DNA of 64,000 nucleotides from Calditrichia bacterium (GTDB taxonomy: Bacteria > Calditrichota > Calditrichia > RBG-13-44-9 > J075), in NCBI GenBank assembly GCA_050633245.1, contig JBOEGD010000020.1, positions 205,710-269,709 of the forward strand, read 5' to 3'. Positions 1 to 64,000 of this stretch are shown here, piece after piece. The notes below the pieces were generated by a model that saw only the letters and a program-made list of their open reading frames with translations, was not told where the DNA came from and searched no databases. The position numbers were made by a program, and so were the translations under genes. The first letter of the stretch is position 1, and every line of letters starts with the position of its first letter.

Positions 1-888
1 TGCTAATTCGTTTGGACCATGTTCGTGAAAGCGTAATCGCGATTTGTTAATACCAACGCGGTCGTACCATTCCAGACGTTCTGCTTTCCATTTTTCGAAA
101 AACTCCTCATCTGTTCCAGGCTTCACAAAATACTGCATTTCCATCTGCTCGAACTCTCGCATGCGAAAAATAAAGTTGCCCGGGGTAATTTCATTACGAA
201 AAGCCTTACCGATCTGGGCAATTCCAAAAGGCAGTTTTTGCCGCGCAGCCTCACGAACGTTGTGGAAGTTTACGTAGATGCCCTGAGCGGTTTCCGGGCG
301 CATGAATACCACGTTTGCATCGCTTTCAACCGGTCCCATAAAGGTCTTAAACATCAAGTTAAATAGGCGAGGCTCGGTAAGCGTTCCGGGAGTTTTTGTA
401 TCGGGAGCTACAATATTATTATAGTTTGACGTGTCGACCTCGGTTAGCAAAACGCGCTCGTAATCGCTTGGGTCGGCCTTGGCTTTCTTAAGCTTATTTT
501 TAATTGTTTCAGGTTGCCCCTCAGGGAAAGCAAACATCAGCCCTTCACCGGATTTCGGGACGTAAACTTCAATCTGGTCTTCACGGTAACGTGCCTTTGT
601 CTCTCGGCAGTCTACCATTGGGTCGGTAAACCCGTCGACATGTCCGGAGGCTTCCCACACGCGTGGATGCATCAGAATACTTGCATCGATGCCTTCAATG
701 TCGTCACGCTCGTAAACCATGGCGCGCCACCAAAGTTCTTTAATATTCTTCCTCAGCTCTACACCAAGCGGTCCGTAATCGTAGCAGCTGTTAATTCCAC
801 CATAAATTTCGCTGCTCTGATAAATAAAGCCCTTGCGTTTGCACAAGGAGACCAGCTTTTGCATTAGGTCTTTTGGTCTTTCACTCAC
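1..888 (-). CDS. glyQS: Glycine--tRNA ligase (homodimeric class II), N-terminal part; runs off the window edge
   Basis: Manual minus-strand translation from GTG at 888 (GGAGA RBS): ...[40 protein letters not shown]...[21 protein letters not shown]... Not in the ORF track because it is truncated. Confidence 0.95.
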
Positions 889-1014
889 AATTTATCTCCC
901 CAAGTAGTTAAGGCGGTATCCGCCGAGGTCATCTATTTTTTTCAGCTTCTTTTCGGATGGCAGTGCACTTTGAAAAAAATTAATAAGAATAAAGTTACAA
1001 AAATTTTGAGCGAA

Positions 1015-1767
1015 TCACATATACCATTTCAAAGATTTTAGCTCGAGATTTATATCCGTGTGTACTGAAAGTTGTCTTAATAATGCGTCGGAAAGCCAGT
1101 CTGCTTGAAAAGCAGGAAGCCTGTCGGAGTTGGGAACCGCGTTGTTTAGAAAGGTCTGCAAAGATTGCCATTCTTCCAAACTGAGCGCCTGCTTACCGGT
1201 ATTAGAAAATCCTACGCAGTTGCCGCAGCGCAGGCCGCTATTGGCGCTATCTATGGCAACCGGGCCACTCTTTACCGGTTCGCTGCAGCGCAAGCAGGTT
1301 TCAATGTTCCAGGAAAATCCAAGGACGTGAGACGTGCGATAGAGTAAATGCCATAAAAAGGGTAGGTTCTGTCCGCCAGGGTTGCGCTCCATTTGCTCCA
1401 GAAGCACAATTAAATAGTCGAAGAAGTTTTCTACCGGTTCGTGCACAGAAAACAGTGAGGAGAGAAGCTCTAGAATTGAAAAGGCCACAGCGGTTTTTTC
1501 GAGATCTTCACGGATTGGCAAAAATGAATGTGTTAAAGAGGCGGAGGTTAAGATTTGGAGTGAGCGAGTACTTTTCTGAGAAAGAATAACCTCAATATGA
1601 TTCATTGTTTCCAATACGCCGCGAAAAGGGCTTTTGGGGCGCAATGCCCCTTTTGCGATGATGCGGATAGAACCGAGTTCCCGGGAATACAGATGCACAA
1701 TCTTGCTGGATTCGCGCCAGCGGATTGCACTTAAAACAATGGCTTCGGTTTTTAGAAGCTCGGCCAT
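1015..1767 (-). CDS. recO: DNA repair protein RecO
   Basis: N-terminal EAIVL..IRWRESSKIVHLYSRELG...AKGALRPKS OB-fold motif; CxxC...CxxC zinc region. Confidence 0.92.
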   Translation of the reverse strand: MAELLKTEAIVLSAIRWRESSKIVHLYSRELGSIRIIAKGALRPKSPFRGVLETMNHIEVILSQKSTRSLQILTSASLTHSFLPIREDLEKTAVAFSILELLSSLFSVHEPVENFFDYLIVLLEQMERNPGGQNLPFLWHLLYRTSHVLGFSWNIETCLRCSEPVKSGPVAIDSANSGLRCGNCVGFSNTGKQALSLEEWQSLQTFLNNAVPNSDRLPAFQADWLSDALLRQLSVHTDINLELKSLKWYM

Positions 1768-1774
1768 AGGATTC

Positions 1775-3148
1775 CTATGTTATCATGCCGCTGGTGATTG
1801 CAAGTGTTAGCAGACCAAAATAAATGAGCAGGCCGATTACATCGTTAAACGTTGTCACGAAGGGGCCGCTGGCAATTGCAGGATCTATATTAAAACGTTT
1901 GAAGACGAAAGGAATTATAGCACCGAACATTGAGGCGTTTAGCATAACAATCAGCAGGGTGCCGGCAAGAACGGAGGCAAGATTTATGTCTTTTTGCCAG
2001 AGCATGACCACGCAAAAAATCAGAGCGGCGATCACGGACCCGCTTATCAGTGCAGATCGGGTTTCGCGGCTGACGCGTCGCCAGATATCGCGTGGGTTAA
2101 TTTCGCCGGTAGCGAGTCCACGAACGACAATAATACCCGACTGTTGTCCTATACTTCCGCCCATAGCCATAACGACCGGGATAAAAAAAGCGGATGCCAA
2201 TACCTGCTGAATCGTCATTGAATACATCTGCATAACAAGTGCAGAAATGATTTCACCGACAAAGGAAATAAGTAGCCAGGGAAGTCTTGCCTGAACAATG
2301 CGTAAAGAGCTATCTTCAAGAATTTCTTCCTCTCCAATACCGGCAATACGGGCCAGATCTTCATCAGCTTCTTCATTGATAACGTCTAAAATGTCATCGA
2401 TGGTAATGCGGCCGATAAGGCGCTTTTCCGAGTCGATGACCGGTGAAGAAATCAGATCATACTTTTCGAATAGCTGTGCTACCTCTTCCTGGTCTGTATC
2501 GGCGGTAACGGCAAAAATTTCTTCATCTACAATGGAGTGAATCGGTGTCGCTTCCTCCGCGAGAATCAGCTCTTTTAACGACACTGTGCCAAGTAAAAGC
2601 CCGAAGCGATCGACAACATAGCATAAATAAATGTCATCTACTCGTTCGCTTGCTTTGCGAAGCTGCTCGATTGCCTGTTGAACTGTCCAGTTTACTTCAA
2701 TGGACACATACTCTTTAGCCATGATACCGCCAGCGGTATCTTCTGGATATTTGAGGAGTTCTCTAATATCTTCAATGGCTTCTTCGTCAACCTTATCCAG
2801 AACCTCATTGGCGATGTGGGAATCGAGTTCAGACACGATGTCTACCGCGTCATCAGAATCCATCTCACTCACCAGTTCTGCGATCTCGCTGGAATCGAGC
2901 TCTTCAAGAATATCTTCTTTTGCTACATCTTCCAGGTCGGCAAGTACATCACTTGCGGAGTCCTGAGAAATCAGCGAGAAAACCTTGTAGCGACTGTCCG
3001 CATCAAGGCTTTCAACCAAGTCTGAAATATCCGCCACGTGCATATCCGCAAGGATATTTCGTAGGAAGTCCAGTTGGTCAGATTCCAGCAGATAATGAAT
3101 ATCTTCCAGAATATCTTCAACATTATTTTCAGGTTTCATTGCTGTCAT
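1775..3148 (-). CDS. mgtE: Magnesium transporter MgtE
   Basis: Acidic N-domain, YPEDTAGGIM, CBS pair, RLPWL, DPAIASGPFVTTFNDV. Start moved to ATG 3148 (GAAGGA RBS). Confidence 0.95.
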   Translation of the reverse strand: MTAMKPENNVEDILEDIHYLLESDQLDFLRNILADMHVADISDLVESLDADSRYKVFSLISQDSASDVLADLEDVAKEDILEELDSSEIAELVSEMDSDDAVDIVSELDSHIANEVLDKVDEEAIEDIRELLKYPEDTAGGIMAKEYVSIEVNWTVQQAIEQLRKASERVDDIYLCYVVDRFGLLLGTVSLKELILAEEATPIHSIVDEEIFAVTADTDQEEVAQLFEKYDLISSPVIDSEKRLIGRITIDDILDVINEEADEDLARIAGIGEEEILEDSSLRIVQARLPWLLISFVGEIISALVMQMYSMTIQQVLASAFFIPVVMAMGGSIGQQSGIIVVRGLATGEINPRDIWRRVSRETRSALISGSVIAALIFCVVMLWQKDINLASVLAGTLLIVMLNASMFGAIIPFVFKRFNIDPAIASGPFVTTFNDVIGLLIYFGLLTLAITSGMIT

Positions 3149-3950
3149 GCTGTCCTTCTTGTTGTAGCATGTATGCACAGTCGGCCAGCTTCTTCCAGTC
3201 TTCCAGGGAAAGACGCTCTGGCCTGAGGGTTAAATCCGCGTCTAATTTAGAGAGAAGTTCAGCTGGGAACAACATCGATAATGATTTACGCAACATCTTG
3301 CGGCGATGCTGAAAGGCCGTGCGAATGATTCGCTGAAATAGCGCGAAGTCAGGAAAATCTTGAAGCGCATCACGCTTAAAGGTAAAGCGACATACTGCAG
3401 AGTCTACCTTGGGTTTAGGATAAAATAGTCCTGCTCCCACCGAAAAGAGGTATTCTGCTTCGGTGTAGATCTTGCTGTTGATGGCAAGTAAACCAAATAG
3501 TTTGCCGCCAGGATCAGCAGCAATTCGCAGAGCCACTTCCCTCTGCATCATAATCACCGCTTCATAAAGATAATTATGATTTTCGAAGAGTTGAAATAGA
3601 ATGGGCGACGTAATGTTGTACGGGATGTTGCCAATGATTGAGACCTTTTTATCTGCATGATTCGCCAAAAATGTTGGCAAATCCAAATCGAGTACATCGC
3701 CTTCCAATAAACTGAAATTGGCGTTGCTGCTAAATTCGCGCCGTAATACGCTGGCTAAATTGCGGTCGATCTCTATTCCGACGTACTGATGACCACTCTC
3801 CAGCAGATAGCGCGTTAGTGCCCCCTTACCCGGGCCGATCTCAACAATTAGACTGTCAGCTGAGAGTCTCAGGCTTGCAACGATGCGCTGCATGGTATAG
3901 GTGTCGGTTAGAAAGTTCTGGCCAAATCGTTTTCTGGGTCGTTGGTTCAT
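3129..3950 (-). CDS. rsmA: 16S rRNA adenine dimethyltransferase RsmA/KsgA
   Basis: KRFGQNFL, EIGPGKGALT, GNIPYNITSP, PKPKVDS, HRRKMLR motifs. Confidence 0.96.
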   Translation of the reverse strand: MNQRPRKRFGQNFLTDTYTMQRIVASLRLSADSLIVEIGPGKGALTRYLLESGHQYVGIEIDRNLASVLRREFSSNANFSLLEGDVLDLDLPTFLANHADKKVSIIGNIPYNITSPILFQLFENHNYLYEAVIMMQREVALRIAADPGGKLFGLLAINSKIYTEAEYLFSVGAGLFYPKPKVDSAVCRFTFKRDALQDFPDFALFQRIIRTAFQHRRKMLRKSLSMLFPAELLSKLDADLTLRPERLSLEDWKKLADCAYMLQQEGQHDSNET

Positions 3951-4074
3951 TTATCAAAAAAGAGTTTGTATAACTGTTTCAATTTGAATATTCTTAAGTC
4001 CTTAATTTAACTGATATACTGTCGATTCAAAGCGATTTCACTTTGCAGCTTTTCTAAAGGTTAGAGGAAGTTTC

Positions 4075-5664
4075 ATGGCTGATAAAAAAAATGATAAAAA
4101 AACGAAACCACAAATGGATGGGCCAACACAGACCGGAGAAAGTGCTTTTATTGCACGTTCATTAGCATTTGTTGAACGTGTAGGAAACGCGCTTCCCCAT
4201 CCGGCCACGCTGTTTGCTCTCTTTGCGGTCGCTGTAATTGTAATTTCCTGGGTCTGCTCTCTGTTCGATCTGTCGGTCGTTCACCCGGGAAACAAAAAAA
4301 TCTTTGAAGTTGTCAATTTGATGTCCGTTGAAGGATTACAGAGAATTCTAACCTCGATGGTTGTTAACTTTACCGACTTTGCTCCGTTAGGAACGGTTTT
4401 GGTTGCGATGTTGGGTATTGGCATCGCTGAAGGTAGTGGATTGATTGGTACCTCGCTGCGCTGGTTGGTCTTGAAGTCTCCGGAGCGCCTATTGACATTT
4501 GTAATTGTCTTTGCCGGTGTACTGTCTAACACTGCCAGTGAAGTTGGTTATGTGCTATTAGTACCACTGGGAGCAATTATTTTCCTTGCTGCCGGCCGTC
4601 ATCCCATTGCCGGTATGGCTGCAGCCTTTGCCGGTGTCTCCGGTGGATACAGCGCAAACCTGTTTCTTGGAACGATCGATCCGCTGCTGGCTGGTTTGTC
4701 TGAAGAGGCCGCACGACTTGTAGATCCGAGTTATTCCGTGAATGCCGCAGTGAATTTTTATTTTATGTTCGTTTCTACTTTTTTCATTACGCTTGCCGGA
4801 ACGTTTGTCACCGAGAGAATTGTAGTGCCACGCCTCGGTTCCTATACCGGTGACGAAAAACCTGAGGAAATTCGTACGCTTACTGCAGATGAAAAACGCG
4901 GCCTCATGTATGCGTTAGTTGCAGCCGTGGGAGTAGTTGCCTTCTTGTTCTGGAGTATCTATCCTGAAGGCGCGATACTTCGTGACCCTGTAACCGGAGA
5001 CAGATTAAATTCACCGTTTATGAGGAGCATTGTAGCGTTTATTTTCCTGGGAGCCGGAATACTTGGTATCGCCTATGGGGTAGGTGCCGGCACGTTTAAA
5101 AACGATTCCGACGTCATGAAGGGCATGGGAAAAGCTATGGAGACACTGGGGATTTACATGGTGCTCTGCTTTTTTGCCGCCCAGTTTGTAGCTTATTTTA
5201 ACTGGACCAATCTCGGTGTTATCTTTGCCGTGAAGGGAGCAGAAGTTTTAGAAACTCTGCAGCAGGCGGGATTGGGGAAGATTCCGATGATGATCTTGTT
5301 TGTATTCCTTGCCGCTGCCAGCAACATGTTTATGGGTAGCGCCTCGGCCAAATGGGCTATTCTGGCACCGGTGTTTATTCCTATGTTGATGTTTGTTGGC
5401 GTCTCACCAGAGCTAACACAGGCTGCGTATCGCATTGGAGATAGTGTAACAAACTTGATTTCACCGATGATGTCTTATTTTGCCTTGATTGTAGCCTTTG
5501 TGCAAAGGTATGATAAAAACGCCGGTATTGGTACGGTGGTCGCGACAATGCTTCCGTATTCCATCGCGTTTTTAATAATCTGGATTATTTTGCTCGGTAT
5601 CTGGATTACGCTTGGAATTCCATTGGGACCGGGCGGCGGGCTTGAGTATATTCCGTCAAATTAA
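4075..5664 (+). CDS. AbgT family transporter
   Basis: [37 protein letters not shown] motifs; polytopic membrane protein. Confidence 0.92.
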
Positions 5665-5799
5665 CAGACATAGATATTAACTCTGCTCAGAGATCCGGCT
5701 GCTAATATCCTCTGAGCAGATCTGCTCGCCTCAGCGAAAAAGCAATCTCTATTTGATATACGCTTCTTCGCGCATAGACATATTCCGGGGGTATCAACC

Positions 5800-8700
5800 G
5801 TGCAACCATTTGGTTTGCTCAGACGGTTTGGCATTCTATTCTTCTTGCTGGCAGCGAGCCAAACCCTTTTTTCTCAAAGTTATCTTATCCACAATTACAC
5901 TTACAGAAATGGCCTCCCAAGCAGCGAGGTTTATGACGTCGCTCAGGATACCAATGGTACCATGTGGTTTGGAACGCGCAATGGATTAATTAGTTACGAT
6001 GGCCACTCCTGGAGCAAAGAGTATTATGACACCATGGGAGTCTATCGCAGTTGCTATATGCTTGAGGTCGATCCCACTGGTAAGCTCTGGGTAACTGGAT
6101 ATGCCGGCCCGCTGGGCGGTCGACTTTTTTATCGTGACGGCAACAAATGGCATGAAGTGGTTACCCCAACAAAATTCATTCCCCTCACTGGTTCAAATGG
6201 CGAACTGCACGACATTCACTTTACTTCAATAGATGGTTTTGTTTCACCATGGCTGGCTATTAATGGCCGTGGTTTAACTTATTTGAATCAGCAAAATGAG
6301 TGGCAAGCACTTACTACCATCGATGGTTTAGCAGACAATACAATTTATTCGTTACAAAGTGACAATCACATTCTGTTTGTTGCAACTCCCGGTGGACTCC
6401 AAAAATTTACGTATAACCGAGCAACGTCAGCGTTTGATATGGAGCTGATTATTGATGAGGCGGTGTGGAAACTCGCAGCGGAGTATCATGAGCGTGGTCG
6501 TGAGTCCAGCGGTTTAAAACGTTTATGGATCGTCGGAAGCAATGGGATAAGCGTACTGGAAGACGGTGAATTGCGTAAAATCAGGGGGCCTGTTCAGGAT
6601 GTGCAGTATCAGACGCTGGAACTGCAGCCGGATTATTTGGGCGGCTGTTTTGTCGGGTCCCAGACTAACCTGGACTATGTTACTCTCGACGGTACGGTTC
6701 AGGCTGTTGGAAAACGAAACGGCTTTCTTGCTGACAATATCACCAATATGATGCTCGACCGTGAGGGATTAATCTGGTTTTGCTCATATCGTGGCGTCAG
6801 CAAACTGGTCTCGCGTAGATTCGAAACCTATAATCGCGATGAAGGTCTTCTCGCGAGCGAAATTACAGCTGTACAGCAATTTGATAATGGAGACATGTTG
6901 TTCGGCCATAACTGGGGTTTTACTCTTGGACACGGAGAAAATGCCAAGCAGATCAATTTGCAGAATGTTCTTCATGCCAATATCGGCCCGGTACGAATAA
7001 TGCAAATGGCGAAAGATTCTGATAATCAAGTTTGGGCAAGCGCAGCATTTGGCGGAGTACTTCGCGTTAGCTCATCTGGTGAGTATCAGTATTATCCAAG
7101 CCCACCGAGCGAAGAAACCGGAAATAGTCATGTTGCAATTGGTATTGCATTTGACAGGCAAGACAGATTGTTAGTTGGGATGAGTAATGGAATATTCGAG
7201 CTCAAAGAAGGAGCCTATATACCTGTTTATGAAAAGGAATTGAAGCACATCGGGTTCCGCTCTTTATATAAAGACCGAAGCGAAAACCTTCTTTTTTGCA
7301 CAATAAACAATGGTCTGTTTCGCCAGATGGGTGATTCTCTCATTAATTATCGTTATGCCGGAGAAGGTTTAGGAAATGAGGTCGTTTGTGCATTTGAATT
7401 AAATAATGGGGAACTGTGGGTCGGTACCTGGGCAGGATTATCTAAAGCCGAAAACGGCGAACTTACCCGTCCTGAAGGGTTTCCAGATATGACTTCGCCG
7501 GTTTATTTTATCGTGGAAGACGATGCCGACTGTATTTGGCTTGGAAGTGACAATGGTGTTTGGAGATGGGATGGTGCAAATCTGAAAAACTTTGGTCTGG
7601 GGCAGGGACTTGTCGGACTTGAAACGAACCGTGGAGCAGGCTTCATCGATAGAGAAGGAAGCCTCTGGTTTGGAACCAATAATGGCGTTTCGCGCTTTCA
7701 GCCGGGATATGATTTTCAAACCAAAGCCAAGCCTGTTTTGAGCATTAAACACTTGAATTCAGACAACGATATTTATTCTCTCGATAGACCTGTTGAATTG
7801 AATTATTTACACCCGCGATTAAGTATTGCGGTTCTTGCAAATACCTTTGTCGATGAGAGAAACGTCAAGTTTCGTTACCGACTCGATGGTTTTGATACCG
7901 ATTGGCAAATGCTGGAAGGGCGCCCTGAAAACCAGGAGTTCCGCTATAATTACCTCCCGTCAGGTGACTATCGATTCAGCGTTCAGATCGAAAATGCCAA
8001 TGGCCTGCGAAGCGACATCGTCTCTTCATCGCGAATCACTATCAATCGTCCGTTTTGGGAAGAGTGGTGGTTTTTGTCATCCCTTTTACTTCTCACAATA
8101 ATGTTAATAATCGGTGCCCTGAACTACAGATCGCAACGACTCTATGCCGGTCAGCTAGAAAAAGAAATTCACGACCGAACCACTCAGTTGCGCTCCTCCG
8201 AACAGCGGTATAAGCAACTCTTTGATGAATCGAAAGATGTTGTATTTATCTCTACTCCGAACGGACGCTTTCTGGATATGAATGCAGCTGGTTTAGTGTT
8301 GTTTGGAGTACCTTCTCTAAGTGCAATTCAGGAGTTGGACATCGCCAGTCACTTTTATTTGAATTCTGAAGACCGCAAGCAGTATATAAGACGAATAAAA
8401 CAGCATGGGTACCTTCAGGACTATGAAATTAAAATGACGAATTATCAAGGAAAACATTTAACGATTCTGGAAACGGTTACAGCGGTAAAAGATATGAGTG
8501 GAAGCGTTCAATATCGTGGTATAATGCGTGATGTAACGCGACAACGGACGATGGAAAAGCAGCTTGTTTTGGCGGAGAAAATGGAGGCTCTGGGTTTAAT
8601 GGCTAGTGGCATTGCTCATGAGTTTAACAATCAGCTTAGCGGGATTTTAGGATATGCAGATCTACTTAAGCTCGGCTTTCCAAAGAATTCTGAGGAATTT

Positions 8701-9720
8701 AACTATGCAAAAACGTTGGAAGAAAGCGCACGCAATGCCGCTGAGCTGACAGAGCAACTGCTTGGATTTGCCCAAAAAGGCAATTATCGTATCGAACCGC
8801 TTGATCTGAATAAAACTATTGTGGAAACACAAAAACTGTTCGGGAGAATCTTCGACCGAGCAATTGAGCTGAAGCTGGATTTGGATCAGGCTATTTCTAC
8901 AATCGAAGGCGACAAAGCGCAAATTCAGAGAGTCATTATTAACCTGGCGATTAATGCACGTGATGCAATGCCGAATGGCGGCATTCTAACACTGGCAACG
9001 TCAATAAAAAGATTGACTGAGGAGCAAGCCGTTGAGCTTGGAACGACTTGCGGAGATTACTGCTGTCTAATCGTTTCGGATACCGGAGTTGGTATTGATA
9101 AGCGGGACCAAAAGCAAATTTTTGAACCCTTCTTCACGACAAAAGGAGCCGGAAAAGGAACCGGTTTAGGTCTGGCTATGGTTTATGCCACGGTAAAAAG
9201 CCATAGCGGCGCCATCTCGGTAGAGAGCACGCTTGGTCGAGGAACCTGCTTTACAATCTATTTTCCGCTGAGTGGTAAAAAGTTGATTGATCATCAATCG
9301 TACTCAAATACGCCGGAACCGGGATCGGAAACAATCATGATCGTTGACGATGAGAAACATATTCGTTCACTTTTAAAACATTCTCTTGAGCGTTACGGAT
9401 ATAAGACGCTTTTGGCTTCGGATGGTATAGAAGCAATAAGTGTCTTTAAACAACATAGGACGGATATCAGGCTGGTTATTCTGGATATGATAATGCCGAA
9501 GATGGGGGGTAGTGAGACAATACACAAGCTAAACGAGCTAAATTGCACCGCTCCAATTCTGATTGCAACCGGCTATCCAGGTAGCCAAAAGGACGTTGAG
9601 GATATAGTAAATTACAGTACAATTAAGAAACCGTTTAAAGTTTCGTTGCTCCTACGTAAAGTGCGGGCAATTCTCGACGGAGATGAACTCGCCAAGAGCA
9701 CAGATCAACTTCACTCTTAA
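5800..9720 (+). CDS. Hybrid sensor histidine kinase (signal peptide, regulator beta-propellers, Y_Y_Y, TM, PAS, HisKA, HATPase, receiver)
   Basis: [20 protein letters not shown] repeats; FRYRLDG..DW; GIAHEFNN; [10 protein letters not shown]; [12 protein letters not shown]; IVDDE...LDMIMP...KP. Confidence 0.92.
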
Positions 9721-11487
9721 CTATATTCGAGCCTGATAGGTATAAAGGCGATGGTATCGTCCTTCGCGTGCTATCAATTCATCATGCGTGCCGCGCTCGA
9801 CGATTTTTCCTTCTTCAATAACTAAAATCTGAGTTGCCTGACGAATGGTGCTCAGGCGGTGAGCAATTACGAAGGTTGTTCTTCCCTTCATTAGCTCGGC
9901 CAAACTTTTCTGGATATACGACTCACTTTCGGTGTCCAGATTAGATGTTGCTTCGTCCAGAATCAGAATCTTCGGGTTTGCTAAAATGGCTCGCGCAATA
10001 GCTACACGCTGACGTTGTCCGCCTGAAAGCTTCACACCTCTTTCGCCGATTAGGGTTTCAAGGCCCTGTTCGAAACGTCCGGTAAACTCATTTACATAAG
10101 CCGACTCCACGGCGTTTTGCAGCTCTTGTTCGTTTGCGTCGGGGCGGGCAAATAAGATGTTCTCGCGAATCGTTCCCTCGAACAAGAAATCGTCTTGAAG
10201 AACCACGCCAAGATGTTTACGATAGCTCCCCAATGTGGCTTCAGCCATGTCGATGTTATCTACTAAAACACGTCCGCGCTCAGGTTGTAAGAATGAGGCA
10301 GCCAATCCGGCAATTGTTGTCTTACCAGACCCGGAACTCCCCACAAGGGCGGTTACCGACCCGGCCGGAGCCTCGAAGTTTATGTCGTGCAATACTTCAG
10401 TATCTTCTTCGTAAGAGAAGTGAACACTGTCGAATACGATGTCACCCTTAAAGTCTCCCAGATCGAGAACCCTGCTATCATCATCGGCTTCACGAGGTTC
10501 GCTTAGAATCTCGTCCATTCGATCCAGCCCGGCAAATGCCTCGGTCATCTGACTTCCGATATTGCTCATCTGAACGATTGGCGCAATAAGGAAACCGAGA
10601 TAAAGCGTAAATGCAAAGAAGTCTCCAATGCTCATCGAGCCTTCCAAAATTAGAGAGCCTCCAGCCCACATTACTACAACGCTGGCCAAGCCTAAAAGCA
10701 GCGTGGCAGAACTGGTTACCAGGCTGGTAGAGGTGAGAGATTGTTTTACATTCTGAAACAGCTTATCTACACCATTTTCAAAAACGGTAACTTCCTGTTC
10801 TTCTGCATTAAAGCCTTTTATGACACGAATACCATTGAGTGATTCGGTTAGTCTGCCGGTAACTTCTGCATTGATGGCACCGCGCATACGAAATATTGGG
10901 CGGATGTATCCAAAGGCCTTAAGTGAAACGAAACCGAAAATAATCATCGGGACAATAACGTAGATTGTCATACTGACATTGATATTCAACAGTAATCCCA
11001 TCGCGACAAAGGCAGTGAGTACACCACCAAAGAGTTGTACCAAGCCGGTTCCGACCAAGTTTCTTACTCCCTCGACGTCTGTCATTATACGCGATACGAG
11101 CTCGCCTGATTTCGTATTGTCAAAAAAACGCAGTGGCAAATGAATAATACGCTGTTGCACTTTGGCGCGTAATTTGGCAATAAGATTCTGTGCCTCAACG
11201 CTGAGTAACTTTGTAAGAAAAAACGAGGTGACGGCCTGAACTACAATTGCAAGTGCAACAACCAATAGCAGCGGCGTGAGCAGTTCGGTATTCTTTGGGG
11301 TAATAATATCGTCAATCAATATCTTGCTTGCACCGGGCAGAACCAGGCCTGACAGGCGATTGATAACAATAAGAATAAGGCCGACGAACAACAGCTTTCT
11401 TCTCGGCCAAATAATCGTTTTGAAGGCATAGCGAACCGTTGAAAGCCGCCCCTTCTTCTCATCGTGGCCAATTTCATTGTCAGACAT
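9721..11487 (-). CDS. ABC transporter ATP-binding/permease (MsbA-like exporter)
   Basis: N-terminal TM domain, GSSGSGKT Walker A, LSGGQRQR, ILDEATS, AHRLST. Confidence 0.94.
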   Translation of the reverse strand: MSDNEIGHDEKKGRLSTVRYAFKTIIWPRRKLLFVGLILIVINRLSGLVLPGASKILIDDIITPKNTELLTPLLLVVALAIVVQAVTSFFLTKLLSVEAQNLIAKLRAKVQQRIIHLPLRFFDNTKSGELVSRIMTDVEGVRNLVGTGLVQLFGGVLTAFVAMGLLLNINVSMTIYVIVPMIIFGFVSLKAFGYIRPIFRMRGAINAEVTGRLTESLNGIRVIKGFNAEEQEVTVFENGVDKLFQNVKQSLTSTSLVTSSATLLLGLASVVVMWAGGSLILEGSMSIGDFFAFTLYLGFLIAPIVQMSNIGSQMTEAFAGLDRMDEILSEPREADDDSRVLDLGDFKGDIVFDSVHFSYEEDTEVLHDINFEAPAGSVTALVGSSGSGKTTIAGLAASFLQPERGRVLVDNIDMAEATLGSYRKHLGVVLQDDFLFEGTIRENILFARPDANEQELQNAVESAYVNEFTGRFEQGLETLIGERGVKLSGGQRQRVAIARAILANPKILILDEATSNLDTESESYIQKSLAELMKGRTTFVIAHRLSTIRQATQILVIEEGKIVERGTHDELIAREGRYHRLYTYQARI

Positions 11488-11591
11488 GATTTTCCTTTGG
11501 AATAATTTTACTACGAACCCGCTTATATGATGTTTAGCTAAGGAAAAGGGGACAGAATTTGCGAAGAAAATGTAAAGCGCTAATTTTCAAA

Positions 11592-13814
11592 TCAGCGCCT
11601 TACGTCAAAAGAGCGTGTTCTGCTGTTACCGGCATTATCGGTCACGACAATTTTAACAACGTGTTTTCCACGTGGAATATGCCGCTTATGAATATAGACA
11701 AGCCGTTCTTCAGGGTCATACTCGAATAGTGACCATCGCCCATCGATGCGAACTTGAATTTGTGTTTCGCGATAAATACCAGACATCTCGTCGCGAACTG
11801 AAAAGGTCAGACGGGTTACGGAGCCACCACTTTCGTTAAACCGGGACAGATTTATCGGGCGCAGGGATGGTGCTATCGTGTCTTTTAAAGCGACAAATTT
11901 TTCGAGACTGAGAATCTTTGCGCTGAATGTGCGGACTCCATCAAATTCCGATGGAAGGAATTTCCAACTTTTTCTGCGGCGATCTTTGTAATACAAACCT
12001 ACGCCTTTTTGTCGGGCAATATCATCTGGCAGAGTCATGCGAATTCTGGCACCATTGTTCAACGGCGCATCAAATGGCTCAACGGTATACACATCGGACA
12101 GATAGGGATAATTCCGAGATAAGCGTGTCGTTGGTGAAGAGCGGAAAATCGCTGCGTGCAAGCTATCATAGCTGGCATTCTGGTTAAACTCAACTCGTAC
12201 CACATCATCTGATGAACGGACTACGCGCTGTTGCTGTGGAGCAATTGCCTGCCAGTGTTTCGCTTCGCTCGAGATGAATTCAAAATCAGGATAGCGCTTG
12301 GTATAAGATGCAAGTGAGGTTGTATTCATTTGAGTTAAATATTCCAGGGGACGATAGCGGTAGCTGGTAATTTTACCGCTCAACGGATCGGGCAATGGCA
12401 CATTACTTCGAATAAGAACCTGATTACCAAAAAACTTCAGGCGAGCCCGCGGAACGATATTCTCCTGCGCTTGGCTGTGTTTAAGGCTGTCTGTAAAAAT
12501 TACTACCGGAAGTGCGGGATCGGTTGCTGCTCCGAAAGCTGTTATGCGATAATAGGATTGTGCAGTGGTGTGACGATGTGGAATAATAACATGATAAAAA
12601 TTCTCGCCCTTTGCCTTCTGCTTAAATTCCAGCTCGGCATTATTTACGGCTCGAATGATTTTGCCATTACGATTCAGGCGCTCAACCTTGAACTCCTCAA
12701 ATCGTTCTTTGGATTTAAATGCAACCAGATAGCCCTCGTCGATACGAACCGTATTATAAACTTCCGGCATAACCGGGGAATGGTAAATAATGGTCATCCG
12801 GACTTCATGCAAATTGTTGTTGAAATCATAAACGCGAAAGACAACATCATTTTTACCATTGCGCAGGGTCTTTGCAGAGAGGAGTCCACCACCGGTTGCA
12901 GTGTTCTTATAAAACGGCAGCTTGTTGGCCGGGTGTTTATAAAAGTTATGATAAACGCGATAGCCCTTTCGGTGAAGTGAAAAGTTTTTGTCCACCTCAA
13001 TTAACCGGGTCTCATTATAGTTGAATCTATTATAGGCTATTTTATAGACCGTCGAATCGTTTATAAGCATTTCAGCACGATATAGATCAAAACCATTGCT
13101 TGCGCCATTTGCAAGATCGAAGCTGCGCAGGGCGATGTAGGCCTTCCCGGTAAGATAAACAGGCTTTTCAATTTCTGTTTTACTGCTTTGCTTTATCGGT
13201 AAAATAAGCGTATCCGGCTGAAAGTTTACAAGCGTCCCGGAGCTTTGTGGGATAACCGCCATAAACTTACTTTTGGGCGTAATTGTATCTTCAACCTGGT
13301 CGCTATAAAAACGCAGCGGGTTTATTGGATGATGGCTGGAGTTGCGGATCTCGAAATGAAGATGCGGAACGCCGATTCCGGTTTCCCCGGTGTAGCCCAG
13401 AAAGTCTCCCTTTTTTACAGGAAAGCGCTTGGCCTTCGGATAGGTATCGAGAATGTTGCTACGATTGGCTATGCGAACAGAGTCTGAATATGCATTTAAC
13501 GCGGTATTGAACCCGTCAAGATGAGCATATACCACGTAGTTGCCGTCATTCAAATGAAGATAGAGTGCTTTTCCGTAACCGGTTGCCGCTACTCGAATGC
13601 GATATACATAACCATCTTCGATAGCAAAAATCTTATAGCCCGTTTTTTGCCACGTCTTTATATCAATAGCTGCATGATAATGCCGGGGACGAAATTCACA
13701 AAAGTTACTGGTTATCAGCTTGCTGGCATCGGTGGGCCAGAGATAACTCTGGGCTGTTATACTAAATGAGGATGCGAGTAATACGAGAAAAATAACGTGC
13801 TGTATTTGCTTCAT
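11592..13814 (-). CDS. M23 family metallopeptidase with large C-terminal extension
   Basis: HAAID (HxxxD), YAHL, PHLHFEIR (HxH); signal peptide from ATG 13814. Confidence 0.88.
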   Translation of the reverse strand: MKQIQHVIFLVLLASSFSITAQSYLWPTDASKLITSNFCEFRPRHYHAAIDIKTWQKTGYKIFAIEDGYVYRIRVAATGYGKALYLHLNDGNYVVYAHLDGFNTALNAYSDSVRIANRSNILDTYPKAKRFPVKKGDFLGYTGETGIGVPHLHFEIRNSSHHPINPLRFYSDQVEDTITPKSKFMAVIPQSSGTLVNFQPDTLILPIKQSSKTEIEKPVYLTGKAYIALRSFDLANGASNGFDLYRAEMLINDSTVYKIAYNRFNYNETRLIEVDKNFSLHRKGYRVYHNFYKHPANKLPFYKNTATGGGLLSAKTLRNGKNDVVFRVYDFNNNLHEVRMTIIYHSPVMPEVYNTVRIDEGYLVAFKSKERFEEFKVERLNRNGKIIRAVNNAELEFKQKAKGENFYHVIIPHRHTTAQSYYRITAFGAATDPALPVVIFTDSLKHSQAQENIVPRARLKFFGNQVLIRSNVPLPDPLSGKITSYRYRPLEYLTQMNTTSLASYTKRYPDFEFISSEAKHWQAIAPQQQRVVRSSDDVVRVEFNQNASYDSLHAAIFRSSPTTRLSRNYPYLSDVYTVEPFDAPLNNGARIRMTLPDDIARQKGVGLYYKDRRRKSWKFLPSEFDGVRTFSAKILSLEKFVALKDTIAPSLRPINLSRFNESGGSVTRLTFSVRDEMSGIYRETQIQVRIDGRWSLFEYDPEERLVYIHKRHIPRGKHVVKIVVTDNAGNSRTRSFDVRR

Positions 13815-14256
13815 GTGCCGCTTTCTAATCTTGACCACACAGAGTGGTTGTAATAATTTCGGAGAATATCCGGTAAATGTCGAATATATCCATTATCGAG
13901 AGATTTTCCAACAAGCTTTATGGCAGAATTTGGCATAAAATCGCCTTAGAGCTTTGCAATCTATTGTGTCGAGGATGAAAGATTGTGAACGGTTGCACAG
14001 CATGGTCGACGATTAACTGAAAGTTCAGTCATGTTCTGAAAATAAAATAGTTCTCAGAGCTTCTGTTAAAGAGTGGAGCCATTTTTAGAACTGTGAAACT
14101 AATCTCTACTTTTCAATGTAAAATGAGACGTTCACGCATTCTATGAGCGTTGCGGGATTAAACACTTGATCCAACATACCGTTCATAGTTATTATCTTAT
14201 GCTTTTATTTTAGTCTATGTATTTAATCCCATTCTATACGATAGGAACTATCTATA

Positions 14257-16494
14257 ATGATACGCAAACGTCTGTTAGGCCTATTGCTGCTCTTAGGCCT
14301 TTTGCTGCCGCTTTCTGCGCAGGAGAACGCTGCATTAATTGGCTATATATCCGATTCCGGATCGGGAGAAACACTAATTCAGGCTAATATTTATACGCTT
14401 GAAACACTTGAAGGCGCAACAACCAATACCAGTGGTTATTATACCATTCCAGATTTAAAACCAGGTTCATATACTATTGTTGCCAGCTACATCGGCTATA
14501 GAGATTTCAGCAAGAAAATTACGCTATCTGCCGGTGAGCGCCTTCGTCTTGATGTTGAAATGCAACCGAGCTATGTTGAAGGCGAGGAAGTTATTGTTGA
14601 GGCTGAATTGTCCATCGATGAGGAAAAACCTGTTGGCTTGGTAACAGTGCCCCAGGCGCTCATTAAAGAGCTGCCGAAAGTTCTGGAGGCTGACTTATTT
14701 CGCTCTATCCAGTTACTACCCGGTATTAAGGCTGCCTCGGATTTTTCCAGCGGGCTTTATATTCGCGGTGGAAGTCCGGATCAAACGTTGATTTTGCTGG
14801 ACCGAACCACGGTTTATAATCCGTCGCACTTTTTTGGTTTCTTTTCGACCTTCAACCCGGACGCAATAAAAGATGTGCAGATTTATAAAGGCGGATACCC
14901 TGCTGAATATGGCGGGCGACTCGGTGCTGTCGTTGATATCTATAATCGTGCCGGAAACCGCAAAGAGTTTCAAGGCCGCGCTTCGGTTGGTCTGTTGGCC
15001 TCCCGACTGAATTTGGAAGGACCACTGCCCAAAGGGTCCTGGATGGTTGCGGGAAGACGTTCAACGCTGGAGCCGGTTTTGGCTGTGGTGCGTAAAAATG
15101 TCGATAATGTGCCGGATCAGTTTTACTTTTACGACTTTAATGGGAAGCTCAATTTTGATCCGACTCCAAATGATCGCTTAAACATCGCTTTCTATACCGG
15201 AAAAGACCTTGTTGCCTTCCCGATTACGGATAACTCGGAAATAAATCTGGATTACGGAAATGCAACAGTCAGCAGTAGCTGGACACATGTATTTTCAAAG
15301 AAAATATTCTCGAATTTCACGGGTACTTATTCGCGCTATTTCAGCACGCCCGATATCAGCATCGAAAATACCACCTTTGAGCGCGAGAATATTGTTGAAG
15401 ACCTCTCCCTGAAGGGGGATCTCGAATATGTTGTGAATAAAAAACACTCTTTGCAGGGTGGCTTTTGGGCAGGTAATCTGGACTATGAAATAGAAGAACG
15501 TTTCGACGGCATGGATACATTTCAGGAGTTCAATACTGGTAACTATGCGTCTCTCTATCTACAGGATGTGTGGCGCCCCAATCCGCTGTGGAAGATAACC
15601 GCCGGCGTACGTGCAAACTATTTTAGCGCCGGAGATTATACCCGTTATGAGCCACGTTTGGCAATGGAATATATTTATTCCCGCGATATGGTCTTCCAGC
15701 TGGCCTATGGCCGCTACTATCAGTTTTTGACGCTGGTAACAAATGAAGCGTTTACGGCGTTCGATACCTGGCTAACCGTGGATGAGGGAGTGCCGCCATC
15801 GTTTGGCGATCAGTTTGTCTTCGGATTTAAGAATCGCCTGAACGATACCTACAATCTGGATGTCGAGTTGTATTATAGAACGATGAAAGATCTGTTTCGC
15901 ATCGACCCGTTTGTAAATGACCTTGCCGGTGTAGACTATAAAGATTGGTTTATTTTTGGAGAAGGATTTGCAACCGGCGCAGAGTTTTTCTTGCAGAAGA
16001 GTAAGGGACGCTTCAATGGCTTTATCGGCTATACGCTTGGTTTAAGTCGGTTAAAGTACCCGGAACTAAATGGCGGTGATTACTTCTCTCCTAAATACGA
16101 TCGTACCCACGACTTAAACATTGTTGCCAACTATGATCTAACAAAGCAGTGGAAAGTAACCGGTGTTTTTTCCTATGCAACGGGGCAGGCCTATACGCAG
16201 GCACTTGGCAACTACGAAATTAATCCACCAACATCATCTGACTCTCGTTTCCCATTGATTGTGGATAATTTTAACGGTGCGCGCTTACCGGCGTATAACC
16301 GCCTGGATATCGGTTTTACCCGGATAGGTAAGCTTTGGGGTCAGAAATATCAGCTGCAATTGCAGGCAATTAATGTGTATTCACGACGCAATGTGTGGTT
16401 CTATCAGTATGATTTCGACGATAATCCCATAACTCGCGAAGACGTTGTAATGTTGCCGATTATTCCGAGCGTTTCGTTTACGCTGGACTTCTAA
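14257..16494 (+). CDS. TonB-dependent receptor (carboxypeptidase-like N-domain)
   Basis: Signal peptide; plug motifs IRGGSPDQ and YKGGYPAEYGGRL; C-terminal Phe. Confidence 0.92.
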   Translation: MIRKRLLGLLLLLGLLLPLSAQENAALIGYISDSGSGETLIQANIYTLETLEGATTNTSGYYTIPDLKPGSYTIVASYIGYRDFSKKITLSAGERLRLDVEMQPSYVEGEEVIVEAELSIDEEKPVGLVTVPQALIKELPKVLEADLFRSIQLLPGIKAASDFSSGLYIRGGSPDQTLILLDRTTVYNPSHFFGFFSTFNPDAIKDVQIYKGGYPAEYGGRLGAVVDIYNRAGNRKEFQGRASVGLLASRLNLEGPLPKGSWMVAGRRSTLEPVLAVVRKNVDNVPDQFYFYDFNGKLNFDPTPNDRLNIAFYTGKDLVAFPITDNSEINLDYGNATVSSSWTHVFSKKIFSNFTGTYSRYFSTPDISIENTTFERENIVEDLSLKGDLEYVVNKKHSLQGGFWAGNLDYEIEERFDGMDTFQEFNTGNYASLYLQDVWRPNPLWKITAGVRANYFSAGDYTRYEPRLAMEYIYSRDMVFQLAYGRYYQFLTLVTNEAFTAFDTWLTVDEGVPPSFGDQFVFGFKNRLNDTYNLDVELYYRTMKDLFRIDPFVNDLAGVDYKDWFIFGEGFATGAEFFLQKSKGRFNGFIGYTLGLSRLKYPELNGGDYFSPKYDRTHDLNIVANYDLTKQWKVTGVFSYATGQAYTQALGNYEINPPTSSDSRFPLIVDNFNGARLPAYNRLDIGFTRIGKLWGQKYQLQLQAINVYSRRNVWFYQYDFDDNPITREDVVMLPIIPSVSFTLDF

Positions 16495-16527
16495 TCTATG
16501 AAATTAATGAAACTCCTTCAGGAGAAT

Positions 16528-17415
16528 GATATGATAAAAAAGATGTTTTTAGTGTTGGCTCTTGTTCTCGCAAGCGGCTGTAGTCTGGTTGAAAGCGACA
16601 CATTCGAGTCGGAGTATGTTGTTGAAAGTTATTTGTTTGCCGGTGACCCGCTACCTGACATTCGTTTGTCGCAAACTGTTCCCTTTGGAACAGCCTATGT
16701 TTTCGAGCAGCAAGCCGTCGCAAATGCGACCGTCGAATTATCTCTGCTCGCCAGCGACAATTCTATCGAACAAACCTTTGCTTATGCCATGGGCGATCGT
16801 GGCATCTATCAAAGTAGCGGTGCAGCAGTTGTGCAACCACAGCGAAGCTATCGGCTGCGCATAACCTTTCCGGATGATGAAACGGTTGTGACGTCTACAA
16901 CGACAATTCCTGATACCTTTAGCATTATCACAGCCTCTACGGACACGGTGATTTTTGCCTCAACCGAGCGGCTGGAGATTGACGTTACCGAAAGTGTTTT
17001 CCCGGGGCGTCAGAATATCTTTATCTTTTCTACGGAAGCTTTTGATGTCAGCCTCGACAACCTCACTCCGCTTCTCGATGAGTTTTTTGATGAGGAAGAA
17101 GACGATCTGGAAGAATTTCGCATTAATGAGTCCCCTCCGATTAATGAGGGAAATTACGACCGCAATCCTGACGGATCACTAACCATTAACCTGCCCTGGA
17201 TTGCCATTAACTTTTATGGAGCTAACCGTATCCGCGCGACCGCGATTGATGACAATATTCTGGACTTTGTGCAGAGCGTCTCGACGCAAACTCAGGGGTC
17301 GACGCTATCTCCGGGGGAGGTACCTAACATTATTGACAATATTGAAAACGGCACCGGTGTATTCGGTAGCTACGCGCTGGTTGAAACAGACCTCTTTGTG
17401 AAGCGACCCTTTTAA
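16528..17415 (+). CDS. DUF4249-like lipoprotein, probable partner of the TonB receptor
   Basis: Lipobox LASGC; YVVESYL; C-terminal NIENGTGVFG; directly follows the receptor. Start uncertain (16498-16540). Confidence 0.75.
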   Translation, partial: DMIKKMFLVLALVLASGCSLVESDTFESEYVVESYLFAGDPLPDIRLSQTVPFGTAYVFEQQAVANATVELSLLASDNSIEQTFAYAMGDRGIYQSSGAAVVQPQRSYRLRITFPDDETVVTSTTTIPDTFSIITASTDTVIFASTERLEIDVTESVFPGRQNIFIFSTEAFDVSLDNLTPLLDEFFDEEEDDLEEFRINESPPINEGNYDRNPDGSLTINLPWIAINFYGANRIRATAIDDNILDFVQSVSTQTQGSTLSPGEVPNIIDNIENGTGVFGSYALVETDLFVKRPF

Positions 17416-17572
17416 ACATTATTGATATTTTTATTGAGCATTCAGTGCGCTGCAAGCTATTCTTGCGGCGCACTTTTTTTGTGAAAAAATAAAGTTTAAT
17501 GCAATTGAAAAAAAATGTTGCGACATTATGTGTCTATACATATATTGTCGGGGAATATAAATAAAAGAAGAC

Positions 17573-18022
17573 ATGGAACTGGAAAAAGAAATCAAACAGA
17601 AGCGTTTTCGCAGCGAATACCACAAGCTGGTGCTGAATATTGTTTATACAGGAAACTGGATTAGCACAAATAACATGCAGTGGCTGCGAAAGTTTGGACT
17701 GTCTTCTCAACAGTATAATATTTTACGAATCTTACGGGGCCAACATCCTAATCCTGCAACCGGGAACTTATTAAAGGATAGAATGTTGGACAAAATGTCT
17801 AATACATCTCGTTTGGTAGAGAAGCTGCGTCTGAAAAATCTTGTTGAACGCAAAACCTGCCCCAAAGATCGACGAGCGGTAGACATCATTATTACAGATG
17901 AAGGAATGAAGCTGTTGCAAAAAATCGATGAGCATGAACATGAGTGGGTTAATCAATTTGCAACGCTGTCTGAGGCCGAAACAAAGACCCTGAATACTTT
18001 ATTGGATAAGCTAAGGGGCTAG
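17573..18022 (+). CDS. MarR family transcriptional regulator
   Basis: LSSQQYNILRILRG, SRLVEKL, DRRAV..IT..G winged-helix motifs. Confidence 0.92.
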   Translation: MELEKEIKQKRFRSEYHKLVLNIVYTGNWISTNNMQWLRKFGLSSQQYNILRILRGQHPNPATGNLLKDRMLDKMSNTSRLVEKLRLKNLVERKTCPKDRRAVDIIITDEGMKLLQKIDEHEHEWVNQFATLSEAETKTLNTLLDKLRG

Positions 18023-18080
18023 ACACATACATATGAAAATCAACACACCTAACTAATATTTTTTTCAAGGAGATTTATTT

Positions 18081-18671
18081 ATGAAACGTTTTATCGCAAT
18101 TTTTATGATGGCTGCTTTTTTAGCACCAGCTTTGTTGGCTCAAACTTACAATGTAGATGCTGCCAAAAGCACACTTGGTTGGACAGGTGAAAAAGTAACC
18201 GGAGCTCATAATGGTACTGTTGCTATCAGCAGTGGCATGATGAAAATGGATGACGAGAAGGCATTGTCCGGCGAGTTTGCCATTGATATGACGAGCATTA
18301 ACTGCCTGGATATCGATAATGAAGAGTATAATGGCAAGTTAGTTGGACACCTGAAATCGGATGATTTCTTTTCTGTCGCAAGCCATCCTACTGCAACATT
18401 TGAAATTACCCGTGCTATTGAGTTTGAAGGCGACGGCGCAAACCACCGCGTGTTCGGTAAGTTGACCATTAAGGGAATCACTAACGAGATCTCTTTTCCT
18501 GCTCAGATCGATTTTACCGATGCCGGTTTTACTGCAAAAGCTAACTTCACCATCGATCGTTCCAAGTGGAATGTAAAGTATGGTTCCGGTAGTTTCTTCG
18601 ACGCTCTGGGTGACAAGCTTATCTATGACGACATCAAGTTTGACCTGAACCTGACGGGCTCCAAGGGCTAA
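18081..18671 (+). CDS. YceI family lipid/polyisoprenoid-binding protein
   Basis: Signal peptide; HLKSDDFF, GKLTIKGIT, IDRSKWNVKYGS. Confidence 0.92.
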   Translation: MKRFIAIFMMAAFLAPALLAQTYNVDAAKSTLGWTGEKVTGAHNGTVAISSGMMKMDDEKALSGEFAIDMTSINCLDIDNEEYNGKLVGHLKSDDFFSVASHPTATFEITRAIEFEGDGANHRVFGKLTIKGITNEISFPAQIDFTDAGFTAKANFTIDRSKWNVKYGSGSFFDALGDKLIYDDIKFDLNLTGSKG

Positions 18672-18697
18672 TCAATCCGTTCAGTCGCAACTAATTT

Positions 18698-18736
18698 GCG
18701 CGCCTCTGCAGTATTGCAGGGGCGCGTTTTTTTTTT
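18698..18736 (+). terminator. Intrinsic terminator after marR-yceI
   Basis: GC-rich hairpin GCGCGCCTCTGCA/TGCAGGGGCGCGT followed by a T-run. Confidence 0.8.
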
Positions 18737-18744
18737 GCGCTCAC

Positions 18745-19833
18745 TTAAAAAAGCACCTCCACGATCTTCTCAGCGACAAAGGAATGTGCTGCTGCAGACC
18801 AATGATGGTCATTAGGAAAACGAAAGATCGGCCGACCGCTTGCTTGCGCAGCCATTTTTGGTAACGGATCGAAATAGTTCATCTGAAGCGAATCGCAGTA
18901 GGCCTTTACCACCGCATTGTAATTTTGCTCGAGCAAACTGAAAGAGCCATCTGTTTCCTGGTGATTAACTAATAATACCAACAAGTCTGTCTCGAACTGT
19001 TTCGATAGCGCGTCGATTTCTGCAAGTTCTTCAAGAAGTGGTCGAACTATGGGTTTTAGTATGTGCGGTTCGGGAGGCACAGCGCGTTGTCTTTTTCGAA
19101 CGATGCTTCTACGCATGTTGTGATAAACTTTTATTAAGTGAGCACCAAAGTAAAAGTGTTCATCCAGCCAAATATCGAGTTTGCGAAGCCAGGGAGTTTT
19201 GAATGGGCTCACCAGCATGCCGTCATTCACCAGGCGGATATCAGCGATGCTATTTTTACCTACCGCCATACCATTAAAATAAGTATATGGGGATTCCACC
19301 CGCCAGTAGCGCGAGGCGTATACGCCGACAATTAGAGCTTCCGGCTGAACAATGGGGAGCAACTCTTCAATATGTTGCCGAATTTGTCTTAGTCCATACC
19401 CGGATACTCCTGCATTAAGCACGCGCTTCTTATTAGTCAGTCTTGCCTGCAATTGTGCAGGCCATGCTTCAGCCTGTTCTACTCCGAACCCCGCAGTAAA
19501 GGAATTTCCCACTGCAAGTATAGATACTGGAACCAGAGAATCGAGCATGGCGTCCCGCAGCCCGATGCTGTTGGTTTTTATTGAGACGCTATAATCTTGC
19601 GCAATCATTTTACCCTCAAAATTCGGTGCGTAGGCATATTCACGTTCCGGATGCGGAATAAGAAGGCCCTCCGGTTGCTCAGGAGGAAAAAGGATATAAC
19701 CAGGTCTGGAAAGCAGGGAACGAGTCAATACCTCTGCCAAGGCAAGAATGACAGCTAAAATAATGATGCTAAAAATAACTTTATTCCGTAGCGAAGGAGC
19801 TTGTGTTTTCGGTCCTTTTTTTTGCGTACTCAT
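18745..19833 (-). CDS. SGNH/GDSL hydrolase-like membrane-anchored protein
   Basis: N-terminal TM (LALAEVLTR), AVGNSFTAG, NAGVSGYG, DHHWSAAAH. Start placed at ATG 19833 (uncertain). Confidence 0.8.
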   Translation of the reverse strand: MSTQKKGPKTQAPSLRNKVIFSIIILAVILALAEVLTRSLLSRPGYILFPPEQPEGLLIPHPEREYAYAPNFEGKMIAQDYSVSIKTNSIGLRDAMLDSLVPVSILAVGNSFTAGFGVEQAEAWPAQLQARLTNKKRVLNAGVSGYGLRQIRQHIEELLPIVQPEALIVGVYASRYWRVESPYTYFNGMAVGKNSIADIRLVNDGMLVSPFKTPWLRKLDIWLDEHFYFGAHLIKVYHNMRRSIVRKRQRAVPPEPHILKPIVRPLLEELAEIDALSKQFETDLLVLLVNHQETDGSFSLLEQNYNAVVKAYCDSLQMNYFDPLPKMAAQASGRPIFRFPNDHHWSAAAHSFVAEKIVEVLF

Positions 19834-19915
19834 ACTACGGGGTGTTCCATGCTGTTTAACCGTCGGTTTATCCACAAACATACGGTTTGGCATAAAGCGA
19901 ACCAAGAAAAATCGG

Positions 19916-20055
19916 CGTACCGCATTGCGCAATTGCCTGTACCGCACGGTACAAGCGGCATAAGTGAACTAACAACGACTAAAAGGAGTTTTTTTTCTAA
20001 GCGCCTGATTCCACTGAGTTTGAGCTGCCCTCCCTGCTTTTGGCACCGTGCTTGC
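19916..20055 (+). promoter_or_regulatory. Sigma54-type -24/-12 promoter with tandem upstream activator palindromes
   Basis: TGGCAC-CGTGC-TTGC at 20041-20055; perfect palindrome TGTACCG-CA-CGGTACA at 19938-19953; degenerate copy CGTACCGCATTGCGCA at 19916-19931. Confidence 0.7.
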
Positions 20056-20117
20056 CTAAGTAGTGGGCATCATGGTTATCACAAAAAACATTTCAATCTC
20101 AACTCAGGAGTTACATT

Positions 20118-21020
20118 ATGTTCAACGCAATTCATCAATCCTCACTTAGTAAATTTAAGCCCGTAGTATTTTTTCTCGCCGTTCTTCTTGTTCTCGTGGG
20201 ATGTAATAAAGAGTCGGCTATGGAGCCTGCTTCCACGACAGATATTTCAGCTAACCAGGATGCCGCAGAATCTATTGCCAGCGGTATAGCAGAAGAGACC
20301 GGCGGCGTCGTCGATCAGACAGCTGATCTTGCCGAGTTTGCTCAGGCAGACGGTTTTCAGAAAGGCCTCGATAAATTTTCTTCCAAGAACAGCGTTTCAA
20401 GTATTGATACATCGTATGATGCAACATCGGGTGTTTGGACAATAACACTGAATCGCGAGCGTGGCAACCCCAACTCAGGTGCTTTCTATGCCAGTATTTA
20501 TCGTCTGTATAATTTACAATTCCTGGATGGTAGTGGTACCCCGCAAAAGTGGTATGATACCAATGGCAGTATTGCCGAGACCATCAACTTCGATATTGTA
20601 GAAGGTAGTGGACGCCATACGACCTTCCGTTTGTCGCAGCGTCTGAACTTGTTGAACGCAAGTATTGTCGCAACAAACACGCACACCGACGAAATTACTT
20701 ATAACGGTACTTATACTCGTGCGGCAGAAGATACCATTACGACTGCACGTGCTACTCGTACGCTCGACTATACCAAGTCTATTGTCCTGACCGATGTCGT
20801 TGGCCCACGTAGAATTCGCAATAATTGGTCTCGTGCTGTTAGTGGACAAATCTCCGGAACATACGATGCCACAATCACATTTACTCGTGGTGACGCATAT
20901 TCAGAGCGCACGGTTAGTCGTACAATTGATATCACCCTCGGCGGTGGCAGCGCGGCGATTGATGTAAACGGTGAAACTTATATGGCCGACGTTCAGACCG
21001 GCGAGCTTCAAGAGAACTAA
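20118..21020 (+). CDS. Hypothetical lipoprotein (beta-rich)
   Basis: CAGGAG RBS, lipobox LVGC, Thr/Ser-rich beta-strand pattern. Confidence 0.8.
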   Translation: MFNAIHQSSLSKFKPVVFFLAVLLVLVGCNKESAMEPASTTDISANQDAAESIASGIAEETGGVVDQTADLAEFAQADGFQKGLDKFSSKNSVSSIDTSYDATSGVWTITLNRERGNPNSGAFYASIYRLYNLQFLDGSGTPQKWYDTNGSIAETINFDIVEGSGRHTTFRLSQRLNLLNASIVATNTHTDEITYNGTYTRAAEDTITTARATRTLDYTKSIVLTDVVGPRRIRNNWSRAVSGQISGTYDATITFTRGDAYSERTVSRTIDITLGGGSAAIDVNGETYMADVQTGELQEN

Positions 21021-21076
21021 ACAGAATCCCCCAACCCTCGGCACAACTCTGTTGTGCCGTCACTCTCTACACACGC

Positions 21077-21107
21077 AGCCGGGTAACGCAAGTTACCCGG
21101 CTTTTTT
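21077..21107 (+). terminator. Intrinsic terminator
   Basis: AGCCGGGTAAC-GCAA-GTTACCCGGCT followed by a T-run. Confidence 0.85.
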
Positions 21108-21345
21108 GACGTGTTTCTTTAGTTTAACATTTTTGAGATGTGTAAAACAATGCAAAACGCTGTCTATTATTACATGTCCTCAAATTCTTTCTGCATGAAG
21201 TCTTAGCAAGTATATCGTAAAGCATCTTTGATATCATTCATTTTTATAGTTATCTTAATTTTGTATCCGAGAGAATCCCGGCACTATGCTGCTCTATTTT
21301 AATGAGTATGTGGGAGCTGTTTGGGCTCAGGGACAATGAACGCTA

Positions 21346-22329
21346 GTGGAAAGCAATATGTCGGTAGAAGGAACACAGTCAAAGCCGTCGTGGATAAGCA
21401 AGACGCTGTCCTGGTTGCGCAAAACGCAGAACCGTGAGTCTGCAAGCCTGACCATTCTGTTTGCAGATATCTGCCAGAGCACGCGGCTGTTCGAAAAGTA
21501 TGGTGATGATCAGGCTCAGCAGATCGTGGCCCAGACCCTTGATATTCTTATCGACCTCGTACGTCGTGCGGACGGTGCGGTTATCAAGACGATCGGCGAT
21601 GAGGTTATGTGTACGTTTCAGGAAGTAAATACTGCTGCCCGTGTTGCTCATACCATGCAACATCTCATAAAATCAAATGTGTCATTGAAGCGTTATGCTA
21701 TTTCAATTCGTATCGGAATGCACTATGGCGATGTTGTGTTAGAGAAGAATGATGTGTTTGGCGATGCCGTAAACGTTGCTTCGCGAATGGCTGGTATGGC
21801 CAAAGCCGATCAAATCATTACGTCTGGCAATACGATTGAGCGATTGGATAATGAGCTAAAGGCCAGCACGCGCTTTCTAAGGCGCGAGCGACCTCGTGGT
21901 AAGGAAGAACGCATTGATGTGTGCGAAATTATCTGGCAAGAAGATCGCTCCGATTTAACCGTTACTCTGAATTCTCGTAGGAATGATACCACTACCACAT
22001 CGCTGATTTCTCTGGTATTGCGCTATCGAGATATCGAGATGGGGGTTGACAAAGGACGCCCTACGGTGCGGATTGGCAGGGAAGAGCAAAACGATTTAAT
22101 CGTGAATAGCAAGTTGGTCTCGCGTATGCATGCTACAATCGAGTTTCAGAACGGCAAGTTTGTTCTGATCGATAAAAGCCACAATGGAACCTATATCTGT
22201 ACCAGCACGGGCGAATCTCTGTTTGCTCACCGTGAAACGATTCCGCTCTATGGAAAAGGAATTATCAGTCTTGGGCATGATGTGGATGCAAACGATGAAG
22301 ATTGGATTTATTATACCTGCGATGTGTAG
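21346..22329 (+). CDS. Class III adenylate/guanylate cyclase with C-terminal FHA domain
   Basis: FADI, KTIGDEVM, RIGMHYG, DVFGDAVNVASRM; FHA motifs IGR...SRMHA...SHNGT. Confidence 0.9.
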   Translation: MESNMSVEGTQSKPSWISKTLSWLRKTQNRESASLTILFADICQSTRLFEKYGDDQAQQIVAQTLDILIDLVRRADGAVIKTIGDEVMCTFQEVNTAARVAHTMQHLIKSNVSLKRYAISIRIGMHYGDVVLEKNDVFGDAVNVASRMAGMAKADQIITSGNTIERLDNELKASTRFLRRERPRGKEERIDVCEIIWQEDRSDLTVTLNSRRNDTTTTSLISLVLRYRDIEMGVDKGRPTVRIGREEQNDLIVNSKLVSRMHATIEFQNGKFVLIDKSHNGTYICTSTGESLFAHRETIPLYGKGIISLGHDVDANDEDWIYYTCDV

Positions 22330-22405
22330 AGCCTGCCTAACTGCCTGAGCGTTTCTGAAGGCTGTACCTCGGAATAGTGTTGTAAAACCGTTTACCTGAT
22401 CCTCG

Positions 22406-24298
22406 TTAGCTTTGCTTCTGAACTTCAATTGAAAAGTCTGCCCGATAACGTGCTATAACTTCCGAATTAACAATGCAGGCATTCTCTTCCCGAGAGAATT
22501 TATCTTCGTACACGAAATCGATCTGGTTTATCACCTCTGAGTTGATGACCAGCATACCGCCGAAACATAACGTTCCCCAGACTCCCGGCGGAGACACTCG
22601 ACCTTCTTTATCCAATACATAAACAGGCAAACATCCCGATGAAAACCCTCCGGAAAATCGCTTGTTAATCGTCATTGGAAGATAGGGATGCCTTGTGACG
22701 CGATCTGGTGAAAAACGCGAGATGACCTGATGCTCTATTTTCGCGTTCGGATATAGCTTCTGAAGGTCGGCGGGGTCCGCATCATCTGGATCAGAGATGC
22801 TGACTAAACGAACCTGACTACTTTCGTTCAGATGGAATTTCTCTTTGTTTAACTCCATAATAGTTGGATTTGGCTGATCTGTTGGTCGCGTATTTTCCTG
22901 GCGTAAAATAAGCACCGATTTTGAAACTAAGGCAGCCAGCGTTGGAATCAAAAGCTGGAGCAAGTTGTTATCGGTATAGCGACTACAGACATCATTTTCC
23001 TTAAGGTCGATAAACTGTATCCGGCTTGCTATACCCTGCAGCAAACGATCACTCTCGACATAAAGAAAAGCCGGTTGGTTCTCAGAGCTTGTTGGAATAA
23101 GGCAGCCGCCGGATATTTGGGGCGGTTGCGTGCCCGCTGTTTCAATGGTCACGTTGCTATCGCTGCTGCATATAACCTCGATAGTTGATTTTTGTCCGAG
23201 CACTTCCAATGTTGAGCGCACCGTCTGGTCACCCAATAACAACATTGGCTTTGCAGCTTGAATCTGATTGAGAAGCGTTTTGGGAAGATCATATGCCGGC
23301 AGGGGCAGGATAATATGTCCTGCTCTCAAAACCGCGATTGCATTCACCAGCCATTCTGTATCGCTAAATCCAACGACGCCTATGCGTGATTCGCCTGGAA
23401 GCTCTTTCGAGTTCAGCAGATGCAAAACTATATTGGTTTTTCGCTTGAACTCTGCAGAACCCATTGCCCCGCTTCCGGAATAAAGCAATGCGGCATCCTG
23501 AAATTCAAACGCCGCTTGAATTTGTTCTGCCAGGGAGCCGTCCTGCGATGTATTGCAGTGCGAATTATTCTCGATTACCAGTTGATGTTGCTCTTCGGCA
23601 GTTAACATTGGAATACTGCCAAGCTCCTGTTCCACATCATCTGAAAAATTGGCAAGCAAGCTTAAGAAATGCACGTTCATTTGGCGAATAATTGCATGTG
23701 AAAAGCGATTGTTATCATAGAGAAACTCTGCACTTATTCCATCGAAGTCGATAACGACCCGCAAGCATATATCTGTTTTCTCAATTTGTTCTTCAATAAT
23801 CTGAGGCGATAGCTCCTGCCGTTCTACACGCGTCTTATCTTGCATGAGAAACATGGTATTGAACAACGCTGAGTCCTTGATCCCCAGCTCTTTTTCCAAG
23901 GTGTCCATTGGTAGGTTTTGATGAGAAATTGCTTCGAGAAGAGTCGTTTCTTCCAACGAGAGGAGTTCGGTAGTCGTCATCTCGGAAGATAGCTGGCTGC
24001 GCAGCATCAATAGTGTATTTGTAAAGGTCGCTACTGTTAAGTCGGTAGAGCCGCTATAGCGCATCAGAAAGAGTTTAAATGTTGCAAGAATTGCAACGAA
24101 TAATGTGGTATTGCATTCATTAGAGAGCTGCTGTAGTGAATTGCCTACAGCTCGGGGAATCATAAATGGCTTTCGTCCCACTTTATAGTCTCTTGAGGGA
24201 TCGGAAGCTTGTTGATCGACGGGTAATGGCAAAAAACCGTTTGTACCAGCAAGTTTCTTTTTCCAATATGATAAATGAACATCATGTTCAGTATGCAC
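22406..24298 (-). CDS. Degenerate NRPS-like fragment (C-terminal half of a condensation domain + degenerate adenylation core)
   Basis: YWKKKLAG..LPLPVD, TTLFVAILA, FTNTL, HQNLP; A6-like PGVWGTLCFGG. Lacks HHxxxDG, the P-loop and a carrier domain. GTG start at 24298 with AAGGAG RBS. Confidence 0.75.
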   Translation of the reverse strand: MHTEHDVHLSYWKKKLAGTNGFLPLPVDQQASDPSRDYKVGRKPFMIPRAVGNSLQQLSNECNTTLFVAILATFKLFLMRYSGSTDLTVATFTNTLLMLRSQLSSEMTTTELLSLEETTLLEAISHQNLPMDTLEKELGIKDSALFNTMFLMQDKTRVERQELSPQIIEEQIEKTDICLRVVIDFDGISAEFLYDNNRFSHAIIRQMNVHFLSLLANFSDDVEQELGSIPMLTAEEQHQLVIENNSHCNTSQDGSLAEQIQAAFEFQDAALLYSGSGAMGSAEFKRKTNIVLHLLNSKELPGESRIGVVGFSDTEWLVNAIAVLRAGHIILPLPAYDLPKTLLNQIQAAKPMLLLGDQTVRSTLEVLGQKSTIEVICSSDSNVTIETAGTQPPQISGGCLIPTSSENQPAFLYVESDRLLQGIASRIQFIDLKENDVCSRYTDNNLLQLLIPTLAALVSKSVLILRQENTRPTDQPNPTIMELNKEKFHLNESSQVRLVSISDPDDADPADLQKLYPNAKIEHQVISRFSPDRVTRHPYLPMTINKRFSGGFSSGCLPVYVLDKEGRVSPPGVWGTLCFGGMLVINSEVINQIDFVYEDKFSREENACIVNSEVIARYRADFSIEVQKQS

Positions 24299-24611
24299 AA
24301 TTCTTCTCCTTGAATATGTTGCTCGCTTCCTTGCGTGCGTTGTCCTGCATAAAATACGCCGAAGTTTCTGATGGCTTTGGTGATGGGAGGACGCAGGTGT
24401 GTACAAAGATCGATAGATACGTTTTGGGTGTATCAACCGTAAATAAACCTATCGGTATTTTACTTTTTTCGGTGTGATATATTAAGTAATTGAGTATTAT
24501 TATTTTTAAACTTACCCAAATTGCTTTAGGTCACTCAGTCATCCTGCCACAACATGCTTTTATGGCGAACGAAAGGCTGAAATACTACGAAATAATGCGA
24601 ACGGATGTGTA

Positions 24612-25400
24612 ATGAAACAGTTCTTTTCTTTTCTGCTAACGCTGGCTGTCGGACTGGCATTTTATTATCTCGTCTACCTCCAGCCGGGCACTGATGATTC
24701 GTTGGAAACGCAATTTATGATGGATATTCCCACCATCTTTCGCAGTCCTGGTGGAGACCTGGAGGTTGCTGCTTTTAAGACGACCGAGGGATTAAGCCGG
24801 ACCACGATAGCGAAACTGCCGTTTTCTGATTGGGAGATTCCCGGCACGCGAACAATTACCGAAATTCAGATTCCTGTTACCTATCGCTATCATGTACGGA
24901 TGCGAGAAAACTGGAATATAGAATTAAGAAATGGTGTGTGCCTGGTATCCGCTCCCAAGATGCGTCCTACGTTGCCCCCGGCTGTTCATACCGATCAGAT
25001 GCGTATTTACTCAGACGAGGGTCTATTTGCATGGGATGGGCAAGCTGAGCTACAGCGCATGTTTCACGAATTGACACCAACGTTTGAAGAAAACGCTTCT
25101 TCCGATCGCAACCTGGAATTGATTCGCGATGAAGCGCGTGAGACGGTTGCGGAATTTGTGCAGGCCTGGCTGATCGATCGGGGAGAGTGGAACCGCCAGA
25201 ACGTTGAAGTTATTACCGTCGTTTTTGCCGGTGAACCGGAATACGATGCGGCGTCGCGCAGACCGACACTCACCTTGCGTAATCGCAGCACAAATGAAAA
25301 CCAGCCATTAAAGAATACGCCTAAAAAGAAAGCTCCCAAAAAGAAGAAAAAAGAAGAGGAGTATATTGACGGTGTTCCGGTGGGGCCTTTTAAGAAGTAG
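24612..25400 (+). CDS. Hypothetical membrane-anchored protein (possibly DUF4230-like) with Lys-rich tail
   Basis: N-terminal TM, 262-aa ORF, PKKKAPKKKKK tail; family assignment tentative. Confidence 0.7.
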   Translation: MKQFFSFLLTLAVGLAFYYLVYLQPGTDDSLETQFMMDIPTIFRSPGGDLEVAAFKTTEGLSRTTIAKLPFSDWEIPGTRTITEIQIPVTYRYHVRMRENWNIELRNGVCLVSAPKMRPTLPPAVHTDQMRIYSDEGLFAWDGQAELQRMFHELTPTFEENASSDRNLELIRDEARETVAEFVQAWLIDRGEWNRQNVEVITVVFAGEPEYDAASRRPTLTLRNRSTNENQPLKNTPKKKAPKKKKKEEEYIDGVPVGPFKK

Positions 25401-25601
25401 GCAGGTGTCAGGAGATTGCTTACTATTTGGAGAAAACTATACCAGGAGCCATTTCCAAAAAAAAGAAAATTTACATTCTTTTGAAAAAATATTCAGAATT
25501 CACATAGCCGTGGAGAATGACTAAAAAAGGGCTCCTGGAAATATCCAGACTGGAATTGGGAAGTGCCCCCTCAATTAACCTAATTAGTAAAGGACATTAC
25601 T

Positions 25602-26339
25602 ATGAGAAAAACTTTTTATTCACGGCTATGTTTTTTGTCGATGCTATTGTTCATCTTCGTCGGGTGCTCGGAGGAGGCGAGTATAACCGGAACTCAAGAT
25701 GAAAAGGCAAGTCAGATAGGAACACCACCAATTGCATTGAGCGCGACAACAACTCTTAGTTCCGGAACGAGCTCAGATCTGGATTACTACAGTGCTCCCT
25801 CTGGGTATAGTATTACTCCAGGAAAGACTGCTAATGATATTGTCGGAATGGCAATTGCACCCTCAACGTCGCGAGTGTATACCTGGTATGATGATCGCGA
25901 GGTCACTTCTGGAAATACTGCCGATCTGGATAAATTCAATTCGCCCTACGGCTATAGCCTGCCCCCGGGATATGACCCTGACGATATCGTTGCGATGGCA
26001 ATTGCAAAATCAAACTCGCGCGTTTACGTTTGGTATAGTAACGGAAAGGTCAGCTCAGGAACGACCAGCGATCTGGACTATTATGCATCCCCCTACACGT
26101 ATACTCTACCATCAGGTTATACAACCAGCCAGATTGTAGGCGCTGCCATAGCACCAAACGATCGGGTTTATGTTTGGTATAGCAATTACAATGTTAGCTC
26201 TGGGACGACAAGTGATTTGGACTATTATAATTCGCCATATGGCTACAGTGTAGCAGCTGGTGGATATACTACCTCAAATGTTGTGGGAATGGGAATTGCC
26301 CCCTCGAACAGTCGCTGTTATGCCTGGTATAATCAATAA
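25602..26339 (+). CDS. Lipoprotein with four ~48-aa tandem repeats (putative small beta-propeller)
   Basis: AAGGA RBS, lipobox FVGC; four copies of SSGTxxDLDxxxxPxxYxxxxGxxxxxIVxMAIAxxxxRVYxWY. Confidence 0.85.
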   Translation: MRKTFYSRLCFLSMLLFIFVGCSEEASITGTQDEKASQIGTPPIALSATTTLSSGTSSDLDYYSAPSGYSITPGKTANDIVGMAIAPSTSRVYTWYDDREVTSGNTADLDKFNSPYGYSLPPGYDPDDIVAMAIAKSNSRVYVWYSNGKVSSGTTSDLDYYASPYTYTLPSGYTTSQIVGAAIAPNDRVYVWYSNYNVSSGTTSDLDYYNSPYGYSVAAGGYTTSNVVGMGIAPSNSRCYAWYNQ

Positions 26340-26533
26340 AGAACGGGTGATTTGGCGGCAATTGTAGAGTGCTTTTAAATTATGCTATAGGTAAAAACAC
26401 TATACTTTGCCGCCAGGTGCCATATAAGACTGGGGTATTAGTTGGGCGAGTGGGCTATAAATTTCACTCAAATTCTTACTTCAACTTTAATGAGTTGTTT
26501 TTCGTCCGCCTTCTGACAACCAAGCGAACTGCC

Positions 26534-26902
26534 TTATACGTATGGCCAAAATACCACCCCCCCAACAATCGCAGCAGTAATTGCCGCAATCAGAACACCT
26601 GCGGCGGCTACATCTTTGGCATGGCCAATTAGCGGATGTTGCTCAAGCGAAACAGCATTGCCTAAAAACTCTATTGCCGTATTCAGTGCCTCGGCCATCC
26701 ATACCAGCCCTATTGCCAAAATCAGAATTAACCATTCTGTCTGATTCACCTGCAAATACCAGCCGAGGACAAGTACCAGAATTGATGCAGCAGCGTGAAC
26801 TCGGCAGTTGTGCTGTGTGGTTATTAGCGTGTAAACTCCCTTAAAGGCAAAGCGGAAACTTCTTATCCGCGCCATTAAAGAAAAGGGCTCATTTTGCTGC
26901 AT
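26534..26902 (-). CDS. Diacylglycerol/undecaprenol kinase family protein
   Basis: SFRFAFKG, EALNTAIE, AKDVAAAGV motifs. Confidence 0.9.
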   Translation of the reverse strand: MQQNEPFSLMARIRSFRFAFKGVYTLITTQHNCRVHAAASILVLVLGWYLQVNQTEWLILILAIGLVWMAEALNTAIEFLGNAVSLEQHPLIGHAKDVAAAGVLIAAITAAIVGGVVFWPYV

Positions 26903-27971
26903 CTGGAATTTGCTCTTGTTTTAATCCGGTATATTCTACAAAAGATTTATCTCCCTTAACCCGACGATATAATTTGGAAAAACTCTCCCCAATATTGTTA
27001 AAAGAAGGCTCAGGGCGATGAAAGTCAACAATTTCGTTGCTTCCATCCTCTGCTCTGTCGAGAAAAAACTGAAATACATACTGGCCTTCAGTGGAGGTCC
27101 AGGCATCCGATCTGCCGAAGCGCAGATCGGATAGAATCAGCTCATCATTCTCTTTCCGTACTGTATAGAAACCATGTGAAAACCACAGCAGGCGTTTCAC
27201 CGGAAGGTCATTGAGGTTTTTCGCGATCAGGTCAGTGTTTTTTGGGACACGATGAAACGTAATATCTTTATCGCTATCCAGAAAGGAATAATTACCGATC
27301 CAAACACTGTCTTCATTTGCTGCTGCTCCCATCCACATAATGGTATTAAGAGGAGACGCCGTAGTCATAATCTGACTATAGGGAATGTTTTGCTGCTGCA
27401 ATGCCGTTTCGAAATTCGACTGTGCTTTAATCCGCAACGTACTCGCGAGTAGCAAATACGATGTACTGATTGCCAACAATGTCGCCACAATCTTAAAGCG
27501 CTGTGGATTATTGCGTTGCAAACGCAGGATTAGTATCAAGCCTGCCAGCAGCGGCAGGGTATAAAGCGGATCGATAATAAATATTGCGCCCGTGCCGAAC
27601 AGCTCGTCTGAAAAGGGGTTTAGAAACTGCGTTCCGTAGATCGTAAACATATCCAGAAGCGGGTGCGTCAGCAGCGCCCAATACATCAGCCACCCCCACT
27701 CCCGCCAGGATGCTTCCGGTTTTTTGCGGTAGAGCTTAGCGATTAGCCATCCGAAAAGGGGGGCAAAAAGAAGCGAAAAAAATACGGAATGGGTAAAGCC
27801 ACGATGGATTACCAGCATGTTCACATCGGAAGCAAAGGGGGTCGCTAAAACATCCAGATCCGGAATAGTTCCACCGATTGCTCCCCAGAGTAACGCTTTA
27901 TTGCCGACTTTTCGTCCTAATACAACTTCACCTACCGCTGCTCCGAGTGCTATTTGAGTAATTGTATCCAT
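26889..27971 (-). CDS. Membrane-bound metal-dependent hydrolase (YdjM/YbcI-like)
   Basis: MDTITQ, PDLD, HRGFTHS, THPLLD..T.YG, FIIDP. Confidence 0.88.
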   Translation of the reverse strand: MDTITQIALGAAVGEVVLGRKVGNKALLWGAIGGTIPDLDVLATPFASDVNMLVIHRGFTHSVFFSLLFAPLFGWLIAKLYRKKPEASWREWGWLMYWALLTHPLLDMFTIYGTQFLNPFSDELFGTGAIFIIDPLYTLPLLAGLILILRLQRNNPQRFKIVATLLAISTSYLLLASTLRIKAQSNFETALQQQNIPYSQIMTTASPLNTIMWMGAAANEDSVWIGNYSFLDSDKDITFHRVPKNTDLIAKNLNDLPVKRLLWFSHGFYTVRKENDELILSDLRFGRSDAWTSTEGQYVFQFFLDRAEDGSNEIVDFHRPEPSFNNIGESFSKLYRRVKGDKSFVEYTGLKQEQIPDAAK

Positions 27972-28113
27972 ATATAGTTGTTTCCAGAGTGATCAATAAT
28001 GTGGTCAATGCTATAATGTAACCAGTCGGCTCGTCATATTTTATTGCAGCAAGTTAGAAAGCATTTGATGAATTGAAAAGCGAAGAGTTACACATTTTAC
28101 AAGGCGTGACCAC

Positions 28114-28222
28114 AATAAATGAGCCGGTGACCCAGGATCGGTCACCGGCTCCACCCTAACTATCCTCTATGAGGAAGTTTGTTGATCGGCATGTCTGCAC
28201 GATCGTCTAGATAATGCCCCTA
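28114..28222 (-). ncRNA. Candidate small RNA between a sigma28-like promoter and a 12-bp hairpin terminator
   Basis: Promoter match at 28229-28255 (minus); perfect hairpin at 28121-28151 followed by ATTTATT; no ORF with an RBS. Boundaries inferred. Confidence 0.35.
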
Positions 28223-28228
28223 CAGTAA

Positions 28229-28255
28229 CTATCGGCAAAATCCTTCAGAGCTTTT
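28229..28255 (-). promoter_or_regulatory. Sigma28 (FliA/SigD)-like promoter
   Basis: AAAA-N15-GCCGATAG on the minus strand (consensus TAAA-N15-GCCGATAA). Confidence 0.5.
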
Positions 28256-28292
28256 GTTATTTTGTCCGGTTTTTTAGACGAAATCCGACATT

Positions 28293-28332
28293 TTTACCAT
28301 TGCTGCAACAATCTCGTAATACAACTGTAACG
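28293..28332 (+). promoter_or_regulatory. Pho-box-like direct repeats with 11-bp period
   Basis: TTTACCA / TGCAACA / CGTAATA / TGTAACG start at 28293, 28304, 28315 and 28326, upstream of a TonB receptor and glpQ. Confidence 0.55.
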
Positions 28333-28417
28333 TACTGCTAGCTAGCTTCCTCTGTTTTGAAATAAGACTGTTAATGATTTCAAGAAGTTTTACTCATACA
28401 TGATTATTGGAGGATTT

Positions 28418-31204
28418 ATGTTAAGAAGTGTTACGATAAAAACCGTGCTTGGAATGCTGTTGTTTTTCAGCATTGCGCAAGCACAAACCGGTGCATTGAA
28501 CGGCCGTGTGTTGGATGCAGAAGATCAACTGCCTCTGGCCGGTGCCAACGTTTCGATTCCGACTTTAACGATTGGAGCGACAACAGGTGGAAATGGAGAA
28601 TTCCAAATTCTGAATATCCCGGAAGGAACCTATGATGTTGTTGTCGATTATCTTGGTTATCAGACATCATCACGTCCCCTCGAAATTTCTGCTGATCTGA
28701 CGACTAACGCGCGCTTCGAGCTGTCTTCGGGAATTGTTGACGGTGAAGAGGTTGTGGTACTGGGTGAACGTTTGAAAGGACAGGCAAAAGCGTTGAATGT
28801 TCAGCGCAGCAATACAAATATTTCTAACATCGTTTCTTCTGATCAGGTTGGAAAATTTGCTGACTCGAATATTGGTGATGCGTTAAAGCGTGTTCCGGCA
28901 ATTACCGTAAACTACGATCAGGGTGAAGCCCGTTTTGCAAACATTCGTGGAACTGAGCCTCGATTAAATTCCATTATGATTAACGGTGAGCGCCTGCCTT
29001 CTGCCGAAGGTGAAATTCGCGCCGTGCAGCTAGACCTGATTCCAGCCGAAGTTATTCAGAGCATTGAAGTGTTTAAGGCTGTTACTCCTGATATGGAAGC
29101 AGACGCGATTGGCGGTGCGGTGAATTTGATTACACGTCAGGCACCGATTCAGCGTCGTATTTCCGGAACATTGGGAAGTGGATACAATGTGTTGCGCGAA
29201 GAGCCTTTAGCTTCCGCTGCAGGAATTCTGGCAAATCGCTATGGCGATCGCAATCAGTTCGGCGTCGTGCTGAGTGGTTCTTATAATGACAATCGCTTTG
29301 GTTCTGATAATACGGAAGGCGAGTGGGACGAAGATGACGGTGAAATTTTTGTAGATGAGTGGGATGTACGCCGCTACGACCTTCGCCGTCTCCGCCGCAG
29401 TGCCTCACTCTCGATGGACTATCAGTTGAACCCTCGCAATACCTTTTATGCCAAGGGGATTTTCAATATTCGCAAAGACTGGGAAAATCGCTTTCGCTAC
29501 CGCGTAGGTCTGGATTCCATTCGTCCCGACGGAGCTTATATAATGGAAATTCGTCGACAGACGAAAGGCGGTATTGACACCGATGAGATCGACAATAAGC
29601 GTCTGGAAGATCAGCGCACTTACAATATGTCTTTTTCCGGCGATCACATTATCGGAAAAGATATCAAGCTGAACTGGCTTGGTGCATACTCAAAGGCTTC
29701 GGAAGAACGCCCAAATGAACGCTATATCAGCTGGCGAAATAGAGATGTACCGTTTATTTGGGATTTCTCCGATCTGGAAGCGCCATTGTTTAGCGCGGCA
29801 AATGCCTCGGATGTTGAACCGGGAGAGTTTAGCCTTCGTGAGATTACGGAAGAGAATCAGTATACCGATGAGCAGGATTTTACCGTACGCATGGATGTTG
29901 AAGTACCTGGTATATCCACTGGTGCGAACAAAAATTCCATGAAGTTTGGACTTCGCCATAAGAGTAAAGACAAGCGTCGTGAAAATAACTTTTTCGAATT
30001 CGAGCCGGTTGGTGATCGTTTCGATGACTTCTCTCAAGTTGTTTTTTCCGATCAGACAGATGAAGGATTCGAGCCGGGAGCTTATGAAATTGGTGATTTT
30101 ACCACTCCTGAGCTGCTTGGATCTTTAGATTTAGATGATCCGAATCAATTCGAGAAGACAGATTTACCAGAAGAGTATGCAGCTGCAAACTATTCAGCTG
30201 AAGAAGATATTACCGCAGCATATGCCATGATTAATCAAAATATCGGTAGCAAGTTATTGCTTATCGGCGGTGTGCGTGTTGAAGCAACCGACATTAAGTA
30301 TCGCGGTTTCGAGTATGATGAAAACACCGAAGCTGTGACTGCCACCGATGGTAACGATCAGTACATCAATGTTTTGCCAGGATTTCATGCCCGCTATGAA
30401 CTAACAGATCGCACGATACTACGAGGCGCCTGGACGAATACATTGGCTCGCCCCAACTATTATCAGCTGGTTCCATATCGTGCAGTCGCTGAAGACTTTG
30501 AAGAACTTGAGGCTGGAAACCCGGAGCTGGATCCTACTACTTCAATGAACTTCGACTTCATGGCTGAGCACTATTTTGCATCGGTTGGTCTGATTTCAGC
30601 CGGGGTGTTTTACAAAGACATTGATGACTTTATTTTTACAAATGTTACTGAAGACTATGTCGATCCGGTTACCGGAAACACATTTGATGAGTTCTTTCAG
30701 CCGTTGAATGGGGCCAGTGCCTCGCTGCTTGGTTTTGAGTTTGCCTTCCAGCGTCAGCTGGGTTTTCTCCCTGGCATATTAGGTAATCTTGGTTTGTATT
30801 CAAACTATACTTACACCACTTCCGAGGCCGACAACCCGGAGTTCCGTGCCGAAGCAGATAGCGATGAGAAAATTGATCTGCCGGGAACGGCTCCTCATAC
30901 CTTGAACCTTGCTTTGAATTACAATGGAAAGCGCCTGCTGCTTGGCGCATCGTTTAATTATACCAGTGATTATCTCGATCCGGATGCGTTGGATCTTACT
31001 CCTGGCCTGGAGCGCTTCTATGATGAGGTAACTTATCTGGATGTAAACGGTTCGTTCAAGTTTAGCGAGCAGCTGCGTTTGTTTGTTGAAGCCAATAACC
31101 TGCTGAACCAGCCGCTGCGTTATTATGCCGGCGATCCGTCAAGAACGTATCAGGCGGAATACTATCAGACCAAGTTTAATGTGGGTCTGAAGTTTGATAT
31201 GTAA
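28418..31204 (+). CDS. TonB-dependent receptor
   Basis: GGAGG RBS; signal peptide; plug NIGDALKRVP...IRG...DAIGGAVNL; GNPELDP; C-terminal beta-signal. Confidence 0.93.
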   Translation: MLRSVTIKTVLGMLLFFSIAQAQTGALNGRVLDAEDQLPLAGANVSIPTLTIGATTGGNGEFQILNIPEGTYDVVVDYLGYQTSSRPLEISADLTTNARFELSSGIVDGEEVVVLGERLKGQAKALNVQRSNTNISNIVSSDQVGKFADSNIGDALKRVPAITVNYDQGEARFANIRGTEPRLNSIMINGERLPSAEGEIRAVQLDLIPAEVIQSIEVFKAVTPDMEADAIGGAVNLITRQAPIQRRISGTLGSGYNVLREEPLASAAGILANRYGDRNQFGVVLSGSYNDNRFGSDNTEGEWDEDDGEIFVDEWDVRRYDLRRLRRSASLSMDYQLNPRNTFYAKGIFNIRKDWENRFRYRVGLDSIRPDGAYIMEIRRQTKGGIDTDEIDNKRLEDQRTYNMSFSGDHIIGKDIKLNWLGAYSKASEERPNERYISWRNRDVPFIWDFSDLEAPLFSAANASDVEPGEFSLREITEENQYTDEQDFTVRMDVEVPGISTGANKNSMKFGLRHKSKDKRRENNFFEFEPVGDRFDDFSQVVFSDQTDEGFEPGAYEIGDFTTPELLGSLDLDDPNQFEKTDLPEEYAAANYSAEEDITAAYAMINQNIGSKLLLIGGVRVEATDIKYRGFEYDENTEAVTATDGNDQYINVLPGFHARYELTDRTILRGAWTNTLARPNYYQLVPYRAVAEDFEELEAGNPELDPTTSMNFDFMAEHYFASVGLISAGVFYKDIDDFIFTNVTEDYVDPVTGNTFDEFFQPLNGASASLLGFEFAFQRQLGFLPGILGNLGLYSNYTYTTSEADNPEFRAEADSDEKIDLPGTAPHTLNLALNYNGKRLLLGASFNYTSDYLDPDALDLTPGLERFYDEVTYLDVNGSFKFSEQLRLFVEANNLLNQPLRYYAGDPSRTYQAEYYQTKFNVGLKFDM

Positions 31205-31216
31205 ATCGTGCTTTAT

Positions 31217-31257
31217 AAAAAAAGGGCCGCCCCGATTATCGGAGCGGCCCTTTTTTT
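31217..31257 (+). terminator. Intrinsic (bidirectional-type) terminator
   Basis: A7-GGGCCGC...GCGGCCC-T7. Confidence 0.88.
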
Positions 31258-31370
31258 ATGCTAAAAAGCGAATGTTTCCTCTATATTTTTTTGATACGAA
31301 TTTCTTTTGTGCTTCCACTTCATGCTGTGTAATTTATGCTGTCTGAAGCCAATGAAAACAAAGGGGAAAT

Positions 31371-32366
31371 ATGTTGCTTCTGCTAATTGGTATGTTCTGC
31401 ATGGCATTTGCATTTGCTCAGGTTACTGAACCGGCTACTAAAAAGGTAGTTATTGCACATCGCGGTGCTTCCGGATATCTACCTGAACACACTGCACCAG
31501 CCAAAACGATGGCCTATGCGATGGGAGCAGACTACCTGGAGCAGGATTTGGTGATGACAAAGGATGGACAGCTTTTAGTTCTCCACGATATTCACCTGGA
31601 TACGGTGTCTGATGTTGCTAAAAAATTTCCTGATCGTATTCGCAATGATGGTCGTTTTTATGCAATTGATCTCACGCTTGCCGAAATTCATACATTGAAC
31701 GTGTCGGAGCGCTTTAATCATAAAACCGGTGTTCCGATTTATCCTGCAAGATTTCCACATGCCGAGATTCCACTTCGCCTGCTGAGTTTTGAGGAAGAGC
31801 TACTGCTTATTCAAGGTATGAATAAAAGCAGTGGCAAGAAGGTAGGCATCTATCCTGAAATGAAGGCGCCTGCTTTTCATCTCGCGGAAGGACAAGATAT
31901 TGTTGCTGAAACGCTGCGCGTGCTAACCAAATTTGGTTACACCAGGCGAAAAGATAATTGCTATGTGCAGTGTTTCGACCCAGCTGCCCTGATACGCTTG
32001 CGGGAGTTAAAGTGCGACTTAAAACTTATTCAGCTTATTGGTGAAAACGAGTGGAGTGAAGCCGAAACGGATTACGATTCGATGCAAACTACCGCTGGCC
32101 TCGCGAAGATTGCAGCTTATGCGAATGGCATCGGTCCCTGGATTCCGCAGGTCGTTCATCCACAGAGCGGCAAACCCACAGGATTAGTTGCGCTTGCACA
32201 TCAGAATGGACTACAGGTGCATCCCTACACGATGCGCGCAGATGATCTGCCTGATTGGGCTGAGTCGTTTGATGAACTTGCTGACGCCGTGCTTTACGAA
32301 GCCGGTGCCGATGGCGCCTTCAGCGACTTTCCCGACTTATTGGTAGAAGCCATTCAAAACAGATAG
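31371..32366 (+). CDS. glpQ: Glycerophosphodiester phosphodiesterase
   Basis: IAHRGASGYLPEHT, ADYLEQDLVMTKD, HDIHLD, VHPYT, FSDFPD. Confidence 0.93.
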   Translation: MLLLLIGMFCMAFAFAQVTEPATKKVVIAHRGASGYLPEHTAPAKTMAYAMGADYLEQDLVMTKDGQLLVLHDIHLDTVSDVAKKFPDRIRNDGRFYAIDLTLAEIHTLNVSERFNHKTGVPIYPARFPHAEIPLRLLSFEEELLLIQGMNKSSGKKVGIYPEMKAPAFHLAEGQDIVAETLRVLTKFGYTRRKDNCYVQCFDPAALIRLRELKCDLKLIQLIGENEWSEAETDYDSMQTTAGLAKIAAYANGIGPWIPQVVHPQSGKPTGLVALAHQNGLQVHPYTMRADDLPDWAESFDELADAVLYEAGADGAFSDFPDLLVEAIQNR

Positions 32367-32454
32367 AGAATTCCGTTATTTACTTTCTGAATGGGTTGTG
32401 TTAATATTTGACACAATCACAATAAATCAGCCTCTTGAAACCGGTAGCGCCCTG

Positions 32455-34479
32455 ATGATCTCTGAAATGCCCATGTATCGCCGTATTTGTTCTCTCGTAA
32501 TCTCCTTCATTTTATTGTTATCGTCAACATCGCTCTACGCAGATTCCATTCCCTTTAAAGTTAAAACACCAAATAATGTGTTAAGTGGAATCAGCTTTGA
32601 TCTCACTATTATGCCGGAAACACGTTACTATATGGAGCAGGATGATTTTCCGATGCTCTATCGCATAATGGATGAAAATAGCGGCAGCGTTCTGGCCGAA
32701 GGTTCTCATCGTCTGGATGCACGCAACCCGGCTCCGTTAACGATTAGCGGGATTAAGAGCTATGATGGGAACGATTTAAAGCTTACCGTTTCTTTGGGAG
32801 GACATTCCCGACAGGTTGAGGTCCGGGTAATTTCTGCCTTTTGGGCCTTATTGCCACCGTTTATTGCGATTGTTTTAGCGTTTTTTACCCGCCAGATTCT
32901 AGTTGCCCTTTTGGCCGGCATTTGGTTGGGAGCAACTGTACTTCACGGATTTAATCCTATCCTTGGATTTCTGCGAACGTTAGATCACTATATCGTGAAT
33001 GCCCTGGCAAACCCCGATCATATCTTAATTCTGACATTTAGCCTGGTGCTTGGTGGAATGGTTGGGGTGATCAGCCGTTCCGGTGGAACTGAGGGCATCG
33101 TCGCCAAGCTTGCTGAGTATGCCGATGATTCCAGAAAGGGACAGCTTTGCACCTGGCTATTGGGCATTTTGATTTTTTTTGATGATTATGCAAATACGCT
33201 GATTGTCGGCAACACCATGCGTCCGCTGACAGATAAGCTGCATATTTCCCGTGAAAAATTGTCTTACCTGGTAGATTCTACAGCCGCACCCGTTGCTAAC
33301 ATTGCAATTATTTCTACCTGGGTAGGCTATGAAATTAGTCTTATCAATGAATCGTTCAAGACAATGGGGCTGGATCGAAATGCTTACGTTACTTTTCTAG
33401 AAACCATCCCGTACAATTTCTATCCTGTTTTTGCCTTGGCCTTTGGCTTTTTTATCGCATATACGCTGCGTGACTTTGGACCGATGTGGCATGCCGAAAG
33501 AAGAGCCAATACCCGCGGTGAAGTGCTGCGGTTAGGCGCAAAACCACTTGCGAACCTTGCGTCAGAAGACATATTGGCAGCCCCGTCAACTCCAAAGCGC
33601 TGGTATAATGCGATGGTACCGGTAGTGAGCGTCATTCTTGTGGTGATAGCAGGGCTAATTTATACCGGTTGGGATGAAGGCTGGCAGAATCTTGCCTTAG
33701 CCGCTGCAAACGAAGGGCTGCCCTGGGCTGATATCTCATTCACTCGAAAGCTAAGCGCTATTATCGGCGCTTCAAATTCCTTTGCGGTGCTTCTGTGGGC
33801 GGCATCCGTCGGTAGCATTGTTGCGATTGCAATGGCTCTGTCTCAGCGTATTCTGAGTCTGAAAGAAGCGATGGAAGCTTGGGGAACCGGAATTAGTGCG
33901 ATGGTAGGTGCGGCTTTAATTCTAACTGCCGCCTGGGCCATTGGTGCAATCTGTAAAGACCTGTTTACTGCAGATTATGTTGTTGAGTTAACCCGGCCGT
34001 TTCTTTCCGCGCGTTTGTTGCCTTTGTTTATTTTTATCATTTCCGGGATAATTGCTTTTGCCACCGGAACCTCCTGGGGAACCATGGCCATCTTAATGCC
34101 AATTGCTGTTCCGCTGTCTTACCGTATGCCGCAGCTTGCCAGTCCGGCATTAGATGAGGGACATGCCGCGGCCATTTTGCTCAGCACAATTGCTGCCGTG
34201 TTGGCCGGAGCAACGTTTGGCGATCACTGCTCACCAATTTCTGATACCACAATCTTATCTTCAATGGCTACCAATGCAGATCATATCGACCATGTGCGTA
34301 CGCAGCTGCCCTATGCATTGACAGCCGGGGGAATTGCCTGTCTGTTTGGCTACCTGCCTGCCGGATTAGGAGTTTCACCATGGATTATGCTACCGCTTGG
34401 CATTGCTGTTACATTTACTGTTATCTATTTTGGTGGAAGAAGGGTTGATTTTGATAACAAGTGGCGGCGAGATGACTAA
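32455..34479 (+). CDS. Na+/H+ antiporter NhaC family protein with N-terminal soluble extension
   Basis: FFDDYAN, SREKLSYLVDSTAAP, FATGTSWGT, GDHCSPISDTT, HVRTQLPYA. Start uncertain (32398-32473). Confidence 0.88.
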   Translation: MISEMPMYRRICSLVISFILLLSSTSLYADSIPFKVKTPNNVLSGISFDLTIMPETRYYMEQDDFPMLYRIMDENSGSVLAEGSHRLDARNPAPLTISGIKSYDGNDLKLTVSLGGHSRQVEVRVISAFWALLPPFIAIVLAFFTRQILVALLAGIWLGATVLHGFNPILGFLRTLDHYIVNALANPDHILILTFSLVLGGMVGVISRSGGTEGIVAKLAEYADDSRKGQLCTWLLGILIFFDDYANTLIVGNTMRPLTDKLHISREKLSYLVDSTAAPVANIAIISTWVGYEISLINESFKTMGLDRNAYVTFLETIPYNFYPVFALAFGFFIAYTLRDFGPMWHAERRANTRGEVLRLGAKPLANLASEDILAAPSTPKRWYNAMVPVVSVILVVIAGLIYTGWDEGWQNLALAAANEGLPWADISFTRKLSAIIGASNSFAVLLWAASVGSIVAIAMALSQRILSLKEAMEAWGTGISAMVGAALILTAAWAIGAICKDLFTADYVVELTRPFLSARLLPLFIFIISGIIAFATGTSWGTMAILMPIAVPLSYRMPQLASPALDEGHAAAILLSTIAAVLAGATFGDHCSPISDTTILSSMATNADHIDHVRTQLPYALTAGGIACLFGYLPAGLGVSPWIMLPLGIAVTFTVIYFGGRRVDFDNKWRRDD

Positions 34480-34906
34480 ACCTGCTTTATCTGTTGCAAC
34501 AGTCCTGATTCAGTTTGCCTGCATCATATACCTGATTCTTGACGGCTCTTTTCTTGCCTCTTCACCTATTTGGTTGGGGATGCAAATTATCGGTGTAGCA
34601 CTTGGCCTCTGGGCGATGTTTGTTATGCGTCGCTTTAATGTGGCTCCAGATCCTTTGGAAGACGCGACATTAATTACACGCGGACCTTATCGGTGGATTC
34701 GCCATCCAATGTATTCCGCGCTACTGCTGGTTGCAGCGGGCGCTGTTTTGCACCATTCTACGCCCGTTCGGATTACGGTGCTGTCGATGCTGCTTGTTAA
34801 TCTGATTGTGAAATTGCGCCATGAAGAAAAACTGATGTCACAAAAGTTTGCAGAGTATCAAAAATATATACGTAACACAAAGCGCTTGATTCCATTTCTT
34901 TTCTAA
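34472..34906 (+). CDS. Isoprenylcysteine carboxylmethyltransferase family membrane protein
   Basis: LITRGPYRWIRHPMYS, EEKLM, RLIPFLF; ATG overlaps the upstream gene end. Confidence 0.88.
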   Translation: MTKPALSVATVLIQFACIIYLILDGSFLASSPIWLGMQIIGVALGLWAMFVMRRFNVAPDPLEDATLITRGPYRWIRHPMYSALLLVAAGAVLHHSTPVRITVLSMLLVNLIVKLRHEEKLMSQKFAEYQKYIRNTKRLIPFLF

Positions 34907-35016
34907 GGTACCAGTCTTAACGACCTTCTGATTTCAGTGAAAATGAATAAGCCATCGATCTTGCCTGCCGGCAGCAGGCAGGCAGACAAGCAACCAGATC
35001 GATGAACCAATCGAGC

Positions 35017-35862
35017 CTATTCTGCTATAGATGCTGCCTGCGGTATGATGGCATCTATGTCGGCTTCCTCCGATTCAAAAAATAACGCTCCGTCGAACTC
35101 TGGCAGAGTGGCATATTTACTTTCCATCTGCATCTTTTCTTCGGCTAACTTTTGTTGCGTGATATCGCGAATGGAAGAGAGATAAGCACTGGCTCCTGCC
35201 AGCTCGATCTCTGCAAAATCCAGTTCCAAAATGCGCGTTTGTCCTGATGTATCCAGCGTGGCTAACTCGGCGGTATTGGCCTTTCCTTTGCCAAACCGCA
35301 TTTGGTTGCCATTAAGCTGTGAATCTGTAAAGCCGAAAAGCAATTCGGCAGAATGATTAACGAAGCGGATATGTCCTTCATGATCCAAAATGACGTAAGG
35401 CGTAGCAGCATAGGTGAAAATGGCAAGGTAGCGCTGATTGTCTTCAGCTAGATCGGAAGCGAACTGATGCAAAATTTGTCGCGTATCATGCCTCTCAATA
35501 GCCGAATTAAGCAAGCATTGAATAACGTGCTCATCGGCTGTCTGGCTGATCAGGAAGTTTTGTGCACCGAAACGCATGAGCTCGGAAATGTCATCACCAG
35601 TATCGGTGACCAACACAACAGGAATGCCGAGAATGTCGCTACAGGATCGAATAAATTTCTCCTGTACCCCAACCGGTTCTTCTGTGGCAGTTGAAAACAA
35701 GGCAATGTCAACCTCCTGGTGATAACAGATTGATGTTGCAACGGAAATGCGATCGAGGTGTTCCCAATCATAGTTACCCTTGCTATCCGTTACTTCCAGT
35801 AATGCTCTCTGCGACTCAGTCGCACCGATGGTGATTGCTCTTGGAGCTTTAACTTCCTTCAT
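35017..35862 (-). CDS. Degenerate receiver-like + PAS domain protein with no output domain
   Basis: IPVVLVT...GAQNFL...SAIER receiver remnants; PAS ILDHEGHIRFVNHSAELLFG...IRDITQQK; GAAGGGA RBS. Confidence 0.7.
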   Translation of the reverse strand: MKEVKAPRAITIGATESQRALLEVTDSKGNYDWEHLDRISVATSICYHQEVDIALFSTATEEPVGVQEKFIRSCSDILGIPVVLVTDTGDDISELMRFGAQNFLISQTADEHVIQCLLNSAIERHDTRQILHQFASDLAEDNQRYLAIFTYAATPYVILDHEGHIRFVNHSAELLFGFTDSQLNGNQMRFGKGKANTAELATLDTSGQTRILELDFAEIELAGASAYLSSIRDITQQKLAEEKMQMESKYATLPEFDGALFFESEEADIDAIIPQAASIAE

Positions 35863-35907
35863 AAGATTCCCTTCTCGCTTGTGTCATCCTTGATCACGAA
35901 AACATGG

Positions 35908-36096
35908 CTATCTGTAGTCAGCTAGCTGGAATACGCTGGACCTATTCCGTGCTGTTGACCATAGCAATGTTTTCAGCATTGTGTTTACGTTCGAATCGCA
36001 TATGGTAGACGAGTAAGGAGGCATTGCAAAGCGGGTGTGATCCGCTCGCGGGGAATGGTGTAGATTTAGAAAGATTTCAATAATACCAATCTGCAT
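35908..36096 (-). CDS. Hypothetical small protein (62 aa)
   Basis: Strong GGGAGG RBS before the ATG; lies downstream of a sigma28-like promoter; no recognisable family. Confidence 0.45.
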   Translation of the reverse strand: MQIGIIEIFLNLHHSPRADHTRFAMPPYSSTICDSNVNTMLKTLLWSTARNRSSVFQLADYR

Positions 36097-36181
36097 AATA
36101 ATACGTCCTCCCTGACGTCACTCATACAGCGTAACAACGGCCAACCCTGGCCTTGATGTTTCTATAAGAACATGTTTAATA

Positions 36182-36208
36182 GTATCGTCTTTGGCTTTGC
36201 AGACTTTA
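36182..36208 (-). promoter_or_regulatory. Sigma28-like promoter
   Basis: TAAA-N15-GACGATAC on the minus strand. Confidence 0.55.
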
Positions 36209-36217
36209 TAAAAACGC

Positions 36218-37969
36218 CTATATAGCGCGATATTCGGTTAAAAGCTTTTTCAGCTCATCAAAAGGAATAGGTTTGCTGAACATAAAGCCCTGAATGTAAT
36301 CGCACCTCATCGAGCGTAAAAATGACAGCTGTTTTTGATTCTCCACACCTTCGGCAACTACCTTCATACCAAGGTTGTGTGCAAGGAAGATGATCGCAGA
36401 GGTAATAGATTTATTCTCGTTATCCTGCGGCACATTCTCAATAAATGAGCGATCTATCTTTAAAATGTCAATCGGCAGCTTTTTTAGATAGCTCAGTGAG
36501 GAATAACCTGTTCCGAAATCATCGATGGAAATACGAATGCCGCTCTCTTTCAACTTATTCAAAATATCTATGGTGTATTCTACATCGCGCATTGCGCTGG
36601 ACTCGGTTACCTCTAACCCTAACAGTTGTGGGTCGAGATCTGTTTTGGAAAGTACCTCAAGAATCATTTTGTGTAGATTGTCGTTTCGAAACTGTTTGTT
36701 TGAGAGATTCACCGCGAAGCGAATTCCTTCGAACCCTTCATTGTGCAGCGTCTTTGCGTGGATGCAGGCTGTATGCATAACCCATTCTCCAAGGGGTTCA
36801 ATCAGGCCTGTTTCTTCCGCCAGGGGAATAAATTTCTCGGGAGAGATACTCCCCAATGTAGGGTGATTCCAACGAATGAGTGCTTCAACACCTTCAATTT
36901 TCCCGCTAATGAGATTTAGCAGAGGTTGATAGTGTAGAGTAAACTCTCCTTTTTTAACAGCATCGTGCAGTTTGTTTTCCAGCTCTAATTTCTCCATGGC
37001 CTCTGCATCCATAGACAAATTGTAAAGCTCATACGTATTTTTACCCTGCTTCTTGGCACGGTGCATGGCGACTTCGGCATTTTTTACAAGAGTGGAAAAA
37101 GAATCACCGTCTGACGGAAAAAGACTAACGCCAACGCTTCCGGTTAAATACAGGGTGTGTTCGTCGATATTAATTGGTTTTACAAGGGATGTAAGAATTT
37201 TCTTGGCGACTGTAACGGCATGCCGCTCTTCGCCGATTTCATTCAGCATAATGATAAACTCATCGCCACCTTGTCTGGCGACCGTATCGCTCTTACGAAT
37301 ACAGCTTTGCAGACGCTGAGACATAATCTTAAGAATATGATCGCCGGTGCTGTGCCCTAAAGTGTCATTTATGCGCTTAAATTCGTCAAGATCAATAGAG
37401 AGCACCGATACTTTTTTGTCTGCGCGCGCTGCCTGTTTAATAATCTGATCGAGTCTGTCCTGAAAAAGTTGGCGATTGGGCAGACCCGTAAGAACATCGT
37501 GATACGCGAGGTGTTGCTCAATTTGCTTGGCTTTTTCCAGCTGCTCCATCATCCAGTTGCGCTCGATGGCAAAACGAATGGATCGCAATAGGTGAGTTGC
37601 GCTAAGGTTTTGTTTGACGAGATAGTCCTGCTTGCTCCTCTTCGCAATTAGCGAGCCGTCGTATTCTTCTTCAAGATCTGTAAGGAAAATGATTGGTGTT
37701 GTTTGAGCCTGCTCGGTGATGGATGCAAGTGCCTCGCCAGTAGTTGGTTGAAGCATGGTTATATCAACTAATAAAACGTCGAAGTTACTGCTCTCTAAAA
37801 TGTGAATGGCTCGTTGCAGCGTGTCCGCATGGTTAACGGTGCACTGTGGTGTAACGGCTTCATTCAAAAATTCCCGCACCAACAGGGCATCACCCGGTTC
37901 TTTTTCTATCAACAAAATGTTGATGACGGTTTTTTGTGACTTAATGACCTCGTTTATCAGGCTCCCCAT
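36218..37969 (-). CDS. Receiver-GGDEF-EAL protein (diguanylate cyclase/phosphodiesterase)
   Basis: N-terminal receiver; HDVLTGLPNR, RKSD I-site, GGDEF, EALIRW, DDFGTGYSSL, VAEGVE. Confidence 0.94.
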   Translation of the reverse strand: MGSLINEVIKSQKTVINILLIEKEPGDALLVREFLNEAVTPQCTVNHADTLQRAIHILESSNFDVLLVDITMLQPTTGEALASITEQAQTTPIIFLTDLEEEYDGSLIAKRSKQDYLVKQNLSATHLLRSIRFAIERNWMMEQLEKAKQIEQHLAYHDVLTGLPNRQLFQDRLDQIIKQAARADKKVSVLSIDLDEFKRINDTLGHSTGDHILKIMSQRLQSCIRKSDTVARQGGDEFIIMLNEIGEERHAVTVAKKILTSLVKPINIDEHTLYLTGSVGVSLFPSDGDSFSTLVKNAEVAMHRAKKQGKNTYELYNLSMDAEAMEKLELENKLHDAVKKGEFTLHYQPLLNLISGKIEGVEALIRWNHPTLGSISPEKFIPLAEETGLIEPLGEWVMHTACIHAKTLHNEGFEGIRFAVNLSNKQFRNDNLHKMILEVLSKTDLDPQLLGLEVTESSAMRDVEYTIDILNKLKESGIRISIDDFGTGYSSLSYLKKLPIDILKIDRSFIENVPQDNENKSITSAIIFLAHNLGMKVVAEGVENQKQLSFLRSMRCDYIQGFMFSKPIPFDELKKLLTEYRAI

Positions 37970-38000
37970 ATTCCTATCCTTAATTTGATCGATCTATTCA

Positions 38001-38027
38001 CTGTCGAACAATTTGCGGGAGACTTGA
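38001..38027 (-). promoter_or_regulatory. Sigma28-like promoter (weaker match)
   Basis: TCAA-N15-TTCGACAG on the minus strand, about 30 nt upstream of the GGDEF-EAL start. Confidence 0.4.
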
Positions 38028-38053
38028 AACGATTGAGTTGAAGAGAGAGGTGT

Positions 38054-38088
38054 AAAAAAAGGGACAGCCGCAATGTGACTGTCCCTTT
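38054..38088 (-). terminator. Intrinsic terminator after the LysM gene
   Basis: GGGACAG/CTGTCCC hairpin with an A7 run on plus (T7 on minus). Confidence 0.8.
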
Positions 38089-38115
38089 GAAAATATTATA
38101 ACGTTTTAAAATCGA

Positions 38116-38502
38116 TTAGTCATTTAAAAATGGGATTTTCAGAACCTGACCAACCTTAATTACATCCGGGTTATCCAGCTGATCACGATTCGCTTCATAA
38201 ATCGCCGTATATTTATTAAATGACCCCCATACCTGCTTAGCGATTTTGCTGAGACTGTCGCCGGGCTGTACGGTATAGGTGCCATAATATTCGGTAACTT
38301 CTACATTTATCTCAGCCATGATGTCGCTGGCCTTGTCGCCGCCCAGCTCTTTAATTTTATCCCACATCTGATCTTTTTCCATCTGAGTCTTGGCCGTACC
38401 GCCAATTTTAAGTACGCCGCCCTCTTCTTTAATAAATCCGTCTTTTACGTCGAACTTTTTTCCGAGGTCCAGAACACCGCGGTATTTGTCTTGAAGTGAC
38501 AT
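38116..38502 (-). CDS. LysM domain protein (BON-like + LysM, Kbp/YgaU-like)
   Basis: YTVQPGDSLSKIAK...IYEANRDQLDNPDVIKVGQVLKIP; GGAG RBS before MSLQDKY. Confidence 0.88.
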   Translation of the reverse strand: MSLQDKYRGVLDLGKKFDVKDGFIKEEGGVLKIGGTAKTQMEKDQMWDKIKELGGDKASDIMAEINVEVTEYYGTYTVQPGDSLSKIAKQVWGSFNKYTAIYEANRDQLDNPDVIKVGQVLKIPFLND

Positions 38503-38645
38503 ATGTGTCTCCACTTTGGGTAACAAACAAAATTAACCTGATTTAGAAATCCCCGAAGGACACGGCTGTGTCGCAACGGGGGTCAATATAGGATATTATT
38601 TTGGAAAAGGCAATAAAGTACAGGGAGCAGGGACCTGCTTCCTGC

Positions 38646-40901
38646 CTACTGCCTGTCTTTAATAATTTTGTAAGCCGTACCTTTCCAGGTGAACTCAATC
38701 GAATCACCCAGTGCAAAAATGTCTGCAAGCTTTGGCTCGCTATCCAGCAATTCGAAGTAGTTGTCGGAAAGAAATACGATTTCCTTCTCCACCTGCGGCC
38801 CACCAAGCTGGCGTCGCTGCTCTTTCCAAACACCATTGGTTAATTTGAATACTTTGCCGGAGATGCGTTTGGTTGTAAGAATGACATCTTTTGCTTTTTC
38901 GCTCTTGTAGACTTTTTTCTGGATTCGGCTGTTGAGAACGGCACCTTTTCCGGATGATGAGCGGGCATCGGAATAAGTTGAAGCAATGTTGTCGTAAAAG
39001 GCTTTTCCACCTACTGCTTCTTCATCTTCCTCTGCCAACTTCTGGCGATTTTCCTGTGCTCCTGATATCACTCCATCGAAAGATGTTCCGAGGTCGCCAC
39101 GTTTGCGTCTGGCATTTATTGCACTGATCTCCCGCTCCTGTTCGGTAACGAGATACGATGTGTATGGCGTAACGATTCCGTATTCCTCACCAAGGCGTTT
39201 AACCTCTGTGACCAGTTCATGGTTCTCGCCGTTAAAACGAATGTCTTCGAGTAAATGACTGACCTTGTGGTTTGCCCAAAGCGTCGCAATGAAGTCATTG
39301 TTCTTTTCACGATGATCAAACTTTACGTCATAAGTGAAGCTGCGTTTTTTGCCGGCTTGTTCACCGCTCAAACGTGCGTTCGCAGAACCGGAGTTTTTAT
39401 AGCGCCCCAGAATCATCACACGCTGGCCGAGAAATATGTCTGGAATGCGAACCGGGTACACATCGTAGATCCCTTTGAGATCGAACTTTATTTCCGGGTC
39501 AGTGAGGGCCGGCGTACTGTTTTGTGCGTAGAAAGTGGAAATTGCTTCTTCCAAATTTTCACCCGGTTTTACATACGTGCTGCTCCCGCTCATATCTGCA
39601 GCTAATTTATCCAGCAGAAATGTATTTACATCAAACCCAACGCCGAAGTTGAAGATTCGGATCTCATCACGTCGTTCACTTTTAACGTTTTTCAGGATTT
39701 GTGTAACGTCTGTTTCGCCACTGGTAGGCAAACCGTCCGTTAAGAAAAGTACGCTTGTCGGACGTTTGTCGGCAGATGCTTTGGTACGCAGTGCTTTTCG
39801 CAGCGCTGCATCTATATTTGTACCACCTGCTGCTCCGATATTCTCGATAAATGATTCCGCATTCTGTTTCGCTTCAGAACTGGCAAGGTTTAACGTATTG
39901 CTGAAGGTTTTAAGGGAACTGCTAAAACGAATAATTTCGAAACGATCCCGGCTATTTAGCGAGCGAATACAATATTGTAGCGCTTCTTTAGCCTGCTCCA
40001 TTTTCTTGCCCTGCATACTGCCTGAGGCATCAATGACAAAAATAATATCTTTTGGGATGACGGCACGTTTGGAGTTCAGCTTTATGGAGGGATGTGCCAT
40101 CATCAGAAAATATCCATCTTTGTCGGTACGCGGGCGAAATGAGAGCAGGTTTGCATTAATTTCGTTTGTGTCCAGAGTATAGTAGAGAACAAAGTTTTTT
40201 GAGGCTTCCATATTTTTGGCTTCCATATGGATGCGTGCTTTGCGATTTCCGTTTCGCTTCACCTCCAACGTGTGGGTTGGTGAATACACCGTTCCTAAGT
40301 TCTGGTCGGTTTCCAGATCGATATGCATTGTATAATCATCGATTATCGCCTGACCGCTTTGTTTTATAGGAATCGTTAGCCGATAGGTTTCACTACTGAA
40401 ATCCAGAACTGTTGCATAGGTCATTTCAATACGGCGTTCACCCCGTTCAGGAAAAGGGAAAATACTGGCGCGAAACAGACGATGATCGACGTATTCCAGC
40501 AGCGCCGGGTCTCGCTGCCCGCGAACAATGTTGTTGTAAATGCGACGTGCTTCATTTTTGTCGAGAATTTCACCCTGTGTTTTTTCGCCGTCCACATAAA
40601 GATGAAAGTCGTGGATTTGCGATTCGTTCGGCAGCATAAACAAATACTGCCCTTCACGTTGGCGCCCATTGGGATTATAGAATGTCTGATCGAGTTTAAC
40701 TGTTCCGGCGCCATTTATGATTTTTACGTCTGCCTCGACTTTAGTAAGACGTACCGGCTCGATGCGTTCGACTGGTCGCCTCGGATTATCCGGCCAGGGA
40801 AGAATAATGCGTCCCTGTGCACTGAGGGTGCTGGGAAGAGGTCCGACTAGCAGACTGCAAACAAATAAGGTAATGGTGAATAAAGATCGTCGTGTATTCA
40901 T
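38646..40901 (-). CDS. Secreted VIT + von Willebrand factor A domain protein
   Basis: CAGGAG RBS, signal peptide; VIT (QTFYNP...RDPALLEY); MIDAS DASGSM, GGTNI, FLTDGLPT; IVTPYTSYLV. Confidence 0.9.
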   Translation of the reverse strand: MNTRRSLFTITLFVCSLLVGPLPSTLSAQGRIILPWPDNPRRPVERIEPVRLTKVEADVKIINGAGTVKLDQTFYNPNGRQREGQYLFMLPNESQIHDFHLYVDGEKTQGEILDKNEARRIYNNIVRGQRDPALLEYVDHRLFRASIFPFPERGERRIEMTYATVLDFSSETYRLTIPIKQSGQAIIDDYTMHIDLETDQNLGTVYSPTHTLEVKRNGNRKARIHMEAKNMEASKNFVLYYTLDTNEINANLLSFRPRTDKDGYFLMMAHPSIKLNSKRAVIPKDIIFVIDASGSMQGKKMEQAKEALQYCIRSLNSRDRFEIIRFSSSLKTFSNTLNLASSEAKQNAESFIENIGAAGGTNIDAALRKALRTKASADKRPTSVLFLTDGLPTSGETDVTQILKNVKSERRDEIRIFNFGVGFDVNTFLLDKLAADMSGSSTYVKPGENLEEAISTFYAQNSTPALTDPEIKFDLKGIYDVYPVRIPDIFLGQRVMILGRYKNSGSANARLSGEQAGKKRSFTYDVKFDHREKNNDFIATLWANHKVSHLLEDIRFNGENHELVTEVKRLGEEYGIVTPYTSYLVTEQEREISAINARRKRGDLGTSFDGVISGAQENRQKLAEEDEEAVGGKAFYDNIASTYSDARSSSGKGAVLNSRIQKKVYKSEKAKDVILTTKRISGKVFKLTNGVWKEQRRQLGGPQVEKEIVFLSDNYFELLDSEPKLADIFALGDSIEFTWKGTAYKIIKDRQ

Positions 40902-41156
40902 GTGATCTACTCCTGCATGTGTTGATGCGAAAGTGATATGTTCTCTACTTAGTCCCGGATATTTGGAGCGGTCTCTGCTATTCTCAAGCTTGTTACTATC
41001 TGTTGTGTAGAGACCTTGGTTCTTGTCGCGCGTTTTCTCTTTTTTGAAGAGCTCTAAGACTCCTTGCGTACGACTCGTTTCCATCCTATACTAAAAAAAT
41101 ATCCTCAACATTGATTTACGTTTTGCCTGTTTATGACATCAATAGGAAAAAGGTGA

Positions 41157-41732
41157 ATGTTAAACGTTAAAAATTTTGAAGACCAGAATACTTTAGAGCG
41201 CATTCGTGCGAACGATCGCACTGTTCTGGGTGAGCTGTTTCTTCAGCTGGAAAAGCTGGTCTTCAGCTATGTAATGACCCATGGAGGAAAGCAAGAAGAT
41301 GCAGATGATGTATTGCAGGAATCTATTGTGGTACTCTGGCAAAAAGCAGTGGATCCCGAATTTGTACTTACATCGCGTTTAAGTACGTACGTTATGGCTA
41401 TTGCAAAAAATAAATGGCGGGCAGAGTCTCGCAAAAAAGGTCGGTCGAATGGACAACTTCCAGATGATTTGCTGGCCGAGGAAAATAGTCTGTTGGATAA
41501 TATGATGCACAATGAACAGCTTGATCGAGTTCGCCGTGGGCTGGACAGAATTCACGCGGACTGTAAGCAATTGCTGATGCTGTTTTATTTCGAAGAGCGT
41601 CCGCTAAAAGAAATTGCGGGGATAATGAAGTTTGCAAATCCGGACGTAGCGAAGTCCAAGAAATATCAGTGTAAAAAGGCACTGGAGAAAGCCGTAAAGA
41701 CGTACGTGACGGAAACCGAAAGGAAGAATTAA
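41157..41732 (+). CDS. ECF-type RNA polymerase sigma factor
   Basis: DADDVLQE, STYVMAIAKNKW, LFYFEERPLKEIA...KSKKYQCKK. Confidence 0.9.
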   Translation: MLNVKNFEDQNTLERIRANDRTVLGELFLQLEKLVFSYVMTHGGKQEDADDVLQESIVVLWQKAVDPEFVLTSRLSTYVMAIAKNKWRAESRKKGRSNGQLPDDLLAEENSLLDNMMHNEQLDRVRRGLDRIHADCKQLLMLFYFEERPLKEIAGIMKFANPDVAKSKKYQCKKALEKAVKTYVTETERKN

Positions 41733-43033
41733 TGGACCGTCAATTTATTTTAGAGAATAATATTGTTGAAAAATATTTACTTGGTCGGCTTTCAGATACG
41801 CTGAAGCTTGACTATGAAAGGCACCTTGCCGATTCCGCAGAAAGTCGCGAAGAGTTAGAACAGCAACGAATGCTGATTGGTGGATTACGTCAGATTGGTC
41901 GCGATGAAATGAAGGCGGAAATCCGTCGACAAACTGAGGCCGCCCGAGCAGCTCAAGCCATGCGCGAGCAACAACAGGCATCCGACTTTAGTTGGGGCAT
42001 GCTGCTGCGCGTTGCCGCCATTTTGTTTATTGCGGTAGCAGCTCCGAGTTTGTACTACTTCACGCAGTCACAAACGCAGAATGAGCAAATGGCTGCTAAG
42101 TTTGATACCGAAACAGAAGAAAGCCTTGTTCCTGCAGACGTTGCCACAGCCGACTCTGTGTTTGCTAAGATGGCTGATAAAAAGACCGAGCGTCGACGTG
42201 AAGTTCAGGCGAAGCCAGGTAGAACTGCAAAGCTGAAAAATGAGACCTCGGTACCCGAATCAGAAGTGGTTTCTCAAAATCAACCGGTTGTCTCTGGTGA
42301 AGCTCGACAAAGTGATGCCCTTGCTCCACCGGCACCTTCGACGCTGTCGTCTGGCAGTGGGGCACGTGCACCAGCAGAGCTGGATGCTGTTTCGTCAATA
42401 GCTACTGCGGATGATGAAAGTGAACCGGAAGGCTTTGTTGCCGAGGACAGAGTCGCTGATCTGGTTGCAGAAGAGGAACCGGCAATTCGGTCGAGGGCAA
42501 ATGTCGAGGCAGCTGAACTTCAGGAAAAACCAACAAAAGCTATGGCAGAAGCTTCGAATGATCAGACCTTCGGACGCTCGCAAAGCAATGCACAAATTTT
42601 TAGCTACTCACCAGCTTCTGGAAAGCTGTACTCCAGGAAGCGTCACGATAAACTGTTTCAGAATTCAATTGAATACAAGTCGCAGGAAAAAGAGAATTTT
42701 GCTTTGCCGCAGTTTAACTTTAGTTCAGGAGATGAAATAATTCGGGTAGAATTCAAGTTACACGAAAAGCTAGCCAAGGCTAAGGACGCTTATCGTAGGT
42801 CAAAAGCTATTTCCCGGTCTGCTGTCGAAGGATTCGCTGTAACCATTGCCGGAACAAAAACCGGAGATGTACTGATGCAGTGGGCGGTCGAAAAGGCTTT
42901 TTTTGATTATCCGCTGGAAGATATAAAGCTGATAAAGCTGGCACCGGAAAAACTGAAGGTGGTCATTCAGGATAGTATTATTTATAACATTAATATGTCT
43001 GAAGATTCTACCCGAGCGGTAAAGGAAAAATAA
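41732..43033 (+). CDS. Putative anti-sigma factor (N-domain, one TM, low-complexity linker, C-domain)
   Basis: Translationally coupled (TAATG) to the sigma gene; EKYLLGRLS...YE N-domain; LRVAAILFIAV TM. Confidence 0.75.
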   Translation: MDRQFILENNIVEKYLLGRLSDTLKLDYERHLADSAESREELEQQRMLIGGLRQIGRDEMKAEIRRQTEAARAAQAMREQQQASDFSWGMLLRVAAILFIAVAAPSLYYFTQSQTQNEQMAAKFDTETEESLVPADVATADSVFAKMADKKTERRREVQAKPGRTAKLKNETSVPESEVVSQNQPVVSGEARQSDALAPPAPSTLSSGSGARAPAELDAVSSIATADDESEPEGFVAEDRVADLVAEEEPAIRSRANVEAAELQEKPTKAMAEASNDQTFGRSQSNAQIFSYSPASGKLYSRKRHDKLFQNSIEYKSQEKENFALPQFNFSSGDEIIRVEFKLHEKLAKAKDAYRRSKAISRSAVEGFAVTIAGTKTGDVLMQWAVEKAFFDYPLEDIKLIKLAPEKLKVVIQDSIIYNINMSEDSTRAVKEK

Positions 43034-43103
43034 CGAGGAAATCCGGGTCAAGCCGCACGCACAACCCGGATTCTCCCCCGATTCTGCAATAAGCAGAAGT
43101 TTA

Positions 43104-44657
43104 TCAATTTTTATCTTTTAGAATAATGACCTTCTCTTCACCTGCCTGAATACTAAACTCCACCGGATCATAGTTCCCTTGCCAACCCGAGACAGTATAG
43201 GTGCCGGGTATTAACGGTTGAATTTTGCCGGATTCCTGATAGTGTCTCCGCTTATCAATCGTGTTTCTAACAAAGCACCGTTTGTCCTTTACCCGATTTC
43301 CACTGCTATCCTGATAGTGAAATGTTACGTAACCAACCGGTACGCTGAAGGTGTGTTGTTGCACCGGGCGATCATCAAAAACAACGCCTCTTACTGTATA
43401 TGGACAAAGTTTATGTGGTAAAATTACGTCATAAACACCGGGGCGAATCGTTTCCGGATTGAAGATGTGAACGCGATATTTTTTCACACCGTCCTGCCAC
43501 AGCTCGGCATTTTCGCGTAAATGGATCTTCGTTTCTGCCGTTTCAAAGCGAATAGACACCTTAACTGTTTTTGACATGCCAAAAACGATTTCTTTTGATT
43601 CTCCGGCATTAAACGATTCACTCACCGTTAAGGTATTGGCTGAGTTCGGCGAAGTGCGAAACTCATAGCTGCCTTCATCAAGAAAAACTTCATCTTTCCA
43701 GCGGAATCTGAAAACCTCTTGTCCCTCTTTCCAGGCATAAACGAGAGAGCCGCGGACATTTTCTCCTCGATCTATAAATTTTGTTTTAACAGATGGTGGT
43801 CGCGGTACTGTTACTTCAATTAGGGTCTCTCCCTTTTTCCCAACTTCTATATTCTGAGTAACCGCCTTGTAGATAGTACCATTCTTCGTGCGAACGCCAA
43901 TGGTTAATTGGTAAATACCTGCTTCTACCGCACTTCGATGGCGGCTGCTTACTTCATACTTTATCTCGCCATTCTGCTGTAGCGTGCCTTCCGGCCAAAG
44001 ACGCTCACCAGCAGCATCCCAGCCGACAATCCTTAAGCGGGTGCTGCTGGTTTCTGTGTGGATGTCCTGCAGGCCAGCTGCCAATTCTTCAGCAGAGTTA
44101 GCATCGCGGTATTCCGTTCCTGCGGCATTGGCTAAACATTTCATAGCATCTTTCGATTTCTCATCCAGCCCAAGACCGACAACATGTACGGCGATTTTAA
44201 TATTCTTCTTTCGCCACAGTGCCAGTAAACCGCATGGATCTTCGTCGCATGTTTCAATCCCATCACTTATCAGGATAATGCTGCCCTGTCGATCGCCAAA
44301 GTCTTTCAAGGCTGCTTTAAGGCTACGTGTAATCGGTGTTTTTCCAGTTGGATTAATAGTGCTCAGAAAAGATTGAACCTCTTTTCTAAACGTTTCGGGT
44401 TTGCTCCACGGAATAACCAGCTCGGTATCGCTGCAGTCGGCCTTGCGATTATGTCCGTACGCGCGCAGCGCCAAATCCTGACCGGCAAAGTTGCTCTTTA
44501 CAAAGTTCTTCAAGACAGATTGTGCGGCTGCAACTTTATGTTCACCGTCCGGCAGTGTTTGCCACATCGATCCAGAGCCGTCAAAAATGATGTAAACATC
44601 GTTTTCGCCAGCGAACATTGACAGCGTGAGCATCAGTAGCAGAAGTAGTTGTTTCAT
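43104..44657 (-). CDS. Secreted VWA domain protein
   Basis: Signal peptide; DGSGSM MIDAS, GKTPI, LISDGIETC..DPC. Confidence 0.88.
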   Translation of the reverse strand: MKQLLLLLMLTLSMFAGENDVYIIFDGSGSMWQTLPDGEHKVAAAQSVLKNFVKSNFAGQDLALRAYGHNRKADCSDTELVIPWSKPETFRKEVQSFLSTINPTGKTPITRSLKAALKDFGDRQGSIILISDGIETCDEDPCGLLALWRKKNIKIAVHVVGLGLDEKSKDAMKCLANAAGTEYRDANSAEELAAGLQDIHTETSSTRLRIVGWDAAGERLWPEGTLQQNGEIKYEVSSRHRSAVEAGIYQLTIGVRTKNGTIYKAVTQNIEVGKKGETLIEVTVPRPPSVKTKFIDRGENVRGSLVYAWKEGQEVFRFRWKDEVFLDEGSYEFRTSPNSANTLTVSESFNAGESKEIVFGMSKTVKVSIRFETAETKIHLRENAELWQDGVKKYRVHIFNPETIRPGVYDVILPHKLCPYTVRGVVFDDRPVQQHTFSVPVGYVTFHYQDSSGNRVKDKRCFVRNTIDKRRHYQESGKIQPLIPGTYTVSGWQGNYDPVEFSIQAGEEKVIILKDKN

Positions 44658-44696
44658 ACGATTTCCTATTCGTGAAGCGTTTCATCTTTTGCTGGT

Positions 44697-45407
44697 TTAC
44701 TTCTTTGGAGCCTTGAACTTCTCCATAAGCTGTTCCAGGTTTTGCAGGTCCATAGCCTCCTGTGGCTCAACATCATCGGGGATCTCAAACTTCTCTCCCG
44801 GAACGTTAGCGTTCATTTCGACCTTTATAGCCGTTTGAATAATACGTAGCTCTTGAGGGCCGGCTTCTGTTTTCAGTGGAATACCTTTCCAAAGCCAAAT
44901 CCTGCTAAGCATTTGCGGCACATCCCAAATTTCACAGGGTTTGCCGGCAATGGTTTCGTTTCCAACTTTCTTCCCGTTCATTTGTTTTATAAACTGCATG
45001 CCGACTTCTTCCAAGTCACCATCTTTGGCATGTTTCTTCATACCGTCCCACATCGGAGTTTTAATGCGTGAGAGTCGACCGGTATGATAATCGTAGGAAT
45101 AGGTAGAGTCACCCTTGAGTAAGGTCATCGTTTTTTGTTTTTGCATAAAGCCAGCTATGCCGACTTCAATGTCCAGATATTTGGCTTCCAACATTCCCCA
45201 GTTTATAAAATACAATTTTTCCGTACCCGTTTGGGTTTTTCCGCTGAACTCGTATTCAACAATGCCCGTTTCGAATCCGTATCGTTTGAAGTTATCATCA
45301 GAAGCAAATTTTAGTGTCTCTGAATTGCTCTCTTCTGTTTCACTCTGATTGCACATTAGAAAAGAAAAGGCAATTAGTGGGATCATTATTATGAGTCGTT
45401 TTTTCAT
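44697..45407 (-). CDS. Hypothetical lipoprotein (DUF4412-like)
   Basis: Lipobox-like FLMC; GNETIAGKPCEIW...WLWKGIPLK...FEIP; GGAG RBS before ATG 45407. Confidence 0.7.
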   Translation of the reverse strand: MKKRLIIMIPLIAFSFLMCNQSETEESNSETLKFASDDNFKRYGFETGIVEYEFSGKTQTGTEKLYFINWGMLEAKYLDIEVGIAGFMQKQKTMTLLKGDSTYSYDYHTGRLSRIKTPMWDGMKKHAKDGDLEEVGMQFIKQMNGKKVGNETIAGKPCEIWDVPQMLSRIWLWKGIPLKTEAGPQELRIIQTAIKVEMNANVPGEKFEIPDDVEPQEAMDLQNLEQLMEKFKAPKK

Positions 45408-45432
45408 TACTCGCTCCAATTTGTTGTGCCGT

Positions 45433-46542
45433 TTATTTTAGCAAAATCGCCTTGCGCATGGTTTGTTGACTTCCAGCCTGAAGGCGATAGAAATACACGC
45501 CGCTTGGTAATGACTCGGCATTCCAGTCTACGCTGTAGACACCGGATGACATTTGCTCGTTTAGAAGTGTTTCGACCCGCTGGCCGATTTGATTATAGAT
45601 GCTTAGCTGAACCAGCTCTGACTTTGGTAATGAAAAACGAATTGTGGTGGTTGGATTAAAGGGATTCGGATAGTTCTGTTCGAGTTGAAATCCTTGTGCC
45701 AGATTATCTTCCCGCGATAAATCTTCGATCCCTGTTGTAACACCTGTGATAACACTGAACCCTGTTGCATCTGTAAAGTTTGGGTTACTTTCGCCGTCCT
45801 GGCTTTGGGCATAAGCAATTTCCAGGAACTCGCCATTCACCCAGCGATAAATGTAGTAGGTTTCGAAACCAAAAGAGATTGGAATGCCGTTTACGATGGT
45901 TTGGCTGCGCGAAAAAAGTCGCTCTTGAAATCGCAGGCATGGATAGCTGCCGAGAGCAGTGACAATTGTTCCCCAGCCATCAACTATCGTTACGCAGGAA
46001 TCGGTATCAATTGTTGCAAAGCTGGGATAATCGCCGGAAGTGTCGGAGGTGACGCTTGTCCAGGTCGTGTTAAACGTAATTGGCAGTGGTGAAGCGACTA
46101 CCGGATTTCGTTCAACGATTGTGGAATCGAACGGAGGAGGAAGAATCGTGCCGCTTCCCAATTCTGTCCAAACGGTTTGCTCAACATCAAAATAGAGATA
46201 CCCTTCGAATCCAGCCGTGCTCATCTCGCTATATTTAGCTGCGAGGTTGGCATCGGTAAATGCTGTGTCAAACGGTGTGCCCTGCGGCTCGAGATATTCT
46301 GACATGGTTACAAAAGGAGTGGGTATAACCTGGTTACTAAAATCCCAGGTTTGATTTGCTCCGGGCTGGCCGACATCGATATTAAAACTGAATCGGTCAT
46401 CATTTGCCGTGACGATCGTTTTGCCTTTAATGCTCATAAGATCGCCTGAAGTAATTTGTGGCTGTGCAATGCTGTTTAAACTAAAAAGCGTCATAATCAA
46501 AAAAGCTGTAAGCAATTCGAGTGGTAAAGTTCTGCATTTCAT
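45433..46542 (-). CDS. Secreted protein with T9SS-type C-terminal sorting domain (paralog of 53598-54704)
   Basis: Signal peptide from ATG 46542 (AAGGA RBS); GANQTWDFS; DGWGTIVT; QNYPNPFNP...SGVYFYRL tail. Confidence 0.85.
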   Translation of the reverse strand: MKCRTLPLELLTAFLIMTLFSLNSIAQPQITSGDLMSIKGKTIVTANDDRFSFNIDVGQPGANQTWDFSNQVIPTPFVTMSEYLEPQGTPFDTAFTDANLAAKYSEMSTAGFEGYLYFDVEQTVWTELGSGTILPPPFDSTIVERNPVVASPLPITFNTTWTSVTSDTSGDYPSFATIDTDSCVTIVDGWGTIVTALGSYPCLRFQERLFSRSQTIVNGIPISFGFETYYIYRWVNGEFLEIAYAQSQDGESNPNFTDATGFSVITGVTTGIEDLSREDNLAQGFQLEQNYPNPFNPTTTIRFSLPKSELVQLSIYNQIGQRVETLLNEQMSSGVYSVDWNAESLPSGVYFYRLQAGSQQTMRKAILLK

Positions 46543-46617
46543 AGGACGTTTCCTTTCATAAAAAGACCAGGTGTTTGTGAATGATTGGTTAAACGTCCAG
46601 ATTTTTATGTCAAATGT

Positions 46618-46639
46618 AAATACCGGGATCGCGGTATTT
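46618..46639. promoter_or_regulatory. Palindromic operator, copy 1 (putative LuxR/NarL-type site)
   Basis: AAATACCG-GGATCG-CGGTATTT; near-identical copy at 49878-49897. Confidence 0.6.
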
Positions 46640-46813
46640 TGCAGTGAATCGAGCAAACGAATCGTTGATTTATTTGGCATAATGCTCGTCCGGTGCTATC
46701 TTTTAGCAAAACCGCACGCACCAGACATAATTTTCTTACTCACATCAGGCTGCCCCCAATCGGTCTTCAGGTAACCGCAGGTACCGAAACAGGGATACGT
46801 TAAGGGAGACACA

Positions 46814-49800
46814 ATGGACTGGCGACTTACCAATCGATTTATTTTCATTCTGACCTTTGTTGCACTTCTAATGCAAATGGGCTTTGCACAACCTGTAGAT
46901 CCCGGGCGTCCTTACATTCAAAACTTTGATTACAAAACCTATGCTGCTCACCAGGAAAATTGGTCCATCGTACAGGACAGGCGCGGCGTCATTTATGTTG
47001 GCAATAATTGGGGCATTCTGGAATATGACGGCGCGTCCTGGCGGCTCATCACGACAGAGAAAAATGTTGCTGCCCTGTCTCTGGATATCGACAGCAGCGG
47101 AACCGTTTGGGTTGGTCTTGAAAGCGAGATGGGTTATCTGACCCCAGATAGTGCTGGCAATACGCAATTCGTTTCGATCAAATCTCATTTACCCGAAGAA
47201 GAGCAAGATTTTAGCCAGGTCTGGAAAGTGCATGCTACTCCGGAAGGTATTTATTTTCTGACAATAAAAAAACTACTTTTATGGGATGGAAAGACGTTGC
47301 GTAGCAATCCTGTGGTGATTAGCTCGCTTTCTACCAAGGCGCGTGACGTGATGTATTTTGTTGAATATGAAAAAGGCATTGTTCAGGTAGAGGACTGTAA
47401 AACGCATATTGTTCCCGGAACGGAGTCCATCAAAAATGAAGAAAATCAGATTTTACTTCCCTATGGCTCGGTCGACTCTCTGCTAATTGTTACCAAAAAT
47501 AGTGGCCTTTTTCTCTATGATGGTCTACAGGTCGCTCCATTCAACACGCCGGTTAATGATTGGCTAAAACAGAACTTTCCTTATAGTGCGCTGCGTACCA
47601 TAAGTGGGGAGTATGTAATTGGCACAATCCGCGGTGGAGCCTTGGTGATGGACAAGAATGGCGAACGCCTGATGGTATTGGATCGCAATGCCGGTTTGCG
47701 AGATCAAACGATTGTCTCGGTTACTGAGGATCAAGAGGGCTCGATTTGGTTGGCTCTGACAAACGGATTAGCCCGTTTCGAGCCACAAACACCTTTTAAG
47801 CGTTATGATGCCGCGAATGGAATCGAAAGCGCCGTATTCGATATCAAACGACATAAAGGGATTGTATACGCGGGCACGCAGTTGGGGGCATTCTACCTTG
47901 ATGCGGAAGCCGAGAATTCGGAAGAAGGCCTTTCCAAAGCGTTTAAACCAATTTCGGAGATCTCTACCTATACCTATATCCTGCAAGAAGAAGACGGCAT
48001 TCTTTTAGCCGGCACCGATCGCGGTGTTTATGAAATCGATGGAGCGAATGCAAAGCGTGTGGAGGCGCGCTGGCCGCGAGTATATGATTTTCATCGTGGT
48101 GTGAAAAATCCGGAACGAGTGTACGTCGCACTATTGAATGGCTTGAGCATTATGCTCAAAGAAAAGGGACACTGGGAGCATTACCGGAGAGTGCAGCAGC
48201 TGGACGAAGAGATTATTGCTATTGCTGGTGACGAAAATGATTTACTTTGGCTGGGCACGCCGTCAAGTGGCGTTTTGCAGGTAACCGTTGAACCGCCTTC
48301 GGAGGCTAATGAAAATTTTTACGTTGCGCGCCATAAGCGATATGGCGAAGAACATGGACTGCCATCAGGGCGCATTGAGCCGGAAAATTTACCGGGTAGA
48401 ATCGTCTTTTCTACTGCCGAAGGCATTTATTCTTTCGATGCAAAACTCGACTCTTTTATGCTTGCGGAGGGGTTTTTTCAGGGCTCGCATTCGTCCGGTG
48501 CCATTGCAGATATCGCTTCGGGTGCTGAAGGTACTACATGGATCACTGCAAATTCTCCGAGCGGAATCATTATAGCAGCTATAGGAAAAGATGGTGCTGT
48601 GCAAAATAAAACTGCACTACAGAGGTTAGCCGATCTGGGACAAATTCAAACCGTCTATCCAGAGGCCCTCGGCAAGGGAGTTTGGTTTGGTGGTGCGGAG
48701 GGAATCGCTCGCTTTTCCGGCGAAGAGGTAGCTGCGGGAGAAAGTGAGTTTTCGACATTGATTCGTGGTGTGCTGATAAACGGTGATTCGCTCGCCTATT
48801 CAGGGAATGGTGTAGCTGAGTTATCGCCACTCTCATATCAAAATAATGCACTACGCTTCGAGTATAGCGCCACGTCTTTTTTTGATCCCACTCAGCTACA
48901 GTTCCGCTACATGCTGGAAGGGTTTGATCCTGATTGGTCTGCGTGGAATCGCGAAACCCGGAAGGATTATACCAATCTCCCCGAAGGAGATTATGTCTTT
49001 CGCGTTGAAGGCAAGAACCTGTATGGCAAAACGGAGCAAAATGCCGGCTTTAGCTTTAGCATTTTGCCACCATGGTATCGCAGCTGGTGGGCTTATTTGC
49101 TATACGGCCTTGCGGCTATTGCCGGAATTATGATGCTGACTCGACTACAGACAAATCGCTACCGCGCAAAGGCTAGGGAAGCACTTCTTCGCGAGAAGGA
49201 ACGTGCGCGACTACAGGAAGCGACGCTACGTGCCGAGAATGCCGAAGCGCAGAAAGAGGTGGAGAAAGAACAGATCCGCAGTCGCATTGCCAGTGATCTG
49301 CACGATGAAATCGGCAGTAACCTAAGCAGCATCTCTGTAATCAGCCAGATGCTGCAAAAACGCGATACCATTGGCGAAAAGGAGCTGGATCGTCTGGAAA
49401 ATATCCAGCAGATATCTCAGCAAACCGCCAACTCAATGCGAGACATCGTGTGGTTTGTGAATCCGGTGAATGATCGCCTCGATCGATTGTTTGCAAAAAT
49501 GCGAGACACGGCGAATACCATGCTGGAGCAAATTGAGTTTCATTTCAGCCTGCAAGATTACGATTGGGCTCAGGAGACCGATTTAAATTTTCGGCGAAAT
49601 CTATTTCTTATTTATAAGGAAAGCCTGCAAAATATTGTTAAGCATGCCCGGGCGTCTCGTGCAGAGATTAACATCTCTCAAGAAGACGGCGTGTTCCATT
49701 TGAGCATCGCAGATGACGGTGTCGGCTTCAATCCTAACGAGAAGCACAATGGCAATGGGCTCAATAATTTTCAGACCCGTGCTCGTGAAATTGGAGCAGA

Positions 49801-49888
49801 TCTTTCGATCTCATCCAAACCTGGTTCCGGGACCACGCTTTTACTAAAAATTCCAATAAGTACATTCCTTACCGCCAAAATACCGTGA
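46814..49888 (+). CDS. Sensor histidine kinase (propeller + Y_Y_Y + HisKA_3 + HATPase)
   Basis: Propeller repeats, YTNLPEGDYVFRV, PPWYRSWWAY, RIASDLHDEIGS, ESLQNIVKHA, DDGVGF, GNGLNN. Confidence 0.93.
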   Translation: MDWRLTNRFIFILTFVALLMQMGFAQPVDPGRPYIQNFDYKTYAAHQENWSIVQDRRGVIYVGNNWGILEYDGASWRLITTEKNVAALSLDIDSSGTVWVGLESEMGYLTPDSAGNTQFVSIKSHLPEEEQDFSQVWKVHATPEGIYFLTIKKLLLWDGKTLRSNPVVISSLSTKARDVMYFVEYEKGIVQVEDCKTHIVPGTESIKNEENQILLPYGSVDSLLIVTKNSGLFLYDGLQVAPFNTPVNDWLKQNFPYSALRTISGEYVIGTIRGGALVMDKNGERLMVLDRNAGLRDQTIVSVTEDQEGSIWLALTNGLARFEPQTPFKRYDAANGIESAVFDIKRHKGIVYAGTQLGAFYLDAEAENSEEGLSKAFKPISEISTYTYILQEEDGILLAGTDRGVYEIDGANAKRVEARWPRVYDFHRGVKNPERVYVALLNGLSIMLKEKGHWEHYRRVQQLDEEIIAIAGDENDLLWLGTPSSGVLQVTVEPPSEANENFYVARHKRYGEEHGLPSGRIEPENLPGRIVFSTAEGIYSFDAKLDSFMLAEGFFQGSHSSGAIADIASGAEGTTWITANSPSGIIIAAIGKDGAVQNKTALQRLADLGQIQTVYPEALGKGVWFGGAEGIARFSGEEVAAGESEFSTLIRGVLINGDSLAYSGNGVAELSPLSYQNNALRFEYSATSFFDPTQLQFRYMLEGFDPDWSAWNRETRKDYTNLPEGDYVFRVEGKNLYGKTEQNAGFSFSILPPWYRSWWAYLLYGLAAIAGIMMLTRLQTNRYRAKAREALLREKERARLQEATLRAENAEAQKEVEKEQIRSRIASDLHDEIGSNLSSISVISQMLQKRDTIGEKELDRLENIQQISQQTANSMRDIVWFVNPVNDRLDRLFAKMRDTANTMLEQIEFHFSLQDYDWAQETDLNFRRNLFLIYKESLQNIVKHARASRAEINISQEDGVFHLSIADDGVGFNPNEKHNGNGLNNFQTRAREIGADLSISSKPGSGTTLLLKIPISTFLTAKIP

Positions 49889-49897
49889 TCGCGGTAT
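49878..49897. promoter_or_regulatory. Palindromic operator, copy 2 (upstream of the response regulator)
   Basis: AAATACCG-TGATCG-CGGTAT overlapping the kinase stop codon. Confidence 0.6.
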
Positions 49898-49959
49898 GGT
49901 GCTGAACAGAATCAGACCATACCTTTTTAGCAGACACTTAAACGAAGGAAGATGTAGCA

Positions 49960-50607
49960 ATGGCGGAAGATCGAATTAGCGTAATGATCATTGAAGACGA
50001 TCTCGTCTATCGCGAGTCGATGCAGGAGCTGATTAATGAGAGCACGCAGTTGCGTTGCGATCATGCATGTGAATCTTGCGAAGATGCGATTGAGTTGCTT
50101 GAGAAGGGTGAGGCGCCGGAAATCATTCTCTCAGACATCGATCTTCCCGGAATGAGTGGGGTCGAAGGTATTAAACAGTTCAAAGCACTATCGCCTGCTA
50201 CGCGGGTTATTATGCTTACGATTTTTGATGATGATGATAAAATTTTCAATGCGATATGCCAGGGGGCAGTTGGCTATTTGTTGAAGTCTTCGTCATCGGA
50301 AAACATTTCGCGTTATTTACTGGACGTGATGAACGGTGGTGCAGCAATGAGTCCGCATATCGCCGCTCGGGTTCTGAAAATGTTTACGCAATATTCCCAA
50401 CCACAGCAGAAGGAATACGGCTTAACAAAGCGCGAAAAAGAAATTTTGCAGCATCTCGTGAACGGTATGAGCAAGAAGCATATTGCCGACCACCTTTGCA
50501 TTAGTCTCTATACCGTCGACACCCACCTCAAAAATATCTACGCCAAGCTGCAAGTTCATTCGCAAATCGATGTCGTTGCCAAAGCGATTAAGGAACGATT
50601 GATTTAA
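49960..50607 (+). CDS. NarL/LuxR family response regulator
   Basis: IEDD...SDIDLPGMSG...GYLLK receiver; LTKREKEIL...TVDTHLKNIYAKL HTH. Confidence 0.95.
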   Translation: MAEDRISVMIIEDDLVYRESMQELINESTQLRCDHACESCEDAIELLEKGEAPEIILSDIDLPGMSGVEGIKQFKALSPATRVIMLTIFDDDDKIFNAICQGAVGYLLKSSSSENISRYLLDVMNGGAAMSPHIAARVLKMFTQYSQPQQKEYGLTKREKEILQHLVNGMSKKHIADHLCISLYTVDTHLKNIYAKLQVHSQIDVVAKAIKERLI

Positions 50608-50610
50608 GAG

Positions 50611-50639
50611 ACTGGAGCAGTATTCTAAACTGCTCCAGT
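50611..50639. repeat. REP-like palindrome, copy 1
   Basis: ACTGGAGCAGT-ATTCTAA-ACTGCTCCAGT; same arms recur at 53535-53563. Confidence 0.75.
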
Positions 50640-50705
50640 TTGATTTTTCGATCACCGCCAAACTTATTTTTATAATCAAGGATTTCTAAAGGAAAGGGAT
50701 TCCCT

Positions 50706-51293
50706 ATGTTCTCGAATTCTCTGAACACGTTTTCTTGTTCATTAGTTCTTTTTGTCGGATTGCTCTTTAGCAATTCACTCTTTGCACAATATCCAAAAGG
50801 TGCGGCCTTCGAAAAGCTGACGGCAAATATTACGGACCGCACACTATACGATGCGCTCGTGGATATTGTTAAAGACACCGCGCCTGACATTAAAAATCCC
50901 AGAAAGGTTAAAGTGCCGTGGATTGATCTGGTTGGCGCGTTATATGAATCGGCTTGGAATAATCTAATGGAAAGCCTTATTGACAAAGAGTTATGTAGCG
51001 CAGCAAAGAAATGGGATGGTGAGACAAAGGAATACATTGTTGTTACCTACAGCGTTTATCCGAAATTTTTCTCCGGAGATTATCGACAGGTAGAGGTGAT
51101 TTATGCTCTTGGTGTGGAAGACGGCAACATCGTGGCATATCCCATTCAGGAAACGGAGGAAGATGAGAATGGTGATACCGATTGGGAATATTACGAAGAA
51201 GATAAGTTGAAAAAAATGACCTGGGGTGCCCACCCGATTTATGGCGATTCGCGGGGAAACAGCGATCCGTGGGGAATAAATACGAGTCGTTAA
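50706..51293 (+). CDS. Hypothetical secreted protein
   Basis: AAGGGA RBS, signal peptide ending LFAQ, acidic patch; no recognisable family. Confidence 0.75.
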   Translation: MFSNSLNTFSCSLVLFVGLLFSNSLFAQYPKGAAFEKLTANITDRTLYDALVDIVKDTAPDIKNPRKVKVPWIDLVGALYESAWNNLMESLIDKELCSAAKKWDGETKEYIVVTYSVYPKFFSGDYRQVEVIYALGVEDGNIVAYPIQETEEDENGDTDWEYYEEDKLKKMTWGAHPIYGDSRGNSDPWGINTSR

Positions 51294-51298
51294 ATCTC

Positions 51299-51366
51299 TC
51301 ACAGTTCACAGTTCACTGTTCACTGTTCACTTTTTTAATCATAACTCATCATTCATCACTCATCAA
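51299..51366. repeat. Two short heptamer tandem arrays
   Basis: TCACAGT x2, TCACTGT x2, TCACTTT; then TCATAAC, TCATCAT, TCATCAC, TCATCAA. Confidence 0.8.
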
Positions 51367-51379
51367 TTGGACGGCCCAA

Positions 51380-53524
51380 ATGCGCAATCTTATTAGCTTT
51401 CTTATGTTAGTAGTTTTCTCCACAATACTATCTGCTCAAGGTTGGGAGTGGCAAAATCCTAAGCCCAGCGGAAATGCGTTAACTAAAATGCAGTTTGTCG
51501 GGAATAATGAATATGTATTAACTGAAAACGAAGAGCTGTTAAAATACGATGAGAATTTCGATGTACAACGTTTTGAAATTCCGGTGATTTTGCCTCGGGG
51601 TATTGCCTTCCTGGATGAAAATGTCGGGTATTCTGTCGGTATCTTTGGTGAAATAGTAAAAACGACAGATTGTGGACAGACCTGGGAGACGATTAGTAGT
51701 CCTACACGCAAACGTTTAAATGCCATTACCTTTAATGGCAATGGTATTGGTATTGCTGTTGGAGATAGCGGGGCGATTATTCGCAGTAACGATTTCGGAA
51801 ACAGTTGGACTCCAATTGGCTCCACTACAGAGGAATGGTTGACCACAGTTACCTTCTTAGATGATTCTACCGGCATGGCCGCCGGGCGGAACGGGACTAT
51901 CCTCAGGACAGAAGATGCCGGGCAAAATTGGCAGCTGAATACACTTCCTGAATTGCCGGACATTAATTTTGTATTCAATTCCCATGAAGTCTATTTTGAT
52001 AGCACAAGTCTCTGTTTTTGCGAAGATGGTATAACTTATTATAGTCAAGATTTTGGGAAAACCTGGACGCGTGTAACTCCTATTTCTACGGAGGATCTGC
52101 TAGGGGCGGCAATTTCTCCCAACGGAGATATGTTTGCGGTTGGTGAAAACGGAACGCTAATAAAAAGCACTGATCGCGGCATTAACTGGCAGAATATCGT
52201 CATTGGTACCGCGGCAACGCTTTATTCGATAGGCTTCTTTGCCAATGGAAACGGAATGATCGGCAGTGACTTTGGCCAGGTCTTTCGCACCGAAGATGGT
52301 GGTGGAAGCTGGGGACTTCTGCAACCGGATATTATTCGTAGTACGCTTCAGGCTATTTTCTTTATCTCTGTGCTTAAAGGCTGGGCGGTGGGGGGCGACG
52401 GCAATATCCTTGTCACCACCGACGGTGGACTAACCTGGGTGAAACAAACCAGCGGTGTTGCTGGCTTTATAAACGATATTCATTTTATCGATGAAAATAA
52501 AGGCTTTGCCGTCGGTGGGGTTTTTGGCGTAAATGCCACAGTATTACGCACAGTTGATGGTGGCGCAACCTGGACGCCCGTAAACACACCTGCCTTCAAT
52601 ACGCTGTTTTCTATTACATTTGTCGATTCTCAACGTGGTTTTATGTGCGGTGTCGATGGACAGCTACTTTTTACTGCCGATTGCGGAGTAACCTGGTTTT
52701 CCCTGTTTAGTGGGACGACCAATTGGCTGCTGGATATTCAGTTTCCTTCTCCTACAACCGGCTATATTGTTGGTGGGAACGGCACGGTTCTAAAGACCAG
52801 CGACGGCGGCTCTCTATGGACGCCTCGTTTTAGTGGGACCTCGGAATGGCTTCAGAGTGTGACATTTTTAGATGACACAACTGGTATGACGGCCGGTAAT
52901 GGCGGCGTTATCCTTCGGACGGAAGACGGTGGACAAACCTGGGAAGATCGTTCGCCCCTCTTTGCTGCAGGGAATGATTTTAGTGAGATGAATCTGGACT
53001 TTTTTTTACAAAAATCCGGTCAGCAGGACGTTCAGGGGATCGCTGTTGGTGCGAATGGTATGCTTGCCTTTACGAGCGACGGAGGCTTAACATGGGAAGA
53101 ACAGTCCAGTGGTACCAGTAATGACCTCTTCGGACTTGCTTTACTTCCTGATGGTTCAGCATATATCTGTGGTGATGGAGGGAGCATATTATATTCTTCA
53201 GCTGTTACCGTTGGTGTCGAGCCATTGGAAACATTAGATGTGGTTACGGACTATCTGCTTCAGCAGAACTATCCGAACCCGTTTAATCCGGAAACAATCA
53301 TTCGCTTTTATCTGCCTAACGCTGAGAACGTCCGGTTAATAGTCTACGATGTTCTTGGCCGGCGTGTGCGTGAACTGGTCAATGAGAATCTGGCTGCTGG
53401 TAGTTTTCAAACAACTTGGGATGGTACCAACGATTTCGGTCATCAGGTTAGCAGCGGTGTTTATGTGTATCGCTTAATCGGTAATGGAATTGTTGAGAGC
53501 CGTAAAATGATGTTGTTGCGTTAG
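51380..53524 (+). CDS. YCF48/BNR-repeat beta-propeller protein with T9SS-type C-terminal domain
   Basis: Many (T/S)xDGGxTW Asp-box repeats; QNYPNPFNP + FlgD-like tail. Start moved to ATG 51380 (signal peptide). Confidence 0.9.
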   Translation: MRNLISFLMLVVFSTILSAQGWEWQNPKPSGNALTKMQFVGNNEYVLTENEELLKYDENFDVQRFEIPVILPRGIAFLDENVGYSVGIFGEIVKTTDCGQTWETISSPTRKRLNAITFNGNGIGIAVGDSGAIIRSNDFGNSWTPIGSTTEEWLTTVTFLDDSTGMAAGRNGTILRTEDAGQNWQLNTLPELPDINFVFNSHEVYFDSTSLCFCEDGITYYSQDFGKTWTRVTPISTEDLLGAAISPNGDMFAVGENGTLIKSTDRGINWQNIVIGTAATLYSIGFFANGNGMIGSDFGQVFRTEDGGGSWGLLQPDIIRSTLQAIFFISVLKGWAVGGDGNILVTTDGGLTWVKQTSGVAGFINDIHFIDENKGFAVGGVFGVNATVLRTVDGGATWTPVNTPAFNTLFSITFVDSQRGFMCGVDGQLLFTADCGVTWFSLFSGTTNWLLDIQFPSPTTGYIVGGNGTVLKTSDGGSLWTPRFSGTSEWLQSVTFLDDTTGMTAGNGGVILRTEDGGQTWEDRSPLFAAGNDFSEMNLDFFLQKSGQQDVQGIAVGANGMLAFTSDGGLTWEEQSSGTSNDLFGLALLPDGSAYICGDGGSILYSSAVTVGVEPLETLDVVTDYLLQQNYPNPFNPETIIRFYLPNAENVRLIVYDVLGRRVRELVNENLAAGSFQTTWDGTNDFGHQVSSGVYVYRLIGNGIVESRKMMLLR

Positions 53525-53532
53525 GGAACTTA

Positions 53533-53598
53533 AGACTGGAGCAGTTTTCAAAACTGCTCCAGTCTACTTCAAAACTGCTCCAATCTTTAGGCTCCAAT
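53533..53598. repeat. REP-like palindrome, copy 2, with partial direct repeats
   Basis: AGACTGGAGCAGTTTTCAAAACTGCTCCAGTCTAC (reads GTAG-palindrome on minus), then TTCAAAACTGCTCCAATCT and GCTCCAAT. Confidence 0.75.
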
Positions 53599-54704
53599 TA
53601 TTTCATTAAAACAGCTTTGCGCATTTGCTGCTGCGCTCCGGCCTGAAGACGGTAATAATAAACGCCGCTTGGCAGTGCCTCCGCATTCCACTGTAACGAA
53701 TAGCTTCCCGCCGCCATCTGTTCATTAATAAGCGTTTCCACTTTTTGACCCAGCTGATTATAGATACTCAGCTCAACGGCCTCCGAATTCCGCAAGGCAA
53801 AGCGAATTGTGGTGCTTGGGTTGAACGGATTCGGATAGTTCTGCTGTAGTTGAAACCCTTCCGCCAGATTATCTTCATTTGTTAAGTTCTCAATACCGGT
53901 AGTTTGTCCAATAATAGTGAAGCCGGAGGCATCGGTAAAGTTCGGATCGGTTTCACCATCCTGGCTTTCGACGGACGCAATAGTAAGCCTGTCTTTATTA
54001 ATCCAGATATAATTGATAAAAGTCTCGGTTTCGGTTGAGGTTGGTACACCATTGATGACAGTTATACTGGTGCAGAAGTCCAACTCCTTAAGGCGCAGGC
54101 AGTCAAAGTTCCCCATAGACGTCATAATGGTTCCCCAGCCATCAACAAGACTAATAATTGAATCGTTCGTGATAATGGCAAACGTAGAAATATCGCCAAA
54201 GGTATCGCTTCTTACGCTCGTCCATGATGAATTAAAGCTAACCGGCAAGGGTACGGCCAGTGCGACCTGCTTTTCAATAATCACCGTATCCTGTGGCGGA
54301 GGTGTAACCTGTACTTCGCCCAGATCGGTCCAGGCTGTTGGGGAGATGTTGGCATACTCATATGATGCAAATCCCGATACGGATGGATCAGAGAACAATG
54401 TGGTAAAGTTCGCCGTCGGAAAAGCGGTGTCATAAGGTGTCGTTTGCGGATCAAGGTAGCTAATATTAACATTAAATGGATTGGGAATCGTTTGATTGGT
54501 AAAGTCGTAGGTTTGATTCGTCCCGGGCATACCGACATTAACAGGAATACTTTCCCGATCGTCGGCCTGAACCATGAATGTGTTACCACGCAGCGCTAGA
54601 AGATCGCTGTCGGTGATCTGAATTTGGGCAAAGCACTGCATACCTGTTGATATTAAAAAAAACACCAAACAAGTTTGCAGCACGGATAAAGATGCACGTT
54701 TCAT
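53598..54704 (-). CDS. Secreted protein with T9SS-type C-terminal sorting domain (paralog of 45433-46542)
   Basis: GAGGA RBS; GTNQTYDFT, DGWGTIMT, SQDGETDPNFTDA, QNYPNPFNP tail. Confidence 0.85.
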   Translation of the reverse strand: MKRASLSVLQTCLVFFLISTGMQCFAQIQITDSDLLALRGNTFMVQADDRESIPVNVGMPGTNQTYDFTNQTIPNPFNVNISYLDPQTTPYDTAFPTANFTTLFSDPSVSGFASYEYANISPTAWTDLGEVQVTPPPQDTVIIEKQVALAVPLPVSFNSSWTSVRSDTFGDISTFAIITNDSIISLVDGWGTIMTSMGNFDCLRLKELDFCTSITVINGVPTSTETETFINYIWINKDRLTIASVESQDGETDPNFTDASGFTIIGQTTGIENLTNEDNLAEGFQLQQNYPNPFNPSTTIRFALRNSEAVELSIYNQLGQKVETLINEQMAAGSYSLQWNAEALPSGVYYYRLQAGAQQQMRKAVLMK

Positions 54705-54898
54705 AGAGCATTTCCTCTTTTGTGTGAACATGGTTTAAGGGAATTCTATAAAGATAGGTTGGATTCTCAGCGAAGTAAACGACGAAATAAGCAATCTTAA
54801 TATGTTGAAATTTACAACCAGGAGGGCAAATTTCCTTCGGCAGCGAGGTTTTGGAAAGGGAGAGTTCTTTAAGAAGAGATTGTTCGCGAGCAATAGAA

Positions 54899-56743
54899 CT
54901 AAGCTTGTTGCTTGCGACTTAACAGCTTTTTAATCATATCCGGACGTCCCACTTTCTCCAGCGTGCGCTCGATCCACTTGCGCTCACCGCGCTTATACCA
55001 GAAGAAAAAACGATGCTGCGCTTTTTTCTCGTCTTTTGTGCGGGCTGTATAAACTTGCTTCAACGTATAGGGATGATAGCCGGAGTAATAGATGATCGTT
55101 CCAACCGTCATCGGTGTGGGAGTGAAATCCTGTACCTGTTCCAGTCGGAAACCCATGTCCTTGGTCTCACAGGCCAAATTCGCCATATCCTCAACCTTTG
55201 AGCCGGGATGGCTGGAAATAAAGTAAGGGATAAGCTGCTGCTTGGTGCCGTGCTTCTTGTTCAGCTTGTCGAACTTTTTCTTGAAGGCGTGAAAATATTT
55301 GAATGACGGCTTGCGCATCATTTTTAGTACGTCGTCGGAAGTATGTTCAGGTGCAACCTTTAATCTTCCTGATACGTGATGCTGAACCAGTTGATCGATA
55401 TACTCATCTGCATGAATATCCTCTTCCTGCTTCTTGTCTTTCGGGATTAGCAGGTCGTAGCGAATTCCGCTGGCAACAAATGCCTTCTTGACCTTCGGAT
55501 GATTTGCTGCCGCCTTGTAAATCTCGGTGAGCGGCTGGTGGTCGGTATCCAGATTGTGGCAGACGGTAGGATGAATACAGGATGGGCTGACGCAGCGATC
55601 GCAGATTTCCTGAACCTTACCCTTCATCTTATACATATTTGCCGACGGTCCACCAAGGTCGCTGATATAGCCTTTAAAATCCGGCATTTCAGTAATCTGA
55701 TTCACTTCCTTCATGATGGATTCTTGGGAGCGACTGGCGATCATTTTACCCTGATGCGCCGATATGGTACAAAAGCTACAACCACCAAAACATCCACGGT
55801 GCATGTTCACCGAAAACTTGATCATGTCGTAAGCTGGAATCGTGCCGCGTTTTTGATATTTGGGGTGTGGCATACGCGTGTACGGTAAGTCGAAGGATGA
55901 GTCGATTTCCTTCTCAGTCATGGTTTGAAATGGTGGATTGATAACCAGTGTTCTATCGCCGACACCCTGAGTGAGTCGATACGCTTTTTGCTTATTCGAT
56001 TCGCGTTCAACAATCTTGAAGTTTGCTGCAAAGGTCTTTTTGTCTTTTAAGCAGGCTTCGTGAGAGGACAGCTCTACGGTTTCCCAATTCTTATTTTTTG
56101 GAATGGATTGTTCACTCGACTGAAGAAAGGCGGTTTGCGGAATGGTGCGCAGTGAAGAAAAGGGTACGCCTTTTTGCAGCAGCTTAATAATTTCGCGTAG
56201 CGGTTGCTCGCCCATGCCGTAGACCAGCATATCAGCCTTGCTGTCTACCAGAATGGATGGCTTCAGCTTGTCGGACCAGTAATCGTAATGGGTAACGCGT
56301 CGCAGTGAACCTTCAATACCACCAATGAGAACCGGTACGTCCGGGAAGAGCTTTTTGAGGATGTTGGAATACACAACTCCGGCATAATCCGGGCGAAAAC
56401 CCGATTCTCCGCCGGGGGTATAGGCATCAGTTGAGCGCTTGCGTTTACCGGCCGTGTAGTGGTTTACCATCGGATCCATACAGCCGGAGGAAATGCCGAA
56501 GAATAATCTTGGTTTGCCAAGTTTTTTGAAGTCCCGTAAATCATCCTGCCAGTTTGGCTGTGGTACAATCGCTACACGCAATCCCTGCGACTCAATAATG
56601 CGTGCCACCGCAGCATGACCAAATGCCGGGTGATCGACATAGGCATCACCGGAGATCAGAATGACATCGAGTTCATCCCACCCACGGGCTTCAACTTCTT
56701 TTTTAGTGGTTGGAAGCCACCGCTTTGGATCCATTACCAGCAT
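54899..56743 (-). CDS. YgiQ family radical SAM protein
   Basis: GDAYVDHPAFG, GGIEGSLRR.THYDYW, RGCFGGCSFC, DLGGPSANMY, PYFISSHPG, QVQDFTPTPMT. Confidence 0.93.
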   Translation of the reverse strand: MLVMDPKRWLPTTKKEVEARGWDELDVILISGDAYVDHPAFGHAAVARIIESQGLRVAIVPQPNWQDDLRDFKKLGKPRLFFGISSGCMDPMVNHYTAGKRKRSTDAYTPGGESGFRPDYAGVVYSNILKKLFPDVPVLIGGIEGSLRRVTHYDYWSDKLKPSILVDSKADMLVYGMGEQPLREIIKLLQKGVPFSSLRTIPQTAFLQSSEQSIPKNKNWETVELSSHEACLKDKKTFAANFKIVERESNKQKAYRLTQGVGDRTLVINPPFQTMTEKEIDSSFDLPYTRMPHPKYQKRGTIPAYDMIKFSVNMHRGCFGGCSFCTISAHQGKMIASRSQESIMKEVNQITEMPDFKGYISDLGGPSANMYKMKGKVQEICDRCVSPSCIHPTVCHNLDTDHQPLTEIYKAAANHPKVKKAFVASGIRYDLLIPKDKKQEEDIHADEYIDQLVQHHVSGRLKVAPEHTSDDVLKMMRKPSFKYFHAFKKKFDKLNKKHGTKQQLIPYFISSHPGSKVEDMANLACETKDMGFRLEQVQDFTPTPMTVGTIIYYSGYHPYTLKQVYTARTKDEKKAQHRFFFWYKRGERKWIERTLEKVGRPDMIKKLLSRKQQA

Positions 56744-57562
56744 TTATTCACCAATCTTACCCATTTCTACACCTTCAGAATAGGCAACCTGCACATTATT
56801 TTCGTTAAATGCTGTCTTTATTTTCCGATAGGTATTGAAGTTTGCTCGCCAGAAGTCATCCGGTTTTACATAGGGACGGATCGCCACAATGATGTTGTGG
56901 CTGTCGTACGACTCAATACCAACTTCCGGTTCCGGTTCACTTAGAATCTCCGGTACCTCTTTTAGAACGTCGCGAATAATCTTTTCGACCTTTGGGAAGC
57001 TTTCTGCATAGGGCATGGTGACGCTCATCTCCAGGCGAATACAGCCGTTGCGGGAGAAATTTGTAACCACGCCGTCAATGACCTGACCGTTTGGAATAAT
57101 CAACGTTTTAAGTCCGGGAGTCACAATGATGGTATTGAAGATCTGAATTTCCTCAACTCGGCCAAACTTATCCTGAATTTCAATCCAGTCTTCCAGCTTA
57201 TATGGCTTGAAGATGAGGATGATAACACCTGCAGCAAAATTACTGAGACTGCCCTGCAATGCCAGTCCGATTGCAAATGCGGCACCGGCAATGATGCCCA
57301 CCAGTCCGGCAAGCTCGAACCCAACGATGCCTGCGGCAACCAATACCAGCATGGTTTTAAGCGCAATGCTCAGGAGCGATTTCAGAAAAGAAACGATCGC
57401 ACCATCGAAGTTTACTTTCTCGAGTGCTTTTTCGGCAAGTTTTTCGATCTTCTTTACCAACCAAAAACCGATAAATAATACGATGATTGCGCCGAAAATC
57501 TTTGGTAAAAATAGAATGACGTTATCCATAAACTGCGTTGCGTATTCCTGCCAATTTCCCAT
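56744..57562 (-). CDS. mscS: Small-conductance mechanosensitive channel
   Basis: AIGLALQGSLSNFAAG, GRVEEIQIFNT, IPNG. Confidence 0.9.
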   Translation of the reverse strand: MGNWQEYATQFMDNVILFLPKIFGAIIVLFIGFWLVKKIEKLAEKALEKVNFDGAIVSFLKSLLSIALKTMLVLVAAGIVGFELAGLVGIIAGAAFAIGLALQGSLSNFAAGVIILIFKPYKLEDWIEIQDKFGRVEEIQIFNTIIVTPGLKTLIIPNGQVIDGVVTNFSRNGCIRLEMSVTMPYAESFPKVEKIIRDVLKEVPEILSEPEPEVGIESYDSHNIIVAIRPYVKPDDFWRANFNTYRKIKTAFNENNVQVAYSEGVEMGKIGE

Positions 57563-57731
57563 TATGCGTATCCTGTTTCCATTTGTTTCCCATGGTTGCC
57601 ATTAGTTACATTGGAGCAATTCTTTTGCAGCATAGAATATAGTGTTTAGAGAGGGCGGAAGGCAAGTCGAGAAGTGAGACGCCGGATGTAGCGCGGGTCA
57701 TCACCTGGGTATTAAGAGATTAGGAGCAAAC

Positions 57732-58121
57732 TTGAAACAATCTTTACATGCTATGGCATTGGTAGTACGCGATTACGACGAGGCCATTGAATATTTTACA
57801 CAAAAGCTGCGATTTCAGCTGTTGGAAGACTCTGATCTGGGAGGCGGCAAACGCTGGGTGCGTGTGGCTCCTGCCGGAAGCGATGGCGCATCTCTGCTTC
57901 TCGCCAAAGCAACTAAACCTGAACAGGTAGATGCCATTGGCAATCAATCCGGTGGGCGCGTTTTTTTATTCCTGCACACCGATGATTTTTGGCGAGACTA
58001 TAATTTCATGAAAGAGCAAGGTGTTGAATTCCGCGAAGAGCCGCGTGAGGAAGTATACGGTACGGTAGTCGTCTTTGAGGATCTGTACGGAAATGCCTGG
58101 GATATGATTGAGAGGAAATAA
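57732..58121 (+). CDS. VOC/glyoxalase family protein
   Basis: LVVRDYDEAI, KRWVRVAP, GNQSGGRVFLFL, VFEDLYGNAWD; AGGAG RBS with TTG start. Confidence 0.92.
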   Translation: MKQSLHAMALVVRDYDEAIEYFTQKLRFQLLEDSDLGGGKRWVRVAPAGSDGASLLLAKATKPEQVDAIGNQSGGRVFLFLHTDDFWRDYNFMKEQGVEFREEPREEVYGTVVVFEDLYGNAWDMIERK

Positions 58122-58440
58122 TAGATCGCTTCGCTGGTAGACCGCACCTTCGGTGCTTGTAGTTCGCTTCGCTTGTAGATCGCTTCGCTTGTAGAACGCT
58201 TCGCTGGTAGACCGCACCTTCGGTGCTGGTAGTTCGCTTCGCTGGTAGACCGCACCTTCGGTGCTTGTAGATCGCTTCGCTTGTAGAACGCTTCGCTTGT
58301 AGAACGCTTCGCTGGTAGGTCGTCCCTTCGGGACTTGTAGATCGCTCACTGCGTTCGCTTGTGCCGAAAGGATTCGTTTCCTACAGCGCCTCAGGCGCGT
58401 CCTACCCTCTACCAGCGCAGGCCGAAGGCCGTAGCGATCT
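58122..58440. repeat. Array of GTAG-tagged mini-hairpin repeats (13 direct units + 2 inverted units), REP/BIME-like
   Basis: Eight 16-nt units TAGwwCGCTTCGCTkG, three 22-nt units TAGACCGCACCTTCGGTGCTkG, one GTCCCTTCGGGAC variant and one 24-nt variant; inverted units at 58381-58405 and 58409-58440. Confidence 0.9.
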
Positions 58441-58554
58441 TTCATCTGTAATTCATCAATCATTAAATATTTCCCGTCTCATTTTACATTTTTGCTGCAT
58501 CAAAGTAACAGTCGGCGTATATTATAAACTGAACCTAAGTAGGAGAACGGAAGC

Positions 58555-59139
58555 ATGGAACGTAAACCGTTGCTTATCTCAAGCCTTTTAATTGCTCTGG
58601 TTATTATCGGAGCGTCCTTTTTTTATGGTGGGGAAGCGACTGCTGAAGACGCTAAACCGAAAGTATCTGAGGCATCAATGTTGGGATCGATGTCAACCGA
58701 AGGCGAATATGCCGGATCATCACTGGTATTGAAGAATCTTGCCGGAGAAGATGTAGCAGTAAAGGATTATGAAGGCAAAGTGGTCCTGATTAATATCTGG
58801 GCATGGTGGTGTCCGCCGTGTATTAAGGAAATCCCTGATCTCATTAAGCTACGCAATACCTACAAAGACCAGGATTTTGAAGTACTCGGCATCGCGATTA
58901 GCGATAAAGGACAATCGCAAAAAGTCGATCAAATGGTTGAAAACTTCAACATCGATTATCCGGTGCTGCGAGGCGATGCCAAGATTGATCAAATTATGCA
59001 GGATTTCGGACAGATCACCTCAATTCCCCGTAGCTTTGTTTTAAACGGCAAGGGAGAAGTTGTCGAAGATATTTCCGGAATGCGAAATTATGCTTTCTTT
59101 GAAGCAGCTATCAAAAAGCATATGAAACCAAAGAGCTAA
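58555..59139 (+). CDS. TlpA-like thiol:disulfide oxidoreductase
   Basis: N-terminal TM; GKVVLINIWAWWCPPCIKEIP; IPRSF. Confidence 0.92.
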   Translation: MERKPLLISSLLIALVIIGASFFYGGEATAEDAKPKVSEASMLGSMSTEGEYAGSSLVLKNLAGEDVAVKDYEGKVVLINIWAWWCPPCIKEIPDLIKLRNTYKDQDFEVLGIAISDKGQSQKVDQMVENFNIDYPVLRGDAKIDQIMQDFGQITSIPRSFVLNGKGEVVEDISGMRNYAFFEAAIKKHMKPKS

Positions 59140-59145
59140 TTTCTT

Positions 59146-59176
59146 AAAAGGCGCGGTAAACACACCGCGCCTTTTT
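59146..59176 (+). terminator. Intrinsic terminator
   Basis: AAAAGGCGCGGT...ACCGCGCCTTTTT. Confidence 0.8.
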
Positions 59177-59207
59177 ATTCTTCTATTTCTACTCCTTGCC
59201 AGCGGCT

Positions 59208-60125
59208 ATGACCCTTCCTTTTATTTATCATCCTGATTATGTGACGCCTTTGCCTGAAGGGCATCGTTTTCCAATGCCTAAATTTGGTGAAGTTCAGCGA
59301 ATTTTGCTGAGCGAGGGGATTGTAGGGCCAGAGCAATTCTACGTTCCTGAGATAGCGTCTCGCGATATGCTGCAGCTTGTTCATTCACCGCAATATGTTG
59401 ATGCCTTCTGTGATGGAACGCTGGATCGACAGGCGGAACGCCGTATTGGGCTTCCCTGGAGTAATGGATTGGTAAAGCGCACCCGAACGGCGGTTGGAGG
59501 AACAGTTCTTACCGTAAAACTAGCCCTGGAACACGGCATTGCCTGCAACACGGCCGGTGGAACCCATCATGCCTTTCCCGAGTATGGTTCGGGGTTTTGT
59601 ATCTTCAATGATATTGCTATTGCAGCGCAGTATGCCCGAAGTGCCGGGCTTGCCAAGCGTGTTCTGATAGTGGATTTAGATGTACATCAGGGAGATGCTA
59701 CGGCTTTCATCTTTGCCGACGAGCCGGATGTGTTTACGTTTTCAATGCACTGTGGCGTTAACTTTCCGTTTCGCAAACAAAAAAGCGATTTAGATGTCGA
59801 CCTGCCTGTCGGTATGAATGATGATGCGTATTTGGTCGCGCTGGAAAACCATCTGCCCGACCTACTTTCTACATTTAATCCCGATCTTGTTATTTACGAT
59901 GCCGGTGTCGATCCACATAAGGATGATAGCCTTGGAAAATTGGCTCTTAGCAATGAAGGGCTCTATCGTCGCGATGCGATAGTTGTTGGGCGCTGTCTGG
60001 CGAATGGTTTTCCAATTGCTACTGTAATTGGCGGCGGTTATGACAAGGATATTGTTGCATTAGCTCACCGTCATACCATGGTGCATCGTGCAGCAACGGA
60101 TCTGGTGCGCCGGCTTCATTCTTAA
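59208..60125 (+). CDS. Histone deacetylase family protein
   Basis: HRFPMPKF, GGTHHA, GFCIFND, DLDVHQGD, AGVDPH..D.LG, GGGY. Confidence 0.93.
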   Translation: MTLPFIYHPDYVTPLPEGHRFPMPKFGEVQRILLSEGIVGPEQFYVPEIASRDMLQLVHSPQYVDAFCDGTLDRQAERRIGLPWSNGLVKRTRTAVGGTVLTVKLALEHGIACNTAGGTHHAFPEYGSGFCIFNDIAIAAQYARSAGLAKRVLIVDLDVHQGDATAFIFADEPDVFTFSMHCGVNFPFRKQKSDLDVDLPVGMNDDAYLVALENHLPDLLSTFNPDLVIYDAGVDPHKDDSLGKLALSNEGLYRRDAIVVGRCLANGFPIATVIGGGYDKDIVALAHRHTMVHRAATDLVRRLHS

Positions 60126-60136
60126 GCGTGGATGCG

Positions 60137-60274
60137 ATGAAAAGGACAAACCTCCCGGAAAAAAATTGCTCGATTTGCAATCGTCCATTCAAGTGGCGCA
60201 GGAAATGGGAGTCGATTTGGGATGAAGTGAAGTACTGTAGCGAACGCTGTAGACGAAGGCGGAAGACTAAATAA
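60137..60274 (+). CDS. DUF2256 family small Cys-rich protein (45 aa, not in the ORF track)
   Basis: Manual translation: MKRTNLPEKNCSICNRPFKWRRKWESIWDEVKYCSERCRRRRKTK. Confidence 0.88.
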   Translation: MKRTNLPEKNCSICNRPFKWRRKWESIWDEVKYCSERCRRRRKTK

Positions 60275-60354
60275 GACTAAAATGGTCGTATTTTTTTACT
60301 GGCTTTTAATTATTTCTTTTCCTATCTTTTTTTCTACGAACTGAAGGTGAGTAT

Positions 60355-60708
60355 ATGACGCAAACCAAAGGACAGGTTGAAGCTGAAATAAGCGCTGCCT
60401 TTACGCGCTTCGAGAAGGATTATTTTGGTCGCGGCCCACGTGAAGTTCGAACATTTATTATTGAGGATATGATTCTCATTCGCCTGAAAGGTGTACTAAC
60501 ACCTGCTGAAGAAAAACTTGCGGCATCGGATGGTGCGGCCCTTATTAAAGAAATCCGCATGCGCCTGATTGAAACATCGCGCCCGATTATTGAGACAATT
60601 ATACACGATATTACGAATGCTCAGGTTGTAACATTGCATACGGATATCAGCTCCAAAACGGGCGAAAGAGTGATTGTACTTGGTATGAATAAAGAGCTTT
60701 TTGCTTGA
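60355..60708 (+). CDS. DUF2294 / MpsC family protein
   Basis: TKGQVEAEIS...FEKDYFGRGP...LKGVLTPAE...LHTDISSKTGERVIV. Confidence 0.88.
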   Translation: MTQTKGQVEAEISAAFTRFEKDYFGRGPREVRTFIIEDMILIRLKGVLTPAEEKLAASDGAALIKEIRMRLIETSRPIIETIIHDITNAQVVTLHTDISSKTGERVIVLGMNKELFA

Positions 60709-60744
60709 TAAAGTAGAATTGATTTAGACTCATTGTTTAAGAAA

Positions 60745-60925
60745 GCCTGTCTATAGACAGAATAGACAAAGCGCATTCCGGAGCAGATTTCGCACAAACG
60801 AAATACAGCTACGGACACAAAATGTAAATACGGTAGATATTCGGAAGGCTCTTGCAGGAAGAGCAGACCAAATTGTAGACCGGTACTCAAAACATTCAGA
60901 TGGATGTGAGTGCCGGTCTTTTTTT
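60745..60925 (+). promoter_or_regulatory. Structured leader ending in an intrinsic terminator (candidate attenuator/riboswitch)
   Basis: Hairpins at 60748-60768, 60777-60815 and 60848-60864; 13-bp terminator stem 60877-60889/60907-60919 with T7, 25 nt before the next start codon. Confidence 0.6.
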
Positions 60926-60950
60926 GTATGAATACAGGAAGGAGTACGCT

Positions 60951-62084
60951 ATGGATTTGCAGAGTATTGTTAAGTCACTTGCCCACGTAAAACCCAACGG
61001 GCGCCCTTATGTCAGCCTTTATTTGAACCTTGAAACAGATGTGGTCTCCCGCAAGGAAAGTGAACGGTTTTTGATTGAACGATATCAGCGTTTGGTAAAA
61101 GGTGACTTACAAACGATTCCCTTTGGTCATGAAGCAAATGAAATATGGCATAAAATTGAAAATTATTTAGCGGAAGAAAGAAGCAGTGGAACACGTGGCG
61201 TGGCAATTTTTGCACGATATGAAGAAGAGGGAAAACTGAACTTTCTAACACATGAATTTCCACTTCCGTTTGATAATAAACTGGTAGTCGATAGTGTTCC
61301 ACATATTTTTCCGCTGGTTTATTTGCTCGATGTGTCGTATCACTATCTTGTGTTGATTTCTGACTCGGAAAAAGCCAAGATTTTTGAGATTCGTTTTGGT
61401 CAAATTGAAGACATTGAATTGATTTCTGATGCCGAAAGCGAAAAGAGCTTTCGCGGAGAGTGGACGCAGCTTCATTATCAGAACTGGAAGAATGATAAGG
61501 TGAAGCGGTTTGTTAAGTCCAAAATAGATATAGTGGAAAAGTTGATGACCGAGCGTGATATTAAACATTTGATTATGGCCGGTGACGAGCGGATTGTTGC
61601 TGAGATAAAAGGGCAGTTACCACCAGCGCTTGTTGAGAAGGTTGTAGACTTCTCACGAATGCACATTCGATCTAACCCTGAACTGGTGCTTCACAAAACA
61701 CTGGAAGAGTTTGCTCGATATGAACGTGCAGCCGAGACCGGAGTGGTCGATAGCTTACAGTATCAAGTTGCCCGTGATGGCCTAGGGGTTGTTGGAAGCG
61801 AAAAAACAATAGAAGCCCTGAATATGGGCAAAGTTGACACCCTGCTTGTGTCACTCGATTTTGATGCACCGGGCGGCTGGCGCTGCGAAGCATGTGGCCA
61901 CTTAACAATGGCAATTCTTCGCCAGTCTTGCCTCGCTTGTAAAAGTGATGATGTATTTCATGTCGATCTGAAGGACGACATTGTAAGACGCGCAGCGCAG
62001 ATTGGCGCGACAATTGAGACGGTAACTGATAATTCCTGGCTTGATAAACATGAAGGAATTGGCGCGCTTCTGCGATTCCGATAA
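60951..62084 (+). CDS. Bacterial aeRF1-like release factor homolog (baeRF10/Vms1-like) with zinc ribbon
   Basis: YVSLYL, RGVAIFA, RGEWTQLHYQ loop, eRF1 domain-3-like ALNMGKVDTLLV, CEACG...CLAC, GIGALLRF; AGGAG RBS. Confidence 0.8.
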   Translation: MDLQSIVKSLAHVKPNGRPYVSLYLNLETDVVSRKESERFLIERYQRLVKGDLQTIPFGHEANEIWHKIENYLAEERSSGTRGVAIFARYEEEGKLNFLTHEFPLPFDNKLVVDSVPHIFPLVYLLDVSYHYLVLISDSEKAKIFEIRFGQIEDIELISDAESEKSFRGEWTQLHYQNWKNDKVKRFVKSKIDIVEKLMTERDIKHLIMAGDERIVAEIKGQLPPALVEKVVDFSRMHIRSNPELVLHKTLEEFARYERAAETGVVDSLQYQVARDGLGVVGSEKTIEALNMGKVDTLLVSLDFDAPGGWRCEACGHLTMAILRQSCLACKSDDVFHVDLKDDIVRRAAQIGATIETVTDNSWLDKHEGIGALLRFR

Positions 62085-62109
62085 AAACGGTTACGAACAT
62101 GGGGATTTT

Positions 62110-63420
62110 ATGAAGAAGAATATTAAACCGGAAAAAAGTGTCGTGGATGGACTCTTGCGACCGATCCAGTCTTTTATAAAGCTGGAGGCCTCCGGAGGGA
62201 TTGTTCTGTTAATAGCTGCGATTGTTGCCTTGGTTTGGGCGAATTCTCCGCTAAAAGACATTTATTCTGCCATCTGGGAAATGCCGGTCGTGCTCGGCTT
62301 TGGCGGGTTGGTTATTGACAAACCACTACTTTTATGGATTAATGACGGTTTGATGGCGATCTTTTTCTTTGTCATCGGGCTGGAAATAAAGCGCGAAATA
62401 CTTTTTGGTGAACTCTCCTCACCAAAGCAGGCTATTCTGCCAATTGCGGCTGCAATTGGCGGAATGGTACTGCCTGCACTTGTTTATCTTGCCGTAACTC
62501 ACGGAACGCCGGCAGCTGCCGGTTGGGGTATTCCAATGGCAACAGACATTGCTTTTGCGCTTGGTGTACTGGCTCTTCTGGGAAGTCGCGTGCCGTTTGC
62601 GCTAAAAATATTCCTAACCGCTTTGGCAATCGTCGATGACCTGGGAGCTATTCTGGTTATTGCTTTGTTCTATACGGCTGAGGTGTACTGGAGCATGCTT
62701 ATTCTTGGTGGTGTGTTGCTCGTCGTGCTGATGGTGCTCAATATTTCCGGGGTTCGCTCATTGGTACCTTATCTCGCAATTGGATTTGTTATCTGGATTG
62801 CCTTCCTGAAATCCGGTGTTCATGCGACTATTGCCGGAGTGTTGATAGCGATGACAATTCCTGCACGTCCGTTATTGAGCTTCTCAGAGTTTCAACTGAA
62901 TATGACCGACCTGACCGATGCGCTGAGATCAAATGTGGGCGTTGATAATCAGGAAAAATTTATCCATGAGGTCGAAGAACAAGCTCATGATGTTGGAACA
63001 CCATTGCACCGCCTGGAACATAGTTTACACGCCTGGGTTGCGTTTTTTATCATCCCGGTTTTTGCGCTTGCCAATGCAGGTGTAACAATAGAAGGTGATT
63101 TTATGGGTGCGGTTACGAGTCCGGTGAGTATTGGTATTATTCTGGGGCTGGTTGTTGGTAAGCAACTTGGAATTTTCTCGTGCTGCTGGCTGGCAGTTAA
63201 AAGCGGTCTGACGGAGCTCCCTGCTGGCGTTACCTGGCGCCATATTTATGGCGTTAGTGCATTAGCTGGAATTGGATTTACGATGTCATTATTTATTGCC
63301 ATGCTGGGATTTGGAGAGTCGGAGCTGTTGACGTTCTCGAAAGTCGGAATTTTAATCGCATCGCTTCTTTCCGGTATTTTTGGCTGGATTATGTTAAGTG
63401 GAGGTAAGGCAAAATCATAA
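62110..63420 (+). CDS. nhaA: Na+/H+ antiporter NhaA
   Basis: WINDGLMAIFF, GLEIKRE, GWGIPMATDIAF, LAIVDDLGA, SGVHATIAG, GIGFTMSLF. Confidence 0.96.
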   Translation: MKKNIKPEKSVVDGLLRPIQSFIKLEASGGIVLLIAAIVALVWANSPLKDIYSAIWEMPVVLGFGGLVIDKPLLLWINDGLMAIFFFVIGLEIKREILFGELSSPKQAILPIAAAIGGMVLPALVYLAVTHGTPAAAGWGIPMATDIAFALGVLALLGSRVPFALKIFLTALAIVDDLGAILVIALFYTAEVYWSMLILGGVLLVVLMVLNISGVRSLVPYLAIGFVIWIAFLKSGVHATIAGVLIAMTIPARPLLSFSEFQLNMTDLTDALRSNVGVDNQEKFIHEVEEQAHDVGTPLHRLEHSLHAWVAFFIIPVFALANAGVTIEGDFMGAVTSPVSIGIILGLVVGKQLGIFSCCWLAVKSGLTELPAGVTWRHIYGVSALAGIGFTMSLFIAMLGFGESELLTFSKVGILIASLLSGIFGWIMLSGGKAKS

Positions 63421-63482
63421 GTTGATTTTCTGCTGCTGAAGAAATTCAGTTGTAACTATAACCCACTAAAAGCTACCTTGCT

Positions 63483-63517
63483 CTCCCCGAACGTATCTAA
63501 CCCAAACGTTCGGGGAG
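63483..63517. terminator. Hairpin between convergent nhaA and rhodanese genes
   Basis: CTCCCCGAACGT / ACGTTCGGGGAG 12-bp inverted repeat. Confidence 0.6.
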
Positions 63518-63543
63518 TTGTCTTTATAAGCCTTTCCAACTGC

Positions 63544-63960
63544 TCATTGACCATTCCGCACAACCGGATTCCGTTCAACGTCTTCCCATGTTACCATTCC
63601 GCCAATCATAATTTTTACCGGTCTGCCCAATTTACTGAGACGTAAAGCTGCTTTATCCGCACCATTACAACCCGGACCTGTACAGTATACGATAAACAGG
63701 GTGTCTTCCGGATATTCAGACATGCGTTCTTCGGTCATCGTTCCATGAGGAATATTCACTGCGCCAAGTGCATGACAGGTTTTGTATAGCTGCGGACTAC
63801 GCACATCAACTAATACAAACTTTTCAACGCCATTCCGCATATCATAATTCACGTCCCAACAGTCTGCCTCGAAAGTGAGCTTTTTGCTGAAGTGGGCTAC
63901 TGCTGCACTACTCTCTGCTGCTGGTACGACCGTTACCTGGGGTTTTGCTTTTACTTTCAT
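63544..63960 (-). CDS. Rhodanese-like domain protein
   Basis: LVDVRS, GAVNIP, VYCTGPGCNGA, MIGGMVTW; AAGGAG RBS. Confidence 0.9.
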   Translation of the reverse strand: MKVKAKPQVTVVPAAESSAAVAHFSKKLTFEADCWDVNYDMRNGVEKFVLVDVRSPQLYKTCHALGAVNIPHGTMTEERMSEYPEDTLFIVYCTGPGCNGADKAALRLSKLGRPVKIMIGGMVTWEDVERNPVVRNGQ

Positions 63961-64000
63961 GGTGGCTCCTTTGTGAAAAAAGTGAAAAGTGCAAAGTGAA

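Follow-up and report, generated by a model that had tools for sequence, protein, structure and literature searches.

A covarying RNA element found almost only behind mpsC (DUF2294) genes, a candidate antitermination leader ahead of baeRF-nhaA in a Calditrichia bacterium

In the hut leader of Bacillus subtilis a small regulator gene comes first, followed by a terminator and then by the structural genes, and read-through follows when the regulator, HutP, binds the leader, where it recognises repeated UAG triplets at regular spacing. RAT elements, the targets of the BglG/LicT/SacY/GlcT proteins, are short irregular hairpins whose 3' side overlaps the 5' arm of a terminator; they are stabilised by the protein, and the regulator gene often lies just upstream, as in glcT-ptsG. 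Similarly, the pyr operon opens with its regulator gene and carries several attenuators between successive genes, PyrR stabilising an anti-antiterminator and so promoting termination. Response regulators of the ANTAR type (AmiR, EutV, NasT) combine a receiver with an RNA-binding output that prevents terminator formation, and their targets consist of two tandem short hexaloop hairpins, the second overlapping the terminator. According to passages in PMC9337991 and PMC9646797, riboswitches of the Na+-I class (Sodium, RF03071) and the Li+/Na+-II class (nhaA-I, RF03057) occupy the leaders of nhaA and other cation-transport genes; some are ON switches that work via an intrinsic terminator, and tandem copies occur.

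Here we analyse a 242-nt leader that separates an mpsC (DUF2294) gene from a baeRF-nhaA operon in the window, by which we mean the whole 64,000-nt stretch of Calditrichia bacterium DNA under study (Table 1). Both mpsC and the leader are present in a single copy in the 6.3-Mb genome, and the metagenome relatives of the MpsC protein are 62-82% identical to it. The baeRF protein has its nearest named relative in a 'Calditrichota bacterium', in line with a Calditrichota-like genome. The order mpsC-leader-baeRF-nhaA recurs in the metagenome locus L039 (identical to L040), whose proteins are about 82-84% identical to those of the window and which retains AAGGAAGGAG and CGCTATG in the region of the baeRF start. 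A first locus scan with a single baeRF protein gave no matches, and baeRF homologues of the same order, 25-27% identical, adjoined neither mpsC nor nhaA. Distant baeRF relatives (42-47% identical) in KSB1-type genomes and metagenomes have mpsC upstream and, after it, two terminator-bearing elements, which are tandem copies of one and the same layout, each with its own terminator.

Table 1. Coordinates of the mpsC-baeRF-nhaA locus and its leader, in positions of the window
Feature	Position	Strand	Basis
mpsC (DUF2294), 117 aa	60355-60708	+	Pfam PF10057, E 1.3e-35
Palindrome CTGTCTATAGACAG	60747-60760	+	sequence
Second ATAGACA copy	60762-60768	+	sequence
Interrupted stem	60777-60815	+	sequence
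Proposed functional unit (antiterminator, terminator and U run)	60831-60925	+	
Antiterminator hairpin, 52 nt	60831-60882	+	RNAfold and model alignment
Antiterminator 5' strand CGGUAGAUAUUCGGA	60831-60845	+	invariant in relatives; pairs with 60868-60882
Apical hairpin GCUCUU/AAGAGC	60848-60864	+	stem kept, loop variable; covarying apical helices in the family
AGACC copies	60865 and 60877	+	sequence
Antiterminator 3' strand CCAAAUUGUAGACCG	60868-60882	+	RNAfold pairing
Intrinsic terminator, 12+6 bp hairpin 60877-60919 with U tract 60919-60925	60877-60925	+	-26.3 kcal/mol
Shine-Dalgarno AGGAAGGAG 60936-60944 with baeRF ATG 60951	60936-60953	+	sequence
baeRF-nhaA operon, putative controlled unit	60951-63420	+	Pfam; order kept in L039/L040
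baeRF_family10	60951-62084	+	Pfam
nhaA (Na_H_antiport_1)	62107-63420	+	Pfam

The gap is strongly structured. Its folding energy of -68.4 kcal/mol is reached by none of 200 shuffles, which average -48.2 (z = -4.82), and the palindrome, interrupted stem, further hairpin, terminator and AGACC copies that the earlier note had listed in it are all present. That note had read them as parts of one structured leader. For the hairpins at 60747-60815 their presence is borne out and their membership in the conserved element is not: R1, the covariance model of the family described below, finds nothing there at E <= 10, and one close relative (X1) lacks 60761-60769. These hairpins are lineage-specific and lie outside the conserved family. 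To the eye, the stretch 60760-60831 looks like an upstream motif copy that has decayed, a candidate that we dropped on finding no R1 match at E <= 10 with the filters off.

The conserved part of the leader begins at 60831, and it is a member of a covarying RNA family that is filed nowhere and that occurs, in three phyla, almost only just downstream of mpsC/DUF2294. The earlier note had suggested collecting sequence downstream of DUF2294 genes across phyla, and such a collection indeed yields a conserved, covarying structure. Its shared layout runs from YGG-N-AG-AC through a helix, an apical hairpin and GU-AAG-CCRG to a terminator whose 5' arm starts at GCCRG, and was seen in 16 of the 20 mpsC loci of the bacterium's own phylum, 60-250 nt past the stop codon. 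The family alignment was made with plain MAFFT from 27 instances of two phyla, the own phylum and candidate division KSB1, and carries a 22-pair structure. Pairing holds in 80.6% of its cells and covariation scores 0.363; sliding the 3' partners lowers these figures to 27-42% and to 0.145 or less, a control that is flattered insofar as the 22 pairs were derived from the same 27 sequences. Both sides have changed in 18 of the 22 pairs, and none of 500 shuffles attains the values observed. Another 21 matches outside the training set, aligned by the model, show 82.1% of cells paired against 24-36% slid and compensatory change in 17 of the 22 pairs, with a bias in the opposite way, their alignment having been fitted to the model. 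Many pairs of the closing helix are G·U, which assigns the structure to the sense-strand RNA rather than to the DNA.

Across the family the motif hairpin measures 51-91 nt. The GG and CC of its closing helix, YGG/CCR, are invariant in 51 unique instances, and the window conforms with C60831-G60833 opposite C60880-G60882; it also conforms in the tandem purine loop (R-G opposite A-R) and the A-C/G-U helix that follows. Departures from the consensus are GUAGACC for GUAAGCC and A-U/U·G for A-U/C-G, the pair U60838·G60875, with C replaced by U, being a wobble variant present in 8% of instances. Against R1 the window scores 35.4 bits (E 2.5e-5) as the sole match in its own genome, partly by construction because it belongs to the training set, of whose 27 instances it is the second lowest-scoring; the only lower one has 30.5 bits. 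Simpler searches were less informative about the family: a 24-nt pattern of the KSB1-type leaders returned only two known genomes and two chance matches in coding sequence, and a DNA search of 40 relatives with the leader gave chance matches and one real terminator match, in G039. A whole-leader MAFFT alignment had equated the window terminator with the first of the two KSB1 terminators; module-wise alignment matched it to the second.

Folded alone, 60828-60886 reproduces the family structure exactly in RNAfold, at -17.0 kcal/mol, and the pairing of the two antiterminator strands is the same in the model alignment. The hairpin is built in layers, from a closing helix CGGU/ACCG (C60831-G60882, G60832-C60881, G60833-C60880, U60834-A60879) through a two-by-two purine loop of non-canonical A60835/G60878 and G60836/A60877 to a helix AUA/UGU (A60837-U60876, U60838·G60875, A60839-U60874), a helix GG/CC (G60843-C60869, G60844-C60868) and the apical hairpin. 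The 5' strand carries the conserved signature GG-N-AG-A(C/U) and the 3' strand the conserved GUA-R-R-CC-R. In L039 the U·G pair becomes U-A when its letters are paired by hand.

The 3' end of this hairpin runs into the terminator, a 13-bp stem (60877-60889/60907-60919) with one G·U pair and a run of seven U that ends at 60925, 25 nt before the baeRF start codon. A simple terminator scan does not list it because its loop exceeds the 3-8 nt allowed by the scan. Six bases, 60877-60882, are common to the antiterminator 3' end and the terminator 5' arm, and compensatory change is found in 9 of 17 terminator pairs in an alignment of the window, L039 and four KSB1-type sequences. The terminator displaces the closing helix only, and it is at the closing helix and the purine loop that the most conserved bases of the family (GG, AG-AC, GUA, CC) fall. 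The earlier note had instead let two AGACC copies compete for the GGTCT of the terminator, which does not survive the comparison with relatives, where the first AGACC is altered; the conserved competitor is CGGU at 60831-60834, pairing with ACCG at 60879-60882 inside the terminator 5' arm.

This overlap is general. By script, 48 of 49 instances have a terminator whose 5' arm begins 5-10 nt before the motif ends; in the other instance a U run within the loop misled the script, and the terminator can be recognised by eye. For the window the script places the arm 8 nt before the motif end, one base inside the 60877-60919 hairpin because the U run was excluded. The minimum-energy fold of the full-length sequence contains the terminator in 44 of the 49 instances. 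In the window the antiterminator reaches -17.0 against -26.3 kcal/mol for the terminator, and the whole stretch favours the terminator at -36.6 against -28.6 with the closing helix enforced. As the terminator is the stronger fold, the default state would be 'off', with read-through depending on something that holds the closing helix. We conclude that the gap very probably holds a transcription attenuator in which an antiterminator competes with a terminator. Comparative and Rfam evidence thus uphold the view of the earlier note that the gap is a conserved terminator-based control element outside Rfam, and its proposal that expression of baeRF-nhaA needs read-through is plausible.

Changes among the relatives follow this division of the leader. 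The nearest relatives are contigs of three runs (X1, X4, X7), 93-96% alike over the leader, and their changes are confined to loops and linkers. The segment 60831-60845 is invariant in the window, L039/L040, X1, X4 and X7. The outer terminator stem is unchanged in the three runs, except that one X7 contig (depth <3) lacks 1 nt at 60918, and T>C at 60896 in all three turns a G·U pair of the terminator into G-C. The first AGACC (60865) appears as AGGCC, AAGCC or CGGCC in the near relatives and L039, and the apical loop is GCAGG in the window, GAAA-type in X1 and UAAA in L039 on a retained stem. Upstream of the conserved element, the X1 deletion removes the second ATAGACA, a copy also not kept in L039. 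The interrupted stem has unchanged stems and one internal-loop change (60806) in the near relatives, and L039 retains its base with a different tip. The L039 leader has mostly diverged; what it retains is an exact CGGTAGATATTCGGA, the stem of the hairpin that follows, and a terminator that differs in sequence and still pairs. Apart from the leader itself, the genome contains no meaningful copy of the 15-mer CGGTAGATATTCGGA, and the two one-mismatch matches lie in coding sequence.

The distribution of the motif ties it to mpsC, with the reservation that R1 was trained on instances found after mpsC and may miss diverged copies elsewhere. In the own phylum, where a search with the window MpsC protein found mpsC in 20 of 86 genomes, R1 gives 25 matches in 20 of 86. 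Sixteen of these lie directly after mpsC and one 2.5 kb downstream of it. Another four are second copies within the same operon, 0.6-1.1 kb farther along; each precedes an mpsC paralogue, and those other than the G017 copy follow psiE. The four unlinked matches are in G222 (on another contig), G246 (before usp), G011 (before nhaA) and G237 (weak, at a contig end). The stricter filter of this run missed the window copy, which the search of its own genome recovered and which starts at 60831, within about 320 nt of the mpsC stop (60708) on the same strand. In the KSB1-type phylum, 20 matches fall in 17 of 151 genomes, and all 16 new ones lie 59-312 nt after mpsC. Of 167 genomes there, 21 carry mpsC; when the four among them that had given no match were searched singly, three showed the motif 120-144 nt after mpsC and the fourth (G108) showed none. 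A third phylum, that of L051, contributes one match in 151 genomes, 52 nt after mpsC and before an htpX-like gene.

Within the own phylum, then, 19 of 20 genomes with mpsC and 2 of 66 without it have the motif; in the KSB1-type phylum 20 of 21 mpsC-bearing genomes do, and mpsC is present in every genome with a match. Because related genomes are not independent and the model was trained on post-mpsC copies, these counts describe a tight linkage and are not a statistical test. Both G222 and G246 have mpsC elsewhere in the genome, and such unlinked copies in mpsC-bearing genomes are expected for a trans-acting protein. G011 (83% complete) has the motif before nhaA and no mpsC by Pfam; with a U tract shortened to 4 U and a sigma-70-like site, TTGCAA-N17-TATAAT, just upstream, this copy may be vestigial. 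A likely promoter between mpsC and the motif in L072 and L106 indicates that co-transcription with mpsC is not general.

The genes that follow the motif vary, and the constant feature across loci is the upstream mpsC. Named by Pfam on representatives and otherwise by eye, the commonest first gene past the terminator is an mpsC paralogue about 20% identical to the upstream mpsC. Other first genes encode Peptidase_M48 (HtpX-like), PsiE, Usp, a GreA/GreB C-terminal-domain protein, NhaA, baeRF-NhaA or small membrane peptides of 38-53 aa. Farther downstream come an Na/Ca exchanger, CNNM and a P-type-ATPase-like gene, the last named by eye from its N-terminal letters. In 21 of 47 downstream ORFs, that of the window included, no more than 30 nt separate the U run from the start codon; the longest such gap is 241 nt.

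Compared with the described systems, the mpsC motif resembles the hut leader in gene order, with a small, putative regulator gene first and a terminator before the structural genes. It differs from the HutP site, UAG occurring in 60828-60886 only at 60834 and 60876, 42 nt apart, and MpsC has no significant sequence relation to any PDB chain. The motif resembles RAT elements in being an irregular hairpin with internal loops that overlaps the terminator 5' arm, but it is longer and has a different consensus, and none of the six genes scanned around the leader encodes a CAT-PRD protein. The second motif copies that follow psiE in three loci recall the successive attenuators of pyr; in contrast to the PyrR case, the conserved element is itself the antiterminator. 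As with ANTAR proteins, receiver-MpsC fusions exist, but MpsC is not an ANTAR domain by Pfam and, by inspection, the motif is one long hairpin with an apical loop variable in length and sequence rather than two tandem hexaloop hairpins. Finally, Na+-I and nhaA-I riboswitches are built as two-hairpin aptamers, in which the foot of P1 and the loop of P2 hold the conserved bases, and it is their downstream genes that define them. The mpsC motif, by contrast, forms just one long hairpin, its conserved purine loop lies beside the closing helix, and the gene that defines it is the upstream mpsC.

Searches of Rfam agree with these differences. None of the 4227 families of Rfam 15 matches the leader at E <= 10, nor any of 19 related loci; these families presumably include nhaA-II (the Li+-II riboswitch). 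The earlier note had likewise seen no match to the nhaA-I, nhaA-II or DUF1646 consensuses. At E <= 10, nhaA-I (RF03057, gathering 37 bits) has no match in 60000-61500 and two genome-wide, of at most 14.3 bits and on other contigs, and Sodium (DUF1646, RF03071, gathering 40.5 bits) has none in genome or window. Literature searches returned nothing relevant on DUF2294, only unrelated abbreviations for the term MpsC, and, among the matches listed, no regulatory RNA in Calditrichota, Calditrichaeota or KSB1. The main text of PMC5737381 mentions neither DUF2294, ybcI, htpX nor Caldithrix; its supplements list 224 motifs, and the supplements of such large motif surveys lay outside the scope of a search that found no description of the motif. 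The RNA family and its obligate link to DUF2294 therefore appear new; the competition of antiterminator and terminator is a textbook principle.

How might the switch be thrown? In the nascent leader, 60831-60882 could fold into the long irregular antiterminator hairpin. By default the terminator would win and transcription would stop ahead of baeRF-nhaA, while a factor holding the closing helix and purine loop would block the terminator and let baeRF and nhaA be transcribed. This factor would most likely be the MpsC protein encoded immediately upstream, acting like HutP, LicT or PyrR and responding to cation or envelope stress. On the sequence evidence we hold the whole statement, an attenuator with MpsC-mediated antitermination, to be evenly balanced, and would put the identification of MpsC as the factor at an even chance too. 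The constancy of the upstream gene fits a regulator encoded beside its own target, as in hutP, glcT and pyrR. MpsC is a small cytoplasmic protein, and receiver-MpsC fusions, recovered from the Atlas and by a profile search and resolved by Pfam in P0350 and P0384, show the MpsC domain in the place that output domains take in response regulators; a shared-word search for longer fused forms had given only two proteins. [quoted passage not shown] Counted against MpsC as the factor is that MpsC1, by residue count, is not markedly basic; a PDB sequence profile search with MpsC gave non-significant matches only (E 0.19-0.87). The broader claim, that DUF2294/MpsC constitutes a new family of RNA-binding antiterminators with this motif as target, is a tentative one that we place a little short of even.

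The same switch could work with no protein at all, if a ligand (Na+, Li+ or some other ion or small molecule that signals cation stress) bound directly to the conserved internal loop near the closing helix and mpsC were merely the first gene of the same stress operon. We consider such a riboswitch unlikely, if well worth keeping in mind. Among the genes behind the motif, nhaA, the Na/Ca exchanger, usp and the P-type-ATPase-like gene match targets of Na+/Li+ riboswitches given in passages of PMC9337991, PMC9646797 and PMC5737381, and the compactness of the motif and its near-invariant loop bases would suit an aptamer. The tandem KSB1-type copies, each with a terminator, have counterparts among riboswitches (passages in PMC9646797), and G011 carries the motif without mpsC. 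However, a riboswitch gives no reason for a constant upstream gene with varying downstream ones. Every new KSB1-type match and the single third-phylum match follow mpsC, almost no genome lacking mpsC carries the motif, the copy in G011 may be vestigial, as its short U tract and upstream promoter suggest, and the nhaA-I and Sodium models find no match. The earlier note had offered as candidate effectors an ion-sensing RNA and a DUF2294 antiterminator, and exactly these two readings remain, both as candidates.

The remaining explanations fare worse. Some other trans-acting factor (an RNA-binding protein, a small RNA or a tRNA) might hold the antiterminator, with mpsC linked for a different reason. 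The architecture itself does not name the factor, and genes for GreA/GreB C-terminal-domain proteins as well as mpsC paralogues recur in the operons; but no neighbour gene is as constant as mpsC1, and the window contains neither a greA-like gene nor an mpsC paralogue, which leaves this account improbable. Still less probable is that the element is a mere mpsC terminator with a stabilising hairpin, or a small RNA derived from the 3' UTR, with baeRF-nhaA expressed by leakage or from a promoter of its own. It would explain an element placed after a gene and ending in a strong terminator, and a conserved single-stranded stretch before the terminator would fit a seed. Yet the conserved 5' stretch is not free, as it covaries with the terminator 5' arm; the overlap of the two helices is universal; the motif also precedes genes with no mpsC upstream (L105, L106, L109), and a second copy follows psiE. 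Nor is there much room for a separate promoter: the U tract of the window ends 25 nt before the start codon, a promoter scan of the gap lists no + strand site, and 20 of the 46 other downstream ORFs likewise start no more than 30 nt after their U tract. CsrA-type translational control through GGA motifs, raised in the earlier note, we regard as very improbable. GGA does occur at 60780, 60843, 60857 and 60902 as well as in the Shine-Dalgarno sequence, but none of these corresponds to a conserved loop GGA, which the family consensus lacks; that at 60843 is paired in the antiterminator, and the loop at 60854-60858 varies among near relatives.

Whichever factor acts, the motif is unusual among cis-regulatory RNAs in being defined by its upstream gene and not by the genes that it would control. 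What DUF2294/MpsC does can thereby be asked at the bench, with this motif as the candidate RNA partner, a 59-nt construct and a simple read-out, terminated versus full-length transcript. Should the RNA itself sense an ion, it would add a further class of cation riboswitch, from Calditrichota-like phyla and KSB1. If instead the reading with MpsC as antiterminator is correct, MpsC would be a cytoplasmic sensor of cation or envelope stress that clamps the GG-N-AG-AC/GUAAGCC loop-helix and so switches on a small stress regulon of nhaA, htpX, psiE, usp, cation transporters and the paralogue MpsC2. In other phyla MpsC would then serve as the RNA-binding output of response regulators, as ANTAR does. 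A function would thereby be given to a family of 2709 cluster representatives (E <= 0.001), for which the current name, 'Na+-translocating membrane potential-generating system', would be a misnomer.

In KSB1-type loci, which belong to candidate division KSB1, the second phylum carrying the motif, this predicted antiterminator RNA occurs as two copies in tandem with one terminator apiece (four loci, listed in the table). The pair is flanked by mpsC1, the upstream mpsC gene, and by an mpsC paralogue. The 5' arm of the second terminator (CCAGC) could pair with the 3' arm of the first (GCUGG), and such cross-pairing would allow the state of one motif copy to be relayed to the next.

Promoter-like sites were found between mpsC and the motif in two related loci. 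In L072 the site reads TTTG-N19-TATATTTG, the Bacteroidota type, and lies about 45-80 nt past the mpsC stop; in L106 TTGCAA-N17-TATAAT is placed about 85-115 nt ahead of the motif. Judged by these sequences, leader transcription in some lineages may begin at its own promoter rather than by reading from mpsC.

The MpsC domain itself appears in further architectures. In two proteins (P0350 and P0384) a receiver domain of response-regulator type is joined to it, and a receiver-MpsC cluster in the Atlas has 69 members, for the most part from Planctomycetota. Another protein, P0357 of 280 aa, has two MpsC stretches.

Within the window, mpsC has as its immediate upstream neighbour a short reading frame (60200-60275, end at 60274) that, with a tail rich in cysteine and arginine (…YCSERCRRRRKTK), looks like a putative small zinc-ribbon protein. 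Further upstream, minus-strand ORF translations of 57966-58463 contain several repeats of a roughly 25-aa unit (…TSEAFYKRS.LQAK…), which points to tandemly repeated DNA in the stretch separating two genes.

The baeRF_family10 proteins of the window clade are 39-47% identical and keep C-x2-C ... C-x2-C near the C-terminus. Their genes are adjoined by usp and nhaA in cation-stress operons, where a release-factor-like protein accompanies an antiporter. Proteins made up of the GreA/GreB C-terminal domain alone were found repeatedly in motif-controlled operons, and represent a second small transcription-related protein of the motif neighbourhood.

Coordinates of motif pairs and associated genes in the window and in related loci (L-numbers)
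Feature	Sequence	Coordinates	Strand
Tandem motif copies	L043	3182-3406	
Tandem motif copies	L048	3434-3654	
Tandem motif copies	L049	2071-2280	
Tandem motif copies	L050	392-626	
baeRF_family10 gene	window	60951-62084	
baeRF_family10 gene	L049	3482-5131	
GreA/GreB C-terminal-domain-only gene	L049	2678-3013	
GreA/GreB C-terminal-domain-only gene	L125	1152-1427	-
Small-peptide ORF	L080	1956-2114	
Small-peptide ORF	L073	1056-1169	-
Small-peptide ORF	L078	1119-1235	-
Small-peptide ORF	L105	1399-1515	
Small-peptide ORF	L119	1327-1443	-
Small-peptide ORF	L126	1326-1442	-

At six loci the terminator is followed first by an ORF for a peptide of 38-53 aa, which has a charged N-terminus and a single hydrophobic stretch of the pattern G-x-W-V-L...; the one from L080, the single peptide of the six scanned, had no Pfam family match. 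These peptides may constitute a conserved small membrane protein that is controlled in the same way as the other motif-led genes.
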